A stretch of DNA of 59,759 nt, filler included. It is 7 parts of 7 records of this genome, joined end to end, with 100 filler letters (N's around TTAATTAATTAA, not from the genome) between each part and the next. Parts side by side here need not be neighbours in the genome. Positions count along the whole stretch, not along the records: positions 40,862 to 46,706 come from SRR31147125_49045; 6 more parts are not named here. The stretch is one strand, 5' to 3'. Each line of letters opens with the position of its first letter. Within the stretch, counting starts at the first letter, position 1. The translations under genes and the position numbers were made by a program. Positions 1 to 59,759 of the stretch are shown piece after piece. A model generated the notes under the pieces. The model saw nothing but the letters and a program-made list of their open reading frames with translations, was not told where the DNA came from and searched no databases.

Positions 1-153
1 AATCAGAATATCTTTTATCCCTGCCAGCATTAGGGCCGATAGCGGATAATATATCATTGGTTTATCATATACAGGAAGAAGTTGTTTTGATGTTCCTAAT
101 GTAATGGGGTGGAGGCGGGAGCCTGAACCACCGGCTAAAATTATTCCTTTCAT
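1..153 (-). CDS. rfbA: Glucose-1-phosphate thymidylyltransferase, 5' part (runs off window start)
   Basis: Manual translation from ATG at 153: [51 protein letters not shown], the canonical RfbA/RmlA N-terminus. Not in the ORF track. Confidence 0.95.
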
Positions 154-502
154 TGCTGAGTTTGTTTATATGGTTAATATCATTTAAATAGTTTATTGAA
201 TAAGCTGTTACTAATTTTAAAGAATAATACTATGCATTATTTCTAATTTAGCCAAGTAACAGGTGTAATTTCTGTCACCAGAGGAGATTTTTAATCATAA
301 ATGAAGTTGAGAGTAAGATGATTTTACTTGCTGCGTAGGCGATTCATCCATTTAATGAAGTTTCTCTTGTTTGGTATTTTCTTGAGAATAAGGGATTATG
401 GCTAGCCTAAATTCTCAGCATAAGAAAGTACATAATAAGATTGACATTAATGTAGATGGTTGATATTGAGAGTTTTTATTAGGATGTTTTGAATATAGCT
501 AT

Positions 503-1624
503 TTATGTAACTCCATTAATCTTTAAAATCTTTCCAAATATTCGATAAATAACCGGGATTGGATCCTTTAGAAGAAAGATGATACTTAAATGATCGACCT
601 TGAAATGTTTTCGATTTTTACGAAACAACCTATTCCGAAATAGTTTTATGGTATTCTGTGGCATACCAACTCTTACCTGTCGAATCTTTATTTCAGGAAG
701 TTTACGTTTTAAACCAATAAGACAAGCTATATTCGGAAAGTTCACACCTGCAAAAACAGATGCAGTTAGACTTCCCCAGTACCTTGGATTAATTTCAATA
801 ATATTTATTTGTTTGCCCTGCACATCATATCTCAAATCGATGTGAAGTATACCAGACCAGTTAAGTTCTTTTACTAATCGTGAAGCAAGAGTATGTGTGT
901 CCGGGGCAACTATAAATTCGATCCCCCCGGATGGGGCAAACTGATAGGCCCCACTCATAAACTCTTTCTGAATAGTGTAAGCCAAAATCTTACCATTTTT
1001 ACAAATGGCGCTGAAATCGTAGTCGTAACCTTTAATAAACGATTGAACTATAAACTTTTCATCCCAAATATCTTCTCTACAGAAACTTTGCAACGATGAC
1101 AAGTCGTCAAAGAACTTAATTCCATGGCCTCCGGTTCCTTGTCTGGGTTTTATTAATGCCGGGAATAATATGGAAGAAAACTGATTTTCACTGCTGTTTA
1201 AATCTGTCTTATATAAAATTGTTTTTGGTGTTGGAAAGTTCTGTTTTGTTAGCCAATCTGCAAATAACCATTTGTCAGAAACTGTATTGAATGATTTAAT
1301 GTCAGGAACCGGTGCAATTGTTGTTAGGTTGGAAAGAGTATTGTAATTTTCAGAGATAAGGTAAATTGCAGGTTGATCGACCGGCAAAATAATATCAACT
1401 CCCGATTCTTTTACAATTTTAATAATTGTTTCTAAGAAGCCTTCTGCTTTTTTGTAAGAGTGAAATTTACTTATATACCGTGAGTAACGAATTGATGCCT
1501 TCGGTGTATTGGCAAGAACAATAATGTTGTAATTTTTATGCAGACCAAGACAGCGAAGCACGGAAATGGCATGTGGGCTTTCTCCATCAGGTATTAATAC
1601 AGAAATTTTATCATTGTAACTCAT
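503..1624 (-). CDS. ATP-grasp domain protein (carboxylate-amine ligase-like)
   Basis: 373 aa with DKWLF, IKPRQGTGGHGI, IVQSFIKG and IIEINPRYWGS motifs typical of the ATP-grasp fold. Confidence 0.85.
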   Translation of the reverse strand: MSYNDKISVLIPDGESPHAISVLRCLGLHKNYNIIVLANTPKASIRYSRYISKFHSYKKAEGFLETIIKIVKESGVDIILPVDQPAIYLISENYNTLSNLTTIAPVPDIKSFNTVSDKWLFADWLTKQNFPTPKTILYKTDLNSSENQFSSILFPALIKPRQGTGGHGIKFFDDLSSLQSFCREDIWDEKFIVQSFIKGYDYDFSAICKNGKILAYTIQKEFMSGAYQFAPSGGIEFIVAPDTHTLASRLVKELNWSGILHIDLRYDVQGKQINIIEINPRYWGSLTASVFAGVNFPNIACLIGLKRKLPEIKIRQVRVGMPQNTIKLFRNRLFRKNRKHFKVDHLSIIFLLKDPIPVIYRIFGKILKINGVT

Positions 1625-1665
1625 ATACTAGTCTGACTTTGAGAAATTTAGAGTTGGATAAACCT

Positions 1666-2888
1666 TTATAAGGATTGGGTTAGATAATGTTCGAACTGCA
1701 ATAAAATATTTTCTTTTTGAAGATTTTTTTGAGTATAAAATTGCATTGCTTTGATAGGTGCTAATATCTGAATGTAAAGCACTTTCTATGGCATTTTTTA
1801 AAGCTTCTTTCGATTCCGGCTCGCATAGTATACCAAATTCATGTTCATTGGTTATCTCGTAAAGCGATGTGCCCGGTTCGGCTGTGATAATGGAGCAACC
1901 TCCCGCAGCCAATATATTTGTGAGTTTGCTTGGCATTAATAAATCAGCTGCTGATTTTTTTTGTAAAACCAGATGTAAATCAGCACTGGCCAGAAGTTGT
2001 GAAAACTTGTTTAAAGGTTGTAATGGATAGAAATGAACTTGATTTAAATTATCATTTATGGCTAATTCTTGCAATTTTTCTTTACCTGAACCTGCTCCAA
2101 CTATTATAAAGTGGATATTCTTTTGTTGTTGAAAATCTTTTGCGATTTCAATTAAAACTTCTAATCCTTGCTTTTTTCCAAGGTTTCCTGAGTAAAGGAT
2201 TATTTTATCTTCCATTGATATTCCAAATTCCATTCGTAATGAACCCTCTTTAGAAAGAGGATAAATGGCTTTGGAATCAACCCAGTTGGGGAATTGGATA
2301 ATTTTATTAGGTTCTATTTTTTTCTGCTCAATCTTTTTTTCATTCCACTTGTTAAAGTAGAAATAAGTGTGCTGCCTTTTAAAATAAAACGTTCTACTCC
2401 GAACATTAATCTTAATAACATACCATTCTTTAGCATTCCTAATTCTTTTGCTGCATCCACCTGAAGATCCTGTATGTGGCTAAGAAATTTCGCCCCACGG
2501 ATTTTGCAATAAAGTAATGGCAAAATCCCAATATGAAAGGGGGAGAAACACAAATAACCCAATCGAACTTTTTACGAAAAAGAAATGTTAGCCAGAAAGG
2601 TATTATACTTAGTAAAAAAGAAAAGTCGTGAAGGATGCGTTTTTTTGCGTTAGCTTCTGCCGGAACATATAGTGGGCAACGATGAACCTTAACTCCATTT
2701 ATTTCCTCTGTGTGCCAAAGTTTTCCCTTATATTTATCATCTACTTTCCATTCCGGATAATAAGGTAAGGCAGTAATAACCTCAACATGGTGGCCTTTGG
2801 CAGCCATCCATTCTGCCATTTCACCACTATACTTCCCTATGCCGGTAAGTTCGGGAGAGTAGTTTATTCCGTAGATTAGGATTTTCAT
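1666..2888 (-). CDS. wcaI: WcaI-family GT4 glycosyltransferase, split by probable homopolymer sequencing frameshifts
   Basis: N-terminus MKILIYGINYSPELTGIGKYSGEMAEW...PYYPEW, middle HIQDLQVDAA, C-terminal YSGNLGKKQGLE...MPSKLTNILA. These lie in three ORF pieces joined by indels near 2536 and 2317. A third indel near 1725 probably gives a true stop near 1666. Confidence 0.85.
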
Positions 2889-3796
2889 ATAGTAAGAGGA
2901 AGTTTAAACAGATAATTCATTTTTAATATAGTCGATAATTTTATGTTTATCGCCTTTAAACTTACGGTGTAGCTCAAAGATTTTAACATCAACCATAAAC
3001 GATACCAAAAACCCTGTAAAATATGCCATATAAAACCAGCTTTCCCGTCTAAGAATCCTAACTTAAAGAAGTAACGGTAAAAGAAGTAACAAAATGGACG
3101 AATAAAAAGTGGCAATGAAAGATACCTCAATTTTAACCATCTTTTTCGTTGTTCATCTGTTCCAAATAACCTGGGAATAACAGTGTCCTCAGTGAAAATC
3201 TGGTATCGCATGTCCAATAGGTCAATCATCTCTCTCGAAGCATAACTGTTATGTTTTTGAGTCCACCACGTAATGTCATTCAAATTCTCATCAACCTGAA
3301 CGATGTCAAGTTTAATTGTTTCGCCTTCTGTAAGCTTTATGTGTTCATCCATCCAACGATTTTCGCAAAAGCCTTTTTTATTACGCCATATTTTTAAATG
3401 CCAAACCGGAAACCAACCACCATGTAAAAGTGGTCTTCCCATAAACACCACTTTCCTTTTTATATATATACCTGAAATGGAAGGCGATGCTTGAGCCAGA
3501 TTTTGTTTTAAGTTAAAATCTGGTTCTTCTACAAATTCATCAGCATCAATTCTCCACACCCAGTCGGTTATGATATTACAATTCTGAAGTGCCCAGTTAA
3601 ATTGTGTTGCATAATTTTTCCATTTATTCTGAAAAATTTCAACACCCATATTTTGTGCCTCTTTAACTGTTTTATCATTACTGTATGAATCTATAATTAT
3701 AATTCTTTCAACTAAACTATCAAGAGAATCAATGCAACGTCTAATATGGTGTTCTTCATTAAGGGTTAATATAATTGCAGTAATAGAATTTGACAT
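2885..3796 (-). CDS. GT2 family glycosyltransferase (probable indel near 3000; true stop probably about 2904)
   Basis: IILTLNEEHHIRRCI, IDSYSND, RIDADE (DxD), GFLDGKAGFIWHILQGFWYR. The shifted frame continues FMVDVKIFE. Confidence 0.88.
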   Translation of the reverse strand: MSNSITAIILTLNEEHHIRRCIDSLDSLVERIIIIDSYSNDKTVKEAQNMGVEIFQNKWKNYATQFNWALQNCNIITDWVWRIDADEFVEEPDFNLKQNLAQASPSISGIYIKRKVVFMGRPLLHGGWFPVWHLKIWRNKKGFCENRWMDEHIKLTEGETIKLDIVQVDENLNDITWWTQKHNSYASREMIDLLDMRYQIFTEDTVIPRLFGTDEQRKRWLKLRYLSLPLFIRPFCYFFYRYFFKLGFLDGKAGFIWHILQGFWYRLWLMLKSLSYTVSLKAINIKLSTILKMNYLFKLPLTI

Positions 3797-3806
3797 CTCT
3801 TTTGTT

Positions 3807-4610
3807 TTAATTTTTATACCAAAGTTTTGGTAAGATTATACTTTCTTTGTTTGAATGATTGTCAGCATCAAGTGGGTCAGGAAATGTTGTTTTCGGTTTT
3901 TTAGTTTTTATTCGATCGTTGCGAAGAAATGTAAACTCAGCAAGTGTAGGAATAGGAATACCTGCTTTTAAATCAATTCTTCCAATATTATTAGGATGAA
4001 TATGGACGCAAGTGTGATTTTGTAAAAGTTTTAGGAACGTTTGATTAACGAACCTAAAATATTCTTTATCCCAAATTTTTTGGAGTCTGTGAAATTCAAT
4101 AATTATTATACGAAAACGATTTAGAAGCCAGTCAGGTGTATTGGCAATTGTTAAATATTCAAATCCTTCGATATCCATTTGTAAGATTAGGTCAGATGAC
4201 TTGGAAATATTACTTTTTAATATCCATTTTTCTAAAGTGATATAGTCTTTGCTATTATATGAACCAATAAACTTCTTGGTAAAATGGAAATTTGGGTGCT
4301 CGCATGAAGGAGAGTTCACGGATTTATCAGCCATAAATACTCTGATACCCATTTCTGCACAATGTCTTTCAAATTCACTTGTAGGTCCAACTCCTTGTGA
4401 AAAACATGCTTCTATTCCGCAAAAATCATCTGGAACAAGATATCCTCCATCATTGGAAGCACCCAGTCTAGTAAGTGGAATATTTGTATTATTAGGCTTT
4501 AGCGATTCGATAAGTTCCAGTACTTTAGTTTTATCCGAAGACCAATCAACAGATAACTGTAATTGGTTAAGGAGCCTATTAAGAAGGTTGTACATTAGGG
4601 CTTGTTTCAT
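3807..4610 (-). CDS. FkbM-like SAM-dependent methyltransferase
   Basis: RLGASNDGGYLVP, ILQMDIEGFEY, IIIEFH and HIHPNN motifs of the FkbM/Methyltransf_22 type. Confidence 0.8.
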   Translation of the reverse strand: MKQALMYNLLNRLLNQLQLSVDWSSDKTKVLELIESLKPNNTNIPLTRLGASNDGGYLVPDDFCGIEACFSQGVGPTSEFERHCAEMGIRVFMADKSVNSPSCEHPNFHFTKKFIGSYNSKDYITLEKWILKSNISKSSDLILQMDIEGFEYLTIANTPDWLLNRFRIIIIEFHRLQKIWDKEYFRFVNQTFLKLLQNHTCVHIHPNNIGRIDLKAGIPIPTLAEFTFLRNDRIKTKKPKTTFPDPLDADNHSNKESIILPKLWYKN

Positions 4611-4867
4611 CTCTTTTACGTGTTATTCTATTTAGCTTGCATTAATATTTTTAGTTGTTATATTTCTCTTACCTTACTGCCTTTGCACTTTGTGAAAGAG
4701 TTTAATCATTTGAAGGTGAACGGTATCGTTACAAAACAATTAGTAAAATTTGCTTTTGGAAAGAAATGTCAGTCAAGAGAAATTCTATAATAGTTTTTTG
4801 AAAATGTCTTTTTGGGAATTTATATTTAGCCTCATACATTGTGATGACAAATCTAAGTTTGTGTACA

Positions 4868-5644
4868 TTATATTTTGAACCTAAACAGGTTATAGACAGA
4901 AGGTAAATTTTCTGCAAAAAAACGTGACGTATATAACAGTAAACGGATAGGAAGCCTGTAAAAGTTACTGTATCCTAATATTTCTTTTCTGATTTGGTCG
5001 GCCTCCTGTAGACCTTTTTGTTTAAGGGTATTTGATTGTCCCTCAAGATTAAATATGCAAAATGGAATGTTTAAATACAGTATGTTTTTAGAAAAATTTA
5101 TATGTTCTAGAGTGAATTTATAATCGGCACTAACAGGAAAAGAAAGGTCGTATAGAATTTTATGTCTCTTAATTACTTCCAATTTATAGATCATTGCTTG
5201 ATGGTTGGTAAACATGCCATACCAAGCATATCTGTGATGACGGGCTTTTTTTAATATACATGGTTCTGAATACCCTTTTTGAATATATGCGTCTCCATAA
5301 ATAAAATCGGGATACGAAGTTTCGGATTCAAATTTATCAAAAATTTGTTCCAGAGAATCCCTTTGGGCAAAAGTATCTCCTCCATTCATGAAAATAATAT
5401 AATCCCCATTGCTCGCTTCAATTCCTTTATTCATTGCATCGAATAAACCATAATCTTTTTCACTTACCAAGTAATTAATTGATGTTTTGTATTTTTCGAT
5501 TATGTCTATGGTGCCATCAGTTGAACCGCCGTCAATGACGATATATTCTTTATTTATATATGTTTGAGCAGAACAACTTTTTAGAGTAGGCTCAATATAT
5601 GATGCTCCATTAAAGATTATTGTTATTATGCTTATTGTTTTCAT
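4868..5644 (-). CDS. GT2 glycosyltransferase (WcaE-like)
   Basis: ISIITI, VIDGGSTDGT, SEKDYGLFDAMNKG, FMNGGD, NHQA. Confidence 0.9.
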   Translation of the reverse strand: MKTISIITIIFNGASYIEPTLKSCSAQTYINKEYIVIDGGSTDGTIDIIEKYKTSINYLVSEKDYGLFDAMNKGIEASNGDYIIFMNGGDTFAQRDSLEQIFDKFESETSYPDFIYGDAYIQKGYSEPCILKKARHHRYAWYGMFTNHQAMIYKLEVIKRHKILYDLSFPVSADYKFTLEHINFSKNILYLNIPFCIFNLEGQSNTLKQKGLQEADQIRKEILGYSNFYRLPIRLLLYTSRFFAENLPSVYNLFRFKI

Positions 5645-5681
5645 TTATAAATTCTATTTAAGCGTTTGCCAATTACAAATG

Positions 5682-6856
5682 TTATTTAATGCTCTTTAAA
5701 TAGTATTCGGCAGTTGACTTTTCGGTCAGTTGTTTTGCTGTGTTTATGGCATTAATTGATATTGTTTCTAATTCTCTTGAATGTTTGGTTCTTATCTTTT
5801 TAAGAGTGTAAGAGAGTTCCATAATATTTCCTGCTTCGCATAAAAATCCATTAATACCATCTTTTATGATTCCATCCATTCCTTCGTTTTTTGCGGCAAC
5901 AACTATGCAGCCTTTTGCCATTGCTTCCAGGTATACCAGCCCAAAAGCTTCAAACTTACTAATCATAACGAAACATTGAGCCACAGACATATTTGAGAGA
6001 ACTTCAGTTCTGGAAAGGTGTCCTTTGAAAATTACCTTTTGTGCAAGATTCCTTTGTTTTGTAATTTTCTGCAACTTATTGAATTCAGGGCCTTCTCCAA
6101 TAATATTTAACGAAAAGTCCTCGCCAGGGTAAGATTCAAACAGTGCCTCTATTAATACGTCCGGATATTTTCTTTGAATAAGGTTTCCCACAAAAATAAA
6201 TTCACGGATTCCATCGGGAAAGCTTTTTCCATTTTTACAAATTATATCCTCACTAATACCTGAGTAGCACAAAAATGTGTTATTAAATCGACCGTTTTTA
6301 ATAAAGAAGTTCTTCTCAATTCTTTTCGACCTGAATCCAATCGTATCTAATTCTTCCAGTAAACCTTTTTCTTTAATATTTCGTGTGTCATGAAAAACCA
6401 TTGAGGTTTTACAATTATAAATTCGTTTTAATTTTGAAATGATATGGAGCTGTGGAATTCTCCAATGAGAAACGATATAATCGGGTGCAAAATTGTCGAA
6501 CTTATTGGAGTTAACTATTTTATCTACCTGTTGACTTATAACACTATCTCTAAAGTTGACAAAAGGTAAAACTTTTGGAATAGGTATTCTATGTATATTC
6601 ACACCATCCATATCATGTCGCATTTCCTTCGTCATTTTTTTGTTTTGTATGGCAAAACCGAGAATATTCTCCAGTATTCTTTTAATAAAGTTTGGGATTG
6701 AATAATAAATACCATAAACCTGTTCTGGTTATGTACTACTTTAACATTGTACCCCAATTTTACCCATTCCTTTGTAAAATAATGAACAACAGGAGTAAAG
6801 CCTCTAGGATTGTCAGGTGAGGGATATATTGATGTTAGAACTAATATGTTTTTCAT
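5682..6856 (-). CDS. GT4 glycosyltransferase, frameshifted near 6710
   Basis: N-terminus MKNILVLTSIYP in ORF 6632-6871. C-terminal GT-B domain FVGNLIQRK...EAFGLVYLEAMAKG in ORF 5682-6635. Confidence 0.85.
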
Positions 6857-6875
6857 TTCTTTATAAATCAAATCA

Positions 6876-8094
6876 CTAGCACATCTTTTTGTTTAAATAA
6901 CTGTTGTGCACAAAATATGCTAAAAAAATAATAGGTATATACTTAGAATAAAGGTATGGATTGCCCGAATGTATTACACTTACAATATTATATACTGTAA
7001 GTAAAGCGGCAAACAGAATCCACTCTTTATTGATTGCTGACATAAAGAATGTTTTTATCGGAAACACGATTATTAAATAAAAGTAAAGTACAATACCAAT
7101 AATACCCATGTCTAAATACGACTGTAACAATGGATTATCTATCCACCGGGTCATATATCCTGCACCAAACAATACATTTATTAGGTTAAAGTTGGCTTTT
7201 ATATAATCATAGGTCCATTGTCTGGAAGTAACTCTTGCTATAGCCGAACCCGAAGAGTCGCTAATGTCGGTTCTACCCATAATCACCTGTATCCCGAAGT
7301 AGAAATTATTCCAAAATTTTTCCACTTCAAGTCTCACCGGTTCAATTAAGACATAACAAGCAATTAAACTGAAGAGAATTAATGGTAAATATTTTACGTA
7401 TTGTAATAATAGTTTTCTGTTCGCCCTTAAGTTGTTAAATAGGTAGATGACACTGATAAGTACAATGGTAAACAGAGGAGTTCGTTTTCCCGAGAATAGT
7501 ATAATATAAATATTAAGGAATATAAAGGTTACAAAGATTATTCGAAGCCAGCTTTTCTTTTTCATTAGAATAATACAAGAGGTGAAGTTAACGATAGCAC
7601 CGTTTGAAACAGTGAAGGCCTCGAGTGCATAATTTTCATTTTCCTGTCTGAGCTGCCATGCCAAATTCCCGGAAACAAATCCTTTGGATAAAAAGTAAGC
7701 ACCAAGTATGCTTGCTAATCCTGAAAGAATGAATATGGTTATTATAGTGCTGTGGTATGATTCGCGAGGACTGTTTGTAGATAGTACAAAAGGCAGGATT
7801 ATTAAATACAAGTGGAAAGTAAAGTATTGCGAGGTCATGTTTTTGGAAAACAATCCATAAAACAGCATAAAAACTCAAGTATATAATTAGAACGAAATAC
7901 TTATTGGCTAAAGGAATTTTACCATTAATTAAATTTTTAAAAGAAATAATACAAAAGATCGACATAGCCATAAAAACGGGAGACCACTTTACTATGGGAA
8001 ATAGAAAGTTGAAATACATTCCCAAAGGCACTCCTACTATTGCCAATGCAATTCCTAAGTCATTCTTTATAGTAGAAGAGCGTAATAGTTTCAT
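6876..8094 (-). CDS. wzy: Wzy-type polysaccharide polymerase / O-antigen ligase-like membrane protein, frameshifted near 7875
   Basis: Two overlapping hydrophobic ORFs with many TM segments. ILFSGKRTPL and LFGAGY...DNPLLQSYLDMGIIG resemble Wzy_C motifs. Located in a Wzx/Wzz locus. Confidence 0.7.
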
Positions 8095-8149
8095 TTCAAT
8101 TTATATTTTCAGCGAATACTTTCTTTGAATATATAGAACAGGCAGTATT

Positions 8150-8875
8150 TTACTTTGACTGACTATACTTTGAGCGTAAATAGAAAATTTTCCCCAAAGC
8201 ACCATACCATAATCCCAATATACCCATGTTCTGAAATAGATAATCGAACTTAGCAATCCTGGCCTTCCACGATATGGAGGACGAGAAGCCTCCTCCTAAA
8301 TAATTTGCGATTACCTGGTTTACTTTTTTAAATTTTATATTCTTTAAATATAAACGACGGGTTAATTCAATATCGCCATAATGTTTATGTTTTGTTTTGT
8401 AGAAAAGTTGATTGCCGCATATATTTCGATTATAAAAGATAGATTGATGACATGCCATTATTCCTCCAAACCGCAGTGATGGAACTTCACCTGGATGTCT
8501 GATATTACCGTTTGAAAAGGTACTGCCATATATTACTCCGATATCAGAAAACTTATCATTCTCGAATATCTTTTGTAAGGTGTTGTTCTCATAAAAGGTA
8601 TCCCCTGCATTCATGAAATTTATCCAATCTCCAGTAGCTTTTATTAATCCTTTATTCATGGCATCGAAAATTCCCTTATCCGGTTCACTTATCCAATAAC
8701 TTATGTTGGTTTCATATTTTTTTATTAACTCCCGAGTACCATCATTTGAACCTCCATCTATTATAATAAATTCGATATTTTGATATGTCTGGTTAAGAAG
8801 GCTACATATGGTTTTTTCAATGTGGTTTATTGCATTAAAGGTTACTGTGATAATTGAAATTTTAGGTTCTTTCAT
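8150..8875 (-). CDS. GT2 glycosyltransferase
   Basis: ISIITVTFNA, IIDGGSNDGT, SEPDKGIFDAMNKG, FMNAGD, CHQS. Confidence 0.9.
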   Translation of the reverse strand: MKEPKISIITVTFNAINHIEKTICSLLNQTYQNIEFIIIDGGSNDGTRELIKKYETNISYWISEPDKGIFDAMNKGLIKATGDWINFMNAGDTFYENNTLQKIFENDKFSDIGVIYGSTFSNGNIRHPGEVPSLRFGGIMACHQSIFYNRNICGNQLFYKTKHKHYGDIELTRRLYLKNIKFKKVNQVIANYLGGGFSSSISWKARIAKFDYLFQNMGILGLWYGALGKIFYLRSKYSQSK

Positions 8876-8885
8876 TTGAAATTAT

Positions 8886-9854
8886 TTATGATAGCCATTT
8901 CCCTCGTGTCCATTTGCTCGTTTTTGCTCCATAGAAGATATTAAGGTGGAACCTAACGGTTAACTTCCATATTATAACATGAATGAAATCTCGAAATGAA
9001 AAAAGAGATTTAGTTTTTATCTCATTAATAGAATCAATTATATGGGATTTATTGTAGCCCTGCACAGAGAGTAGAGATTCATCCAAACTTTTAATGTACT
9101 TTTTTGCCTGAAGTTTACGAAAAGAAGAGTTAAAAGTGTTTTCCCATTTGGTTAAGGTTGCCTGAGTAATTGTTTTATATGTTTTACTCCCGGTTGGATC
9201 TCCCATTCTTCCTTTTGTATCTTGTTGGGTGAAATTTTTAACCATGTCTGATGAGAAATCAATCTCCAGATACTCGCATATTTCTTTAGTATAAAACTGG
9301 GGATTCATTATGAAATCTTCATACTTAACTGCATAAGACTTTTCTCTAAGTAATTCATATCCTTTTGAAAGTAATTCGGGCCCAATGTTAAGATCGTTAT
9401 CAAAATGGTATAAAGACCTGAAGTTGCCGTTACTCCAAGTTTGTAATATTGAACTCATTACATGAATTGGATTTCTAAATAGAAATATGAATTTAGCCTC
9501 AGGGAATACTTGTGCAATTTCGTCGATAATATGATAGTACCGTGGTGTTTTATCTAAAAAATATTTTTCCTTATTTGTACAATGTTTTTCATAAAGGTTG
9601 GATAAAAAGTTATTTAATTCAATGATATAATCATTTTTACCGTTTGGCATAAGTTTAACAAAATCGTCAATAGCGCTAACTGCATGAGTAGTTGAGTACT
9701 CTGCCAATAATCCTTTATCTTTTTGGGTGTATAAATGAGGTAGTAATATCCAGGGTTCTGCGATACTAGATATTTCCTTGTTACTCATAAGTACCCTTTG
9801 TAATAAAGTTGAGCCAGAGCGGGGCAATGAAAAAATGAAAATAGGTGATTTCAT
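8886..9854 (-). CDS. PAPS-dependent sulfotransferase
   Basis: 5'-PSB loop PIFIFSLPRSGSTLL, FLDKTP, 3'-PB motif FLFRNPIHVMSS, VKYEDF. Confidence 0.9.
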   Translation of the reverse strand: MKSPIFIFSLPRSGSTLLQRVLMSNKEISSIAEPWILLPHLYTQKDKGLLAEYSTTHAVSAIDDFVKLMPNGKNDYIIELNNFLSNLYEKHCTNKEKYFLDKTPRYYHIIDEIAQVFPEAKFIFLFRNPIHVMSSILQTWSNGNFRSLYHFDNDLNIGPELLSKGYELLREKSYAVKYEDFIMNPQFYTKEICEYLEIDFSSDMVKNFTQQDTKGRMGDPTGSKTYKTITQATLTKWENTFNSSFRKLQAKKYIKSLDESLLSVQGYNKSHIIDSINEIKTKSLFSFRDFIHVIIWKLTVRFHLNIFYGAKTSKWTRGKWLS

Positions 9855-9861
9855 ATTCTAA

Positions 9862-10809
9862 TTAACTAAAAGGGAAATAGCTTTTTAATATCTTTTTTAT
9901 ATTTGTATATTTATTTTGACAGATATTCATTTTCTTTTTGTAATAATTCTCTACCTCAAAATCGATAAAGAATGAGTTCGGATGTTTTAATGGGAAATTA
10001 ATTAATTGTGTGGACAAGTGTGTTCTGTGGGTGTCATTTATTGTATGTGTAGCATCAGCTCCATCTCCGAGGTTTGAAATCAGGTTGCAACTTGGTACAA
10101 TAACTAATCCATTATTTTTTATTACTGTTGCATGCCATTGATAATCCCATGTATCTATTTTAAGATTAGCTGAGTTTCTAAATCTATCTTTAATAGTTTT
10201 TAGTTCATTTTTTTTAATATGCAGTTGTTTTGAAATCCTTTGCTCTTTCATATAGTCTTTCTCAATATTAGGCAATTCAAATTCATAGCTTTTCCATCGA
10301 TCTTTCCATGTTGCCCACCCCCATACCTGAGGAAATCTTGTGAATACATAAGATGATTTAGGATTTTTCTCAAATGGATAAGCAAAGGTATTGCCATTAA
10401 TATGCCAAATTCGTTTATCGTCTTTATACATCCTTAATAATTCCTCACAGAATTGAAAAAATGTTTGTTCGGGAAGACAATCATCTTCGAGTATAATCCC
10501 CATTTCTTCATGCTGAAAAAACCAGTCAATTGCACCGGAAACAGCACGGCCACATCCTAAATTATTATCACTAAAAAGTGTTTTAACATCGCAAGCCCAG
10601 TTGATATTGGATAACAAATATTGTCGAATCTCATTTACAATGTCGTGTTCTCCCTGTTTATTTTCTCTAGGGCCATCGGAAGCCAAATATAGTCTTTGCG
10701 GTTGCGCTTTTTTTATTTCTTCGAATACTTTTTGCGCAGTATCGAACCTATTAAAAGTTAAAAAAAGAACTGGTGTGGAAAAGCTATTATTTGTTGAATT
10801 ATTAGTCAT
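9862..10809 (-). CDS. Nucleotide-diphospho-sugar transferase (GT-A fold, HlpA-like family)
   Basis: PVLFLTFNR, ASDGPR, NLGCGRAVSGAIDWFF, GIILEDDC, WGWATW, DTWDYQW, NLISNLG. Confidence 0.85.
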   Translation of the reverse strand: MTNNSTNNSFSTPVLFLTFNRFDTAQKVFEEIKKAQPQRLYLASDGPRENKQGEHDIVNEIRQYLLSNINWACDVKTLFSDNNLGCGRAVSGAIDWFFQHEEMGIILEDDCLPEQTFFQFCEELLRMYKDDKRIWHINGNTFAYPFEKNPKSSYVFTRFPQVWGWATWKDRWKSYEFELPNIEKDYMKEQRISKQLHIKKNELKTIKDRFRNSANLKIDTWDYQWHATVIKNNGLVIVPSCNLISNLGDGADATHTINDTHRTHLSTQLINFPLKHPNSFFIDFEVENYYKKKMNICQNKYTNIKKILKSYFPFS

Positions 10810-11536
10810 ATATTTCTTTTCTAAAATTACCTTCGATAAAAAAGATGGTATAATATGATTTGCTGAAAAACGAATAATTGTATCTCTTCAGATATTTCGC
10901 GATTTCATTGCTCATTAAATCTACCAAATTCAAAGAAAGTATTTCTATTAAAATTATTTTAGGTCTGTATTGTTTTAAATCTAAACTCTGTATTACCTCA
11001 AAATCGTGTCCTTCTACATCTACCGATAGAAAATCAATTTCTTGTGTCACGGGAATATTCTCTTTCAAAATATTTTGTAATGTGGTAGTTTCAAGTGTTG
11101 TCGTATTTACAATTTTATAATTCTTTTCTCCATCTCTGTTTAGGCTTAACTCTTTATTAAAACCATTAAGAGCCGGTTCGTTAAACTGGTAATATGTAAG
11201 TGTTTGAGGATGATTCGAGATTGGGACTTCAATATTAATGTCTCTTTTTCTTGCTTTGTTAAAACGTTTCATACTTCCGGGCATAGCATCAATATTAATA
11301 CCCGACCAACCGTTTTTATAAAAAAAATTAGTATTTGAAAAACGTTTTGGGTGATGAGCCCCTACATCAATGTAGAATCCATTACTTTTCGCTTTAAAAA
11401 TGCGATTAAGTATCATGTCTTCACCTTCTTGCGAATACGATATGTTATAATACTTTGGTAGAAATGAGTTTTTTATTTGTCCTATGAATAAATAAATATT
11501 TGCAGGAAGAATACATCTAAGAATTTTCTTTAGCAT
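10802..11536 (-). CDS. FkbM family methyltransferase
   Basis: SYSQEGED, GFYIDVGAHHP, SNT, GWSGINID, IDFLSVDVEGHD. Confidence 0.9.
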   Translation of the reverse strand: MLKKILRCILPANIYLFIGQIKNSFLPKYYNISYSQEGEDMILNRIFKAKSNGFYIDVGAHHPKRFSNTNFFYKNGWSGINIDAMPGSMKRFNKARKRDINIEVPISNHPQTLTYYQFNEPALNGFNKELSLNRDGEKNYKIVNTTTLETTTLQNILKENIPVTQEIDFLSVDVEGHDFEVIQSLDLKQYRPKIILIEILSLNLVDLMSNEIAKYLKRYNYSFFSKSYYTIFFIEGNFRKEIYD

Positions 11537-12848
11537 TATTTGTGTGTAATGTGAATATACTTCTATTTACTTGTCTAAACAGACCTCTTGTTTTGGGAAA
11601 TATTAATAATCCAAAATAAGATGCCATTGAATACGAAAAGAGTGTTGCAATGGCAGCACCCATAATTCCCAATGGTTTAATTAAAACAAGATTAAGAATA
11701 ACATTTGTAATAGCACCCAAACCTGTTATTACTGTAATATGTAGTTGCTGATTATTTGCTATTAACCATTTATTAATTACAACACCTGTATAAACAAAAA
11801 CGGAGGCCCATATGTGTATGCTTAATACCTTGTCTGCAGAAATATAAGCTGAGCCATATAAAATGTGAATAATCCAATTACTTAATAATGAAACAGGAAT
11901 GGCAAGCGTTAAGGCAAGCAAGAACATAAAACGAATAAGCTTATTAAAACGCGAGTTAAAAAGGTTTATGTCTGTTTTTCTTGCATTTAAAAGTGCCGGG
12001 AATAATGAATTGGCTATTACCATTGGAAGAAAGTACCATGCCTCGGTTAAGCGAACAGCAGCAGCATATTCTCCTACTTCAGTATTGCTTAATAATAATT
12101 TAAGCATTATTTGGTCGATACGCATATAGATTGATATAACAACTCCCGACAAAATCAATGGCCAACTATATTGTAATAATTGTTTTGCCATAATTTTTGA
12201 AACTGTCCATTTTTTAAATGAGTATCCGGATTTGAAATAATAATAAACCAGAAGTGACGATTTTATTAGTGGTTCCGCGATAACAGCTATTGCAAACCAA
12301 TGTAGTTTAGCTTCTGTTATAATAAGTGTTATTCTTATCACAGAAAATCCAACTAATCCGAAAGTGCCTGCTAAACCTGAGTACTTAGCTTGTACTTTAG
12401 ATTGAAAAAAGAAATTGATTATTTCAAAACTTGAGAATAATTGTCCTATGGCAATAATCATTACAATTAATCGCTCATAGTTCGATATGGGAATTGTTAT
12501 AAGAACAATATAAACAACAATTAAAACTCCTAATGTAGCTACTATCCGAAGAAAAAATGATGTTCCCAGTATCTCATATGTATGATGAGGTTTATTTACA
12601 ACTTCCCTAACTAATATATTGTCCAGTCCAAGTTTATTAAAGGTGCTGAATAGGGCAACAAAACTTAAGGCAAAACTTAAAATTCCAAAATTTTCTGGTT
12701 GAAGGTATCGGGCTACCCAAATACTAACAAAAATTCCCAGAAAAAGGCGAACTAATTTGTCGGTCATTAGCCAACCGGTATTTAAAAAGTACTTTTTAAA
12801 TCCCGGATTTTCTTTAAGAGAAATAATTTTAGCTATTATATTTTTCAA
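11517..12848 (-). CDS. wzx: Wzx flippase (second copy)
   Basis: Multi-TM MOP-family protein: WVARYLQPENFG, IYMRIDQIML, VGEYAAAVRL, GIMGAAIATL. TTG start. Confidence 0.9.
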   Translation of the reverse strand: MKNIIAKIISLKENPGFKKYFLNTGWLMTDKLVRLFLGIFVSIWVARYLQPENFGILSFALSFVALFSTFNKLGLDNILVREVVNKPHHTYEILGTSFFLRIVATLGVLIVVYIVLITIPISNYERLIVMIIAIGQLFSSFEIINFFFQSKVQAKYSGLAGTFGLVGFSVIRITLIITEAKLHWFAIAVIAEPLIKSSLLVYYYFKSGYSFKKWTVSKIMAKQLLQYSWPLILSGVVISIYMRIDQIMLKLLLSNTEVGEYAAAVRLTEAWYFLPMVIANSLFPALLNARKTDINLFNSRFNKLIRFMFLLALTLAIPVSLLSNWIIHILYGSAYISADKVLSIHIWASVFVYTGVVINKWLIANNQQLHITVITGLGAITNVILNLVLIKPLGIMGAAIATLFSYSMASYFGLLIFPKTRGLFRQVNRSIFTLHTNNAKENS

Positions 12849-12975
12849 TGAGTAATTTTTGAAGGAAATAGTATGAAGAAGAAGGTTGAACGGAAGGCAT
12901 ATCTTGTTGTTTGATAATATATTCTTTTTTGAAATGATTATTTCTTACCAATCGTATTACAATGACAATTGATTG

Positions 12976-13229
12976 TTACCATTTCCTTTTTAACTTAATT
13001 ATTGGTTTGTATAAATGTTTTCCATCTTTTATTATGCCAAAGTTTGAATGATACCAGGCTCTTTCGTGTAGATAGTAAAGGGCAATTTTAATCAAAACAT
13101 CGGCAGCTCCAATTGTTATCCCAATATCGAGGTTTCCAGTTACAATCCATCCAATAATAAACGTGGTTAATGACGCAATAATTCTGGAGTTATGGCTTTA
13201 GCTAAATGTCTTCGTGGTAATACTGACAT
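12976..13229 (-). CDS. Small DUF2061-family membrane protein, with a one-base indel near 13185
   Basis: Manual translation MSVLPRRHLAKAIT[x]RIIASLTTFIIGWIVTGNLDIGITIGAADVLIKIALYYLHERAWYHSNFG matches the DUF2061 pattern (KAITWR...YYLHERAW). Missed by the ORF track. Confidence 0.75.
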
Positions 13230-13352
13230 AATTTTTAATTCAGTGATAGTCTTTTATGAATAATATAAAATAGAAGATAAAGAAATAGTTATACAATTAA
13301 ACAACACTCAAAGTATATCATAAAATTGTAATGTATTATATTTGAAATTAGT

Positions 13353-13967
13353 TCAAAGAATTTTAGTTGGATCGAAACTAATTTCAGGTAATATCTTCTT
13401 TAACATCTCGCGAATTGTATCTTCTACATTGGATTTTGTATTATCAACTTCAATAAATGGTTTTATTGGTTTCTCGAAGGGAGAAGATATTCCGGTAAAG
13501 TTTTTTATCTCACCTGTACGAGCTTTTTTGTATAGGCCTTTCGGATCGCGTTGTTCACAAATTTCGAGAGGGGTGTTTACGAATACTTCCAGAAAATCAT
13601 CTTCGCCAACAATTTTTTTAGCCAAATTACGCATTTCGTTGGTTGGACTGATAAAAGCACAAATTAATATGATGCCACAATTCATAAATAATTTACTAAT
13701 CTCTGCAATCCTTCGTATATTCTCTAATCTATCTTCCTCAGTAAATCGCAGGTTTTTATTTATTCCGGAACGGACATTATCTCCATCCAGAATCTGGCAA
13801 AAATAGTTCAATTCAAAGAGCTGCTTTTCTAATAAACTGGCCAAAGTTGTTTTTCCGGAACCTGAAAGTCCGGTAAACCAAATAACTTTCCCTCTTTGTT
13901 TCAGGTAAATCTCTTTTGCTTGTCGATCTTTAATTTTATCGAATGTGGTATAAATATGATTATTCAT
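13353..13967 (-). CDS. cysC: Adenylyl-sulfate (APS) kinase
   Basis: WFTGLSGSGKTT, LDGDNVRSG, DRLENIRR, FISP, CEQRDPKGLYKKAR, FTGISSPFEKP. Confidence 0.97.
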   Translation of the reverse strand: MNNHIYTTFDKIKDRQAKEIYLKQRGKVIWFTGLSGSGKTTLASLLEKQLFELNYFCQILDGDNVRSGINKNLRFTEEDRLENIRRIAEISKLFMNCGIILICAFISPTNEMRNLAKKIVGEDDFLEVFVNTPLEICEQRDPKGLYKKARTGEIKNFTGISSPFEKPIKPFIEVDNTKSNVEDTIREMLKKILPEISFDPTKIL

Positions 13968-14016
13968 TATATATCTATTTTTATCTTAAATGTGAACGAG
14001 AAAAATGGGGATTTGT

Positions 14017-14811
14017 TTATCTTACAATAAAATGCGGATTTAATAAATCTTCTTTATTATATCTGAGTTCGCCACTGAAATCTGTTAGCCAGAGCTTTTT
14101 TCCTGCTGCGTTTGCTATTGCATGTCCTGCGGCCGTATCCCATTCCATTGTAGGGCCAAAACGTGGATATTCTTCTGCAACTCCTTCGGCAACCATACAT
14201 ATTTTTAGTGAACTCCCTTTGGGGATAATTTCGATCTCGGAATAGTCCTTTTTTAGTTTGTTTATATGGGCCTCAGTTTCTTCGTTCATGTGAGAGCGAC
14301 TTCCAACAATTCTATATGAATCAGATTGTTTACTCAACGGTAGTTTATGCGCATTTTTTAGTATATAATCCAAATTACATACACTTTCTACATTCTCAAG
14401 TTTCCAGGCACCATATTGTTTTGACCCAAGATATAATGATTTTAATACAGGAGCGTATATAATACCAAGCTCTAATATTCCTTCGTTAATTAGAGCGATA
14501 TTTACCGTAAACTCACCATTTCTTTTAATAAATTCTTTTGTCCCATCTAATGGATCTACAATCCAAAATGATTTCCAGAGTTTTCTCTCCTTATATGGTG
14601 TAATTTCGCCTTCTTCACTTAAAATTGGAAAATTTGTTGAACTTAATTGTGAAACTATTGTGTCGTGGCTTTTTTTATCCGCAATTGTTAATGGAGAATT
14701 ATCTTCCTTTGTTTTTAATAAAAGATCAGTCTGTTGCTCTTTATAAATATCAAGTATCTGAATACCTGCATTTATTGCTGCTGAGATTGCTTGGTTTATG
14801 ATTGATTTCAT
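14017..14811 (-). CDS. cysQ: 3'(2'),5'-bisphosphate nucleotidase
   Basis: KEDNSPLTIAD, ILSEE, VDPLDGTKEF, GSRSH, GSSLK, YPRFGPTMEWDTAAG. Confidence 0.97.
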   Translation of the reverse strand: MKSIINQAISAAINAGIQILDIYKEQQTDLLLKTKEDNSPLTIADKKSHDTIVSQLSSTNFPILSEEGEITPYKERKLWKSFWIVDPLDGTKEFIKRNGEFTVNIALINEGILELGIIYAPVLKSLYLGSKQYGAWKLENVESVCNLDYILKNAHKLPLSKQSDSYRIVGSRSHMNEETEAHINKLKKDYSEIEIIPKGSSLKICMVAEGVAEEYPRFGPTMEWDTAAGHAIANAAGKKLWLTDFSGELRYNKEDLLNPHFIVR

Positions 14812-14849
14812 TTTGAATATTAGGATAAAATATTATAAAAAAAACAATG

Positions 14850-15746
14850 CTAATCTTTCCATAAACTTTTTTGCGAATTATAATGTTTTTTGAAAAAAAA
14901 CAATTTATGAACTAGTTTTAGTAACGACTTAAAATTTTTAAGATAGTAACTAACATTGAAATTGCTTTTACTAAAACTAAAGTTGCAATAGGACAGTATA
15001 AAATAATATTTAGAAATGCTTTTGTCATTAAAAAAACGTTCTAGTGTTTTATGGTTTATTAAATAGCTTCTACGTAAGAACTTTTTTGATTCATTGGTTA
15101 AAACACGATCATTTTCAATTTTAAAGATCTTGGCTTTCTCAACAATATTTATCATTCTTGATTTTTTTACTAATTGGTTTGTAGATATCAAGAACATTTC
15201 GTAAACCCCCCAATCAACATTCCTATATTTATTGATGGAGTGTAATACGTCGGTATTTAAAATAAAATTTTTATCAAAAAATAATAAGTCAAATCCAGAA
15301 GATATCTCTCTCTGAGATGGCGTATTTTTGTTTTCAAAATCGTTTATGCTTGTATAAGTAAGATGAGGGTGTGATGTGCCGATATAGTTCTTATTACAGC
15401 TATCTGCGATAAGAGCTAGAAAATGATTATCCAGAACAATGTCGCAAGTGCACCATATAAATGCAAAATCATCAAACTTCTTTGAATAATTAATTCCATT
15501 GAGCACAACATCTGTTAAAGAATACCTATGACCGTTTGGAGGAGAGGACTCTATAAATATGCTATCAAATTTATATTCTTTTACAACCTCTTGAACATTT
15601 TTTTCTCCAAAAAGAGTAACTACGAGTACGAAATTTTTATATGTTTGATTTTCAATGCTTTTTAAAAATAGTCTTTGAATGTTGTCATTCTCAGAACCCT
15701 TAAAATCTCTAAATGTTGTACAGATTATTATCTTTTTGTTTTCCAT
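14850..15746 (-). CDS. Hypothetical protein, probable divergent GT-A fold glycosyltransferase
   Basis: IIICTTFR...FLKSIENQTYKNFVLVV resembles a GT2 N-terminus. IWCTCDIVL sits where the DxD motif normally lies. Confidence 0.55.
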   Translation of the reverse strand: MENKKIIICTTFRDFKGSENDNIQRLFLKSIENQTYKNFVLVVTLFGEKNVQEVVKEYKFDSIFIESSPPNGHRYSLTDVVLNGINYSKKFDDFAFIWCTCDIVLDNHFLALIADSCNKNYIGTSHPHLTYTSINDFENKNTPSQREISSGFDLLFFDKNFILNTDVLHSINKYRNVDWGVYEMFLISTNQLVKKSRMINIVEKAKIFKIENDRVLTNESKKFLRRSYLINHKTLERFFNDKSISKYYFILSYCNFSFSKSNFNVSYYLKNFKSLLKLVHKLFFFKKHYNSQKSLWKD

Positions 15747-17071
15747 GGTATTAAAAACAGACTTAAAAAAGTTATGGTTGCAATTTTCCTGGCGTCTTTA
15801 AAAATAAAAGGAGTAAGTATTGTTCCAACACTTAAAGTAATTATTGTTGATATGGCAGCACCTTTCGCTCCGAATAGGGGTATGAAAACATAATTTAAAA
15901 CAATATTTATAATGGCACTAAGTACTGTTATTAAGAGTTGAAGTTTCTGTAAATTATTGGATATCCAATACTTCCCTTGTGCAATTCCCAAACTTGCAAA
16001 AATTCCGCCCCAAATATGCAAGGTTAAAATACTGGCCGATTCTGCGTATTGGACACCATAGAGTAAACGAATTACAAAATCGCTTAAAAATACTATTGGA
16101 ATTGCAACACACAATGAGATTACCGTTAATAATCGAAACAAGTCACTAAATTTGCGATAAAATAAATCGGTATTTTCATTCTTGATTCTTAATAATGAGG
16201 GAAATAAAGATGAGGCAATAATAAGGGGAATAAAATACCATATCTCGCTAATTCGTGTCGCTGCAGAATAAATGCCAACTGCTTTATCTCCTCCCATTTC
16301 CCCGAGCATAATCTGATCTATTCTCATGAATAGAGCAACTGCAATACTTGATAAAATAAGCGGATAACTATCATTTAGTAATCTTTTTGCCAATCTTAAA
16401 TTTGATTTCCAAAGAGCAATTGGGCTAACTTTACTATTGTACAATATAAAAAGCGATAGCGCAACCAGAAAGGCCTCAAAAGAATAAACAAAAACAAAAA
16501 ATAGCAACGGCGCTTTTGACAGAATTAAAGCTACCTTGGTTGCTGCTACAAATAAAAAAACTCCATTTTCAATCCATACAATAAACTTCGATTCTACTCG
16601 GGCCTCAAACCAATAGCGAATAACATCGCTGGCTTTAAATATTAGAGAAAAGCCAATAATTGCGATAATTATTTTAGATAATTCATCATCGGGTCTTAAA
16701 ATATTAATCGAAATTAAAACAATGATAAAAGCAACTAAGCCTCCCAATAAACGTAATTTAAAACCAGTTCCTAAAACATTTGGAGCTTCTTCTGGACTAT
16801 TAACCAAATCGCGTACTATAATTTCCTTTAATCCTAAAGTAGCTATAGCTCCAAATAAGCCTACAAAAGCCAAAGCGTAATTGTAAAGTCCGAACTGTTC
16901 GGGGCCAAGATACCTTGCAACCCAAACTCCTACTAGGAGACCAACGCCCATCCTAAGTAATTTGTCTAAGAATAACCAGCTAATGTTGTCTATAATTTTA
17001 AACAACATTGGATGTCTTTCCAGTTTTTCTTTTAAGTAACGTGGTAAATATTTTAAGATTTGATTGGTCAA
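15728..17071 (-). CDS. wzx: Wzx flippase (first copy)
   Basis: NISWLFLDKLLR, WVARYLGPEQFG, FMRIDQIMLG, VGIYSAATRISE, GAKGAAISTI. Confidence 0.9.
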   Translation of the reverse strand: MTNQILKYLPRYLKEKLERHPMLFKIIDNISWLFLDKLLRMGVGLLVGVWVARYLGPEQFGLYNYALAFVGLFGAIATLGLKEIIVRDLVNSPEEAPNVLGTGFKLRLLGGLVAFIIVLISINILRPDDELSKIIIAIIGFSLIFKASDVIRYWFEARVESKFIVWIENGVFLFVAATKVALILSKAPLLFFVFVYSFEAFLVALSLFILYNSKVSPIALWKSNLRLAKRLLNDSYPLILSSIAVALFMRIDQIMLGEMGGDKAVGIYSAATRISEIWYFIPLIIASSLFPSLLRIKNENTDLFYRKFSDLFRLLTVISLCVAIPIVFLSDFVIRLLYGVQYAESASILTLHIWGGIFASLGIAQGKYWISNNLQKLQLLITVLSAIINIVLNYVFIPLFGAKGAAISTIITLSVGTILTPFIFKDARKIATITFLSLFLIPWKTKR

Positions 17072-17133
17072 TTATGAAAAGAATGTTGCAACTTTAATTT
17101 GCAGTCAAATGGAACAGTGGTGATTTAATCTCT

Positions 17134-18252
17134 TTATTCTTTATTTTGTTTAAAATAGGTTAAAAACTGTTTGCCCAAAACCCAGCCAACACCTATTGTC
17201 ATTCCTAGAAAAATCCATAATACAAGTATCAATGGTCTGTTAGGTGCCGATTTGGCAAGTGGAATAACTACTGGCTTAATAACTGAAAAAACAGGAGTAT
17301 CTTCTTTTATTCGAATCCGAGCCTGTTCTAATTGCTGTGCAAGTTCTGAATATACCTCAAATGCTAATTGATACTCGCTATGCAAACGTTCTTCTTGTGT
17401 TTGAGCCCTTGCTGATGTAACATTTCTGTTTTTATCCCGAAATGCAGCTAATTCAACCTGTGCTTTTTCAAATTCATTTTTGCGTTCATTATAACGACTT
17501 TCTATAAAACTAAATTGGGCTGTTGCTTTTTCAATTTTATAATCAGTAATGTATTGTTGCAGAAGTTTTTGTGCTTCATATGTAATCTCTGCTGCAATGT
17601 TTTTCTCATGAAAAATTGATTGAAGAGTTATGTATCCTTCTTTATCGTTCATTTTTAGCGTCAAATTTTTAGCTAAAATTTCTCTTACTCTTGCCTGATT
17701 GGCTGAAAGCATAATGAGGTGATTGCTTTTGTTGTTATCATTTTGAGAAAGAGTGTCGTTTGGTGATGATTTTAGCAATCCTAGAATTACACGAGGAAGG
17801 CCAATTGTGAATTTTTTAATTGTAGATAATGCATCAGGTTTGTAATGAGTAGTATAATATTCTAATAAAGATATTGGTTGCTCAATTCCTTCAAATCGTA
17901 TAGGACTATTCATTAAGTCTAGTTGAAAAGGTATGCTTTGAACAATTTGTGGGTAGATATAGGGTGATAGTTCGCTGTTGGCATTAGTCATATCCATTTT
18001 AAAACCAGCCATAGCGGCTAAAGACGATAATCCTCCCATTTTAGAGGTATTATCAGATACCTGGGGTACCATGGTGGTTGAAGCTGTATATTCTTTGGGC
18101 GAAAGAATTGCTATTGCCAATCCAAAACATGTAAATAGTATTACGGTTCGTATTATAAATTTACGAGCTTCCCAAATGGTTTTTGCCAGTGCAATAAGAT
18201 CTATTTCGTCTTCAGCTACTTGATTTGTTTTATTTTCTTTTTTCTCTGTCAT
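17134..18252 (-). CDS. wzz: Wzz/FepE chain-length determinant
   Basis: Likely start MTEKK at 18252. EDEIDLIALAKTIW, first TM, GLSSLAAMAG, coiled coil, FSVIKPVVIP..SAPNR and a C-terminal TM. Confidence 0.88.
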   Translation of the reverse strand: MTEKKENKTNQVAEDEIDLIALAKTIWEARKFIIRTVILFTCFGLAIAILSPKEYTASTTMVPQVSDNTSKMGGLSSLAAMAGFKMDMTNANSELSPYIYPQIVQSIPFQLDLMNSPIRFEGIEQPISLLEYYTTHYKPDALSTIKKFTIGLPRVILGLLKSSPNDTLSQNDNNKSNHLIMLSANQARVREILAKNLTLKMNDKEGYITLQSIFHEKNIAAEITYEAQKLLQQYITDYKIEKATAQFSFIESRYNERKNEFEKAQVELAAFRDKNRNVTSARAQTQEERLHSEYQLAFEVYSELAQQLEQARIRIKEDTPVFSVIKPVVIPLAKSAPNRPLILVLWIFLGMTIGVGWVLGKQFLTYFKQNKE

Positions 18253-18280
18253 TTTCTTCGTATTAAACTCGTTCGCTTTA

Positions 18281-20590
18281 TTAAAAAACTGCTGCAATAG
18301 CAATAGCCAACGACGAAAGCGTACTGGTAATTGCGAGCCAACGGCCTGTATTCTCACCGGTTTTCTCCGGTTTTTCAGGAACGATAATCTGGCTGCCGGG
18401 TTTTACCTCGGGGTAATTTTTAAAAATAAAGCTTTTGGTAGAGGAGGTATAGCCGTTAGCATATTGTACAAAAACTTTGCGTTTTAAGGCATTGGTTTCG
18501 AATCCACCAGCTTTATCAATATAATATTTTAATGATTTCCCATCTTCGTAACTCACAGAGAATGGATTGTTTACGTTACCTGATATTTTAACAGTTCCAG
18601 TATACTGCGGAACATTAATAACGTCGCCATTCTTAATTAGCAAGTCTTTTCTGCCTCCCGGAGTTTCTAGTATCTCTTTTAAATTGATTGCAATATTTTC
18701 GAATCCCAGTTCTTCAGTGTTACGTTGCAGTGTTGCTCCTTCGGTAAAAGCATATGGTGTAATTCCTTGCGCCAGTTCAATTATATCAGAAATGCGTTGT
18801 TTTTTATTTCGTATGGCATAAACACCGGCATAGGTAACTTCTCCTGAAACTGTAACGACCCCCTGGTCTCTGTATCCGGGAGCGCGTTTAACAGAGATGT
18901 GATCGTATGGTTTTAATCGAAAATTATCGAAAGAACTGTTTATGCCCAAGTCACGTGAAGCATTTACTGTAAAAACGTGTACCAGGGTATCAGTTAGTCT
19001 GGTCGCTTCTTTATGCGATAATCTTCTTGATATTTCGATAAATGTACTATCGGCTGCCTCGGTAAAACCTCCGGCCATAAAAATTACATCGGCGGGGGAG
19101 AGTTTGTCTGACCATAACATCTGTCCGGCATTTACAACTTCTCCATCAATAGAAACATACGGTTGTTCACCAATATCAAAATGAGATTTAATGGTTATAA
19201 TATCCTCTGGCTCTAACAGAATATTGTCTTGTTTTAAAGCTACTTTTCTTACGTCGAAGGCAATTGCTGTTGTTGTAAGGTCATTGTTCTGACGGGTTAT
19301 TAATCCACGATTTAGAAATGCATCTTTTGTAAGGCTGTCGGCTTTTAAAATGAGGTCGTAAAGTGTCATACCTTCTTGCCACTCATATTCTCCCGGATGA
19401 TAAACCGAGCCCGAAATGGTAACGCGGTTTTCGTATATATCTATTACTTCATTATTTTTTATTGTGTCGCCGGTTTGTAGTAGGGTAGAAGAGTATTGTG
19501 ATGCAGCAACATCAATAATTCTTTGACGGTATTGAGTGTTTCTTACAATCTGAACTTTAGAACGAAAAGCCTGTGCAGTGAATCCTCCGGCATATTTTAT
19601 TAACATGTCCAGTTTTTCGTCATCCTTTAGTTCAAATATACCGGTACGTTTAAACTCTCCTGTTACCTCAACTTTTTTTTCTGCAGGAGGAATGAAAATT
19701 ATATCGTTGTCGCGTAATACTATGTTGTCGGGAGCAACTCCGTTTAAAAGGAAATCATAAACATCAACATTTTTAATAATCTTATTGTCGCGAATAACAC
19801 GAATATCGCGTAAAGAACCAATCTCATTTGGGCCACCCGACAAGTAAAGTGCGTTAAATACGGTTGCTGTTCCCGGTAGGGTGTATGTTCCGGGTGTAGT
19901 AATTTCTCCAACCAGATTTACTTTTATAGAACCAAGCTGCCCCAGGTTAACTTGTGCAAAAGTACCCGGATTTTCTGAGGCCATATCGGCATAAATAGAA
20001 CTGAGACGCTGTTTAATTTTGTTTTGGGCTTTGTCGAAGGTTAACCCTGCTACATACACCGGGCCAACATCAGGTATCATAATCTGCCCGTTAAGATTAA
20101 CCGTTAACTGGTAATTGTTTTGCGAATTTCCCCAAATACTTATAACCAGTTCGTCGCCAATATTAATAATGTAGGTTTTGGGAGTTTGTACATTTACCGA
20201 TGGTTCAAAGGTTAAGTTTTTATTGTTGAATAAATAAGAGCCAAATATGGTACTTTCCTCTTCTATTTCTTCTTCCATTTCAAAATCTTCTCTTCTGGTA
20301 AAATCAGATTCTCTATTTTTCATTGTGTCAGAAGCTGGTAATCCAATATTTTGAGTTTCATCAAATTCACCATCAACCTGAAGTCTTTCTTCCAGCTCCG
20401 AAATTTGTTGCTCGCTTGCTCCTCTCTGGCGGGCAAGTTTTTTTGCCTGTTCCTCGGTAAGTCCTGATTCCTCGAAAGCTTTTTTCGCTTCTTCTATCTC
20501 CGATTGTGATAATGATTTAACTTTTACATTTTTAATATCCTGTGCACTACCACCAAGGGTAATAAATAGCGCAAAACTAAAAATGAGAAA
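18281..20590 (-). CDS. wza: Polysaccharide export protein with multiple SLBB domains (Wza/KpsD-like), 5' truncated at contig edge
   Basis: Poly_export motif IFGSYLF...YIINIGDELVISIWG and repeated V.V.GEV..PG.Y SLBB units. The frame stays open upstream of 20323 to the contig end, including a signal-peptide-like FLIFSFALFITLGGSAQ. Confidence 0.88.
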   Translation of the reverse strand, partial: FLIFSFALFITLGGSAQDIKNVKVKSLSQSEIEEAKKAFEESGLTEEQAKKLARQRGASEQQISELEERLQVDGEFDETQNIGLPASDTMKNRESDFTRREDFEMEEEIEEESTIFGSYLFNNKNLTFEPSVNVQTPKTYIINIGDELVISIWGNSQNNYQLTVNLNGQIMIPDVGPVYVAGLTFDKAQNKIKQRLSSIYADMASENPGTFAQVNLGQLGSIKVNLVGEITTPGTYTLPGTATVFNALYLSGGPNEIGSLRDIRVIRDNKIIKNVDVYDFLLNGVAPDNIVLRDNDIIFIPPAEKKVEVTGEFKRTGIFELKDDEKLDMLIKYAGGFTAQAFRSKVQIVRNTQYRQRIIDVAASQYSSTLLQTGDTIKNNEVIDIYENRVTISGSVYHPGEYEWQEGMTLYDLILKADSLTKDAFLNRGLITRQNNDLTTTAIAFDVRKVALKQDNILLEPEDIITIKSHFDIGEQPYVSIDGEVVNAGQMLWSDKLSPADVIFMAGGFTEAADSTFIEISRRLSHKEATRLTDTLVHVFTVNASRDLGINSSFDNFRLKPYDHISVKRAPGYRDQGVVTVSGEVTYAGVYAIRNKKQRISDIIELAQGITPYAFTEGATLQRNTEELGFENIAINLKEILETPGGRKDLLIKNGDVINVPQYTGTVKISGNVNNPFSVSYEDGKSLKYYIDKAGGFETNALKRKVFVQYANGYTSSTKSFIFKNYPEVKPGSQIIVPEKPEKTGENTGRWLAITSTLSSLAIAIAAVF

Positions 20591-20592
20591 CC

Positions 20593-20692
20593 NNNNNNNN
20601 NNNNNNNNNNNNNNNNNNNNNNNNNNNNNNNNNNNNTTAATTAATTAANNNNNNNNNNNNNNNNNNNNNNNNNNNNNNNNNNNNNNNNNNNN
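20593..20692. other. Artificial contig spacer (44 N + TTAATTAATTAA + 44 N)
   Basis: The identical structure recurs six times. The 12-mer has stop codons in all six frames. Confidence 0.99.
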
Positions 20693-21304
20693 AATATTAC
20701 GCATCATTTCTTTATAACTAACTCCCGTAGAAACACGCTCTGTTTCTGGAATTTTTTGTCCGAAAAACAAGAATGCATAAATCGCCAGAGGAATAAATAA
20801 CAAGCCAACCAATACTTGCCATGGTAGATTCAAGGAATCCATAACAAGGGCAGCCAACAAACTTCCAATTACAATTCCACCGGGGAACCAAACATGGAAA
20901 CGGTTTAGCATTTTTGTTTTCTTATCGGGGAAAAGTGTTGCAACAAGCGGATTACATGCTGCCTCGACACTACCATTACCAAGGCCGACAAACACGTTTG
21001 CGATAAACAGTGAAGTGTAATCTTTTGCCATTAACAGCAAAACGATACCTACGAGGTGTAAGCTAAATGCCATCCAAACAATAGTTTTGGTTTTTACCAG
21101 GTCGATAAAATAACCGCCGGCAAACATAGCAACGGCAAATCCCCAGAATGCAGGGCCAAAAGCGCGCCCAACTTCTTCTTTTGTCAAACCATATTCAACG
21201 GTAAAAACACCTTCAATTTTTGCACGAATAGCAAAAGTGATGGCCGTTACAAGTAACGCCAAACAAGCGGCTACAAAAAGTCGTTTTTGATTTATTTCTT
21301 TCAT
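20693..21304 (-). CDS. MFS sugar permease, 3' truncated at contig edge
   Basis: Hydrophobic. RLFVAACLALLVTAITFAIR, GLGNGSVEAACNPLVATLFP, LNRFHVWFPGG. Confidence 0.85.
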
Positions 21305-21362
21305 ATTCTAAATTGGTTTAGTAGAGACAGGTTTAATATGCACCCAAGTCTCAGATTTATAA

Positions 21363-22079
21363 TTAATATTTATTTGATTTACTTAAATAACTAATCGCCT
21401 GAAATAACAATTTCCGGTAATTTATATCTTCATATGTATTCTTATCGTGTCCGGGCTGGAGATAAATTATACGCGAATTTTTGTATTTATTTTCCCAGGC
21501 AATAAACTCCATACTTTTAGCATGATTTGTTCTAATTAATGGAATAACCTGTTCCGAAATCCGGACATTTCCATAAATCTCATCGAATAAACGGAAGTCC
21601 TTTAAACTTTTGGTTACAGGCGTTTTCTTTATCACTTCATACTGTACCCACACATCGTGCTTATAATTCGACCATTCAGAGCTGTCAATATGCTCTTGCT
21701 TTTCCACATATTTCCCACCAATAATATTTTCAAATTCTGCCCAATTCTGGTACGATGCTAACGAATGATGTAAAAACAAAAACGGTTTGCCTTGCTGCGC
21801 TAAATCTAAATAAGCCGACTTTTCTTCCTCCGAAATAGTCTTCCACATATCGTAGAATACAAGAACATCAAAATTGGTTGCCACCCCTTCTGCAATGTTT
21901 TGATTGGCTTGAGGTTGTTCAAAATGCTCGTATTCTATTCCTTCTAAAGCATCGAACATCTGAAAAAACTGGATTGTATCAAAACTATGACCACCGGTAA
22001 CAAGCATTACTTTAATGGGTTGAGCTTGCAAAACGGCAAATAAAAAGCACGTTATCGGCAATAAAAAAAGCTTCTTCAT
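21363..22079 (-). CDS. ThuA-domain (trehalose utilisation / class I GATase-like) secreted protein
   Basis: Signal peptide. VMLVTGGHSF, FDVLVFYD, LHHS, DEIY, YLQPGHD. Confidence 0.8.
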   Translation of the reverse strand: MKKLFLLPITCFLFAVLQAQPIKVMLVTGGHSFDTIQFFQMFDALEGIEYEHFEQPQANQNIAEGVATNFDVLVFYDMWKTISEEEKSAYLDLAQQGKPFLFLHHSLASYQNWAEFENIIGGKYVEKQEHIDSSEWSNYKHDVWVQYEVIKKTPVTKSLKDFRLFDEIYGNVRISEQVIPLIRTNHAKSMEFIAWENKYKNSRIIYLQPGHDKNTYEDINYRKLLFQAISYLSKSNKY

Positions 22080-22294
22080 TTTGGTTCAGTTTAATTGAAT
22101 TGATTAGCAACAAATATTAACTGTCCTGTTCTGGTCAATTCTGCTCATAAATTTAATACTTTCAGTACTACAATTCCAAATTCTATTATTAATTCCGTCA
22201 CTTTTTTTGAATAATAACTGAAAAAGCGGTTAATTGCTTCAACCGAATGATTATTTGATTTATTTTTGACTTATAACTTTTTGAAAATCCAACC

Positions 22295-23539
22295 ATGAAA
22301 CAATTTTTAGCTTACTTCATTTTCCTTTCTATTCTGATTATTCCGTTTACTGCTTGCAACATTTTTGATGACGATGAAGCTCCTGCAGAAGAGAGTATTT
22401 ATTTTGTTAAAGAACAAAAAATAACTACTTACACCCAGACAACCATTCGAGCATTGCTAACCATTGCCACAGGTACATACCCCGATTTGGCTGATGTTGG
22501 CGACGATGTAGTTTCGGATGTTGATGTTTACAAAATTGTTTATAATACCACTTTCAATGGTGAAACAGTACAAGCTTCCGGATTGGTTTGCATTCCGACA
22601 GAAGCCGGCGAGTACCCTGTTTTAAGCTACCAAAATGGAACCAATACTTTACACAGTGATGCGCCTACTGAAGCTCCAAACAGCCAGTTGTTCCAGTTAT
22701 TGGAAATGATGGCCTCTACCGGATTTATCATTTCGCTTCCTGACTACCTTGGATTTGGAGAATCTGACGATATGTTCCATCCTTATCTGCACGCAGAATC
22801 TACGGTTCAAACAGTAACCGATATGCTTCGAGCCATTAAAGAAATGATGAATTCGAGAGATGAAGTTACCTTTAACGACGATGTTTATGTTGCCGGTTAT
22901 TCTCAGGGAGGATGGGCAACTTTGCAGTTGCAAAAGGCGCTTGAAACAGAATATTCCAATGAATTCAATATAAAAGCAAGTGCTTGTGGAGCCGGGCCTC
23001 ACGATTTAACAGCCATAAACAACTATGTTTTGGAAGAGACTGAGTATCCAATGCCATACTTTTTAGGCTATCTTTTTAACAGTTTCATGAACCTGGGAAT
23101 GACGACTGATATTAGCGATGTTTTCCAGGCTCCTTATGATTATCTCATTCCAACGTTATACGACGGTTCAATGTCGGGTAGCGAAATAAACGACCAATTA
23201 ACCACCGCTGTTGCAGATTTATTTACTACCGGATATATCAACAGCTGGAATTCGGATGATAAATATTCTTCGGTTGTTAATCTTTTAGATGAGAACAGTA
23301 TTTCGGCTTATAACACTACTACGCCAACACTAATATTACACGGAACAGCCGACGAATTCGTTCCAACTTTTGTATCGGAAGACCTATACAATGATTTTAT
23401 GACCTTGGGTGTTAGTTCAGACCTGGTTACTTATATACCTCTCGTAGGCCATACACATACTTCAGGAATTGTTCCATCGGGTTTGGCATCTATTCTTTGG
23501 TTTATCGAATTGGAAGAACCGCCCTTCCCAACAATATAA
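22295..23539 (+). CDS. Secretory-lipase-family alpha/beta hydrolase lipoprotein
   Basis: Lipobox PFTAC. SGLVCIP, YQNGT, PDYLGFG, nucleophile elbow GYSQG, HGTADEFVP, C-terminal His (GHTH). Confidence 0.85.
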   Translation: MKQFLAYFIFLSILIIPFTACNIFDDDEAPAEESIYFVKEQKITTYTQTTIRALLTIATGTYPDLADVGDDVVSDVDVYKIVYNTTFNGETVQASGLVCIPTEAGEYPVLSYQNGTNTLHSDAPTEAPNSQLFQLLEMMASTGFIISLPDYLGFGESDDMFHPYLHAESTVQTVTDMLRAIKEMMNSRDEVTFNDDVYVAGYSQGGWATLQLQKALETEYSNEFNIKASACGAGPHDLTAINNYVLEETEYPMPYFLGYLFNSFMNLGMTTDISDVFQAPYDYLIPTLYDGSMSGSEINDQLTTAVADLFTTGYINSWNSDDKYSSVVNLLDENSISAYNTTTPTLILHGTADEFVPTFVSEDLYNDFMTLGVSSDLVTYIPLVGHTHTSGIVPSGLASILWFIELEEPPFPTI

Positions 23540-23619
23540 CAACCCGAGTTCGATTTTTGAAAAGAGCTTTAAATTATTTTGAATATCCATTCTCATGAAA
23601 TATTCGAAGTAAAACGTAA

Positions 23620-25239
23620 TTATTTTATTCCTTCAGGTTTTGGAAATTCGCGCATTGGGCTGTACCTAATATAAGAATCGAATATTTCTTTGTCAGGTCC
23701 TACAATGCGCGGGTCTTCCGACCGCGTAAGTTCATCTAGCAGGTTGGTTTTCATGGTTTGCTCTATTACAGCATACGATGCATTTCCAATTAAATTTGTA
23801 AAGCATTCCGGATCTGTTTTAATATCGTACAGTTCAAACTCAGGCCTTTTACCAACTGCTTTTTCAAAATATTTCTGAATTTCTGCATCCTCACTGTTTT
23901 CAACTAAGAACGATTTTGAAGGACAACCGTCAATATCGGTAAAAGCCCAGTCGGGATGATGCACTCCCGATTCGTCGACTCCATTCATTGGCCAGAGTTC
24001 ATTTTCAGTTCCTTTTACAATGCGTTGAGGAGCACCGGCAGGCCAACGTTCCGGTTTCATATTCCAAACTAACAAATATTGTTCGCAACGAATGGAGCGC
24101 ACCGGGTAGCCCCAATTTTTATAACGCGAACTGGAGTGACGCTCGCGGCCAGAATAAACAAACTTTTTTTGTTTATCAACTATTCCCTGTTTTTTTGATT
24201 TTAAGGTTTCTAAAATACTTTTCCCGGAGATGGGCATCATTCCCTCAGAGCTAATACCGGTAATTTCAAGAATAGTTGGAGCAATATCGGCAAAACTTGT
24301 TGGGTCGTTAACAGTTCTGTTTCCCGGAAATTCTTTCGGATAACGCACCGTAAAAGGCACATGAATTCCGTATTCGTAACCATTTGCTTTTGCTCGCGGA
24401 AATGCCATCCCATTATCAGAAGTTACAATTACGATGGTATTTTCAAGCTCACCTTTTTCGTCGAGAAACTCTAGCATTCGTTGCAGATGTAAATCGAACC
24501 ATTCTATTTCGATGGCATAATCGAGCAAATCGCCTTGAATAATTTCTTGCTCAGGTAGAAATTTCGGGACATTTACATTTTCAATTTTCTTATCTGAACG
24601 TTTCCACGAATCTTTCTCGAAACTTCGGTGTGGTTCTCTGGCTCCGTACCAAAAAAAGAATGGTTTATCATTTCTAACTTTCTCCATAAAATACTTAAAC
24701 TCGGCAAAATAATTTGTGGCACAAATTCCTTTTGCCGGCCTTTCATCAGCTTCTGTTCCAGCTTCATATTGCAAATTACAATGCGTTGGACCTGCAGCAT
24801 CGATTTTTCGCCAAAGCGAATCGGCATCAGATTTTGCATACGTAAAAGGAGCAACACCTTTTCCCGTTCTTCCTGTGGCATATCCGTTTTCCGCCAACAA
24901 ATCAATAAAAGGCACATATTTTTTCATCCACGACGAAGCATGTTGCCCCGACTGCTCGTTTTGCCAGTGATAACGCCCTGTTACTATAGTACTGCGTGAG
25001 GGAGCACAACCCGGCGAGCCTGCCATACAATTCGAAAAATAAACACCTTCGGAAGCTACCCTGTCGAATGCCGGTGTGTTAATAAAACCACAGCCGGCAA
25101 AACTTGTGTGGGCAAACGACTGGTCATCGGAAATGGCAAATAATATATTAGGTTGCTTTTGTTTGCTTTCTTTTTGGCAAGAGGAAAAACTAAAAACAAT
25201 TAGAATTAAAATTAAGAAAAGGAATACAATTCGGTTCAT
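23620..25239 (-). CDS. Cys-type formylglycine sulfatase (lipoprotein)
   Basis: Lipobox FSSC. PNILFAISDD, CAPSR (CxPxR), GYATGRTGK, PHR, TSDNG, FELYD. Confidence 0.92.
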   Translation of the reverse strand: MNRIVFLFLILILIVFSFSSCQKESKQKQPNILFAISDDQSFAHTSFAGCGFINTPAFDRVASEGVYFSNCMAGSPGCAPSRSTIVTGRYHWQNEQSGQHASSWMKKYVPFIDLLAENGYATGRTGKGVAPFTYAKSDADSLWRKIDAAGPTHCNLQYEAGTEADERPAKGICATNYFAEFKYFMEKVRNDKPFFFWYGAREPHRSFEKDSWKRSDKKIENVNVPKFLPEQEIIQGDLLDYAIEIEWFDLHLQRMLEFLDEKGELENTIVIVTSDNGMAFPRAKANGYEYGIHVPFTVRYPKEFPGNRTVNDPTSFADIAPTILEITGISSEGMMPISGKSILETLKSKKQGIVDKQKKFVYSGRERHSSSRYKNWGYPVRSIRCEQYLLVWNMKPERWPAGAPQRIVKGTENELWPMNGVDESGVHHPDWAFTDIDGCPSKSFLVENSEDAEIQKYFEKAVGKRPEFELYDIKTDPECFTNLIGNASYAVIEQTMKTNLLDELTRSEDPRIVGPDKEIFDSYIRYSPMREFPKPEGIK

Positions 25240-25258
25240 GGTTGTTGATTTAGGAAAC

Positions 25259-25266
25259 CAAAATTA
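25259..25266 (-). promoter_or_regulatory. Candidate Bacteroidota -7 promoter element (TAnnTTTG) for the sulfatase
   Basis: TAATTTTG on the minus strand about 20 nt upstream of the sulfatase ATG. No well-spaced -33 TTTG was found. Confidence 0.35.
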
Positions 25267-25282
25267 GCAAGAATCTGCATTC

Positions 25283-25318
25283 AAAAAAATAAAAAAGGGA
25301 TTTCAAACTGAAATCCCT
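25283..25318 (-). terminator. Rho-independent terminator downstream of the XylF-like gene
   Basis: Perfect stem AGGGATTTC / GAAATCCCT with a 5-nt loop, followed on the minus strand by T-rich runs. Confidence 0.8.
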
Positions 25319-25338
25319 CTCATTAACGATAAACAATG

Positions 25339-26121
25339 CTATTTAAAAACCTCCTCTTCAGTTTGATATCCTTCAGATATTACTGTCAATTTCAAGTTTT
25401 CGCGGTTTACAATCATTCCATTGTGGAAAACAGTTGGCACAAGCCTTGCTCCGTTACTCACCGTCTGATAGGTATTTTCGAAATCTTTGTTCAAAGCTAA
25501 TTTAACAGCTAAATCGGCTGTTGTTGCAGCGAGTTTTTCATACGGTTTATACACCGTACAAGTTTGGTGCCCGGCAACAATTTCCTGAAGATTGCGTAAA
25601 TCTGCATCCATTCCGGCAAGGAGTACGTCTTCTTCTTTACCGGCTTCGCGCAACGCTTTAATAACACCAAGTGCTATTTCATCGTTGCCTGCAATTATTG
25701 CATCAACAGGAGTTCCCTTTGCTAAAAGGTCTTTGCCATGTTCGTAACCTTCGTCTTCTTCCCAGTCTTCGGTAAACTCATTGTATACAATATTAATATC
25801 ACCCTTCTCAACCAGGGGCTGTAATACATTTCGTTGTCCCAAATAAAGTAACTGGCTGTTATGGTCAGAAATTGCACCACCAATCAGGGCATAATTACCG
25901 GTAGGTTTAATGGTTGTTAAATAAGAAGCCTGCAAAGCTCCAATTTCAACATTATCTGTCGAAACATAATAATCGAGCTTACAATTCTTTATTAACCGGT
26001 CGTACGAAATAACTTTTACTTCTTTTGCATGAGCTTCTTTTACTATATCAGCAGCGGCAAACTGGTGAACAGGAATTACCACTAACACATCAACACCGTT
26101 GGCGAGCAGTTCTTTTGCCTG
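25339..26121 (-). CDS. XylF-like periplasmic sugar-binding protein, 5' truncated
   Basis: NGVDVLVVIP, KVISYDRLI, YVSTDNVEIG, IIAGNDEIALG, GMDAD, QTCTVYKP: type I binding protein, XylF/ChvE-like. Confidence 0.85.
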   Translation of the reverse strand, partial: QAKELLANGVDVLVVIPVHQFAAADIVKEAHAKEVKVISYDRLIKNCKLDYYVSTDNVEIGALQASYLTTIKPTGNYALIGGAISDHNSQLLYLGQRNVLQPLVEKGDINIVYNEFTEDWEEDEGYEHGKDLLAKGTPVDAIIAGNDEIALGVIKALREAGKEEDVLLAGMDADLRNLQEIVAGHQTCTVYKPYEKLAATTADLAVKLALNKDFENTYQTVSNGARLVPTVFHNGMIVNRENLKLTVISEGYQTEEEVFK

Positions 26122-26221
26122 NNNNNNNNNNNNNNNNNNNNNNNNNNNNNNNNNNNNNNNNNNNNTTAATTAATTAANNNNNNNNNNNNNNNNNNNNNNN
26201 NNNNNNNNNNNNNNNNNNNNN
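26122..26221. other. Artificial contig spacer
   Basis: 44 N + TTAATTAATTAA + 44 N. Confidence 0.99.
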
Positions 26222-26223
26222 AA

Positions 26224-26244
26224 ACCACCAGTTGAACTGGTGGT
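26224..26244. repeat. Perfect palindrome at contig start (possible IS200/IS605-type end hairpin or REP-like repeat)
   Basis: ACCACCAGTT-G-AACTGGTGGT, located exactly at an assembly break. Confidence 0.45.
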
Positions 26245-26396
26245 CATGATTGTCACTATTTAATGTGAGGGGGTTAAGGTGCCCGGCTTACGACCATATT
26301 AGTCATCAAATATACAAAAATTCTATAATTGCACTTTATTTTTTTGTCAAAATCGTTTATAATGTGTTTAATTTGCTGATAAAATAAGGTCTTGTT

Positions 26397-27320
26397 TTAT
26401 TGCTCAAGACGATCGGGATGCTCCGGCACCATATCCAGGAAATTCTTGGCTTCTGCTGTCAGCTGTCCCGTACGCCAGGCTACGACAATATAAGCCGGCC
26501 GCAGCTGAGGTACCGGAAAATACTTTATAATCTCACTGTCCAGACCGACGTTGATGTATTTACCGGTAAAGCTGAAGCCCTTACCCTGTTTAACGACGTG
26601 TAACAGGGAATGGAAATTGGGGCGGAATTCAATTTCCTTCGGCTTGAACCCGAGCAGGCTGCAGTTGCTCATCAGATTTTCAGTATCCATCAGCTCGTTA
26701 CTGAGTGTGGGGATTGAATACAGGGTTTCGTTGCTCAGCGCACTAAAATCAAGCTCGTCCGTCTGGGCGAGAGGATGATCCGCTGATAGGGCGATACACA
26801 GTTCAAATTTTGAGACACGCTTCATGGATATATTGGGTATATACCGAATGACGAAATCCTGCGTTAAAGCTAAATCGGCGCTGCCGTACTCCAAAGACTG
26901 GCGAAGCACTTTAAAATCATACAGCGATTCATTAAGAGCGACGTCGGGGTACATGTTTTGAAAATTTACAATAGCTTTTTTTAGCGGATTGAAATCCTCA
27001 GAATATTCATAAGAATTTGATTCAATAATCCGCAGTTGCTTTTTGGTGGAAGATGAGCTGTATTGAACGGATTTGATGCTCCGATCCATGGCGTCATACA
27101 GTGGGTCTAAAGCCGCAAACAGAGACCGGCCGTCAGCGGTCAGCTCCATGCCCTGCTTGCTTCTTATAAAAAGCTGCATGCCGACGCCTTCTTCAAATCT
27201 TTTAATGGTTTTGCTGAGTGCCGGCTCGGAAGTAAACAGGTCTTTAGCCGCTTTCGTCAGATTTTTATTTTTGGCAATGGACAGAAATGATTCTATCTGT
27301 TGAAAAGTGATATTAAACAT
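26397..27320 (-). CDS. LysR family transcriptional regulator
   Basis: N-terminal HTH NLTKAAKDLFTSEPALSKTIKRFEEGVGMQLFIRSKQGMELTADG. 307 aa, divergent from the ABC operon. Confidence 0.92.
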   Translation of the reverse strand: MFNITFQQIESFLSIAKNKNLTKAAKDLFTSEPALSKTIKRFEEGVGMQLFIRSKQGMELTADGRSLFAALDPLYDAMDRSIKSVQYSSSSTKKQLRIIESNSYEYSEDFNPLKKAIVNFQNMYPDVALNESLYDFKVLRQSLEYGSADLALTQDFVIRYIPNISMKRVSKFELCIALSADHPLAQTDELDFSALSNETLYSIPTLSNELMDTENLMSNCSLLGFKPKEIEFRPNFHSLLHVVKQGKGFSFTGKYINVGLDSEIIKYFPVPQLRPAYIVVAWRTGQLTAEAKNFLDMVPEHPDRLEQ

Positions 27321-27610
27321 GTTTCAAATTCCTTTTTTGTGTCTGAAGACGTTACTTAATATTATAAAGTCATTCAAACTGAGTCGACATGCAATAACAT
27401 CGTTGATCATGACGTTTGGGTTATCATAACACGTTATTTGTTATTATGCAACGCACGGATTTTATATTATAAATATGGATAGTTGTATGTTTTTCGGCAG
27501 TGCGATTGTTTAAATGTCACAAAAATATATGTACTGATTATGACAAGATGCTATTTCGAATGCTTATTTTCGACAAAAAGCGTAAATGATTGTAAAATTC
27601 GTATTGCTAG

Positions 27611-27639
27611 TTTACTATCGGTTTGATGCGTGATATATT
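27611..27639 (+). promoter_or_regulatory. Candidate sigma-A promoter for the ABC operon
   Basis: TTTACT-17 nt-TATATT with an extended -10 TG (TGaTATATT). Confidence 0.4.
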
Positions 27640-27819
27640 GGAAACGTCAAAAGTATGTATGCCGATCAGACAATTGTTTGTACATATTGCTTGAGAAATC
27701 TGGCTTGAACTCAGACTGTATCGGTCAATCAAAACCGCTTAAAAATAAAAATCTAGCGGACGGCAGCGTAAAAATCAGTGAATGCTGATTTTATAAAGAC
27801 TAAAAGCGGAGGTGTTAAG

Positions 27820-29312
27820 ATGGAACAATACCTGGAATTTGAAGGAATTGGCAAAGCTTTTCCGGGTGTGCAGGCGCTCAAAGATATCAGCTTTAGAGTA
27901 AAAAGCGGACAGATCATGGCGCTTGTTGGTGAAAACGGTGCAGGTAAAAGTACACTCTTAAAGATACTAAGCGGTGATCTGCGGCCGGACGAGGGACATC
28001 TGGTACTTAACGGAGAAAAATTGTCTTTTGAGGACCCCTACGACTCAATCAAGACAGGAATCAGCGTTATTTATCAGGAGCGTCAGCTGATACCCTCGAT
28101 GACCGTTATGGAGAATATATTTCTCGGCGCACTGCCTGTCACGAAGCTCAAGCAGCTGGACAAAAAACGTCTGAGACAGAATGCTCAGGAGATCATTGAC
28201 AAATTCGGCCTGCCGATCGACCCCACAATTACAGTCGGCAAGCTGCCGGTGGCATACCAGCAGATGGTCGAAATCATGAAAGCCTATCAGCGCGATTCGA
28301 TGGTTATTGCCTTTGACGAACCGACAGCGCCGCTGACGGATTCGGAAATCACAATCCTATTCGAACTGATTAAAAAATTGAAGGAAGCCGGAAAGATCAT
28401 TTTATATGTGTCACACCGTATGAATGAGATATTCCAGGTGACCGATGAAATCGTCGTTTTGAAGGACGGCCGGTTGGTAAAAGAATTTAATACCGCTGAG
28501 ACGAACGAAAAAGACCTGATCAAAGCGATGGTTGGACGCGATATCGGTGATACATACGCAAACTTAAAACGCAATGACAAATTTGGCGACGTTCTTTTGG
28601 AAGTCAACAACCTTGTGACGGATGTTGTCAAGGACATCAGCTTCAAGCTTCATAGCGGCGAGGTTGTCGGTTTCGCGGGACTCGTCGGAGCCGGACGTAC
28701 CGAAGTGGCCCGGGCTATATTTGGTGCTGATGCGATCATTTCAGGCGAAATCAAGCTGAGCGGTCAAACGGTGAATTTTGGTTCGCCGAAGGATGCTATT
28801 GAGGCCGGTATTGCGCTATGTCCGGAGGACCGTAAGGAACAGGGCTTGGTTCTGTGGCGGTCTATAAAAGACAATATATGCATGCCGGTTCTAAGCAAAC
28901 TGAAAAAGGCCTGTTCCTGGACCCGAAGGCCAGGGAAGAGCTTGCTAACAAAGCCGTTGAGCAGTATTCCATTAAAACACCGACAATCGAGAAAACGGTT
29001 GTGGAGCTTTCCGGCGGTAATCAGCAGAAAGTTATCCTCGGAAGATGGACATCTGAAAAAGTCATTACGAAGATATTGATATTGGACGAACCGACGAAGG
29101 GTATCGACGTTGGGACAAAGGCGGAGATCTACCAGATGGTCTGTGACTTTGCCAAGCAGGGAATCGGCGTGATCTTCATTTCCTCGGAACTCACTGAGGT
29201 TATAAACGTAGCCGATACAATCATCGTTATGCACAACGGCCACATAACAGGTCAGGTTAAAAGAGAAGAGGCCACAGAGGAGAACGTCCTGGCGCTTGCA
29301 ATGCTCGATTAA
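27820..29312 (+). CDS. Sugar ABC transporter ATP-binding protein (AraG/RbsA-like, two NBDs), frameshifted at the A-run near 28905
   Basis: RBS GGAGGT then MEQYLEFEGIGKAFPGVQAL. GENGAGKS, AFDEPT, PEDRKEQGL. The second frame continues LSGGNQQK, ILDEPTKGIDVG, ISSEL. Confidence 0.92.
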
Positions 29313-29326
29313 GGAGAGGTAATATC

Positions 29327-30328
29327 ATGGGAAGTGAAAAAGGAGCAAAAAAGTTTTTTAAATCTAAGCTATTCTCACTGATCATACTGCTGGCGGCTAT
29401 AGCTGTTATTTTTACGGTATGGGCGGCCCTGGTCGGTGAACAATACGCTACAATCAATACGATCCTTTCGATAGGCGATCTTATGATCGTTACATCGTTT
29501 CTGGCTATCGGCGCCGGTATGCTGATGGTTTCCGGTAATCTGGACCTGTCTTCGGCCGCCATCGGCGCGTTTGCCTGTGTCCTGATGGCTGCGTGCCTCA
29601 AATATTGGGCAGTTCCAACAGGCGTGGCCATTATCCTGGCGCTGATCGGTGCCGTCGTCTTTGGTATCATAAACGCGGTGCTTGTTAACGAGTTCAACTT
29701 CGCGTCGTTTATCGCAACGATGGCAATGGCGTCGGTTGCCAAAGGCGCGATGCAGTTTGTCAGCGTCAATCCTGATACAGGCAGCCCGACGACGATCAAC
29801 GTCAGCAACGAGGTTACGAAATTTATCGGTACCTATAAAATTGGCGGCGTCATCCCGTTTGCGCTGATCATTGCGCTGATAGCCTTTATCGTATACGGGC
29901 TGATACTGGCAAAATCAAAATTCGGGATGCAGATGTATCTTGTCGGCGGCAACCCGAACGCAGCGCGCCTGTCGGGCATCAATCCCAAAAAGGTCTCCTA
30001 CATACTTTTTGCCAACAGTGGTTTTCTGGGCGGAATTGCAGGCGTGATCTACATGGGCCGCTCCAGCCAGGGCGACCTTAATGCCTTGCAGCTCAACCAG
30101 TTTACAGGACTGACGGCTGCTATCCTCGGCGGTATTTCGTTCGGAGGTGGCTCGGGCAGTATGGCCGGTGTGTTTGTAGGTCTGCTGATCCTAAACGCCT
30201 TTGATTTTGGTACGGTTATTGTACACTTCAGCAGCTATTGGACGACCGTTTTAACAGGTCTATTGCTTCTCGTCGCTTTGACGATGGACTATTACAGTTC
30301 AAAAAGAGCGAAAAAAGCGCTGAGCTAA
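29327..30328 (+). CDS. Sugar ABC transporter permease (RbsC/BPD_transp_2)
   Basis: GNLDLS, SFIATM, GGNPNAARLSGIN, AAILGGISFGGGSG. Confidence 0.92.
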   Translation: MGSEKGAKKFFKSKLFSLIILLAAIAVIFTVWAALVGEQYATINTILSIGDLMIVTSFLAIGAGMLMVSGNLDLSSAAIGAFACVLMAACLKYWAVPTGVAIILALIGAVVFGIINAVLVNEFNFASFIATMAMASVAKGAMQFVSVNPDTGSPTTINVSNEVTKFIGTYKIGGVIPFALIIALIAFIVYGLILAKSKFGMQMYLVGGNPNAARLSGINPKKVSYILFANSGFLGGIAGVIYMGRSSQGDLNALQLNQFTGLTAAILGGISFGGGSGSMAGVFVGLLILNAFDFGTVIVHFSSYWTTVLTGLLLLVALTMDYYSSKRAKKALS

Positions 30329-30437
30329 ATAATCCGCAATGTACATCGGGCGGCGTACCTGGCCTGTCCGATGGGAGAAGCGACAGAAAGAGAGCAACCC
30401 GGCTCTCAGAATTCTCGATAAAGGAGAGGTAATACCT

Positions 30438-31457
30438 ATGGGAAAACAGTCTTTAGGCAAAAGGCTATTGCATTCTAAATTCTTTGGCCTTCTTATGTTT
30501 ACGATAGTGCTGGCGTTCGTTATATTCCTGATTCAGGATAAATTCATATCAAGAGGAAATATCCGTCAGCTGTTCATTACGATGACGATTCCCGGCATTA
30601 TGCTGGTTTCGGTTGCGCCACTGCTCATCAGCGGCGGCATCGACCTGGCTGCTGCGGCGGAAGCGGCGCTGGGTTCAATGATCTTTGCGCAGTCGCTGGC
30701 TTATTTTCCGAATATGCCGTGGGGTTTCGGAGTGATTATCGCCTTGGTGGCCGGCGTTATTTTTGGTTTGATCAACGTATTTCTGGTCAACAAAATGCAT
30801 TTCATGTCCTTTATCGCCACAATCGGTATGTCCTCGGTATATACCGGGCTTGCCACAATGTGGACGAGATCGAATAATGTCCAGATTAACCGTACGAGCT
30901 TTCTGGACCTGGGTAAAGCAGCCATCTTCTCGAATTGGGTGCCTTGGCTGTTTATCTTCATGATTGTCCTTGTTGTTATTTACGGTTATATACTGTCCAA
31001 CACACCGTTTGGCAGAAGTGTTTACATGGTCGGCGGCAATCCATACGCCGCAAGACTGTCAGGGCTTAAACCCAAGAAAGTGCAGGCGTTTTTGTTTGTC
31101 AACAGCAGCGTTATGGCTGTACTGTCCGGTATCGTATGGTCTGCTTATAAGAAAATGGCAAGCCCGACGGCACTGGGCGTCTCGATGCCGAACTTTGCCG
31201 CGTTGACGGCAACAATCCTCGGCGGCGTATCGTTCTTTGGCGGCGCCGGCGGCATGGCGGGTGCTTTTGCCGCTTTGCTTCTGGTAAATGTCTTTACAAG
31301 CGGACTGAATATGATCGGCCTTCCGTCGTATATCAGTATCGCTCTGCAGGGACTTATTCTGATCGCCGCGCTTGTTATTGACAATATCAGCACAAAACGT
31401 CAGCGCAAAGCTTTGCTCAAGGCGGCTATAGCGGGCGATAAGGCTAAAAAGGCCTGA
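30438..31457 (+). CDS. Sugar ABC transporter permease (second)
   Basis: RBS AAGGAGAGGT before ATG 30438. GGIDL, SFIATIG, GGNPYAARLSG, ILGGVSFFGGAG. Confidence 0.92.
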   Translation: MGKQSLGKRLLHSKFFGLLMFTIVLAFVIFLIQDKFISRGNIRQLFITMTIPGIMLVSVAPLLISGGIDLAAAAEAALGSMIFAQSLAYFPNMPWGFGVIIALVAGVIFGLINVFLVNKMHFMSFIATIGMSSVYTGLATMWTRSNNVQINRTSFLDLGKAAIFSNWVPWLFIFMIVLVVIYGYILSNTPFGRSVYMVGGNPYAARLSGLKPKKVQAFLFVNSSVMAVLSGIVWSAYKKMASPTALGVSMPNFAALTATILGGVSFFGGAGGMAGAFAALLLVNVFTSGLNMIGLPSYISIALQGLILIAALVIDNISTKRQRKALLKAAIAGDKAKKA

Positions 31458-31574
31458 CGCCAGCTTATGGCACATGTTTAAAACCCCGCGAGTTTATATT
31501 ATTTGAATTTCGTTCATAGGTATTTGTGATACCCAATGAGTGGAAGATATCAAATCTAGGAGGAAAGTAAAAAC

Positions 31575-32873
31575 ATGAAAAAGATTTTGGCAATCGTTCT
31601 ATGTCTCCTCATGGCTTTATCTCTGTTTGCGTGCGGCAATAACAACGAGCCGTCAGAACCCGCAGACAGCAGTGAGCCGCCCGCAACAACCTCGCAGGCT
31701 CCCGCTACAGACAATCTCCCCAGCGAAGGACCGACCGAAAACCCCTTCGGCGGTGAAATCGGTATGTACGATCCGGATTATGATTACTTTGCCAACCCGA
31801 CGTACACAGTGCAGTATGTCGTCCTGGCTACACAGGGCCTTTACGAAGCGTTCAGCGATGCTTTTGAAGACTGGGCCAAGAGAATGAACATAGACTACCT
31901 TGGCATGCAGGAATACGGCGGCGATAAGGATGCTTATCTGAGCAACCTGCCTACGCTGGCTGAAAACTGCGATGGCCTTCTGGTAGACCCGGATTCCCAG
32001 ATGTATACCCGCGTTGCTGAGATCCTTGATGAAGTCGGCTGCCCCTGGATGGGCTGCATGGCCGCTCCGCGTGACTATGAAGCTGACGATATGCCCCTGA
32101 TCCATCCGTTCGTCGGATTTGACAACTATGCTGTCGGCACAATCTTCCCGCCGAAACTCCTTGAGTACAAAGATAAGCTTTGGCCGGATGTCCCGCTGGA
32201 TGAATTTGGATTTATCGAAGTTGACTTCTCCGCCGCGTTCCCGCTCAAGCAGCGTGAAATGGGCTGCCTCGACACACTCAAACAGCTGGCTCCCGACATG
32301 GCTGAAAACAGATACTGGGTCGCTGACACCTCCATCAACACGTTTGACGTTGACACCTCCAGCCAGGTTGTCTCTGCGATCCTCTCACAGCATCCTGAAA
32401 TCGAGTACTGGCTCGTCTTCGCTGAGGTCGACGATATGGCCAAGGGCGCTGCGGCCGCTATTGATACAATGGGCCTGACGGACAATTCCGTTGTTATGAC
32501 ATTCGGCGGTACCGGCCTGCAGATCCAGTGGGATGCCGGCGTTCAGGATTCCTGGAGAGCTGCTTGCTATCTCCCGCAGTCGATCTATGCTGAGCCGATC
32601 ATCGGTGCTCTGTATGCCTTCATGAACGGCGACGAGACGCCTGAGACGATTTGGCCGAACTGGGTTAACGCCAACGATAAGGGCGGCGCTGATCATAGCT
32701 ACGCCAGCCGTCTGCTTCCGTACTACTGGATCGAGTTTGATAACTATCAGCGTATGATCAAGTGGTCCGACATCTATGCCGGTACGGACTTCTTCCCGGA
32801 TTACCCGGCCGATGGCATTGATCGCAACACCTACTCCTCGCAGGTCGATGTTCCGGATTACTACGCTGGTTAA
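31575..32873 (+). CDS. Sugar-type ABC substrate-binding lipoprotein
   Basis: Lipobox LFAC, Pro/Ser/Thr/Glu-rich linker, FVGFDNYAVG and DDMAKGAAAA type I PBP-like motifs. Last gene of the operon. Confidence 0.85.
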   Translation: MKKILAIVLCLLMALSLFACGNNNEPSEPADSSEPPATTSQAPATDNLPSEGPTENPFGGEIGMYDPDYDYFANPTYTVQYVVLATQGLYEAFSDAFEDWAKRMNIDYLGMQEYGGDKDAYLSNLPTLAENCDGLLVDPDSQMYTRVAEILDEVGCPWMGCMAAPRDYEADDMPLIHPFVGFDNYAVGTIFPPKLLEYKDKLWPDVPLDEFGFIEVDFSAAFPLKQREMGCLDTLKQLAPDMAENRYWVADTSINTFDVDTSSQVVSAILSQHPEIEYWLVFAEVDDMAKGAAAAIDTMGLTDNSVVMTFGGTGLQIQWDAGVQDSWRAACYLPQSIYAEPIIGALYAFMNGDETPETIWPNWVNANDKGGADHSYASRLLPYYWIEFDNYQRMIKWSDIYAGTDFFPDYPADGIDRNTYSSQVDVPDYYAG

Positions 32874-32906
32874 TAAACCTGCTGTATAGCATTGAATCAA
32901 TTGAAG

Positions 32907-32924
32907 CGGGGCCCTTCGGGGCCC
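32907..32924 (+). terminator. Probable intrinsic terminator hairpin, cut by contig end
   Basis: GGGCCC-TTCG-GGGCCC stem with a UUCG tetraloop about 35 nt after the SBP stop. The U-tract is not visible. Confidence 0.65.
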
Positions 32925-33024
32925 NNNNNNNNNNNNNNNNNNNNNNNNNNNNNNNNNNNNNNNNNNNNTTAATTAATTAANNNNNNNNNNNNNNNNNNNN
33001 NNNNNNNNNNNNNNNNNNNNNNNN
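32925..33024. other. Artificial contig spacer
   Basis: 44 N + TTAATTAATTAA + 44 N. Confidence 0.99.
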
Positions 33025-33203
33025 GTTTATTTGGTAATAAATAAAATAATTACATTCTCATTTAGAATAATTACAATAATTGATATCTGAGGTTCTCATT
33101 GTATCATAGCATTTTGTAAATTTATTAATCTGTATAAAAACTATAGTATTTTCGCTGTTTAAGGACTTGATCATCTTGATAAAATGCAGTTATTTTTTAA
33201 TAT

Positions 33204-34457
33204 TTATCTCCAACATTTAACCATATTGGGTATTTTTCGACCCACAGAATAATTTTTGTGAATTCCACCAAAAATTTGAATAAACTTACAAAAAATCTTT
33301 GATTCATCAAATTTCTGCTCAACAGTCGCACGTGCTCTTTCACCTAATTTAATTCGAATGTTCTTATTTTTTAATAATAAACAAATCTTCGTGGCAAGAT
33401 CACGAGGAGAAGAAGGATTACACAAAACGGCATTCACATTATCAATAAGGTAATCAGTCATTCCTCCAACATTTGTCGCAATAATTGGTAAACCTGTGGC
33501 CATAGCTTCGATTACGGACATACCAAATGCCTCATAATGAGACGGTTGAATAAAAATATCCGCCGCTTTTAGTAAACGCGGTGTGTTTTCACTAGCTCCA
33601 TAAACAACAACTTTTTCGTTCATATCATGTTCTTTGATGAATTTATTCAGTTCCGGCTCGACATTCATATAATGGCCTGGCATTTCAGGTCCAATTATTA
33701 TGAGTTTAGAATGATTATTCTTTATATATTGCCAGGCATGCACAAGATCCAGCGTTCCTTTTTCAATACTCAACCGGCCTACATATATACATAAGTTGCA
33801 ATTTTCAGGCCATCCTTCTTCCATTCGGATTTGATATTTTTCTGCAACAAATGGCACTTGAAACTTGTTTAAATCAACTCCGTTTGGTAAATAATAAATC
33901 TTTTCCGGTGAAATCTTGCAATCCAGGGCTTCTTTTTCTATTTCGTGTGAGATGCAAACAAAAGCATCTGCCTGGGCATATGTTTTATGTATAGGCCATT
34001 TGATTAAAGTGGCTAAAAAACTCTTTGGAGATAATTTGATTTTCTTTAGTAGCGGGTTCCAATTGCTGCAAGATAAAACACCAATATTCCCTGCTCTTAG
34101 TATAACTGGCCGCCTCAGGATTTTCCCAACCAGTATTGCCGCAATACCGATGCCTCTATAACCTGGACAGTATATAATATCAAAACTTTTACGCAAACCA
34201 ATAATTGTAAACAAAGCAAACGGAATCATTATCCACTTTTTGGCTCCGGCTCGCTCTCCAAATGGACGGATTCTGTGCACAGGTATCCCATCCACAGCAT
34301 CGTGTCTTACGGATTTGCGCTTAACAGCTCTTGTCAGGATATATATTTCATATCCTTGTTTTTTTAAATATCTGGCCAAACGTCTAACATGGACTTCCAC
34401 ACCACCTACAATGGGATAGTAATTAACCGTTAGAATTAAAATCCTTGGGTGTTTCAT
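33204..34457 (-). CDS. GT4 glycosyltransferase
   Basis: YYPIVGGVE, LPNGVD, YVGRLSIEKG, PSHYEAFGMSVIEAMATG. Confidence 0.92.
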   Translation of the reverse strand: MKHPRILILTVNYYPIVGGVEVHVRRLARYLKKQGYEIYILTRAVKRKSVRHDAVDGIPVHRIRPFGERAGAKKWIMIPFALFTIIGLRKSFDIIYCPGYRGIGIAAILVGKILRRPVILRAGNIGVLSCSNWNPLLKKIKLSPKSFLATLIKWPIHKTYAQADAFVCISHEIEKEALDCKISPEKIYYLPNGVDLNKFQVPFVAEKYQIRMEEGWPENCNLCIYVGRLSIEKGTLDLVHAWQYIKNNHSKLIIIGPEMPGHYMNVEPELNKFIKEHDMNEKVVVYGASENTPRLLKAADIFIQPSHYEAFGMSVIEAMATGLPIIATNVGGMTDYLIDNVNAVLCNPSSPRDLATKICLLLKNKNIRIKLGERARATVEQKFDESKIFCKFIQIFGGIHKNYSVGRKIPNMVKCWR

Positions 34458-35500
34458 TTTGAATTTCCCCTCCTACAATAAAACGCCAGTACCAAATTAG
34501 AATTTTATCGTAAAGCTCTTTTACCTTTTGAATCAAGGAATTACTAATAATCTCATCTCCCACCACAAAAGGCCCACCCAGCAAAAGATCTCTATCCTTA
34601 CGAGCGCGAAATTTAGCCACATTCGCTCTATCTCGAGGCAATTCCGGTAGCATTTTTACGAGACCCCAAATAGCTTTTATATACGTTAAACCATGCCCTT
34701 TTACAAGCAACATTGCAAATTGCAGAAATTCATGAATTATTAAAATCGGCGATAGGACGAATAATGTACTGATTTGATAATTTTTAAGCATGAAATGCCA
34801 TCGATTCAGTATCTGATGATAATAACGTATCGTGCCTCGCTCTCTTTTTCGGTGCAAAACTCGTGCCTGAGGTATTTCCTTTATTTTATAACCCGCTAAA
34901 CTTATTCTATGAGTAAAATCACCATCTGTCTTGCCAAAAATAACGTTCATCAAAAAGATTCACCTTTAGCGCAGCGGAACGTAATATTAGCAGAGCACAA
35001 CCCGATGCACATCCGATATCCTGAGGTGTCGTTGGCAGACTCTTAACCGACTTGCCTTGATAAGGATTAAATCCTTCACATAAAAAATGGACGCCTGTTC
35101 CGGCATATTGAACTATATCAGGTCGGGAATCATAAACCACAACCGGACTCCCGATACCGACATCCGGGTCCTCATCAAAAGCCTTTCTTAATAAAGAAAC
35201 GGTATCGGATTTAATTGAAACATCAGAATCCATAAGCAGGACATATGGCGTTTTGGCATTTTCGATACCACTATTTCGTGCAGGATTGGGGCCATTGTTC
35301 GAAGCAAGTCGAATAATATTGACATCATTCCACTCTTCAGCCAACCATTCTTGTGTACCGTCTGTACTGGCAACATCCACGACAGTTATTTGAGAGGAGG
35401 GACAACCTGCCTGATGCAAGGATTCCAGAGTTTCGGGTAAAAGTGTTCGGGAATTGTAAGAAATGATGGCGACAGACACATCCGTTGGAAATTGAACCAT
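34423..35500 (-). CDS. GT2 glycosyltransferase, frameshifted at the T-run near 34937
   Basis: VAIISYN, VVDVASTDGT, LLMDSDV, ASGCALLI. FDERYF joins FGKTDGDFTHRI in the adjacent frame. Confidence 0.85.
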
Positions 35501-35627
35501 AATAAATCCTTAAACATTTTTAATATAAAATGTCAATTTAAATATGCGAAAAACACGGAAAATAACTTTATTCTAAAACTTTATCTCAGTCAAAATGATA
35601 ACCAGTGTTACAATTTTTGTGACCGGA

Positions 35628-36572
35628 TCAATTTTGGGGCAATCGTGCGTCATTTAGCACCGTTGCCAGTCCCTTGTGCACATTCAGTTTAATTGCGCAC
35701 ACATTTTGTTCTCTCACTAATTGTGCTCCACTTTTTATGGCTGAATAACCCTTTCTGTCAATTCTAAAAACAGAATATCCATATGAATTGAGGAGTTTTA
35801 AAGTATCAAAGGCACGATCTCTGGAACGATCTCCCATTGAAACTATTTCCAAAAATAAAACAGGAGCATTATTGCCTTCAAGCAAATTAACGGCGCCTAG
35901 CAAAACATTTAATTCAAATCCTTCAACATCGATTTTAATCGCATCGACCTTTTCTATCTCTTCTCTATTTATAAAGTCATTTAAAGATATAACTGGAACA
36001 TCAACGACACGGCCCTCTTTGCCAACTCTGTCTAAATTATCAGTAAATGCGCTCGAAATCCCGGAAAAATAGTTTATCGGACAATGCAGTTGTAGAATAC
36101 CTTTCTTATTCCCAACGGCACTCTGCTCTACAGTGACATTGTCAAAATCGTTCAAAAGGACACTTTGCTGCAACCTGCCGGCAATTTCTGCCTGTGGTTC
36201 GAAACTAAAAACCTTTCCTGTAGGTTTAACTCTGGCAGCACTTGTTAAAGTATAGTAGCCAAAATTGGCTCCTACATCAAAAAAGATATGCCCTGGCTGC
36301 AGAAAATCGAAAATGAGCTTTGCATAGGATTTTTCTAATGTACCACCATACGCAATGGCGTACATACTCTGCGGATCTGCCAGATTAAGAATAACCCGTA
36401 TTCCCCCGGGATCAAGAGTAGCAACCATTTCCTGATCATGTAATAAATGTGAAGAGATAACATTCGCAAGCCACTTTCGACCTTTTCGAAAACCATAACG
36501 CCAATATAATTTCGCTATGAATATTGCCAACGGCATGTGCTTAACTGAATAGGAAGCAGCATCTGGTTTCAT
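35628..36572 (-). CDS. FkbM family methyltransferase
   Basis: FFDVGANFGYYT, VFSFEP, IKIDVEGFELNVL. Confidence 0.92.
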   Translation of the reverse strand: MKPDAASYSVKHMPLAIFIAKLYWRYGFRKGRKWLANVISSHLLHDQEMVATLDPGGIRVILNLADPQSMYAIAYGGTLEKSYAKLIFDFLQPGHIFFDVGANFGYYTLTSAARVKPTGKVFSFEPQAEIAGRLQQSVLLNDFDNVTVEQSAVGNKKGILQLHCPINYFSGISSAFTDNLDRVGKEGRVVDVPVISLNDFINREEIEKVDAIKIDVEGFELNVLLGAVNLLEGNNAPVLFLEIVSMGDRSRDRAFDTLKLLNSYGYSVFRIDRKGYSAIKSGAQLVREQNVCAIKLNVHKGLATVLNDARLPQN

Positions 36573-36684
36573 TTTACTCCCTCCCTTACATTAAAATGAA
36601 ATTCAGCTTTTCAATAACCTCCGTATAGAATATTCATGATATAAACACCGTTTCGCTCGTTATTTGTGAAACATCTGAATCAAA

Positions 36685-37830
36685 TCATTGCTTTATTATT
36701 GGGAATATCTTACGCCCCTGTCCGGGCAAATAAAAAATATATCTGTTCTTAAGACGCATCAACCTATAGGGATCATCATTGGCCTTTACAGCTCTTTTAT
36801 TAAAAAATTTATCGGAAAAAGCTGTTTCATAACCAAACATTTTCATTGCCGCTATGGATATCCTTCCTGCAACACCCCATGGAAAACATAAATGACAAAT
36901 TGCCTTGCTTAATCTCTCACTTAATATGGATTTCCCGCGATCAAGTTCATCATGAATTGCTTTTTTCCGCTGTTCTGATGACTCCCATCGTCCCTTTGAT
37001 TTTTTTAATACGGAATGCAACTGCCTTTTCCAATCAGGTCTGAAAAAATCAGTTGCACCATTTTCGGATACGACTTTTTGACAACGCACTCTGTTTTCTT
37101 CGTCATCAAAGAATCGATATCCATCAGACATCCGGGAACGTTGAGAATAAAGCGGAGCACCTAAATTTTCTTGTCCGATAAACGAATATTCACCATTAGA
37201 TGATAGCAGGGGTCTTGAAAGAATTGTTCGTGCGAGGTAATCCGGTGTGACAAATCCAACAACTCTGTCAGAAGTAAAAATTTTAGAGTGAGAAAAAGTA
37301 TGACACTGAACATCGATGATTCCTGAATCGCTCAGCTTTCGAAGTTCTGGCCACGTGGCAAACGGTGTTTCAGATTTGTCAACAGCACTTGGATCTTTCA
37401 ACCCATCTTCAATAGTTGGTCTCAGGTTTGTTGCGTCAGCAATCCTTGCTGGAATTGCAAATGCAATAGCTGAAAAACTATATCGATGGAGTAATGGAGC
37501 CGCCACTGTCCATAAACTGGCCCAGGCATCATCGAAACAAAGAGCAACAGCCTTTTCTCCAGGATACGTCCCATTATTCACAAATCGGGAAATAGCATCT
37601 GTTGTTATGGTTTTATAGCCATTTCCAGCAAGATATACTAGAATTCTCTCCAGGCCTTCTCGAGTCACTTCATGAAAATGAAAAACAGGTAAAAGCTTTC
37701 CAACTTTTCCGCCAAACAAAAACATAGGGTAACAGCCAGTCAAGAGCTCCAGGATACCTCTGCACCTGCCTCCTTTTTCTGTAAATGGAATTGACGAACT
37801 TTTTCCATGGAATACGTTATTTACTCCCAT
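36685..37830 (-). CDS. Polysaccharide deacetylase (CE4/NodB-like)
   Basis: PVFHFH, ALCFDDAW, QCHTFSH, LCFPWG, with a long insertion between the HTxSH and FPWG motifs. Confidence 0.82.
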   Translation of the reverse strand: MGVNNVFHGKSSSIPFTEKGGRCRGILELLTGCYPMFLFGGKVGKLLPVFHFHEVTREGLERILVYLAGNGYKTITTDAISRFVNNGTYPGEKAVALCFDDAWASLWTVAAPLLHRYSFSAIAFAIPARIADATNLRPTIEDGLKDPSAVDKSETPFATWPELRKLSDSGIIDVQCHTFSHSKIFTSDRVVGFVTPDYLARTILSRPLLSSNGEYSFIGQENLGAPLYSQRSRMSDGYRFFDDEENRVRCQKVVSENGATDFFRPDWKRQLHSVLKKSKGRWESSEQRKKAIHDELDRGKSILSERLSKAICHLCFPWGVAGRISIAAMKMFGYETAFSDKFFNKRAVKANDDPYRLMRLKNRYIFYLPGQGRKIFPIIKQ

Positions 37831-38031
37831 TCCCTATTCCCCTGTATTCATATATTAATTGATCCATTCCTTTCAATTTTTGCAACAACTCTATGTGACT
37901 TTTATTTTTTCACGGACCGTATCACAGAATATTTTTTGGGGTAAATTAAATTTGCTTTAAAAGCTTTTTATGAAACGATTTTTTTCGATAATATTTATTA
38001 GAAACTTTTTATCGATTAATCTTGAAAAATA

Positions 38032-38766
38032 TCATTTTCTGGTTCTGACAACACGGGCTGGTATGCCCATCGCAACAGCATTTTCTTTGATTGATTTTGT
38101 CACAACTGCACTTGTTCCAATAATAGAATGTTTTCCAATGACAACGCCATCCATAACTTTGACTCCTGCTCCAAGCCAGACGTCTTTTTCAAGCTCAACG
38201 CCTTCAGAACTTCGTTCCTGAGAAAGTATGGAAATGTCGGGATTTGAATATTTGTGACCACCTCCAATTAAATAACAATATGCTGCTAATAAACAACCTT
38301 CTCCAAGTTTAACTTTGCTACCAGAAAATACTTCACAGTTAAAGCCGATATTTACATCGGCTTCTAATTCAATATCACCATTTTTGCAGCTTAAAATGGT
38401 ATTTCGCCCTAAAAATACGCCGTTTCCAATAAGAATCCCTGTATTATCAGTTCCCTTTGCATCCAAAACGCAATTATCATCAATGACTACATTATCACCA
38501 ATATGAATTTTATGCGGATGTCGCAGAACAACATTCTGACCAAAGCTTACATTCCGTCCAACTTTACCTAATATTAAAGGATACAACTTGCTTCGTAATA
38601 ACAGTCCAAGTGCACCAGGGAGCCAACTAATCAATGTTATAATCAGCTCATACTTTATTAAAACCCAGATACCACTCTGTCCTATAATAAGATTCGAGTA
38701 TTTGCTAAACTTTGACGTGTTGCCTTTAAATAATTCTTTTTGTATTTCGACCGTTTCTTTTTTCAC
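38032..38766 (-). CDS. Hexapeptide-repeat (left-handed beta-helix) acyltransferase
   Basis: IGDNVVIDDNCVLD, IGNGVFLG, VWLGAGVKVMDGVVIG, GIPARV. Confidence 0.9.
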   Translation of the reverse strand: MKKETVEIQKELFKGNTSKFSKYSNLIIGQSGIWVLIKYELIITLISWLPGALGLLLRSKLYPLILGKVGRNVSFGQNVVLRHPHKIHIGDNVVIDDNCVLDAKGTDNTGILIGNGVFLGRNTILSCKNGDIELEADVNIGFNCEVFSGSKVKLGEGCLLAAYCYLIGGGHKYSNPDISILSQERSSEGVELEKDVWLGAGVKVMDGVVIGKHSIIGTSAVVTKSIKENAVAMGIPARVVRTRK

Positions 38767-38809
38767 GAACCTTTAATCCTTAAAATAATGTATAAAAGTT
38801 ATCATAATA

Positions 38810-39829
38810 TTACCCACCATGTAACCAACCCTGTTCAAGATACCATTCAGCCGTTATTTGCAGCCCCTTATGATTATCAAACTTGGGTGTAAAGCCGAGA
38901 GTTGATTGCATTTTTTGTGTATTAAAAGCCCGATCCTTTGTATAAAAAGCAACTCGTCTTCTGTAAATAGGTGGTTCCAATCCAAATGGACGGAATGCCA
39001 ATTCGCAGAGGGCTCCCAAAATAAAAAATGGCCATGCTGGAATCCTGATAAAACAAATCTGTTTATTATAGACCTGGCTTATCGTCAAAGCCATTTCTTT
39101 TAAGGTCGTGGGCTCCGTATTACCACAAATAAATACTTCTCCTAATGCATTAGGTTCGGTAGCCGCCAGGATAATGCAATCCGTCAGGTCATCAACATGG
39201 ATCAAATGATAATAACATTTTCCATATCCAAGGATTGGAAACCACTTTTTTGTACTCATTTTAAACACTTTGAGTAATCGTCTGTCTCCAGGACCAAAAA
39301 TCGCGGCAGGTCTTATAACAGCAAGCGGTAATCCTTTTTCCTGCGAAAATTTTCTTATCCAAAGTTCCGCTTCCGCCTTTGTTTTTTGATAGACATCATC
39401 AGGATTGAATCGATACTCTTCATCCGCAGGCGGATCATCGATATGGCTATGAACACCGACAGTAGAAACATGTACAAATCTTTTAAAATTTGGCAGTTCC
39501 AATGCTTTTTTAGCAATTAGCTGTGTGCTTTTTACATGTACATTATAATATGTTTCATCGGATATTTTCGCTTCACGATAAGCGGCAGCAACATGAAATA
39601 TATAAGACACATCCGTGACCGCTTTATTAATTGTCTCCTCGTCAAACACATCTCCACGAATCCATTGAATATCCAGATCCCGCAAAGGTTCGATATTTGA
39701 GGATGGTCGAGCTATAGCTGTAACATGCAATCCGGCATTCACCAATTTTCGAACCAAAACGGATCCTGTAAACCCGGTTGCCCCTGTTACTAATACTTTT
39801 GTTCCTGATGGAATAGATTCAACACTCAT
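38810..39829 (-). CDS. NAD-dependent epimerase/dehydratase (extended SDR)
   Basis: VLVTGATGFTG, FHVAA, HVSTVGV, YQKTK (YxxxK), IRPAAIFGPGD. Confidence 0.92.
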   Translation of the reverse strand: MSVESIPSGTKVLVTGATGFTGSVLVRKLVNAGLHVTAIARPSSNIEPLRDLDIQWIRGDVFDEETINKAVTDVSYIFHVAAAYREAKISDETYYNVHVKSTQLIAKKALELPNFKRFVHVSTVGVHSHIDDPPADEEYRFNPDDVYQKTKAEAELWIRKFSQEKGLPLAVIRPAAIFGPGDRRLLKVFKMSTKKWFPILGYGKCYYHLIHVDDLTDCIILAATEPNALGEVFICGNTEPTTLKEMALTISQVYNKQICFIRIPAWPFFILGALCELAFRPFGLEPPIYRRRVAFYTKDRAFNTQKMQSTLGFTPKFDNHKGLQITAEWYLEQGWLHGG

Positions 39830-39869
39830 AATCTGTTATCGCAATCCAACCTTAATTTTAGTATTTATA

Positions 39870-40761
39870 TTAATTGAATAGTTCTTTATTTACCCAGTCG
39901 TAATGTTTATTCACCTTTTTTTGAAAGGATTGAATACTATATTCTTCCTCGACTAATCTTTTTCCGGCAGCTCCTAATGAGGCCCGTTTATTTTCATCTT
40001 CTATCAACAAGCTCATCCCCTTGCTAAAATCCTCAGCAGTGGGCCTGGAGAGTAATGATACATCATGATTCAAAACCTGTGTATGAGTCGGTAAATCTGT
40101 TGCCAGCACAGGTTTACCAGACCCAAGATAAGAATAAATCTTCATGGGCGTGTTATTGCCTTTTGTCCTTGGAGAGACTAAAATATCAGCCATTTTTAAA
40201 TAGTCACCCAATTTATTAATAGGCTTAGGGCCAACAAAATGTACCTTATCTATGATTCCCAGTTGCCTGGAAAGATCCTGATATTTTTGAATATCAGCAG
40301 AGACACCACCAATAATAATAAGATCAGCAGCACGATCTTTTACTTTTTGAAAGCTTTCAAGTAATAAATCGATTCCCTGATAAGTTTCCAAATTGCCAAT
40401 ATACATCAAAGCAATCCCCTGAATATTTAATTCCTTCTTTAAATCTGGTTCTTGTTGACCAAAATTCTCCTTTACAAGCGAGACATCAGAAATGATGGAT
40501 ATCTTTTTCTTGGCCCCACTTTCTCGGGCAATTTGTGCAAGCGCCTCACATACAGCAACAACCGAGAGGGAATGTCTTACAGCAGCGCTTTCTGCAAAAT
40601 TTAACATGCGGGCAAGAGGCTTCAGAAAAGACATTTTTTCTACCATTTGTTGAGCTAGCGAAGAGTCCATATCATAAATATACGGGATCCTGAAAAATAA
40701 TTTAACCAACATGGCCATAAAAACAGATTCTTCAACCGCATGCACAACATCGTATTTTTTT
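39870..40761 (-). CDS. GT4 glycosyltransferase, 5' truncated
   Basis: VHAVEES, YIGNLETYQGIDLL, PRTKGNNTPMKIYSYL, PVLATD. Confidence 0.88.
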
Positions 40762-40861
40762 NNNNNNNNNNNNNNNNNNNNNNNNNNNNNNNNNNNNNNN
40801 NNNNNTTAATTAATTAANNNNNNNNNNNNNNNNNNNNNNNNNNNNNNNNNNNNNNNNNNNN
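40762..40861. other. Artificial contig spacer
   Basis: 44 N + TTAATTAATTAA + 44 N. Confidence 0.99.
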
Positions 40862-40875
40862 GAGGTCTGAGCAAA

Positions 40876-42657
40876 GTGCTTAAAACCAAATGGAATTTTT
40901 CAAAAGAAAACTCAAAAAGGCTGGGAATCGTCTTTGGGTCGAATCTGGCTTCCAATATTCTTCCCGGAATATCTTATATTTTTCTTTTCCTGATCGTCAT
41001 GCAGCTTGCGGTGCCTGTTTTATCCGGACAGCAGATTAGCTATATGTCGTTATGGAAATACTGTATCGTGTATGCAGTCGTATTTTTACTCTACATCCTG
41101 CTCTCAATGTGGAGTCAGACAAAAACCAATATGGAAGCCTACAGCATGTCATCGAAACTGCGGATGACGATGGGCGACAAGCTTAGGCGCCTGTCTTTAA
41201 GCTATTTCAAAAAGAATGACCCCGGTGATATTGCTGCAAGATTATTAAGCGATGTTCAAAAGGCTGAAACGATTTTTGCCCGTATTCTGCCCGATACGAC
41301 TACGGCGTTAATCGCGCCTTTGATCTTAATTATAGTATTGGCTACAATTAATACAGTCTTGGCCGGAATCATCCTTTTATCCATTATTTTTGCGGGTGTT
41401 TTCCTGTTCATCGCGCGGAAAACGGTAAGCGTCCTTGGACGGAAGCATGTAAAGACGGTTGTTGAAACATCCTCCCGTATTCTGGAGTATTTTAAAACCA
41501 TCAAGCTCTTAAAATCCTACGATCTGATCGGCGAGCGCTTTGAGACGATGAATGAAGCCATGCTGCGTCTTAAGAAAATTAGCTTTCGGACTGAAATCTG
41601 GGCTACAATTCCCATACAGGTTTTTCTTTTCTGCTTTGACGCGGGTTATTTAGTCGCACTTTTTGCAGCAGTAAAAATGTGCGCGGCCGGAAGCCTGCCC
41701 GTCCATGATCTATTTTCCTTTGCCTTTATCGGTTACTATCTGTTTGAAACGGTAAAATCTCTGGGACCCCAGCTTGTGGAGCTGAAATATGTTTCTCTGT
41801 CCACAAAGCGCATCGGAGAAATATTCGAAGCCGAGGAACCGCCATATAACGAGCTGAATGAGCCGCCGGAAACTAACAATATTACCTTTAATAATGTCAG
41901 CTTCAGCTATGGCGACAGTGACGTTTTAAATGGTGTAAGCTGCGAAATACCTGAGAAATCCATGACCGCACTGGTTGGTATGTCCGGCTCAGGAAAAACG
42001 ACCATGACAAGCCTGATTGCGCGGTTCTGGGATGTTCAGTCAGGCGAGATACGGCTGGGCGGTATTCCGCTTAAAGAAATTGATCCCGACAAACTGCTGT
42101 CCAAGCTCTCAATGGTCTTTCAGGATGTTTATCTGTTTAATGATACCGTTGCCAAAAACATTGGAATCGGTAAAAAAGGGGCGGGCATGGTTGAAATAAC
42201 AAAAGCCGCAAAGCTTGCCTGCTGTGATGATTTCATCAAAGCGCTCCCCGACGGATATGATACTCTTATTAGCGAGGGCGGAAATTCATTATCCGGCGGT
42301 GAAAAACAGCGGATATCGATCGCCCGAGCTATTTTGAAGGATGCGCCGATTGTGATCCTTGACGAAGCGACAGCATCGCTTGATCCCGAAAATGAAGCGG
42401 TAATCCAGAAGGCGTTTGAAAATCTGGTCAAAGAAAAAACGGTTATAGTAATAGCCCATCAGTTCAAATCAATAGTGCAAGCGGACAACATTCTTGTCTT
42501 AGATAAAGGATACATAGCTGAACAAGGAACACACGAAGAATTAATCAATTCAAACGGCCTGTATTCCAAGCTGTGGAAGCAGCAGCAGAAAGCCAGAGGC
42601 TGGAAGATGACATTATCAGATCATAGCGGAAAAAGGAATAACGATGACGAATACTAA
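40876..42657 (+). CDS. Type IV ABC half-transporter (TMD+NBD), IrtA/B-YbtP/Q-like
   Basis: N-terminal TMD with LRMTMGDKLRRLSLSYF. GMSGSGKTT, ARFWDV, SMVFQDVYLF, LSGGEKQRISIARA, LDEATASLDPENE, C-terminal QQKARGW. GAGGT RBS before the GTG start. Confidence 0.88.
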   Translation: MLKTKWNFSKENSKRLGIVFGSNLASNILPGISYIFLFLIVMQLAVPVLSGQQISYMSLWKYCIVYAVVFLLYILLSMWSQTKTNMEAYSMSSKLRMTMGDKLRRLSLSYFKKNDPGDIAARLLSDVQKAETIFARILPDTTTALIAPLILIIVLATINTVLAGIILLSIIFAGVFLFIARKTVSVLGRKHVKTVVETSSRILEYFKTIKLLKSYDLIGERFETMNEAMLRLKKISFRTEIWATIPIQVFLFCFDAGYLVALFAAVKMCAAGSLPVHDLFSFAFIGYYLFETVKSLGPQLVELKYVSLSTKRIGEIFEAEEPPYNELNEPPETNNITFNNVSFSYGDSDVLNGVSCEIPEKSMTALVGMSGSGKTTMTSLIARFWDVQSGEIRLGGIPLKEIDPDKLLSKLSMVFQDVYLFNDTVAKNIGIGKKGAGMVEITKAAKLACCDDFIKALPDGYDTLISEGGNSLSGGEKQRISIARAILKDAPIVILDEATASLDPENEAVIQKAFENLVKEKTVIVIAHQFKSIVQADNILVLDKGYIAEQGTHEELINSNGLYSKLWKQQQKARGWKMTLSDHSGKRNNDDEY

Positions 42658-43403
42658 TATCTTGGAAATCAAAGACCTTTGCGTCAAGGCGGGCGATAAG
42701 ACCGTGCTCAATCATTTAGAGCTTACAATTCCCGCCGCATGAGGTGCACGCTTTATTAGGGCAAAACGGCAGCGGCAAAACCTCGCTAATGATGACGGTT
42801 ATGGGCTTCTCGGGTTATGAGGTTATGCATGGCCAGATCCTTTTTAAGGGACAGAACATCACGGAATTAGACGTCTGTGAGCGAGCACGTCTTGGACTCG
42901 CCATCGCCCAGCAGCGCCCGCCTACAATAGACGGTGTATCACTGCGAAGCATTCTGGTTTATACACTGCGTAATGAGCATAATCCTGAGGAAAAGCTAGC
43001 CGAGCTCGCAAGAATCGCACAGATGGAACCGTTTTTAGATCGCAGCATCAACGACGGGCTGTCCGGCGGTGAGATCAAGCGCGCTGAATTATTGCAGCTT
43101 TTGTCAATGTCACCCGCGTTTTCCATGATGGATGAGCCCGACTCGGGCGTCGATATCGAAGCGCTAGCCCTTGTGGGCGGATTAATCAATAAATTGTTTT
43201 CCCCCGATGAAAAAAGGGCAGCTAAACGAAACGCGGGTCTTATCATCACACACAGCGGTAATATCCTGAAATACCTGAATATTGATAAGGCACACGTCAT
43301 GCACGAAGGCGGCATCGGTTGCTCGGGAAATCCCGCATTAATAATGGATCATATTAGCAAATGTGGATACGAGGACTGTATCCGGTGCATGGGAATGAGG
43401 TAA
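42644..43403 (+). CDS. sufC: SufC-like Fe-S assembly ATPase (SmsC type), one-base indel near 42738
   Basis: Manual N-terminus from ATG 42644, MTNTNILEIKDLCVKAGDKTVLNHLELTIP, joins EVHALLGQNGSGKT. LSGGEIKRAELLQ, DEPDSGVD, IITHSG, C-terminal CSGNP...CGYEDCIRC. Confidence 0.85.
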
Positions 43404-43408
43404 ATCCG

Positions 43409-44587
43409 ATGAAACATCCTGATAACAACGCTAAAATCCGAGGCACTATCCTCAATGAAGAATTTCCCTCAGATTATAATAACCAGCTTGAAAATGAGGA
43501 TACAAAAACACTGTCTGAGGTGGGCGTTATACTAGACAGCAAAAGTCGTTCTGCCACGATGGTCTTGCGCGATCATGAGCCGGTATGCCTGATAAATAAT
43601 AACCAAGACTTTGAGCTGCTGTCCATCTCCGCGGCGCTCAAACGCTACGGCTGGCTGGGCGAAAAATACGCTTTCAAGGCGGTACCGCCGGATTTTGACG
43701 AAGTGACCGAAAAATGCGCCGCCCAGGAAAAACCGCTTGGTTTTTTCATCCATGTAAAAAAAGGGGCCAAGGTGACACTTCCCTGCCAGACGGCAATGGT
43801 TATGGCAAGCAACAACCTTACCCAGGCAGTGCATAACATCGTGATTCTGGAGGAGGATTCACAGCTGGAGCTCATTACCGGCTGTGTGTCGGAGCACAGT
43901 ATCAACGAAGGGACACACCTTGCGGTTGAGGAGTATTATATCGGTAAAAACGCAAAGCTCGTCAGTACGATGGTACACTCGTGGGGGGCTGAGGTAACGG
44001 TCCATCCCCGCACCGGCGCTGTTGTAGCGGAAAACGGGCGTTTTGAAAGCAACTATATCTCGCTCCGTGCCGCCAAGCAGGTAAAGAGCGATCCACATAC
44101 CTACCTCAACGGCAAGGGGGCGTCCGCTAAATATCTTACCGTAGTGCTGGGTACGCCGGGATCCGCGATTGATACTGCGGGAAACGTATACCTCAACGCG
44201 GAGGATACAAGTGCCGAGCTTGTACACCGTGCCGTTTGCACCGGCGGGATCATGCATCAAGGCGGATTGCTTATCGGAAAAGCTCCGTGCAAAGCCCATG
44301 TGGACTGCGCAGCCATGTTGCTTGATGATACGGGAAAAGGGTTTGTTGAATCGGTGCCGGGGCTCAGATCACATCACCCGGATGCCCGTATGAGCCATGA
44401 GGCGAGCATCGGCAAAATCGCGCCGGAACAGGTGGAATACCTAATGTCACGCGGCATGCAGGAATCTGAAGCGATCTCCATGCTTATCCGTGGCTTTTTA
44501 GGCGCGGACATTGTGGGACTCGGCCCTGAGCTTGATGCACAGATTGCCGAGATCGCAGAAGTAGCCGGGCACGGAGAAGAGCAATAA
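43409..44587 (+). CDS. sufB: SufB/SufD-family Fe-S scaffold (SmsB type)
   Basis: QAVHNIVILEE, ITGC, MVHSWG, AHVDC, SHEASIGKIAPEQVEYLMSRG...IRGFL. RBS GAGGT before ATG 43409. Confidence 0.85.
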   Translation: MKHPDNNAKIRGTILNEEFPSDYNNQLENEDTKTLSEVGVILDSKSRSATMVLRDHEPVCLINNNQDFELLSISAALKRYGWLGEKYAFKAVPPDFDEVTEKCAAQEKPLGFFIHVKKGAKVTLPCQTAMVMASNNLTQAVHNIVILEEDSQLELITGCVSEHSINEGTHLAVEEYYIGKNAKLVSTMVHSWGAEVTVHPRTGAVVAENGRFESNYISLRAAKQVKSDPHTYLNGKGASAKYLTVVLGTPGSAIDTAGNVYLNAEDTSAELVHRAVCTGGIMHQGGLLIGKAPCKAHVDCAAMLLDDTGKGFVESVPGLRSHHPDARMSHEASIGKIAPEQVEYLMSRGMQESEAISMLIRGFLGADIVGLGPELDAQIAEIAEVAGHGEEQ

Positions 44588-44698
44588 ATCAGGTGAGCTA
44601 CAAATCAGAAAGGTCAATTTAAGTGAAAACCTGATGGCATGGTTGCAATCTCTTTAATCAACATTGTAAGGATTATATTATGGCAACAAGTATTCACC

Positions 44699-44734
44699 GC
44701 GGACGGCTACATTCAGCCGCCCGCTTTTCTCTTT
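44699..44734 (+). terminator. Probable intrinsic terminator after the SufC/SufB pair
   Basis: GCGGACGGCT / AGCCGCCCGC stem (one mismatch) followed by TTTTCTCTTT. Confidence 0.6.
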
Positions 44735-44951
44735 CCACTATTACTTACTTTTCATTTGGCTTGTTATGGATAGCTTTCGAAAAAAGCCCGGTGAAACGCT
44801 GGATTCGTGACGGATATAGGCGGCTCGGTTCATTTCCGCCTTTCATTTGGGGCAGAATAATGGTAAAATAATACTGGTTTTTGCTCTGAAGCACTAGATG
44901 TTTTTTTGAGTTCATTTATAAAGAGATTTTTTTGTAAATTAGGAGGACCTC

Positions 44952-46643
44952 ATGAAAAGACGCATAGTTGGTTTTTTGATCGTAATAATCTTGCTGATAA
45001 ATAGTATTCCGGCTGTTGCCGCTGATACAGATTATTCAGATGTGCCGTCAGACCACTGGGCGGCAGAATACATAAATAATGCCACACAGCTGGGTTTAAT
45101 AAACGGGATTGGAGACGGGCTTTTTGGAACGGGGCAAAATGTGACAAGAGCTCAATTTGCCGCTATGCTTGTGAGGCTTTTTGGCTGGGAAGCAGTAAAT
45201 CCAGACACGCCTAGTTTTTCTGATAACCAAGATACAAGCATGTGGTATTATTCAGCGATAGAAACCGCTGTCGCCAACGGAGCAGTTTTAACAGACAGCT
45301 CAACTTTCTTGCCGAACGATAGCATAACGCGGGAAGATATGGCCATTATGTTGGTGCGTGCTCTTGGCTATGATACGCTGGCCTCTGGTGTGGCAGATTA
45401 TGAAGTACCTTTTACGGATGTGACTGAGAATATCGGATATATCACAATTGCATACAATTTTGGAATTATTACCGGGATGACTGACACCACATTTGAGCCT
45501 GGTGGTTTCGCAACAAGAGAGCAGGCTGCTGCAATGATGATACGCCTTTATGATAAATACAGCGCACAAACCGACTGGCTCCATGCATTCTATGCGATAT
45601 CCTCGTTTTCTCAATCCAGTAGTATTTCTAGTTTGGATGCGCTTTCATTCGGCTGGAGCAAGCTCCAATATACAGAGGAAGACGGTGTCTTTCTGAACAC
45701 GACCACGTCTGACGAAAATGAATTTCACATTCCGACAGGCTACAGCTCACCGGTACATATTGCTCAAGGCAGTAATGTCCCGGCGAACCTAAACATTTAC
45801 ATGAGTACATCTCAGTCAGTAACTAAATCAGACGGAACGGTCTCAGATGCCTGTCGGGAAGTGTTGTTGAGTCCTGATAATCGTTCCGACGCAATTTCTC
45901 AGATTATTTCGTTGCTGCAAAGCAATTCTTTTCTATCGGGCGTTACCATAGATTTTGAAGGTATGAGCGGCGAAGACCTGAAGACGGGTTTGACCATGTT
46001 CTTGGAAGACCTGCGATCAGCTATGGAAGGCATGGAAAAAACGATTTATGTCTGTGTCCCTCCGGTTACATCCGACGGCCAGTACTATGACGCCTATGAC
46101 TACAAGGCTATCGGGGAGTACAGTGATAAGGTCATATTGATGGCGCATGATTATCAGGCGACCAGTATGTCTTCCGAGCTGATGGAAGCAGGATTTACCA
46201 TAACGCCACTTACCCCAATATATGAAGTGTATTATGCGTTGAAAGCGGTTACCGACTCGGATACCGGCGTACAGGACACCAGCAAGGTTGCGCTGGCAAT
46301 CAGTTTCAATACCGAGCAGTGGCAGTTGCAGGATGGCAAAGTTATCAACTCAACGCCTTTCCATCCCGATACTTCAAGCGTTTACAGCCGACTCACCGAT
46401 ACAGGCACAACGCTCAACTACTCGAAGCAATATGAAAACCCTTATCTGACGTTTTATAACGACAGTGATGATACTCAAAATGTGCTCTGGTATGAGGATG
46501 AACGCAGTATAGCGGCAAAAATTGAATTGGCGCGTATGTTTGGGGTTGACGGCATTTCTGTCTGGCGCCTTGGAATAATTCCGGATTATGACGATCTGGG
46601 TATTAACTACAATGTATTAGAGTTGCTTACGAGCAAACGATAA
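44952..46643 (+). CDS. S-layer homology (3x SLH) + GH18 glycoside hydrolase
   Basis: Signal peptide. SLH motifs YSDVPSDHWA...VTRAQFA, ITREDMA, ATREQAA. GH18 GVTIDFE, LMAHDY, WYEDERSIAAKI, GISVWRLG. Confidence 0.9.
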   Translation: MKRRIVGFLIVIILLINSIPAVAADTDYSDVPSDHWAAEYINNATQLGLINGIGDGLFGTGQNVTRAQFAAMLVRLFGWEAVNPDTPSFSDNQDTSMWYYSAIETAVANGAVLTDSSTFLPNDSITREDMAIMLVRALGYDTLASGVADYEVPFTDVTENIGYITIAYNFGIITGMTDTTFEPGGFATREQAAAMMIRLYDKYSAQTDWLHAFYAISSFSQSSSISSLDALSFGWSKLQYTEEDGVFLNTTTSDENEFHIPTGYSSPVHIAQGSNVPANLNIYMSTSQSVTKSDGTVSDACREVLLSPDNRSDAISQIISLLQSNSFLSGVTIDFEGMSGEDLKTGLTMFLEDLRSAMEGMEKTIYVCVPPVTSDGQYYDAYDYKAIGEYSDKVILMAHDYQATSMSSELMEAGFTITPLTPIYEVYYALKAVTDSDTGVQDTSKVALAISFNTEQWQLQDGKVINSTPFHPDTSSVYSRLTDTGTTLNYSKQYENPYLTFYNDSDDTQNVLWYEDERSIAAKIELARMFGVDGISVWRLGIIPDYDDLGINYNVLELLTSKR

Positions 46644-46706
46644 ATTCCACTAATGTTTACAAGGTGTTAAATCTTGGGGTATTTTTTATCCCACTTTTCC
46701 GAAAAC

Positions 46707-46806
46707 NNNNNNNNNNNNNNNNNNNNNNNNNNNNNNNNNNNNNNNNNNNNTTAATTAATTAANNNNNNNNNNNNNNNNNNNNNNNNNNNNNNNNNNNNNN
46801 NNNNNN
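46707..46806. other. Artificial contig spacer
   Basis: 44 N + TTAATTAATTAA + 44 N. Confidence 0.99.
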
Positions 46807-48965
46807 GGATATTTCCCAATAATCTCATTTCCGATTTCCTTCATTAACTCAGAAGTGCTAAGTCCGTTACGGTATTCGTAGTCGACAAAAGTTACCGTGA
46901 TTCTACCTTTATGCGGTGTTTCTCCAATGGCTAAAAAATCACTTTCGCTATTCGAACCTGTTCCAACGTTGGTAAGTAATGATTCTACAACATCATCGTA
47001 AGGATTCAATACCTCAAAAACTTTATCTTCCAATTGCATCATAAATTCGTTGGAAGTAGTAATGTCAGTTCCAATAGGTAATTCAGCTAAAACGTTGATG
47101 TATTTTGGATCTCCGTCAGGGAAAAACAAAACCTTAGGTTGACGTGCTCCTAAAAACATAATCGTGAAAATCAGCAGGAATAATGAGCCCAAAATGAAAT
47201 AAAACGGATTACGTTTTCTTAACGCAAATTGCAGTACTTTCAAATAAAAATTTTCAAGTTTTGGTAGCGCCACATCCTGAAACCATTGACCTTTCGATTT
47301 AAAGTAATAAACATTAAACAGGGTAATCAACGAACCGATTACAATCAAGTTCCCGAATAAATTATTTCCGGCAATAAAGAATAAAGTAGCGATAACCAGT
47401 AAAATGGCAATTACGATATTCACCTTCTTTTTATTACTCTTCTTGGGTTGTTGTAAAGGATCAAAAGTTGAAGCAAAAACCGGAATGATGATGAGTGCTA
47501 CAAACAATGATGAAGACAAAACGATAATCAGCGTAATGGGTAAAAATTTCATAAACTCACCCACCAGCGAATCCCAAAAAATTAACGGGAAAAATACGGC
47601 CAGGGTTGTGAGGGTAGAGGAAATTATAGGCATGGCAATTTCACCCACCGCATTTTTGGCAGCGCTGAACAAACTATGCCCTTTCTGATTAAATCGAACG
47701 ATGTTCTCAACCACCACAATGGCATTGTCAACGAGCATCCCTAAAGCAAGGATTAAGGAGAATAACACGATCATGTTAATCCGCATACCCATTAACGAAA
47801 TGATCACAAAGGAGATGAACATAGACATGGGGATGGCAAATCCTACGAAAAGTGCATTCCGGGTTCCGAGGAAGAAAAACAACACGATGATTACAAAAAG
47901 CATCCCTAAAAGAATACTGTTTTCGAGGTTACTTAATTGCTTCCGAACCATATCGGAAGTATCGTTGGTAATAGAAATATTTAGTTTTTCGGGTAAGGAA
48001 TTGTTTGCCCGGGCTTCATCTAAAATTTCAAAAACCTGATCAGTGGTTGCCAAAATATTCTCTCCGCTTTTCTTCACTACCTGTAGCGAAACCACAGGAT
48101 GTTTATCTAAGCGCGCAAAACTGTTTGGTTCGGCAAAACCGTCAATCACTTCTGCAATATCTTTTAAGTAAACAATTTTTTGATCATCATTTTTCACGAT
48201 GATGTTTTCAATATCCTTCATGCTTCGGAATTCACCATCGGCACGAATGGAACGTCGGGTTCCTCCCAATTTAATTTCACCGGCCGAGATGGATAAATTC
48301 TCTGCAGCAATGGCATTTTCGATATCGTTAAAGTTGAGGGCATTGGCATCAAGCTTATGCATGTCAACATTAATTTTAATCTCTCTATCGGTGATTCCAG
48401 TGATGTCTACCCGCGCCACTTCGTAAATGGTCTCGAATTCATCTTCTAAAAATTCGGCATACTTTTTTAACTCAACCAAACTGTAATCGCCCGAGAGGTT
48501 AATGTTGATAATCGGGAATTCTGACATCTCGATATCGGTAACTTCCGGATCGGTATCCAAATCGTTGGGCAATTCACTTTTGGCTTTATCCACGGCGTCT
48601 TTAACATCGGTTAAAGCTTCGGATATTTCCACATTTGTATTAAATTCGATAAAAACCAAGGAATAATCCTGAGCCGAGGTTGAGGTCATTTTCTTAATCC
48701 CTTTAATGGTCTCAATTTCTTTTTCAAGTGGTCGGCTAATTAGGTTTTCAATGTCGACCGGAGCATTCCCGGGATAAACGGTGGTTACCAAAATCCATGG
48801 TACAGAGATATCCGGCTGTAGTTCTTTGGGCAAACTCACATATGAGAATAGGCCGAACAGAGCCAAAGCAACAGTTAGTAAGAAAACTGTGTTTTTATTT
48901 TTTAGTGCAATGGTAGTTAACTTAAACTCCCTTACAACTTTTTCAATTTTTTCTTTATTACTCAT
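46807..48965 (-). CDS. RND efflux permease (AcrB/AcrD/AcrF family), 3' truncated
   Basis: VYPGNAPVDIENLISRPLE, LGMLVDNAIVVVENI, STLTTLAVFFPL. Confidence 0.93.
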
Positions 48966-48989
48966 CTAAATTATTTTTTCAGATAAAAC

Positions 48990-50120
48990 CTATCCTATCT
49001 TAACAAGGCTACCGTCAGAAACCTGATTGTAACCAGCAACAATAACGCGTTCTCCGGCGGTGAGGCCTTCTTCAATTAAACTTTGATCGAGGTAAGAAAC
49101 TCCCGCTTTAACATATTTTTTTCGGGCTATCCATTTACCGTTTTCTTGTACTGCTACGTAAAGGAAAGAGCCTGTCATGTCTTGTTTGATGATGATGGAA
49201 GGCACAACCAAAGCATGCTCGCTCGAAAAATCGTTGATGCGGATGATGGCCATCCCGTTGGGTTTTAGCATCTCCTTTTGATTTTTTATTCGAAGTTGCA
49301 TTTTTACCGTTCGGTTTTGTGGATGAATCACATTTGAAATGCGATAAATCGATTCTTTTAACTCAATTCCGGGGAATACAGGAAAACTCAAATCAACCTT
49401 GTCTCCTTTTTGAATTACCGGCAAATAAGTTTCTGCCACATCGGCGTTGATGTAAATCCGATCGAGATTTACGAGTTGCAGAATTTGCATTCCAGGAACT
49501 GCAAGGTCACCTTCTTTTTGAAGAATATCATCGATGATTCCGTTAAATGGAGCTTTTATCGATGCTAAATCCAATTGTGCATTTAAAGTTGCCAGTTGGT
49601 CTTCCAGACCTTCTTTGGTGTTTTTGGCGGTGAGGTAGTCAATCTCCGAACCAATTTTTTTGTCCCAAAGTTTTTGCTGTTTTTCAAAAACTACGGTAGC
49701 CAGATTTAACCCGGTTTCAACTCCCGAAATATTACTTTCGATAACCGAGGTATTTAACTTAGCAAGTAGTTCGCCCTTTTTCACTCGTTGGCCTTCTTCC
49801 ACATAAATATTTTGAATTTGGCCGTTTAGTTCGGGGCTGATAAAAGCTGATTTGGCAGCTTCGATTGATCCGCTTACCTCAAAATAATGATTGAAGGTTT
49901 CAGCTTGTAATTCTTTAATATTAACAGCCACGGCAGTTGCCTGCTCGCCATTGGCTTGGGCACTTGCACCAAGTTCTTTTTCAAGCTGATTTATTTTTGT
50001 TTGGATACTTACCAATTCTGCATTTAAACTTTTTAATTCCTCGCGCTTGGTTTGGTCATTTTCTGACGATGCGCATCCGGTAAGGAATGCAATTACTAGA
50101 ATAAATAGAATCTTTTTCAT
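48990..50120 (-). CDS. RND periplasmic adaptor (membrane fusion lipoprotein)
   Basis: Lipobox LTGC. VEEGQRVKKGELLAKL, IKAPFNGII, GLTAGERVI. Confidence 0.92.
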   Translation of the reverse strand: MKKILFILVIAFLTGCASSENDQTKREELKSLNAELVSIQTKINQLEKELGASAQANGEQATAVAVNIKELQAETFNHYFEVSGSIEAAKSAFISPELNGQIQNIYVEEGQRVKKGELLAKLNTSVIESNISGVETGLNLATVVFEKQQKLWDKKIGSEIDYLTAKNTKEGLEDQLATLNAQLDLASIKAPFNGIIDDILQKEGDLAVPGMQILQLVNLDRIYINADVAETYLPVIQKGDKVDLSFPVFPGIELKESIYRISNVIHPQNRTVKMQLRIKNQKEMLKPNGMAIIRINDFSSEHALVVPSIIIKQDMTGSFLYVAVQENGKWIARKKYVKAGVSYLDQSLIEEGLTAGERVIVAGYNQVSDGSLVKIG

Positions 50121-50139
50121 TTTGCGTGTTTGTTATGAT

Positions 50140-50735
50140 TTATTTCAAATTTTCTTTTAATATTTTTAATCCTTTTTCATTTACAATTCCATGTAAATGG
50201 TAATTAAGTGTTTCGTTTGCGAACTCAATGGAGACAATTTCGTCAAATGTAAAAATGTCAGTCTCAAGAATTTTTTCGTTATGAAACACGTGGAGCCTGG
50301 CAATAATATTTTCGTCTAGATCCTCGCGGTAAATGCCTTCTTTTTTCCTCTCACCAAATTGTTTAAAAAGGCTGCATACATAAAATCCCGTTTGGCTTTT
50401 CTAAAAGTTTGATACACTTCGGGGAAATACTTTCTCAGATCGAAGAGCATATTGGGCTTGTGTCCTTTATGTTCTTTCATTAAAAAACTATTCATGGCCA
50501 GAAGTTGTTCGAGGGCGTTACCCTCGCCGTTCAAAACCTTTTCGATCAGTTTGGTTTTTCGGTTGAATTCATAAAAAATTATCTTTTCAACCAAGTCGGC
50601 CTTGTCGTTAAAGTATTGGTAAAGTGTTTTTTTCGACATGCCAAGTTCCGACGAAAGATCATCCATGGTCACACTCTTTATCCCATAGTTTTGGAATAAT
50701 TGCAGCGATTTTTCTATTATCTGCGTTTCTTTCAT
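50140..50735 (-). CDS. TetR/AcrR regulator, one-base indel near 50343
   Basis: HTH GIKSVTMDDLSSELGMSKKTLYQYF. The shifted frame continues EGIYREDLDENIIARLH...HGIVNEKGLKILKENLK to a stop at 50140. Confidence 0.88.
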
Positions 50736-50756
50736 TCAGCTCTTTTAGACATTTTT

Positions 50757-52148
50757 TTATTCAGTAAATAATTTATCAAGGGCAATTTTTGAATTCACCA
50801 GTTCGAGTATGGCATTGTTGTGTTCCGATTCGGCAGCCAGGTATTGATTGTATGCTTGCAGTAATTCCATGTTCGACGAAATACCTTCCGAAAATTTCAT
50901 GCTGGTATTTTGATAAATCCGCTTTGCCAAATCCAAACTTGTTTTTTTGTTATCCAGGATAAGCAGGGCATTGGTGAAATTTGTTTTGGTATTTTTTTCT
51001 TCAATGCTGAGGCCTTTTTGTAATTGATCATCCAGCACTTTTACTTTTTCTAGATTTAGTTTAGCCTGTTGAACTTTTGAACTTCTTGATCCACTGCTAA
51101 AAATAGGGATGTCGATTTGAAAACCCCATAAAGTAGTCGGGAACCATTCTTCGTTTTTCGAGAAAAAATTGTACTTGTCGCGCATGGCATTCGTTTGTGC
51201 CGTGAAAAAACCGGAAACTACTGGTAGGTAAGTTGCCTTTTCATTTTTAAGAGACAGAGTGGACAAATCGATTTGGTTTTGCATGATTCGATAATCGATA
51301 TGATTTCTTATATCAAAATCTGTAGTCACCAAAGAAGCATCGGAATATTCACCTAAAAGATTGTTGATGCCATCGCTAAGTTGGATTCCTTGATTGATAT
51401 CGTAACCCATCAGCAATTTCAAATAGTATCGCGAAATAATAATTTGATTGTTGACGTAAACGAGGGTTGCTTCCAAATCCTTTACCATCAAATTAAGTTG
51501 GTCAACATCCAGTTCTTCGATAAAACCTTGCTTGTGAATTTCGGCAGTTTCGTTGGCCATATTTTTCAAACTACTCAAGGTGCTGTCCAAAACGACTTTA
51601 TTTTGTTCTGTTGTCAAAACCAAAAAATATGCTTTCGAAACCTGTTCACGGGTTTCGATATTGCTTTTGATCAACTGCACTTCCGATTGCTCAAGGTAGG
51701 CGCGTGCCGCTTGTAATCCTACTATGTACGAACCATTAAAAATGAGCTGTGCCACTGATAGTTCAGCTGTTGCATTGTGCTTGGTTCCGAATTGCGCCGG
51801 AAAAAATAGCGCATCACCCAAAGGGTTTGTAGGTGTTAATCCGAAATCGTCTTCATTTACCTGATGAATTACTGGTGTAAGAAAATCAGGCATGAGGGTG
51901 GTCGGGATATCGATATAATTCGTGTTCGATAATTTTCCGTTTACCTGGGGCAATCCGATCGCTGTAGTTTCATGAATTTTTTTACGGGCGATCTCAATAT
52001 CGGTTTGTGCATTTCTAACATCGTGGTTGTTTTCTAATGCAAAAGTCACGGCTTCTTCAAGTGTAAACGAAACCTTGTCTTGCGAATTTGCCAGCGTGCT
52101 AAACGACACAACGGCAATAAGGAGTAAAATTAAACGAATGTTTTTCAT
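50757..52148 (-). CDS. TolC-family outer membrane efflux protein
   Basis: Signal peptide. FTLEEAVTFALENN, GLPQVNG, YLPVVSG, IPIFSSG. Upstream of the MFP and RND genes. Confidence 0.9.
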   Translation of the reverse strand: MKNIRLILLLIAVVSFSTLANSQDKVSFTLEEAVTFALENNHDVRNAQTDIEIARKKIHETTAIGLPQVNGKLSNTNYIDIPTTLMPDFLTPVIHQVNEDDFGLTPTNPLGDALFFPAQFGTKHNATAELSVAQLIFNGSYIVGLQAARAYLEQSEVQLIKSNIETREQVSKAYFLVLTTEQNKVVLDSTLSSLKNMANETAEIHKQGFIEELDVDQLNLMVKDLEATLVYVNNQIIISRYYLKLLMGYDINQGIQLSDGINNLLGEYSDASLVTTDFDIRNHIDYRIMQNQIDLSTLSLKNEKATYLPVVSGFFTAQTNAMRDKYNFFSKNEEWFPTTLWGFQIDIPIFSSGSRSSKVQQAKLNLEKVKVLDDQLQKGLSIEEKNTKTNFTNALLILDNKKTSLDLAKRIYQNTSMKFSEGISSNMELLQAYNQYLAAESEHNNAILELVNSKIALDKLFTE

Positions 52149-52780
52149 TTGTTATTTAATTGTATTTGTAATTTGTGTTTTTCAATTTTGTTTTCATAAT
52201 ACTCGAGTCCTTTTTTATTTGCGATGCCACGGATGAGGTGGTCGAACATAAAATCGAACAAAGTATCGTATGAGAATTGTTCGGGCGGGAAAAATTCCGG
52301 ATTGTGCATGTCAATCAAACGGCTGATGTAAAGCCGCGAAACGAGTTCGATGCTTAAATCTTTCCGGTATAATCCCTGATCAATTCCCTTAGTGAGGTTA
52401 ATTTTAATTTTGTCGGATATAAATTGTTGTCGGGTTTCAAAGTGTTGCTGATAAAGTGCGGGGTAGTATTTGTTCAGCTCATAAGTTAAAGATGGGTTAA
52501 CATCTTTAAATCGTAAAGCCACTTCTTTACCTACCGTAAGCAAAATATCGATGGCATTAACTCCTTCGAAGTTATAATCGTCAAAAATTGATTTGAAGCG
52601 TTCGCGTTCAAACTCCAAAAGTTTGGCAACGAAATCACTTTTACTTTTGATGTATTTATTAAAGGCAGGTTTTGAAATTTTAAGCTCTGAGCGTATCTCT
52701 TCCAGCGACATACGTCGAATACCATAAGTGAACGAAAGATCTCTCGCCTTCTCCATTATTAGTTGTAAATCCTGTTTCAT
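52145..52780 (-). CDS. TetR-family regulator with divergent HTH
   Basis: YGIRRMSLEEIRSELKISKPAFNKYIKSK. C-terminal GIDQGLYRKDL...HLIRGIANKKG parallels the downstream TetR. Confidence 0.8.
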   Translation of the reverse strand: MKQDLQLIMEKARDLSFTYGIRRMSLEEIRSELKISKPAFNKYIKSKSDFVAKLLEFERERFKSIFDDYNFEGVNAIDILLTVGKEVALRFKDVNPSLTYELNKYYPALYQQHFETRQQFISDKIKINLTKGIDQGLYRKDLSIELVSRLYISRLIDMHNPEFFPPEQFSYDTLFDFMFDHLIRGIANKKGLEYYENKIEKHKLQIQLNNK

Positions 52781-52798
52781 GTTGAGGGATGTTTTTTT

Positions 52799-52898
52799 NN
52801 NNNNNNNNNNNNNNNNNNNNNNNNNNNNNNNNNNNNNNNNNNTTAATTAATTAANNNNNNNNNNNNNNNNNNNNNNNNNNNNNNNNNNNNNNNNNNNN
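52799..52898. other. Artificial contig spacer
   Basis: 44 N + TTAATTAATTAA + 44 N. Confidence 0.99.
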
Positions 52899-52899
52899 A

Positions 52900-52937
52900 C
52901 CGCTTCGCTGAGTACGTGTACGAGTACGCTGAAGCGG
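52900..52937. repeat. Short hairpin enclosing a G(A/T)GTAC hexamer triplet at contig start
   Basis: CCGCTTC...GAAGCGG inverted arms flanking GAGTAC-GTGTAC-GAGTAC. Confidence 0.45.
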
Positions 52938-53009
52938 GTCCGGTTTCAATGAACGCGTAATTCAAACGTGAGGTTGAAAAGATGGCAGCAGAGAGAAACG
53001 GGAAGTAGA

Positions 53010-53783
53010 ATGATGCCTGATCATCCAAAAGCCGTCATCGCCGATGACGAGGCCCAGTTGCGTGTCTATTTGAAGGCGTTATTGGCTGAGGCATGGCCTG
53101 AGCTTGAGATTTGCGCCGAGGCGACTAACGGTCGGGAGGCGGTGGAGGCAGTCGAGAGGTATAAACCGCAGATCGCGTTTCTGGATATTCGCATGCCAGG
53201 TCTGACCGGCATGCAGGTCGCCGATAAGATCGCCACCGCATGCCATATCGTTTTCGTGACCGCTTATGATGAGTATGCAGTGGACGCGTTCGAGAAGGAG
53301 GCGGTCGACTACCTGCTCAAGCCGGTGGCCAAAGATCGGCTTCAGCAAACCGTGGCGCGCCTTAAAAAGGAACTGGTCGAAAATTTTGCTCATCCCGAGC
53401 ACCCCCCGGATTGGATGCAGCACCTCATCGAACGCGTGGCCCCATCGGCCGGCGCGTCATTTCTGCAATGGCTGCGCGTGCAGCATCGAGACGGTGTCCA
53501 GTTGATCGCCGTGCAGGATGTGATCTATTTCCAGGCCAGCGACAAGTATACGACGGTCATCACCGCCTCGGGCGAGTCGCTCATCCGCAAAAGCATCCGC
53601 GAGCTTGCCGCAGAGCTGGATCCCGACTGTTTCTGTCAGGTCCATCGCGGCACCATCGTCAATCTCACCCATATCGACAAGGTGAGCCGTTCGCTCACCG
53701 GGCGGGGCGTCATTAGACTGAAAGGGCGGACGGAAACGCTCACCGTCAGCCGTTCCTATCTGCACTGCTTCAAGCAGATGTAG
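53010..53783 (+). CDS. LytTR-family response regulator
   Basis: Receiver domain IADDE, FLDIRMPG, FVTAYD, DYLLKP. LytTR domain YFQASDKY, FCQVHRGTIVN, VSRSY. Confidence 0.93.
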   Translation: MMPDHPKAVIADDEAQLRVYLKALLAEAWPELEICAEATNGREAVEAVERYKPQIAFLDIRMPGLTGMQVADKIATACHIVFVTAYDEYAVDAFEKEAVDYLLKPVAKDRLQQTVARLKKELVENFAHPEHPPDWMQHLIERVAPSAGASFLQWLRVQHRDGVQLIAVQDVIYFQASDKYTTVITASGESLIRKSIRELAAELDPDCFCQVHRGTIVNLTHIDKVSRSLTGRGVIRLKGRTETLTVSRSYLHCFKQM

Positions 53784-56084
53784 AGGGCGCCTTTGGGGCG
53801 GCTTGAGCCAGCTGTCCTTTTCGTCGTCGGCCAGTATGGCGGATAGTGGTGCGGCTGCGCGATACCCCAGTTCCCGATAGGCGTCGAACTGGTTCTCGTC
53901 GAAAAACTGATCTCCGGTGGTCTGGTCCGGAAAACTGGCGTGGCGTGCACGATAACCGTAAAGATCCGCCGGCAGATCGGTGAGCAGGGTGGATTTGATC
54001 AGGTAGATACGGCCCACTTTGGCCGGATGTTGTTCGTCTGTCTTTGGGTACTCGATGGTGCCGCAGGCGTAGCTCTTCTCAGCAAGATCGAACTTCTCGG
54101 CAAAAGCATCGTCCTCCTTGCACGAAGATGGCAACATACTGCCGAGCTGTTCGTGCTCCGGCCGGAACCGGATATAGGCGCCAAAATCGGCACGAACCCT
54201 TTCGATGGCATTGGCCAGATCCCCGAATGTAAAATCCTTGTCGGCACTGCCGTCGGAAACGATGATCGTGTCCACCCGTCTGCGCACCAGTTCATAGATG
54301 CCCAGGTTCTCATAGTGGCCGCCGTCGGAGAGTTCGATGAACTTGTTCGTCTCGCTGTGCCCGCCACATCCGATCAGGCTGCAGAGACCAGGGCTGATCA
54401 GGTTGGGCGTCCGCTTCGGAGCCCCTTTAGAGGGATTGGTGGCCCAGAAACCGAGACGTAGGTTGAAGAAGGTCATGATGAACGAAACGAAGCGGTCACA
54501 GGTCGGTCCGGCGCCGGACTGTCCTGCGTGGGGATTGAGGGCGGCCCCCGAGGTGGACATGGCCGTGGCCAGTGTCATCCCGGCCGTCCGGTCGCTTTTC
54601 GTTTTCATGAATTGTGAGGTCCCACGGAAACCGGTGGCTTCGCTGCCGCAAAATAGCGGAGACAGCAAAAAACAGTCTCCCCGGCGATTTTTGTATTTTT
54701 TCTTCGTTCCCCTGAAGAGGATGATGTTGGTGTTGATCAGATGATAGGGTTTCCGGATTTTTGGGGTGCCCTCGTTCAATCCAACATCCTCTTCGAGGCA
54801 CATGGTCTCCAGAAGGGTCGTGTGGGCTGACGAGGCTTTTCCCCAACGGTTTTCGGCAACTGCTTCATCGCCGGGCAGGAAGGTCTCCATCAGACGGTCA
54901 CGGTAGTAGCTGCCCAGTGTTGAATCGTTCATGTTGATCAGCCATCCTGACACTGCAGCGAAAAGGGCAACCGCAACAAAATAGAGCACAGGGCGGCCGG
55001 TGGCCTCTACGTCGGCTGAAGGGGGCATTCCGATAGCGTTAATACTCACATGGTAGGCGACGGTTAACAGGGAGAAAACAAACAATATGGCGCCGGCGCG
55101 GAAAAGGATATTGCCGATCCACGCTTTTTTAAAAAGGTCGGTCTTCCCGAGAAATGTCCTCATCTTGGCCAAAGCCGCCCATACACCTGAAATATATCCT
55201 ACAAAACCGAGCAGTTTGATATTTTCGGATACGGTCGCCTGGACGATGGGGACAGCTGCAAGAACCGCGGCGGAGATGAACATCGCCAGAAGTGTGCCCT
55301 CTATCTTCCTTTGGAAGAATAGTCGCAGTTCGTAGCCCTTGGTGTTGAACTGTGGGGATATACGTATGATGCACAGCGTAACATAAAAGAAGAACGCCGC
55401 CCCTATGGCAAGAATTGGGATAACAACCATCAACGCTTTGGCGAACCGGAAGAGGGCGTGGCTTTGCCAGGGGGTTTCCACGCTTTGGTTGTCGGGGACG
55501 CTTTGGGCTGTAGAAATATGGTCGACGATTCGATCGGAAACCTGCAGAATACCTTCAGCAGTGGTAACGACTGGTGAAAGTTGGGTCACTGCCATCAGCG
55601 CGGTGAGCGCCACAAGCAGAATCGCAAAGTAGACGAGCACCGAAACCACCAGGCTGCGGATCAGCATCGCAATGGTAGATATCGGGTTTAAACCGTTGCC
55701 GGGAAAAAGGTAGTTGCCGTGCTGGCGCAGAAACGAGATGAAGTCGGAACGGCTTGCAGGGTCACTGTCTTTTTTACCGAATGGATCGCTATCATCGAAA
55801 AAGCGACCGTTTTTCCCCGGGTGTCGTTTGCGAAACCATGTCAGTGCGGATCCGATATAGCCACCACCAGATACGGTAGAGAGGTAGTCCGCGCGGTGCA
55901 ATATGCGGTATGCCATAAGCGCCTGAAGAACCCCCAGCCCGAATGAGGCGCTGCGGATACCGCCACCTGAAATGGCGATCCCGAGCGTTTTGTCGCCATC
56001 GGAAATTCCAAGCGCAGCTCGCTCTTTTTGCAGAACATTCGCAAAGGACACCGAAGCATTATTGTTGCCGTTATCCCCTGACAT
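53770..56084 (-). CDS. Membrane-embedded patatin/cPLA2-like phospholipase (ORF as sequenced runs on to 53457)
   Basis: Oxyanion GIAISGGGIRS, nucleophile LSTVSGG, several TM helices, YRDRLMETFL, catalytic LSDGGHYENLG, FPDQTTGDQFFDENQFDAYRELG. The 3' end is uncertain. Confidence 0.8.
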
Positions 56085-56096
56085 GAAATCTGCCTC

Positions 56097-57710
56097 CTAT
56101 TCGAACAGCATTTCGAGATAATCTTTGGCAATGGGGTCGATGCCCTCGAACTGATGGTCGGCGTCGTCGTTGCGCCGGGCGATCTGAGCCCTAAGGCGGT
56201 CTGCAACCTTCTTGCCCAGCTCGACGCCGAACTGGTCGAACGAGTTGATGCCCCAGATAAACCCTTCGTAGACGGTGCGGGCTTCATAGAAGCTGAGCAA
56301 CCTGCCGATGTTGATCGGTTCGAGATCTTCGAGCACGATAATCGAAGAGGGGCGGTTGCCGCTGAACTGCTTTGCCCACTCCTCATGGTCGCGCCCTTCG
56401 GCAAGGGCCGTGGCCTGTGCCAACAGGTTGGCCCACAGCTCCTGGTGGTTGGTGACGCCTTTGGAGCGGGCCGTGTATTGGGTGTACTGGGGATTGCGGA
56501 CACCGATGAAATCAATGGGGAAGGGGGGGCCCTGGTGGGCGAGTTGGAAAAAAGAGTGTTGGGCATTGGTGCCCGGTTCACCGAAGATGACCACACCGGC
56601 GGGATTGGGAAGGGGGTGGCCTTCTATATCAACCGCCTTGCCGTTGCTTTCCATGTTAAGCTGCTGAACATGGGGTGCCAGTTTGGAGAGTGGCGAAGCG
56701 TAGGGGATGATCGCCTGTTGGGGATAGTTGAGGTAGGAGGTGTTCCAGACCGAGAGCAGCGCCGCCAACAGCGGCAGGTTTTCTGATGGCGGGGCATTGC
56801 GGGCATGCTCATCCATTTCGGCGGCTCCCTGAAGGAAGGACTCGAAGCGGTCGTGGCCGAGCAGCAGGCTCAACGGCACACCTCCAACGGCTGAGGTCAC
56901 GCTGTAACGGCCACCGATGTAATCGAACATGTGAAAGGTCTGCAGCACCGGGCGGTCGGGATCGTCTCCGGGACTCCCTTTGGCGGTTACGGTGACCGTG
57001 TGTTTGGCCGGGTCGATACCTTGGTCGCGCATGAACTGCTCCGCCAGGTTGGTGTTTGCCGAGGTCTCGGCAGTGGTATAGCTCTTGGAAATGATAACCC
57101 AAAGTGTCGTCTGGGGATCGATGGTCTGAACCACTGCGCCGAAATTGTGAACATCCACGTTGGCGAGATAGTGAATGCTGATCTGCTTGTCGGCAAATGC
57201 CGCCAGGGCGGTGGAGACGAATTCGGTTCCCAGGTATGATCCGCCGATACCGATCACGACCACATGGCGGAAAGGCTTACCGCTGCCGCTTTTCAGTTCG
57301 CCTGTGTGGATTTTTCGGCTGAACTGTTTGATCTGTTCGCGTACGGTGCGGATATCGGGCATGACATCCTGCCCGTCCACGAGGATCGGCTCGCCGCCGA
57401 AGTGGCGTGAGGCAGTGTGCAGGACGGCACGACCCTCCGTTACATTGAGCTTGTCGCCGCTGCACATACGGGCAAATCGGTCGCGCAGGCCGAGTTGCGC
57501 GTCCAGGGCGGCAAGATCCGCCATGACGGCACTGTCCAGGCGCTGCCGGGCGTAATCGAGAAAAAGGCCGCCGCCGGTGGCGGAGAACGCCTCGAAACGA
57601 CCCGGATCGGACAGTAGCTGTTTCAGATGTTTCTCCGGGCGCTGCATCTCAGCGGCACGGCTTTTGAGTTTGCTGTGAAGGTCCAGTTGGTCTAATCGAT
57701 AGGCAGTCAT
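56097..57710 (-). CDS. pgi: Glucose-6-phosphate isomerase
   Basis: NVTEGRAVLH, GIGGSYLG, ISKSYTTAET, GGRYSVTS, QQLNMESNGK, GTNAQHSFFQ, NSFDQFGVELGK. Confidence 0.97.
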   Translation of the reverse strand: MTAYRLDQLDLHSKLKSRAAEMQRPEKHLKQLLSDPGRFEAFSATGGGLFLDYARQRLDSAVMADLAALDAQLGLRDRFARMCSGDKLNVTEGRAVLHTASRHFGGEPILVDGQDVMPDIRTVREQIKQFSRKIHTGELKSGSGKPFRHVVVIGIGGSYLGTEFVSTALAAFADKQISIHYLANVDVHNFGAVVQTIDPQTTLWVIISKSYTTAETSANTNLAEQFMRDQGIDPAKHTVTVTAKGSPGDDPDRPVLQTFHMFDYIGGRYSVTSAVGGVPLSLLLGHDRFESFLQGAAEMDEHARNAPPSENLPLLAALLSVWNTSYLNYPQQAIIPYASPLSKLAPHVQQLNMESNGKAVDIEGHPLPNPAGVVIFGEPGTNAQHSFFQLAHQGPPFPIDFIGVRNPQYTQYTARSKGVTNHQELWANLLAQATALAEGRDHEEWAKQFSGNRPSSIIVLEDLEPINIGRLLSFYEARTVYEGFIWGINSFDQFGVELGKKVADRLRAQIARRNDDADHQFEGIDPIAKDYLEMLFE

Positions 57711-57729
57711 GGTAAAAGTCCTATGTCCA

Positions 57730-58367
57730 TTATGGCGTTGGGATGCCAGCCAGGGCATCGTATACATCGTTAACCATTTGGGCTGAAATCTGGGCTGCAG
57801 CCTCGCTCATGGCTTCGGCCAGGGCAGCGGGCGTTTTTGCGGTGCACTCCCTCATTGCGGCATAACTCTTTTGAAAGATAACGCGACGCGAAACATCCGT
57901 CTCCCTGGCATCCATCAGGGTGATATTCAGCTTAAGTGCAGCCTGCCCTCGGGAAGTAAAATCCTCTTCGAGAAAGGTCTCGACCCAGCCTTTGATCGTG
58001 TGACTCGGCAGCACGGTGGCATCGGGCGGCAGTACCGCCCTGAACACTTCACTGCTGCGAAGATCCCGGCCGAGAAAAAAAGCGAGCATCTCTCCCGGTG
58101 CTGCAATCCACTGGAAATGGGCATAGGCGTTGCGGTGCAGACCTTTGTCGGCATAGATGATCCGTTGGGTGTGAAAGGGTGGGGTGGCGGCAAAGCGGTC
58201 GACACGCAGCACATACGGCAGTTGCGAATGCGCCATCGGAGCGGGCGAGGTGTAGTCCAGGGTGTAGTAGTAAGTCGGCTTGTCGCCCTTGGCGCCGGCG
58301 CAAGCCGTCAGCATGACGAGGACAGCTATCAGGGGAAGGCTGCCCTCAAGTGGTTCGGCCATTTCAT
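57730..58367 (-). CDS. PqiC-like ABC-type transport auxiliary lipoprotein
   Basis: Lipobox LTAC then YYTLDY, IIY...QWIAAPGEML. The likely true start is ATG 58367 (MKWPNHLRAAFP, after an AAGGAG RBS) with an indel in a C-run. Confidence 0.78.
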
Positions 58368-58386
58368 CTCGGGACGTATGCTCCTT

Positions 58387-59400
58387 TTACGGTGCTGACG
58401 GTTTCTCCTCGGGCGGATCGCTGAAGACGAGCTGGGATGGCTCGGACGCGACCCGCTCCAGGAATTGGTTCAAGGTGTCGCTGGCACGTTCGATGCGATT
58501 CAGGGTCAATGTGATCCGGCGTTGGACGGCATCAACGTTGCGGTCCGTGTTCTCCAGCATGATGGCAGCGTTTTGCATGGCCCGTTTGACCTCCAGGGCG
58601 GAGGCCTTGAGGTCCTTGGTGACCGACTGAATATCGCTTCCGCTCGATTCGATCACCCCATCGAGCCTCCCCACGGTCTGCCGGATATCGCTGATGCCGC
58701 CGTCTGCGTTGAGTGCCATCTTGTTGATACTGTCCGAGGTCTGTTCGAACGAGCTCAGCATGTTATCCAGTTTCTCTGCGGCCAGAATTTTCTGCAGGTT
58801 TTTAAGTGTATCGCGAACATCGGCAACCATCGCATCCAACTGGGCGTCGTCCAGGGTCCGATTGACCTTTCGCAATGCCTGAGTCAACTCATCCGAGATG
58901 GTTTTGGTGTCCAGTGCCCTGAAGATGGCGAACATGTCCTCAAGGCCTTTGAAGAATTTGCTGATCTCCGATGGGCGGGTGGGTACCACGGGATAAGGCG
59001 GCTGAAGGTTTTCAGAAGGATAGATCAGGGGCTCGTCCCCTTTATTCCGTTCGAGTTCAATGAACATCAGGCCCGTGATGCCGACAGACTTGAGCTGGGC
59101 CACAATCTGCTTACCGGCCAATCCGTTAGGCTGCAAATCGGATTCGATCTTCATCACCACTTCGATGAGGCGCTCATCGGCGGCCACACCAATGCCGTGG
59201 ACGCGTCCGATGTAGACGCCCCTGTATTTGACAGGCGAATCCTTGTCCAGCCCCTGCACCGACTCATCGAAATAGGCGACAAAGAGGCGCCCCTTTTCGA
59301 GGTAGTTGGACATGCCAAGCCAGATGATGCCGATGACGATAATCGACAGACCGAGAATCAGAAAGAGACCGACACTGAATTTTGTTCTTAACGTGGCCAT
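58387..59400 (-). CDS. mlaD: MlaD/MCE-domain protein with long helical C-terminus
   Basis: N-terminal TM, FDESVQGLDKDSPVKYRGVYIGRV, GITGLMFIEL, coiled-coil tail. Confidence 0.88.
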   Translation of the reverse strand: MATLRTKFSVGLFLILGLSIIVIGIIWLGMSNYLEKGRLFVAYFDESVQGLDKDSPVKYRGVYIGRVHGIGVAADERLIEVVMKIESDLQPNGLAGKQIVAQLKSVGITGLMFIELERNKGDEPLIYPSENLQPPYPVVPTRPSEISKFFKGLEDMFAIFRALDTKTISDELTQALRKVNRTLDDAQLDAMVADVRDTLKNLQKILAAEKLDNMLSSFEQTSDSINKMALNADGGISDIRQTVGRLDGVIESSGSDIQSVTKDLKASALEVKRAMQNAAIMLENTDRNVDAVQRRITLTLNRIERASDTLNQFLERVASEPSQLVFSDPPEEKPSAP

Positions 59401-59759
59401 AGGCGCCTTTGGGATATGTTCGCTTGTCGGTTGAAAAACTGTCTCACCACCGGATTGGGGCTTTTCTCCTTGAGCTCGTTGGGATCTCCCTGGGCCACCA
59501 CACCCTTAGCCGATTTATCCAGCATAATGATGCGATGCGCAACCTTAAAGATGATGTTGAGCGAGTGGGTGATGATCACCATGGTCGTTCCGATGCTGTG
59601 GTTGATGCGCATCACCAGCTCTTCTATCTCGGCGGAGATTACAGGGTCCAGGCCGGCCGTGGGTTCGTCGAGAAAGAGAATTTCTGGGTTGAGCGCAAGC
59701 GCCCGTGCCAGGGCGGCGCGCTTGATCATGCCCCCGCTCAGTTCGGACGGCAGATGACT
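59388..59759 (-). CDS. mlaF: MlaF/Ttg2A-like ABC ATP-binding protein, 3' part only
   Basis: PSELSGGMIKRAALARALALNPEILFLDEPTAGLDP, IITH, VRQFF. Adjacent to the MCE gene. Confidence 0.85.
   Translation of the reverse strand, partial: SHLPSELSGGMIKRAALARALALNPEILFLDEPTAGLDPVISAEIEELVMRINHSIGTTMVIITHSLNIIFKVAHRIIMLDKSAKGVVAQGDPNELKEKSPNPVVRQFFNRQANISQRRLWPR

What the first reader, a model, noticed from the sequence alone, without database searches (positions are those of the whole stretch)
40876..44587. IrtAB/YbtPQ-like ABC half-transporter translationally coupled to a minimal SufC-SufB (SmsCB-type) Fe-S scaffold
Seen: the ABC gene stop (42657) overlaps the SufC start (42644), SufB starts 5 nt after the SufC stop, and a terminator follows near 44700, so the three genes look like one operon. 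No sufS, sufU, sufD or sufE follows. Established: IrtAB and YbtPQ are exporter-fold ABC proteins that import iron chelates, and two-gene SufC+SufB-like systems (SMS) are minimal Fe-S scaffolds of anaerobes and archaea. Inference: this may be a dedicated module passing imported iron or a metal chelate directly to an accessory Fe-S scaffold in a clostridial anaerobe. I do not recognise this as a characterised system.
Basis: partly seen in the sequence, partly recalled or inferred. Interest (0 to 1): 0.72.

Follow-up and report, generated by a model that had tools for sequence, protein, structure and literature searches.

The report
Iron-repressed minimal Fe-S scaffold operon
This is the tail of a bacterial operon in which an ABC transporter related to iron-chelate importers is followed by a two-gene iron-sulfur cluster builder, and relatives suggest the genes sit together because both are likely switched on by iron shortage, not because iron is handed directly from one to the other.

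Summary
The three genes are real and form the 3' end of an operon on a 5.8-kb contig (40862-46706). The transporter is the second half of a YbtP/YbtQ-type pair; the contig starts on the partner's last codons. SmsB is the long-tailed, archaeal-type (Group 1) form, and SmsC keeps the C-terminal CxxC. The same gene order is seen in 2 of 27 close-clade loci, but the gene overlap is not kept. Elsewhere this smsCB clade sits beside CydDC-like pairs, Feo, ECF or nothing. What recurs is iron control. Ten of 27 loci have a Fur box or the EqbA (DtxR-family) operator at the smsC promoter or operon head. In one genome all 11 perfect EqbA sites lie at the feoB genes or in the smsCB island. In another the transporter is deleted while the Fur-box promoter and smsCB remain. 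Best reading: an accessory SMS scaffold in an iron-starvation regulon, co-regulated with uptake genes rather than physically coupled. Import direction is unproven. New variant of known systems; moderate interest.

The parts
40862..40870 (+). Last codons and stop of the upstream partner half-transporter (YbtP/IrtA-type), cut off by the contig edge
   Evidence: blastn against L002 runs from the fragment's first base to L002:7313 (75% over 3718 window bases), where the partner ends with the same stop, 5-nt spacer and start layout; inference from synteny
40876..42657 (+). Type IV ABC half-transporter, second (YbtQ/IrtB-position) subunit, with canonical Walker A, signature, Walker B and H-loop
   Evidence: Pfam; best single-NBD PDB hit YbtQ, 289 bits full length and 257 bits NBD; tree; motifs; start matches orthologues
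42644..43403 (+). smsC (SufC-like ATPase), broken in this assembly by a +1 frameshift near 42740
   Evidence: one contig of X1 lacks a base at 42740
43320..43388 (+). Cys-rich C-terminus of SmsC (GCSG ... CxxC), predicted [4Fe-4S] site
   Evidence: alignment A4, first Cys of CxxC invariant in 15 of 15 rows; PMC12192291 sections 8 and 12
43409..44587 (+). smsB, Group 1 (long C-terminal helix) SufB-like scaffold subunit with the essential Cys300, His330 and Glu331
   Evidence: best PDB hit 4DN7 266 bits vs MJ0034 74 bits; alignment A6; group definition in bioRxiv 2024.03.20.586028 passages
44699..44733 (+). Likely intrinsic terminator closing the operon

Best explanation
This is the 3' end of an operon encoding a YbtPQ/IrtAB-type ABC transporter subunit and a minimal SmsC-SmsB iron-sulfur scaffold, which are likely co-transcribed under an iron-sensing repressor so that metal uptake and a back-up cluster builder would switch on together when iron is short. 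Shown by sequence: gene order, families, intact NBD motifs, the SmsB Cys/His/Glu triad and the SmsC CxxC. Inferred from relatives: the missing upstream part resembles L002 (Fur box, fur, a 1334-aa BcrAD/DUF2229 Fe-S 'activase', methyltransferase, DtxR-family repressor, partner subunit). Inferred from published SMS work: SmsC2B2 would build a [4Fe-4S] cluster on the SmsC tail, from the cytosolic Fe2+ pool and sulfide or IscS-derived sulfur, and pass it to apo-proteins. It would run beside a resident IscSU/MIS system, as SUF backs up ISC under iron starvation in E. coli. Untested: that the transporter imports an iron chelate (likely, about 0.65), and that the smsC frameshift is an assembly error (about 0.8). 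The link between transporter and scaffold is regulatory, through the shared iron pool, not a direct hand-over.
For: Of 27 distinct close-clade smsCB loci (52-82% SmsB identity: L001-L024, L052, L064, L065; 25 genomes), 10 have an iron-repressor operator at the smsC promoter or operon head. EqbA-type palindrome: L003, L004, L009, L010 perfect, L008 one mismatch. Fur-type box: L013, L065, L052, L064, and L002 via L066. The palindrome equals the core of the EMSA-tested EqbA operator (PMC3672683 passages). L004 has 5 perfect copies against 0.03 expected. Genome G003 has 11 perfect sites (reversed control 0): 8 lie in a 19-kb stretch around smsCB and 3 on the upstream side of its two feoB genes. 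Sixteen of 27 loci have some iron link (operator, fur/dtxR gene, Feo, YbtPQ- or CydDC-like pair): 14 of 17 outside Chloroflexota. None of 7 control loci of other SMS clades has one (L053-L059). In L052 only about 35 codons of the transporter remain between a Fur-box promoter and smsC. L064 has activase-fur-smsC-smsB without a transporter. An IscU/NifU domain is present in 8 of 9 host genomes and a second, short SmsB in 3 of 9. The partner subunit's membrane domain prefers YbtP (119.5 bits) and IrtA (89.8) over Sav1866 (48.7) and MsbA (33 or less). The tree groups both subunits with YbtP apart from MsbA, MdlAB and CydDC (support 1.0 full length, 0.986 membrane domain).
Against: The window's own promoter is off the contig, so its regulation is inferred; the fragment has no Fur or EqbA box. 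Eleven of 27 loci show no iron link (L001, L012, L014-L018, L020-L022, L024); only 2 of 10 Chloroflexota loci do. Loci are related, so counts are not independent, and both patterns were partly written from the boxes seen (L013, L065, the paper and the feoB sites are the independent checks). Only 183 of 343 ORFs of L001-L024 were scanned in Pfam. The membrane domain of the window protein shows no preference for importers (TM288 83.9, YbtP 81, Sav1866 78, YbtQ 75 bits). The partner has H-E-H where IrtA has H-H-H, the Glu replacing the essential H439, and the same H-E-H occurs in CydC-like proteins. EqbKL was not needed for iron import in S. equi. In M. voltae, SufBC did not change with perceived iron limitation (PMC8516115 passages). 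If the frameshift is real the scaffold is dead here.
Confidence: 0.65

Rival explanations
1. Dedicated channel: the importer passes iron directly to SmsCB in one complex, with translational coupling fixing the ratio.
For: Gene order kept in L002 and as a remnant in L052. Orthologous transporter and SmsB records share identical longest-contig lengths in 7 of 35 transporter records, 4 of them on contigs under 22 kb (5315, 10512, 17967, 21692; indirect, and only part of the SmsB lists was seen).
Against: Overlap not conserved (63 and 24 nt gaps). 25 of 27 loci lack this transporter next to smsC. Partners are interchangeable. Separate transcription units with a shared operator in L004/L009. Transporter deleted in L052.
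Confidence: 0.08
2. Client-specific maturase: SmsCB serves mainly the co-encoded Fe-S enzyme (the BcrAD/DUF2229 'activase' found upstream in relatives), and the transporter moves that pathway's substrate or product.
For: The activase (68-71% identical between genomes) heads the smsCB operon in L002 and L064 and a split version in G407, always with fur and a divergent Crp gene.
Against: Only 2 of 27 loci hold activase and smsCB in one run; G003 and G004 carry the scaffold without a full-length activase orthologue; the activase is not on the window's contig.
Confidence: 0.15
3. The transporter exports (a chelator, heme, thiol or drug) under iron control; the scaffold is merely co-regulated.
For: Membrane domain ranks exporters level with importers; EqbKL possibly efflux; CydDC-like pairs take the same position in L006 and L007; no binding protein next to the pair in L002.
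Against: NBD, C-terminal motif, partner membrane domain and tree all point to the YbtP/Q branch; JGI names several orthologues IrtB (automatic names).
Confidence: 0.2
4. A decaying passenger: smsC is a true pseudogene here and the block is left-over cargo of a mobile iron island.
For: Frameshift in the assembly; patchy spread (close clade in 2 of 399, 1 of 61 and 4 of 201 genomes sampled); relaxase, integrase or recombinase genes near L001, L004, L005, L008.
Against: One contig lacks the extra base; depth is about 2-4; smsC and smsB otherwise keep all catalytic residues at about 82% identity to L002.
Confidence: 0.15

Closest known systems
SMS / SmsC2B2 minimal Fe-S system (M. jannaschii; M. 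mazei 4DN7; Group 1 SufB*C)
   Same: Two genes smsC-smsB, no sufD/S/E; SmsB Cys-His-Glu triad; SmsC Walker motifs and C-terminal CxxC; long SmsB tail as in Group 1.
   Different: Found in clostridia-like hosts beside IscU and sometimes a short Group 2 SmsB; placed behind Fur or EqbA operators and uptake genes. The third Cys sits at GCSG, with His at the M. jannaschii C218 position. I found no report of iron-repressed bacterial SMS in searches.
YbtPQ (Yersinia/E. coli) and IrtAB (mycobacteria), exporter-fold siderophore importers
   Same: Tandem half-transporters, two canonical ATP sites, closest NBD and partner membrane domain, shared C-terminal W motif.
   Different: About 31% identity to YbtQ; no siderophore-interaction domain on the 588-aa partner; H-E-H instead of HHH/HHD; no siderophore synthesis genes or receptor seen in L002; substrate unknown.
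Equibactin locus of Streptococcus equi (EqbA repressor, EqbHIJ ECF importer, EqbKL)
   Same: Same operator core, DtxR-family repressor with the iron-type Cys in L002 and L008, and YbtPQ-like pair plus ECF in L004, L009, L011.
   Different: No NRPS seen in these loci; an Fe-S scaffold is included instead.
E. coli suf operon as the iron-starvation back-up to ISC
   Same: Second scaffold under iron repression beside a housekeeping IscU system (role stated in PMC10500019 passages; Fur control recalled).
   Different: Six genes and oxygen tolerant versus two genes in anaerobes; here two unrelated repressors are used in different hosts.

Membership tests
SMS (SmsCB) | sufC-like and sufB-like genes adjacent with no sufD, sufS or sufE in the operon | tested here: met
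SMS (SmsCB) | No SufD elsewhere in the genome | not testable with these tools
   No genome held. In 9 relatives only SmsB-type SUFBD genes were found.
SMS (SmsCB) | SmsB Cys252/His279/Glu280 equivalents | tested here: met
   C300, H330, E331 invariant in 12 of 12 rows; residues from bioRxiv 2024.03.20.586028
SMS (SmsCB) | SmsC C-terminal Cys-rich region with CxxC | tested here: met
   CIRC plus GCSG Cys; the third ligand is not at the M. jannaschii C218 position
SMS (SmsCB) | NCBIfam SmsB model NF052511 cut-off | tested here: not met
   149 bits against a cut-off of 650; the model is of type 'exception' and narrow
SMS (SmsCB) | Intact smsC reading frame | tested here: inconclusive
   Frameshift in the window; one low-depth contig lacks it
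SMS (SmsCB) | C2B2 complex builds and transfers [4Fe-4S] | not testable with these tools
   needs biochemistry
YbtPQ/IrtAB importers | Tandem heterodimer of type IV half-transporters | tested here: met
   partner's last codons at 40862-40870; whole pair in L002
YbtPQ/IrtAB importers | Groups with YbtP/Q rather than MsbA, MdlAB or CydDC | tested here: met
   FastTree support 1.0 / 0.986. YbtQ, IrtA, IrtB, TM287/288 and Sav1866 were not in the tree; YbtQ compared later by alignment, 31% vs MsbA 26%.
YbtPQ/IrtAB importers | Membrane domain of this subunit closest to YbtQ/IrtB | tested here: inconclusive
   rank exporters and importers alike
YbtPQ/IrtAB importers | HHH/HHD metal triad on the first subunit | tested here: not met
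   H-E-H in the L002 partner (motif from PMC11779899). Still three possible metal ligands; the window's own partner is not available.
YbtPQ/IrtAB importers | Siderophore-interaction domain (IrtA only) | tested here: not met
   L002 partner is 588 aa with only membrane and NBD domains, as YbtP
YbtPQ/IrtAB importers | Imports an iron chelate | not testable with these tools
   needs transport assay
Fur / EqbA iron regulon | Operator over the promoter | tested here: inconclusive
   Promoter is off the window's contig; met in 10 of 27 related loci

The most novel reading that the evidence does not exclude
An anaerobe's complete import-release-assemble line. A YbtPQ-like pair brings in an iron chelate, the co-encoded ATP-driven [4Fe-4S] activase supplies low-potential electrons in place of IrtA's missing reductase domain to free Fe2+, and an archaeal-type SmsCB captures it. 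The ancient SMS system would thus have been redeployed, under two unrelated repressors, as the iron-starvation scaffold of clostridia.
Probability: 0.1. Interest if true: 0.8.

Novelty: new variant of a known kind. Interest (0 to 1): 0.48.

Why it matters
SMS is described as a relic for iron- and sulfide-rich anoxic life, and it is dispensable in M. acetivorans without a known reason (PMC10500019). A bacterial SMS clade that keeps turning up behind Fur or EqbA operators, beside a resident IscU system, gives a testable job: cluster assembly under iron shortage, the role SUF plays in E. coli, reached without oxygen stress. It also gives a candidate operon for finding what Firmicute YbtPQ-like pairs transport. 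The parts themselves are known families.

Tried and rejected
Translational coupling: rejected, overlap not conserved. Metagenome scans for the transporter's orthologues: the first found none; the second gave 16 loci of more distant relatives (27-48% in the membrane domain), none with smsCB in the DNA held, many of them short. Genome samples found the orthologue only in G001 (1 of 201; 1 of 401). No close SmsB on plasmids (82 records, all under 60%, best about 31%). No RNA holder listed. AlphaFold model poor (pLDDT 65, pTM 0.49) and its fold search uninformative. IQ-TREE run did not finish; FastTree used instead. No SmsB tree was built because scripts became unavailable. IdeR consensus (recalled) matched 0 of 72 loci; no shared operator seen in Chloroflexota promoters. 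No Rfam hit in the window. Earlier scan findings: nothing returned. Complex prediction not used, as the report does not claim binding. Rows dropped before the count of 27: L025 (31% identity), L063 (same locus as L013), L044, L045, L050, L051 (repeats of L002, L052, L020, L008).
Full report
Observation. The window is seven unrelated contigs joined by linkers, and the finding lies on fragment 40862-46706. It holds a 593-aa ABC half-transporter (40876-42657), smsC (42644-43403), smsB (43409-44587), a strong hairpin with U-tail at 44699-44733 and then an unrelated SLH-GH18 gene. The 14-nt overlap and the 5-nt gap are as described. One contig of run X1, depth 2.7, lacks one base there, though only 19 bases from its end, and X1 may be the source sample. 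All 24 of 24 close-clade loci have an open smsC. I take it as a likely assembly error.

The scaffold. SmsB is closest to M. mazei 4DN7 (266 bits) and far from M. jannaschii SmsB (74) and E. coli SufB (60). It keeps Cys300, His330 and Glu331, the three residues shown essential in bioRxiv 2024.03.20.586028 (passages). Its long C-terminus makes it Group 1, which that paper calls common in archaea; Group 2, with short tails, is the usual bacterial form. SmsC ends in GCSG...CIRC, matching the C-terminal cluster site of PMC12192291 (sections 4, 8, 12, 13 read) and PMC12584684 (passages), with the third Cys shifted. The clade is patchy: 2 of 399, 1 of 61 and 4 of 201 sampled genomes, each count including its centre genome. 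Genome G001 holds three copies. Eight of 9 host genomes also have an IscU/NifU domain and 3 of 9 a short SmsB, so it is usually a second system.

The transporter. It has canonical ATP motifs. Among single-NBD proteins YbtQ is the best PDB match. Its membrane domain alone does not discriminate importers from exporters, nor does a low-confidence model. The contig starts on the partner's last codons: the fragment aligns from its first base with L002 at 75% over 3718 bases. The L002 partner's membrane domain clearly prefers YbtP and IrtA. A FastTree of 56 proteins puts both subunits with YbtP, apart from MsbA, MdlAB and CydDC (YbtQ was absent because the fetched copy was broken, and 7 near-duplicate or partial rows were dropped). 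The IrtA HHH triad (PMC11779899, passages and section 12) reads H-E-H in the partner, as it also does in CydC-like proteins, so it is not diagnostic. In S. equi the related EqbKL pair was not needed for iron import and may export (PMC3672683, passages). Import is likely, not shown.

Is the pairing conserved? Among 27 distinct close-clade loci, the orthologous transporter lies directly before smsC in 2: L002 (intact, 63-nt gap) and L052 (last 35 codons only, 24-nt gap). Seven of 35 orthologue records share an exact contig length with an SmsB record, four on contigs under 22 kb, so within this transporter subfamily the link is probably old. Seen from the scaffold, partners vary: YbtPQ-like pairs in 6 of 27 loci, CydDC-like pairs in 4, Feo in 4, fur or dtxR genes in 7 (floors, since 183 of 343 ORFs of L001-L024 were scanned). 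The 16 more distant transporter loci have no smsCB in the DNA held.

What is constant is iron control. Aligning smsC upstream regions showed sigma-A-like promoters followed directly by a palindrome. In L003, L004, L009, L010 and L008 it is GTTAGA-N4-TCTAAC, the core of the operator that the DtxR-family repressor EqbA binds in an Fe2+-, Zn2+- and Mn2+-responsive way (PMC3672683). The DtxR-family proteins of L002 and L008 have the iron-type Cys. In L004 five perfect copies (0.03 expected) precede smsCB, the ECF/YbtPQ-like unit and the CydDC-like unit separately. Genome-wide, 8 of 11 perfect sites lie in this 19-kb island and 3 on the upstream side of the two feoB genes. In L013, L065 and L052 the palindrome is a Fur-type box (Fur consensus recalled). 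Fur-type boxes also head the operons of L002 and L064 (in L066 the count alone is not above chance, 12 of 200 shuffles). L064 runs activase-fur-smsC-smsB with no transporter. In G407 the transporter is reduced to a stub behind a Fur-box promoter, with smsCB kept. In all, 10 of 27 loci have an operator and 16 of 27 some iron link (14 of 17 outside Chloroflexota, 2 of 10 within). None of 7 control loci of other SMS clades has one. Eleven loci show no link, the loci are not independent, and the window's own promoter is missing.

Mechanism. Most likely (0.65): when iron falls, Fur or an EqbA-type repressor lets go, and the operon makes an exporter-fold transporter that probably imports a metal chelate, together with an SmsC2B2 scaffold that builds [4Fe-4S] on the SmsC tail from the cytosolic pool. 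Families and motifs are shown. Regulation is inferred from relatives. Cluster chemistry is inferred from archaeal SMS (also PMC12442378, abstract only). Transport direction is untested. Rivals: export (0.2), maturase for the co-encoded activase (0.15), true pseudogene (0.15), direct channel (0.08); these are not all exclusive.

Known context and novelty. All parts belong to known families. Ten literature searches listed no paper linking SMS to IrtAB/YbtPQ-like pairs or to Fur/EqbA control; two searches returned none at all. The library lacks most subscription papers, and I did not see Garcia et al. 2022 (cited in reference lists only), whose supplements may hold such contexts; no supplements were read. 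In M. voltae SufBC did not respond to perceived iron limitation (PMC8516115, passages), and in M. acetivorans it is dispensable (PMC10500019, passages). Verdict: a new regulatory variant of SMS, real but not a dedicated hand-over machine; interest 0.48.

Noticed in passing
window 20593-20692, 26122-26221, 32925-33024, 40762-40861, 46707-46806, 52799-52898: Six N44-TTAATTAATTAA-N44 linkers join seven contigs of 33-57% GC; neighbours across them are not real.
   Followed up: yes
window 44952-46643: Secreted protein with three SLH repeats and a GH18 domain, after the terminator.
   Followed up: no
L002:449-4453; L064:11981-15988; L068:1063-5145: A 1334-aa BcrAD_BadFG + DUF2229 'activase' with fur, a methyltransferase in two cases, Fur boxes and a divergent Crp gene heads smsCB operons; an iron-regulated role for this family was not found.
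   Followed up: partly
L002:11131-11203: c-di-GMP-I riboswitch directly after smsB.
   Followed up: no
L004:6218-11418, L009:6899-11402, G003:C1:3367602-3386585: An EqbA-type iron island without NRPS genes in the part read: ECF, YbtPQ-like pair, AraC, HD protein, methyltransferase, smsCB, CydDC-like pair and DUF454.
   Followed up: partly
L006:3962-7352, L004:11541-14926, L007:5739-9072: CydDC-like pairs in anaerobes within Fur/EqbA-controlled clusters, two with DUF454; possibly heme or thiol handling.
   Followed up: no
L005:12794-12973: Second, partial smsB piece downstream of the intact gene.
   Followed up: no
L012:11733-13108: FetAB-like pair (ABC ATPase + UPF0014) just downstream of smsB (FetAB name recalled).
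   Followed up: no
L027:4598-6357: ybtQ reads only 205 aa from its start in this plasmid record, so it looks frameshifted there.
   Followed up: no
run X1 on window 42400-42612: Several other contigs in the same run carry close relatives of the transporter's 3' end.
   Followed up: no
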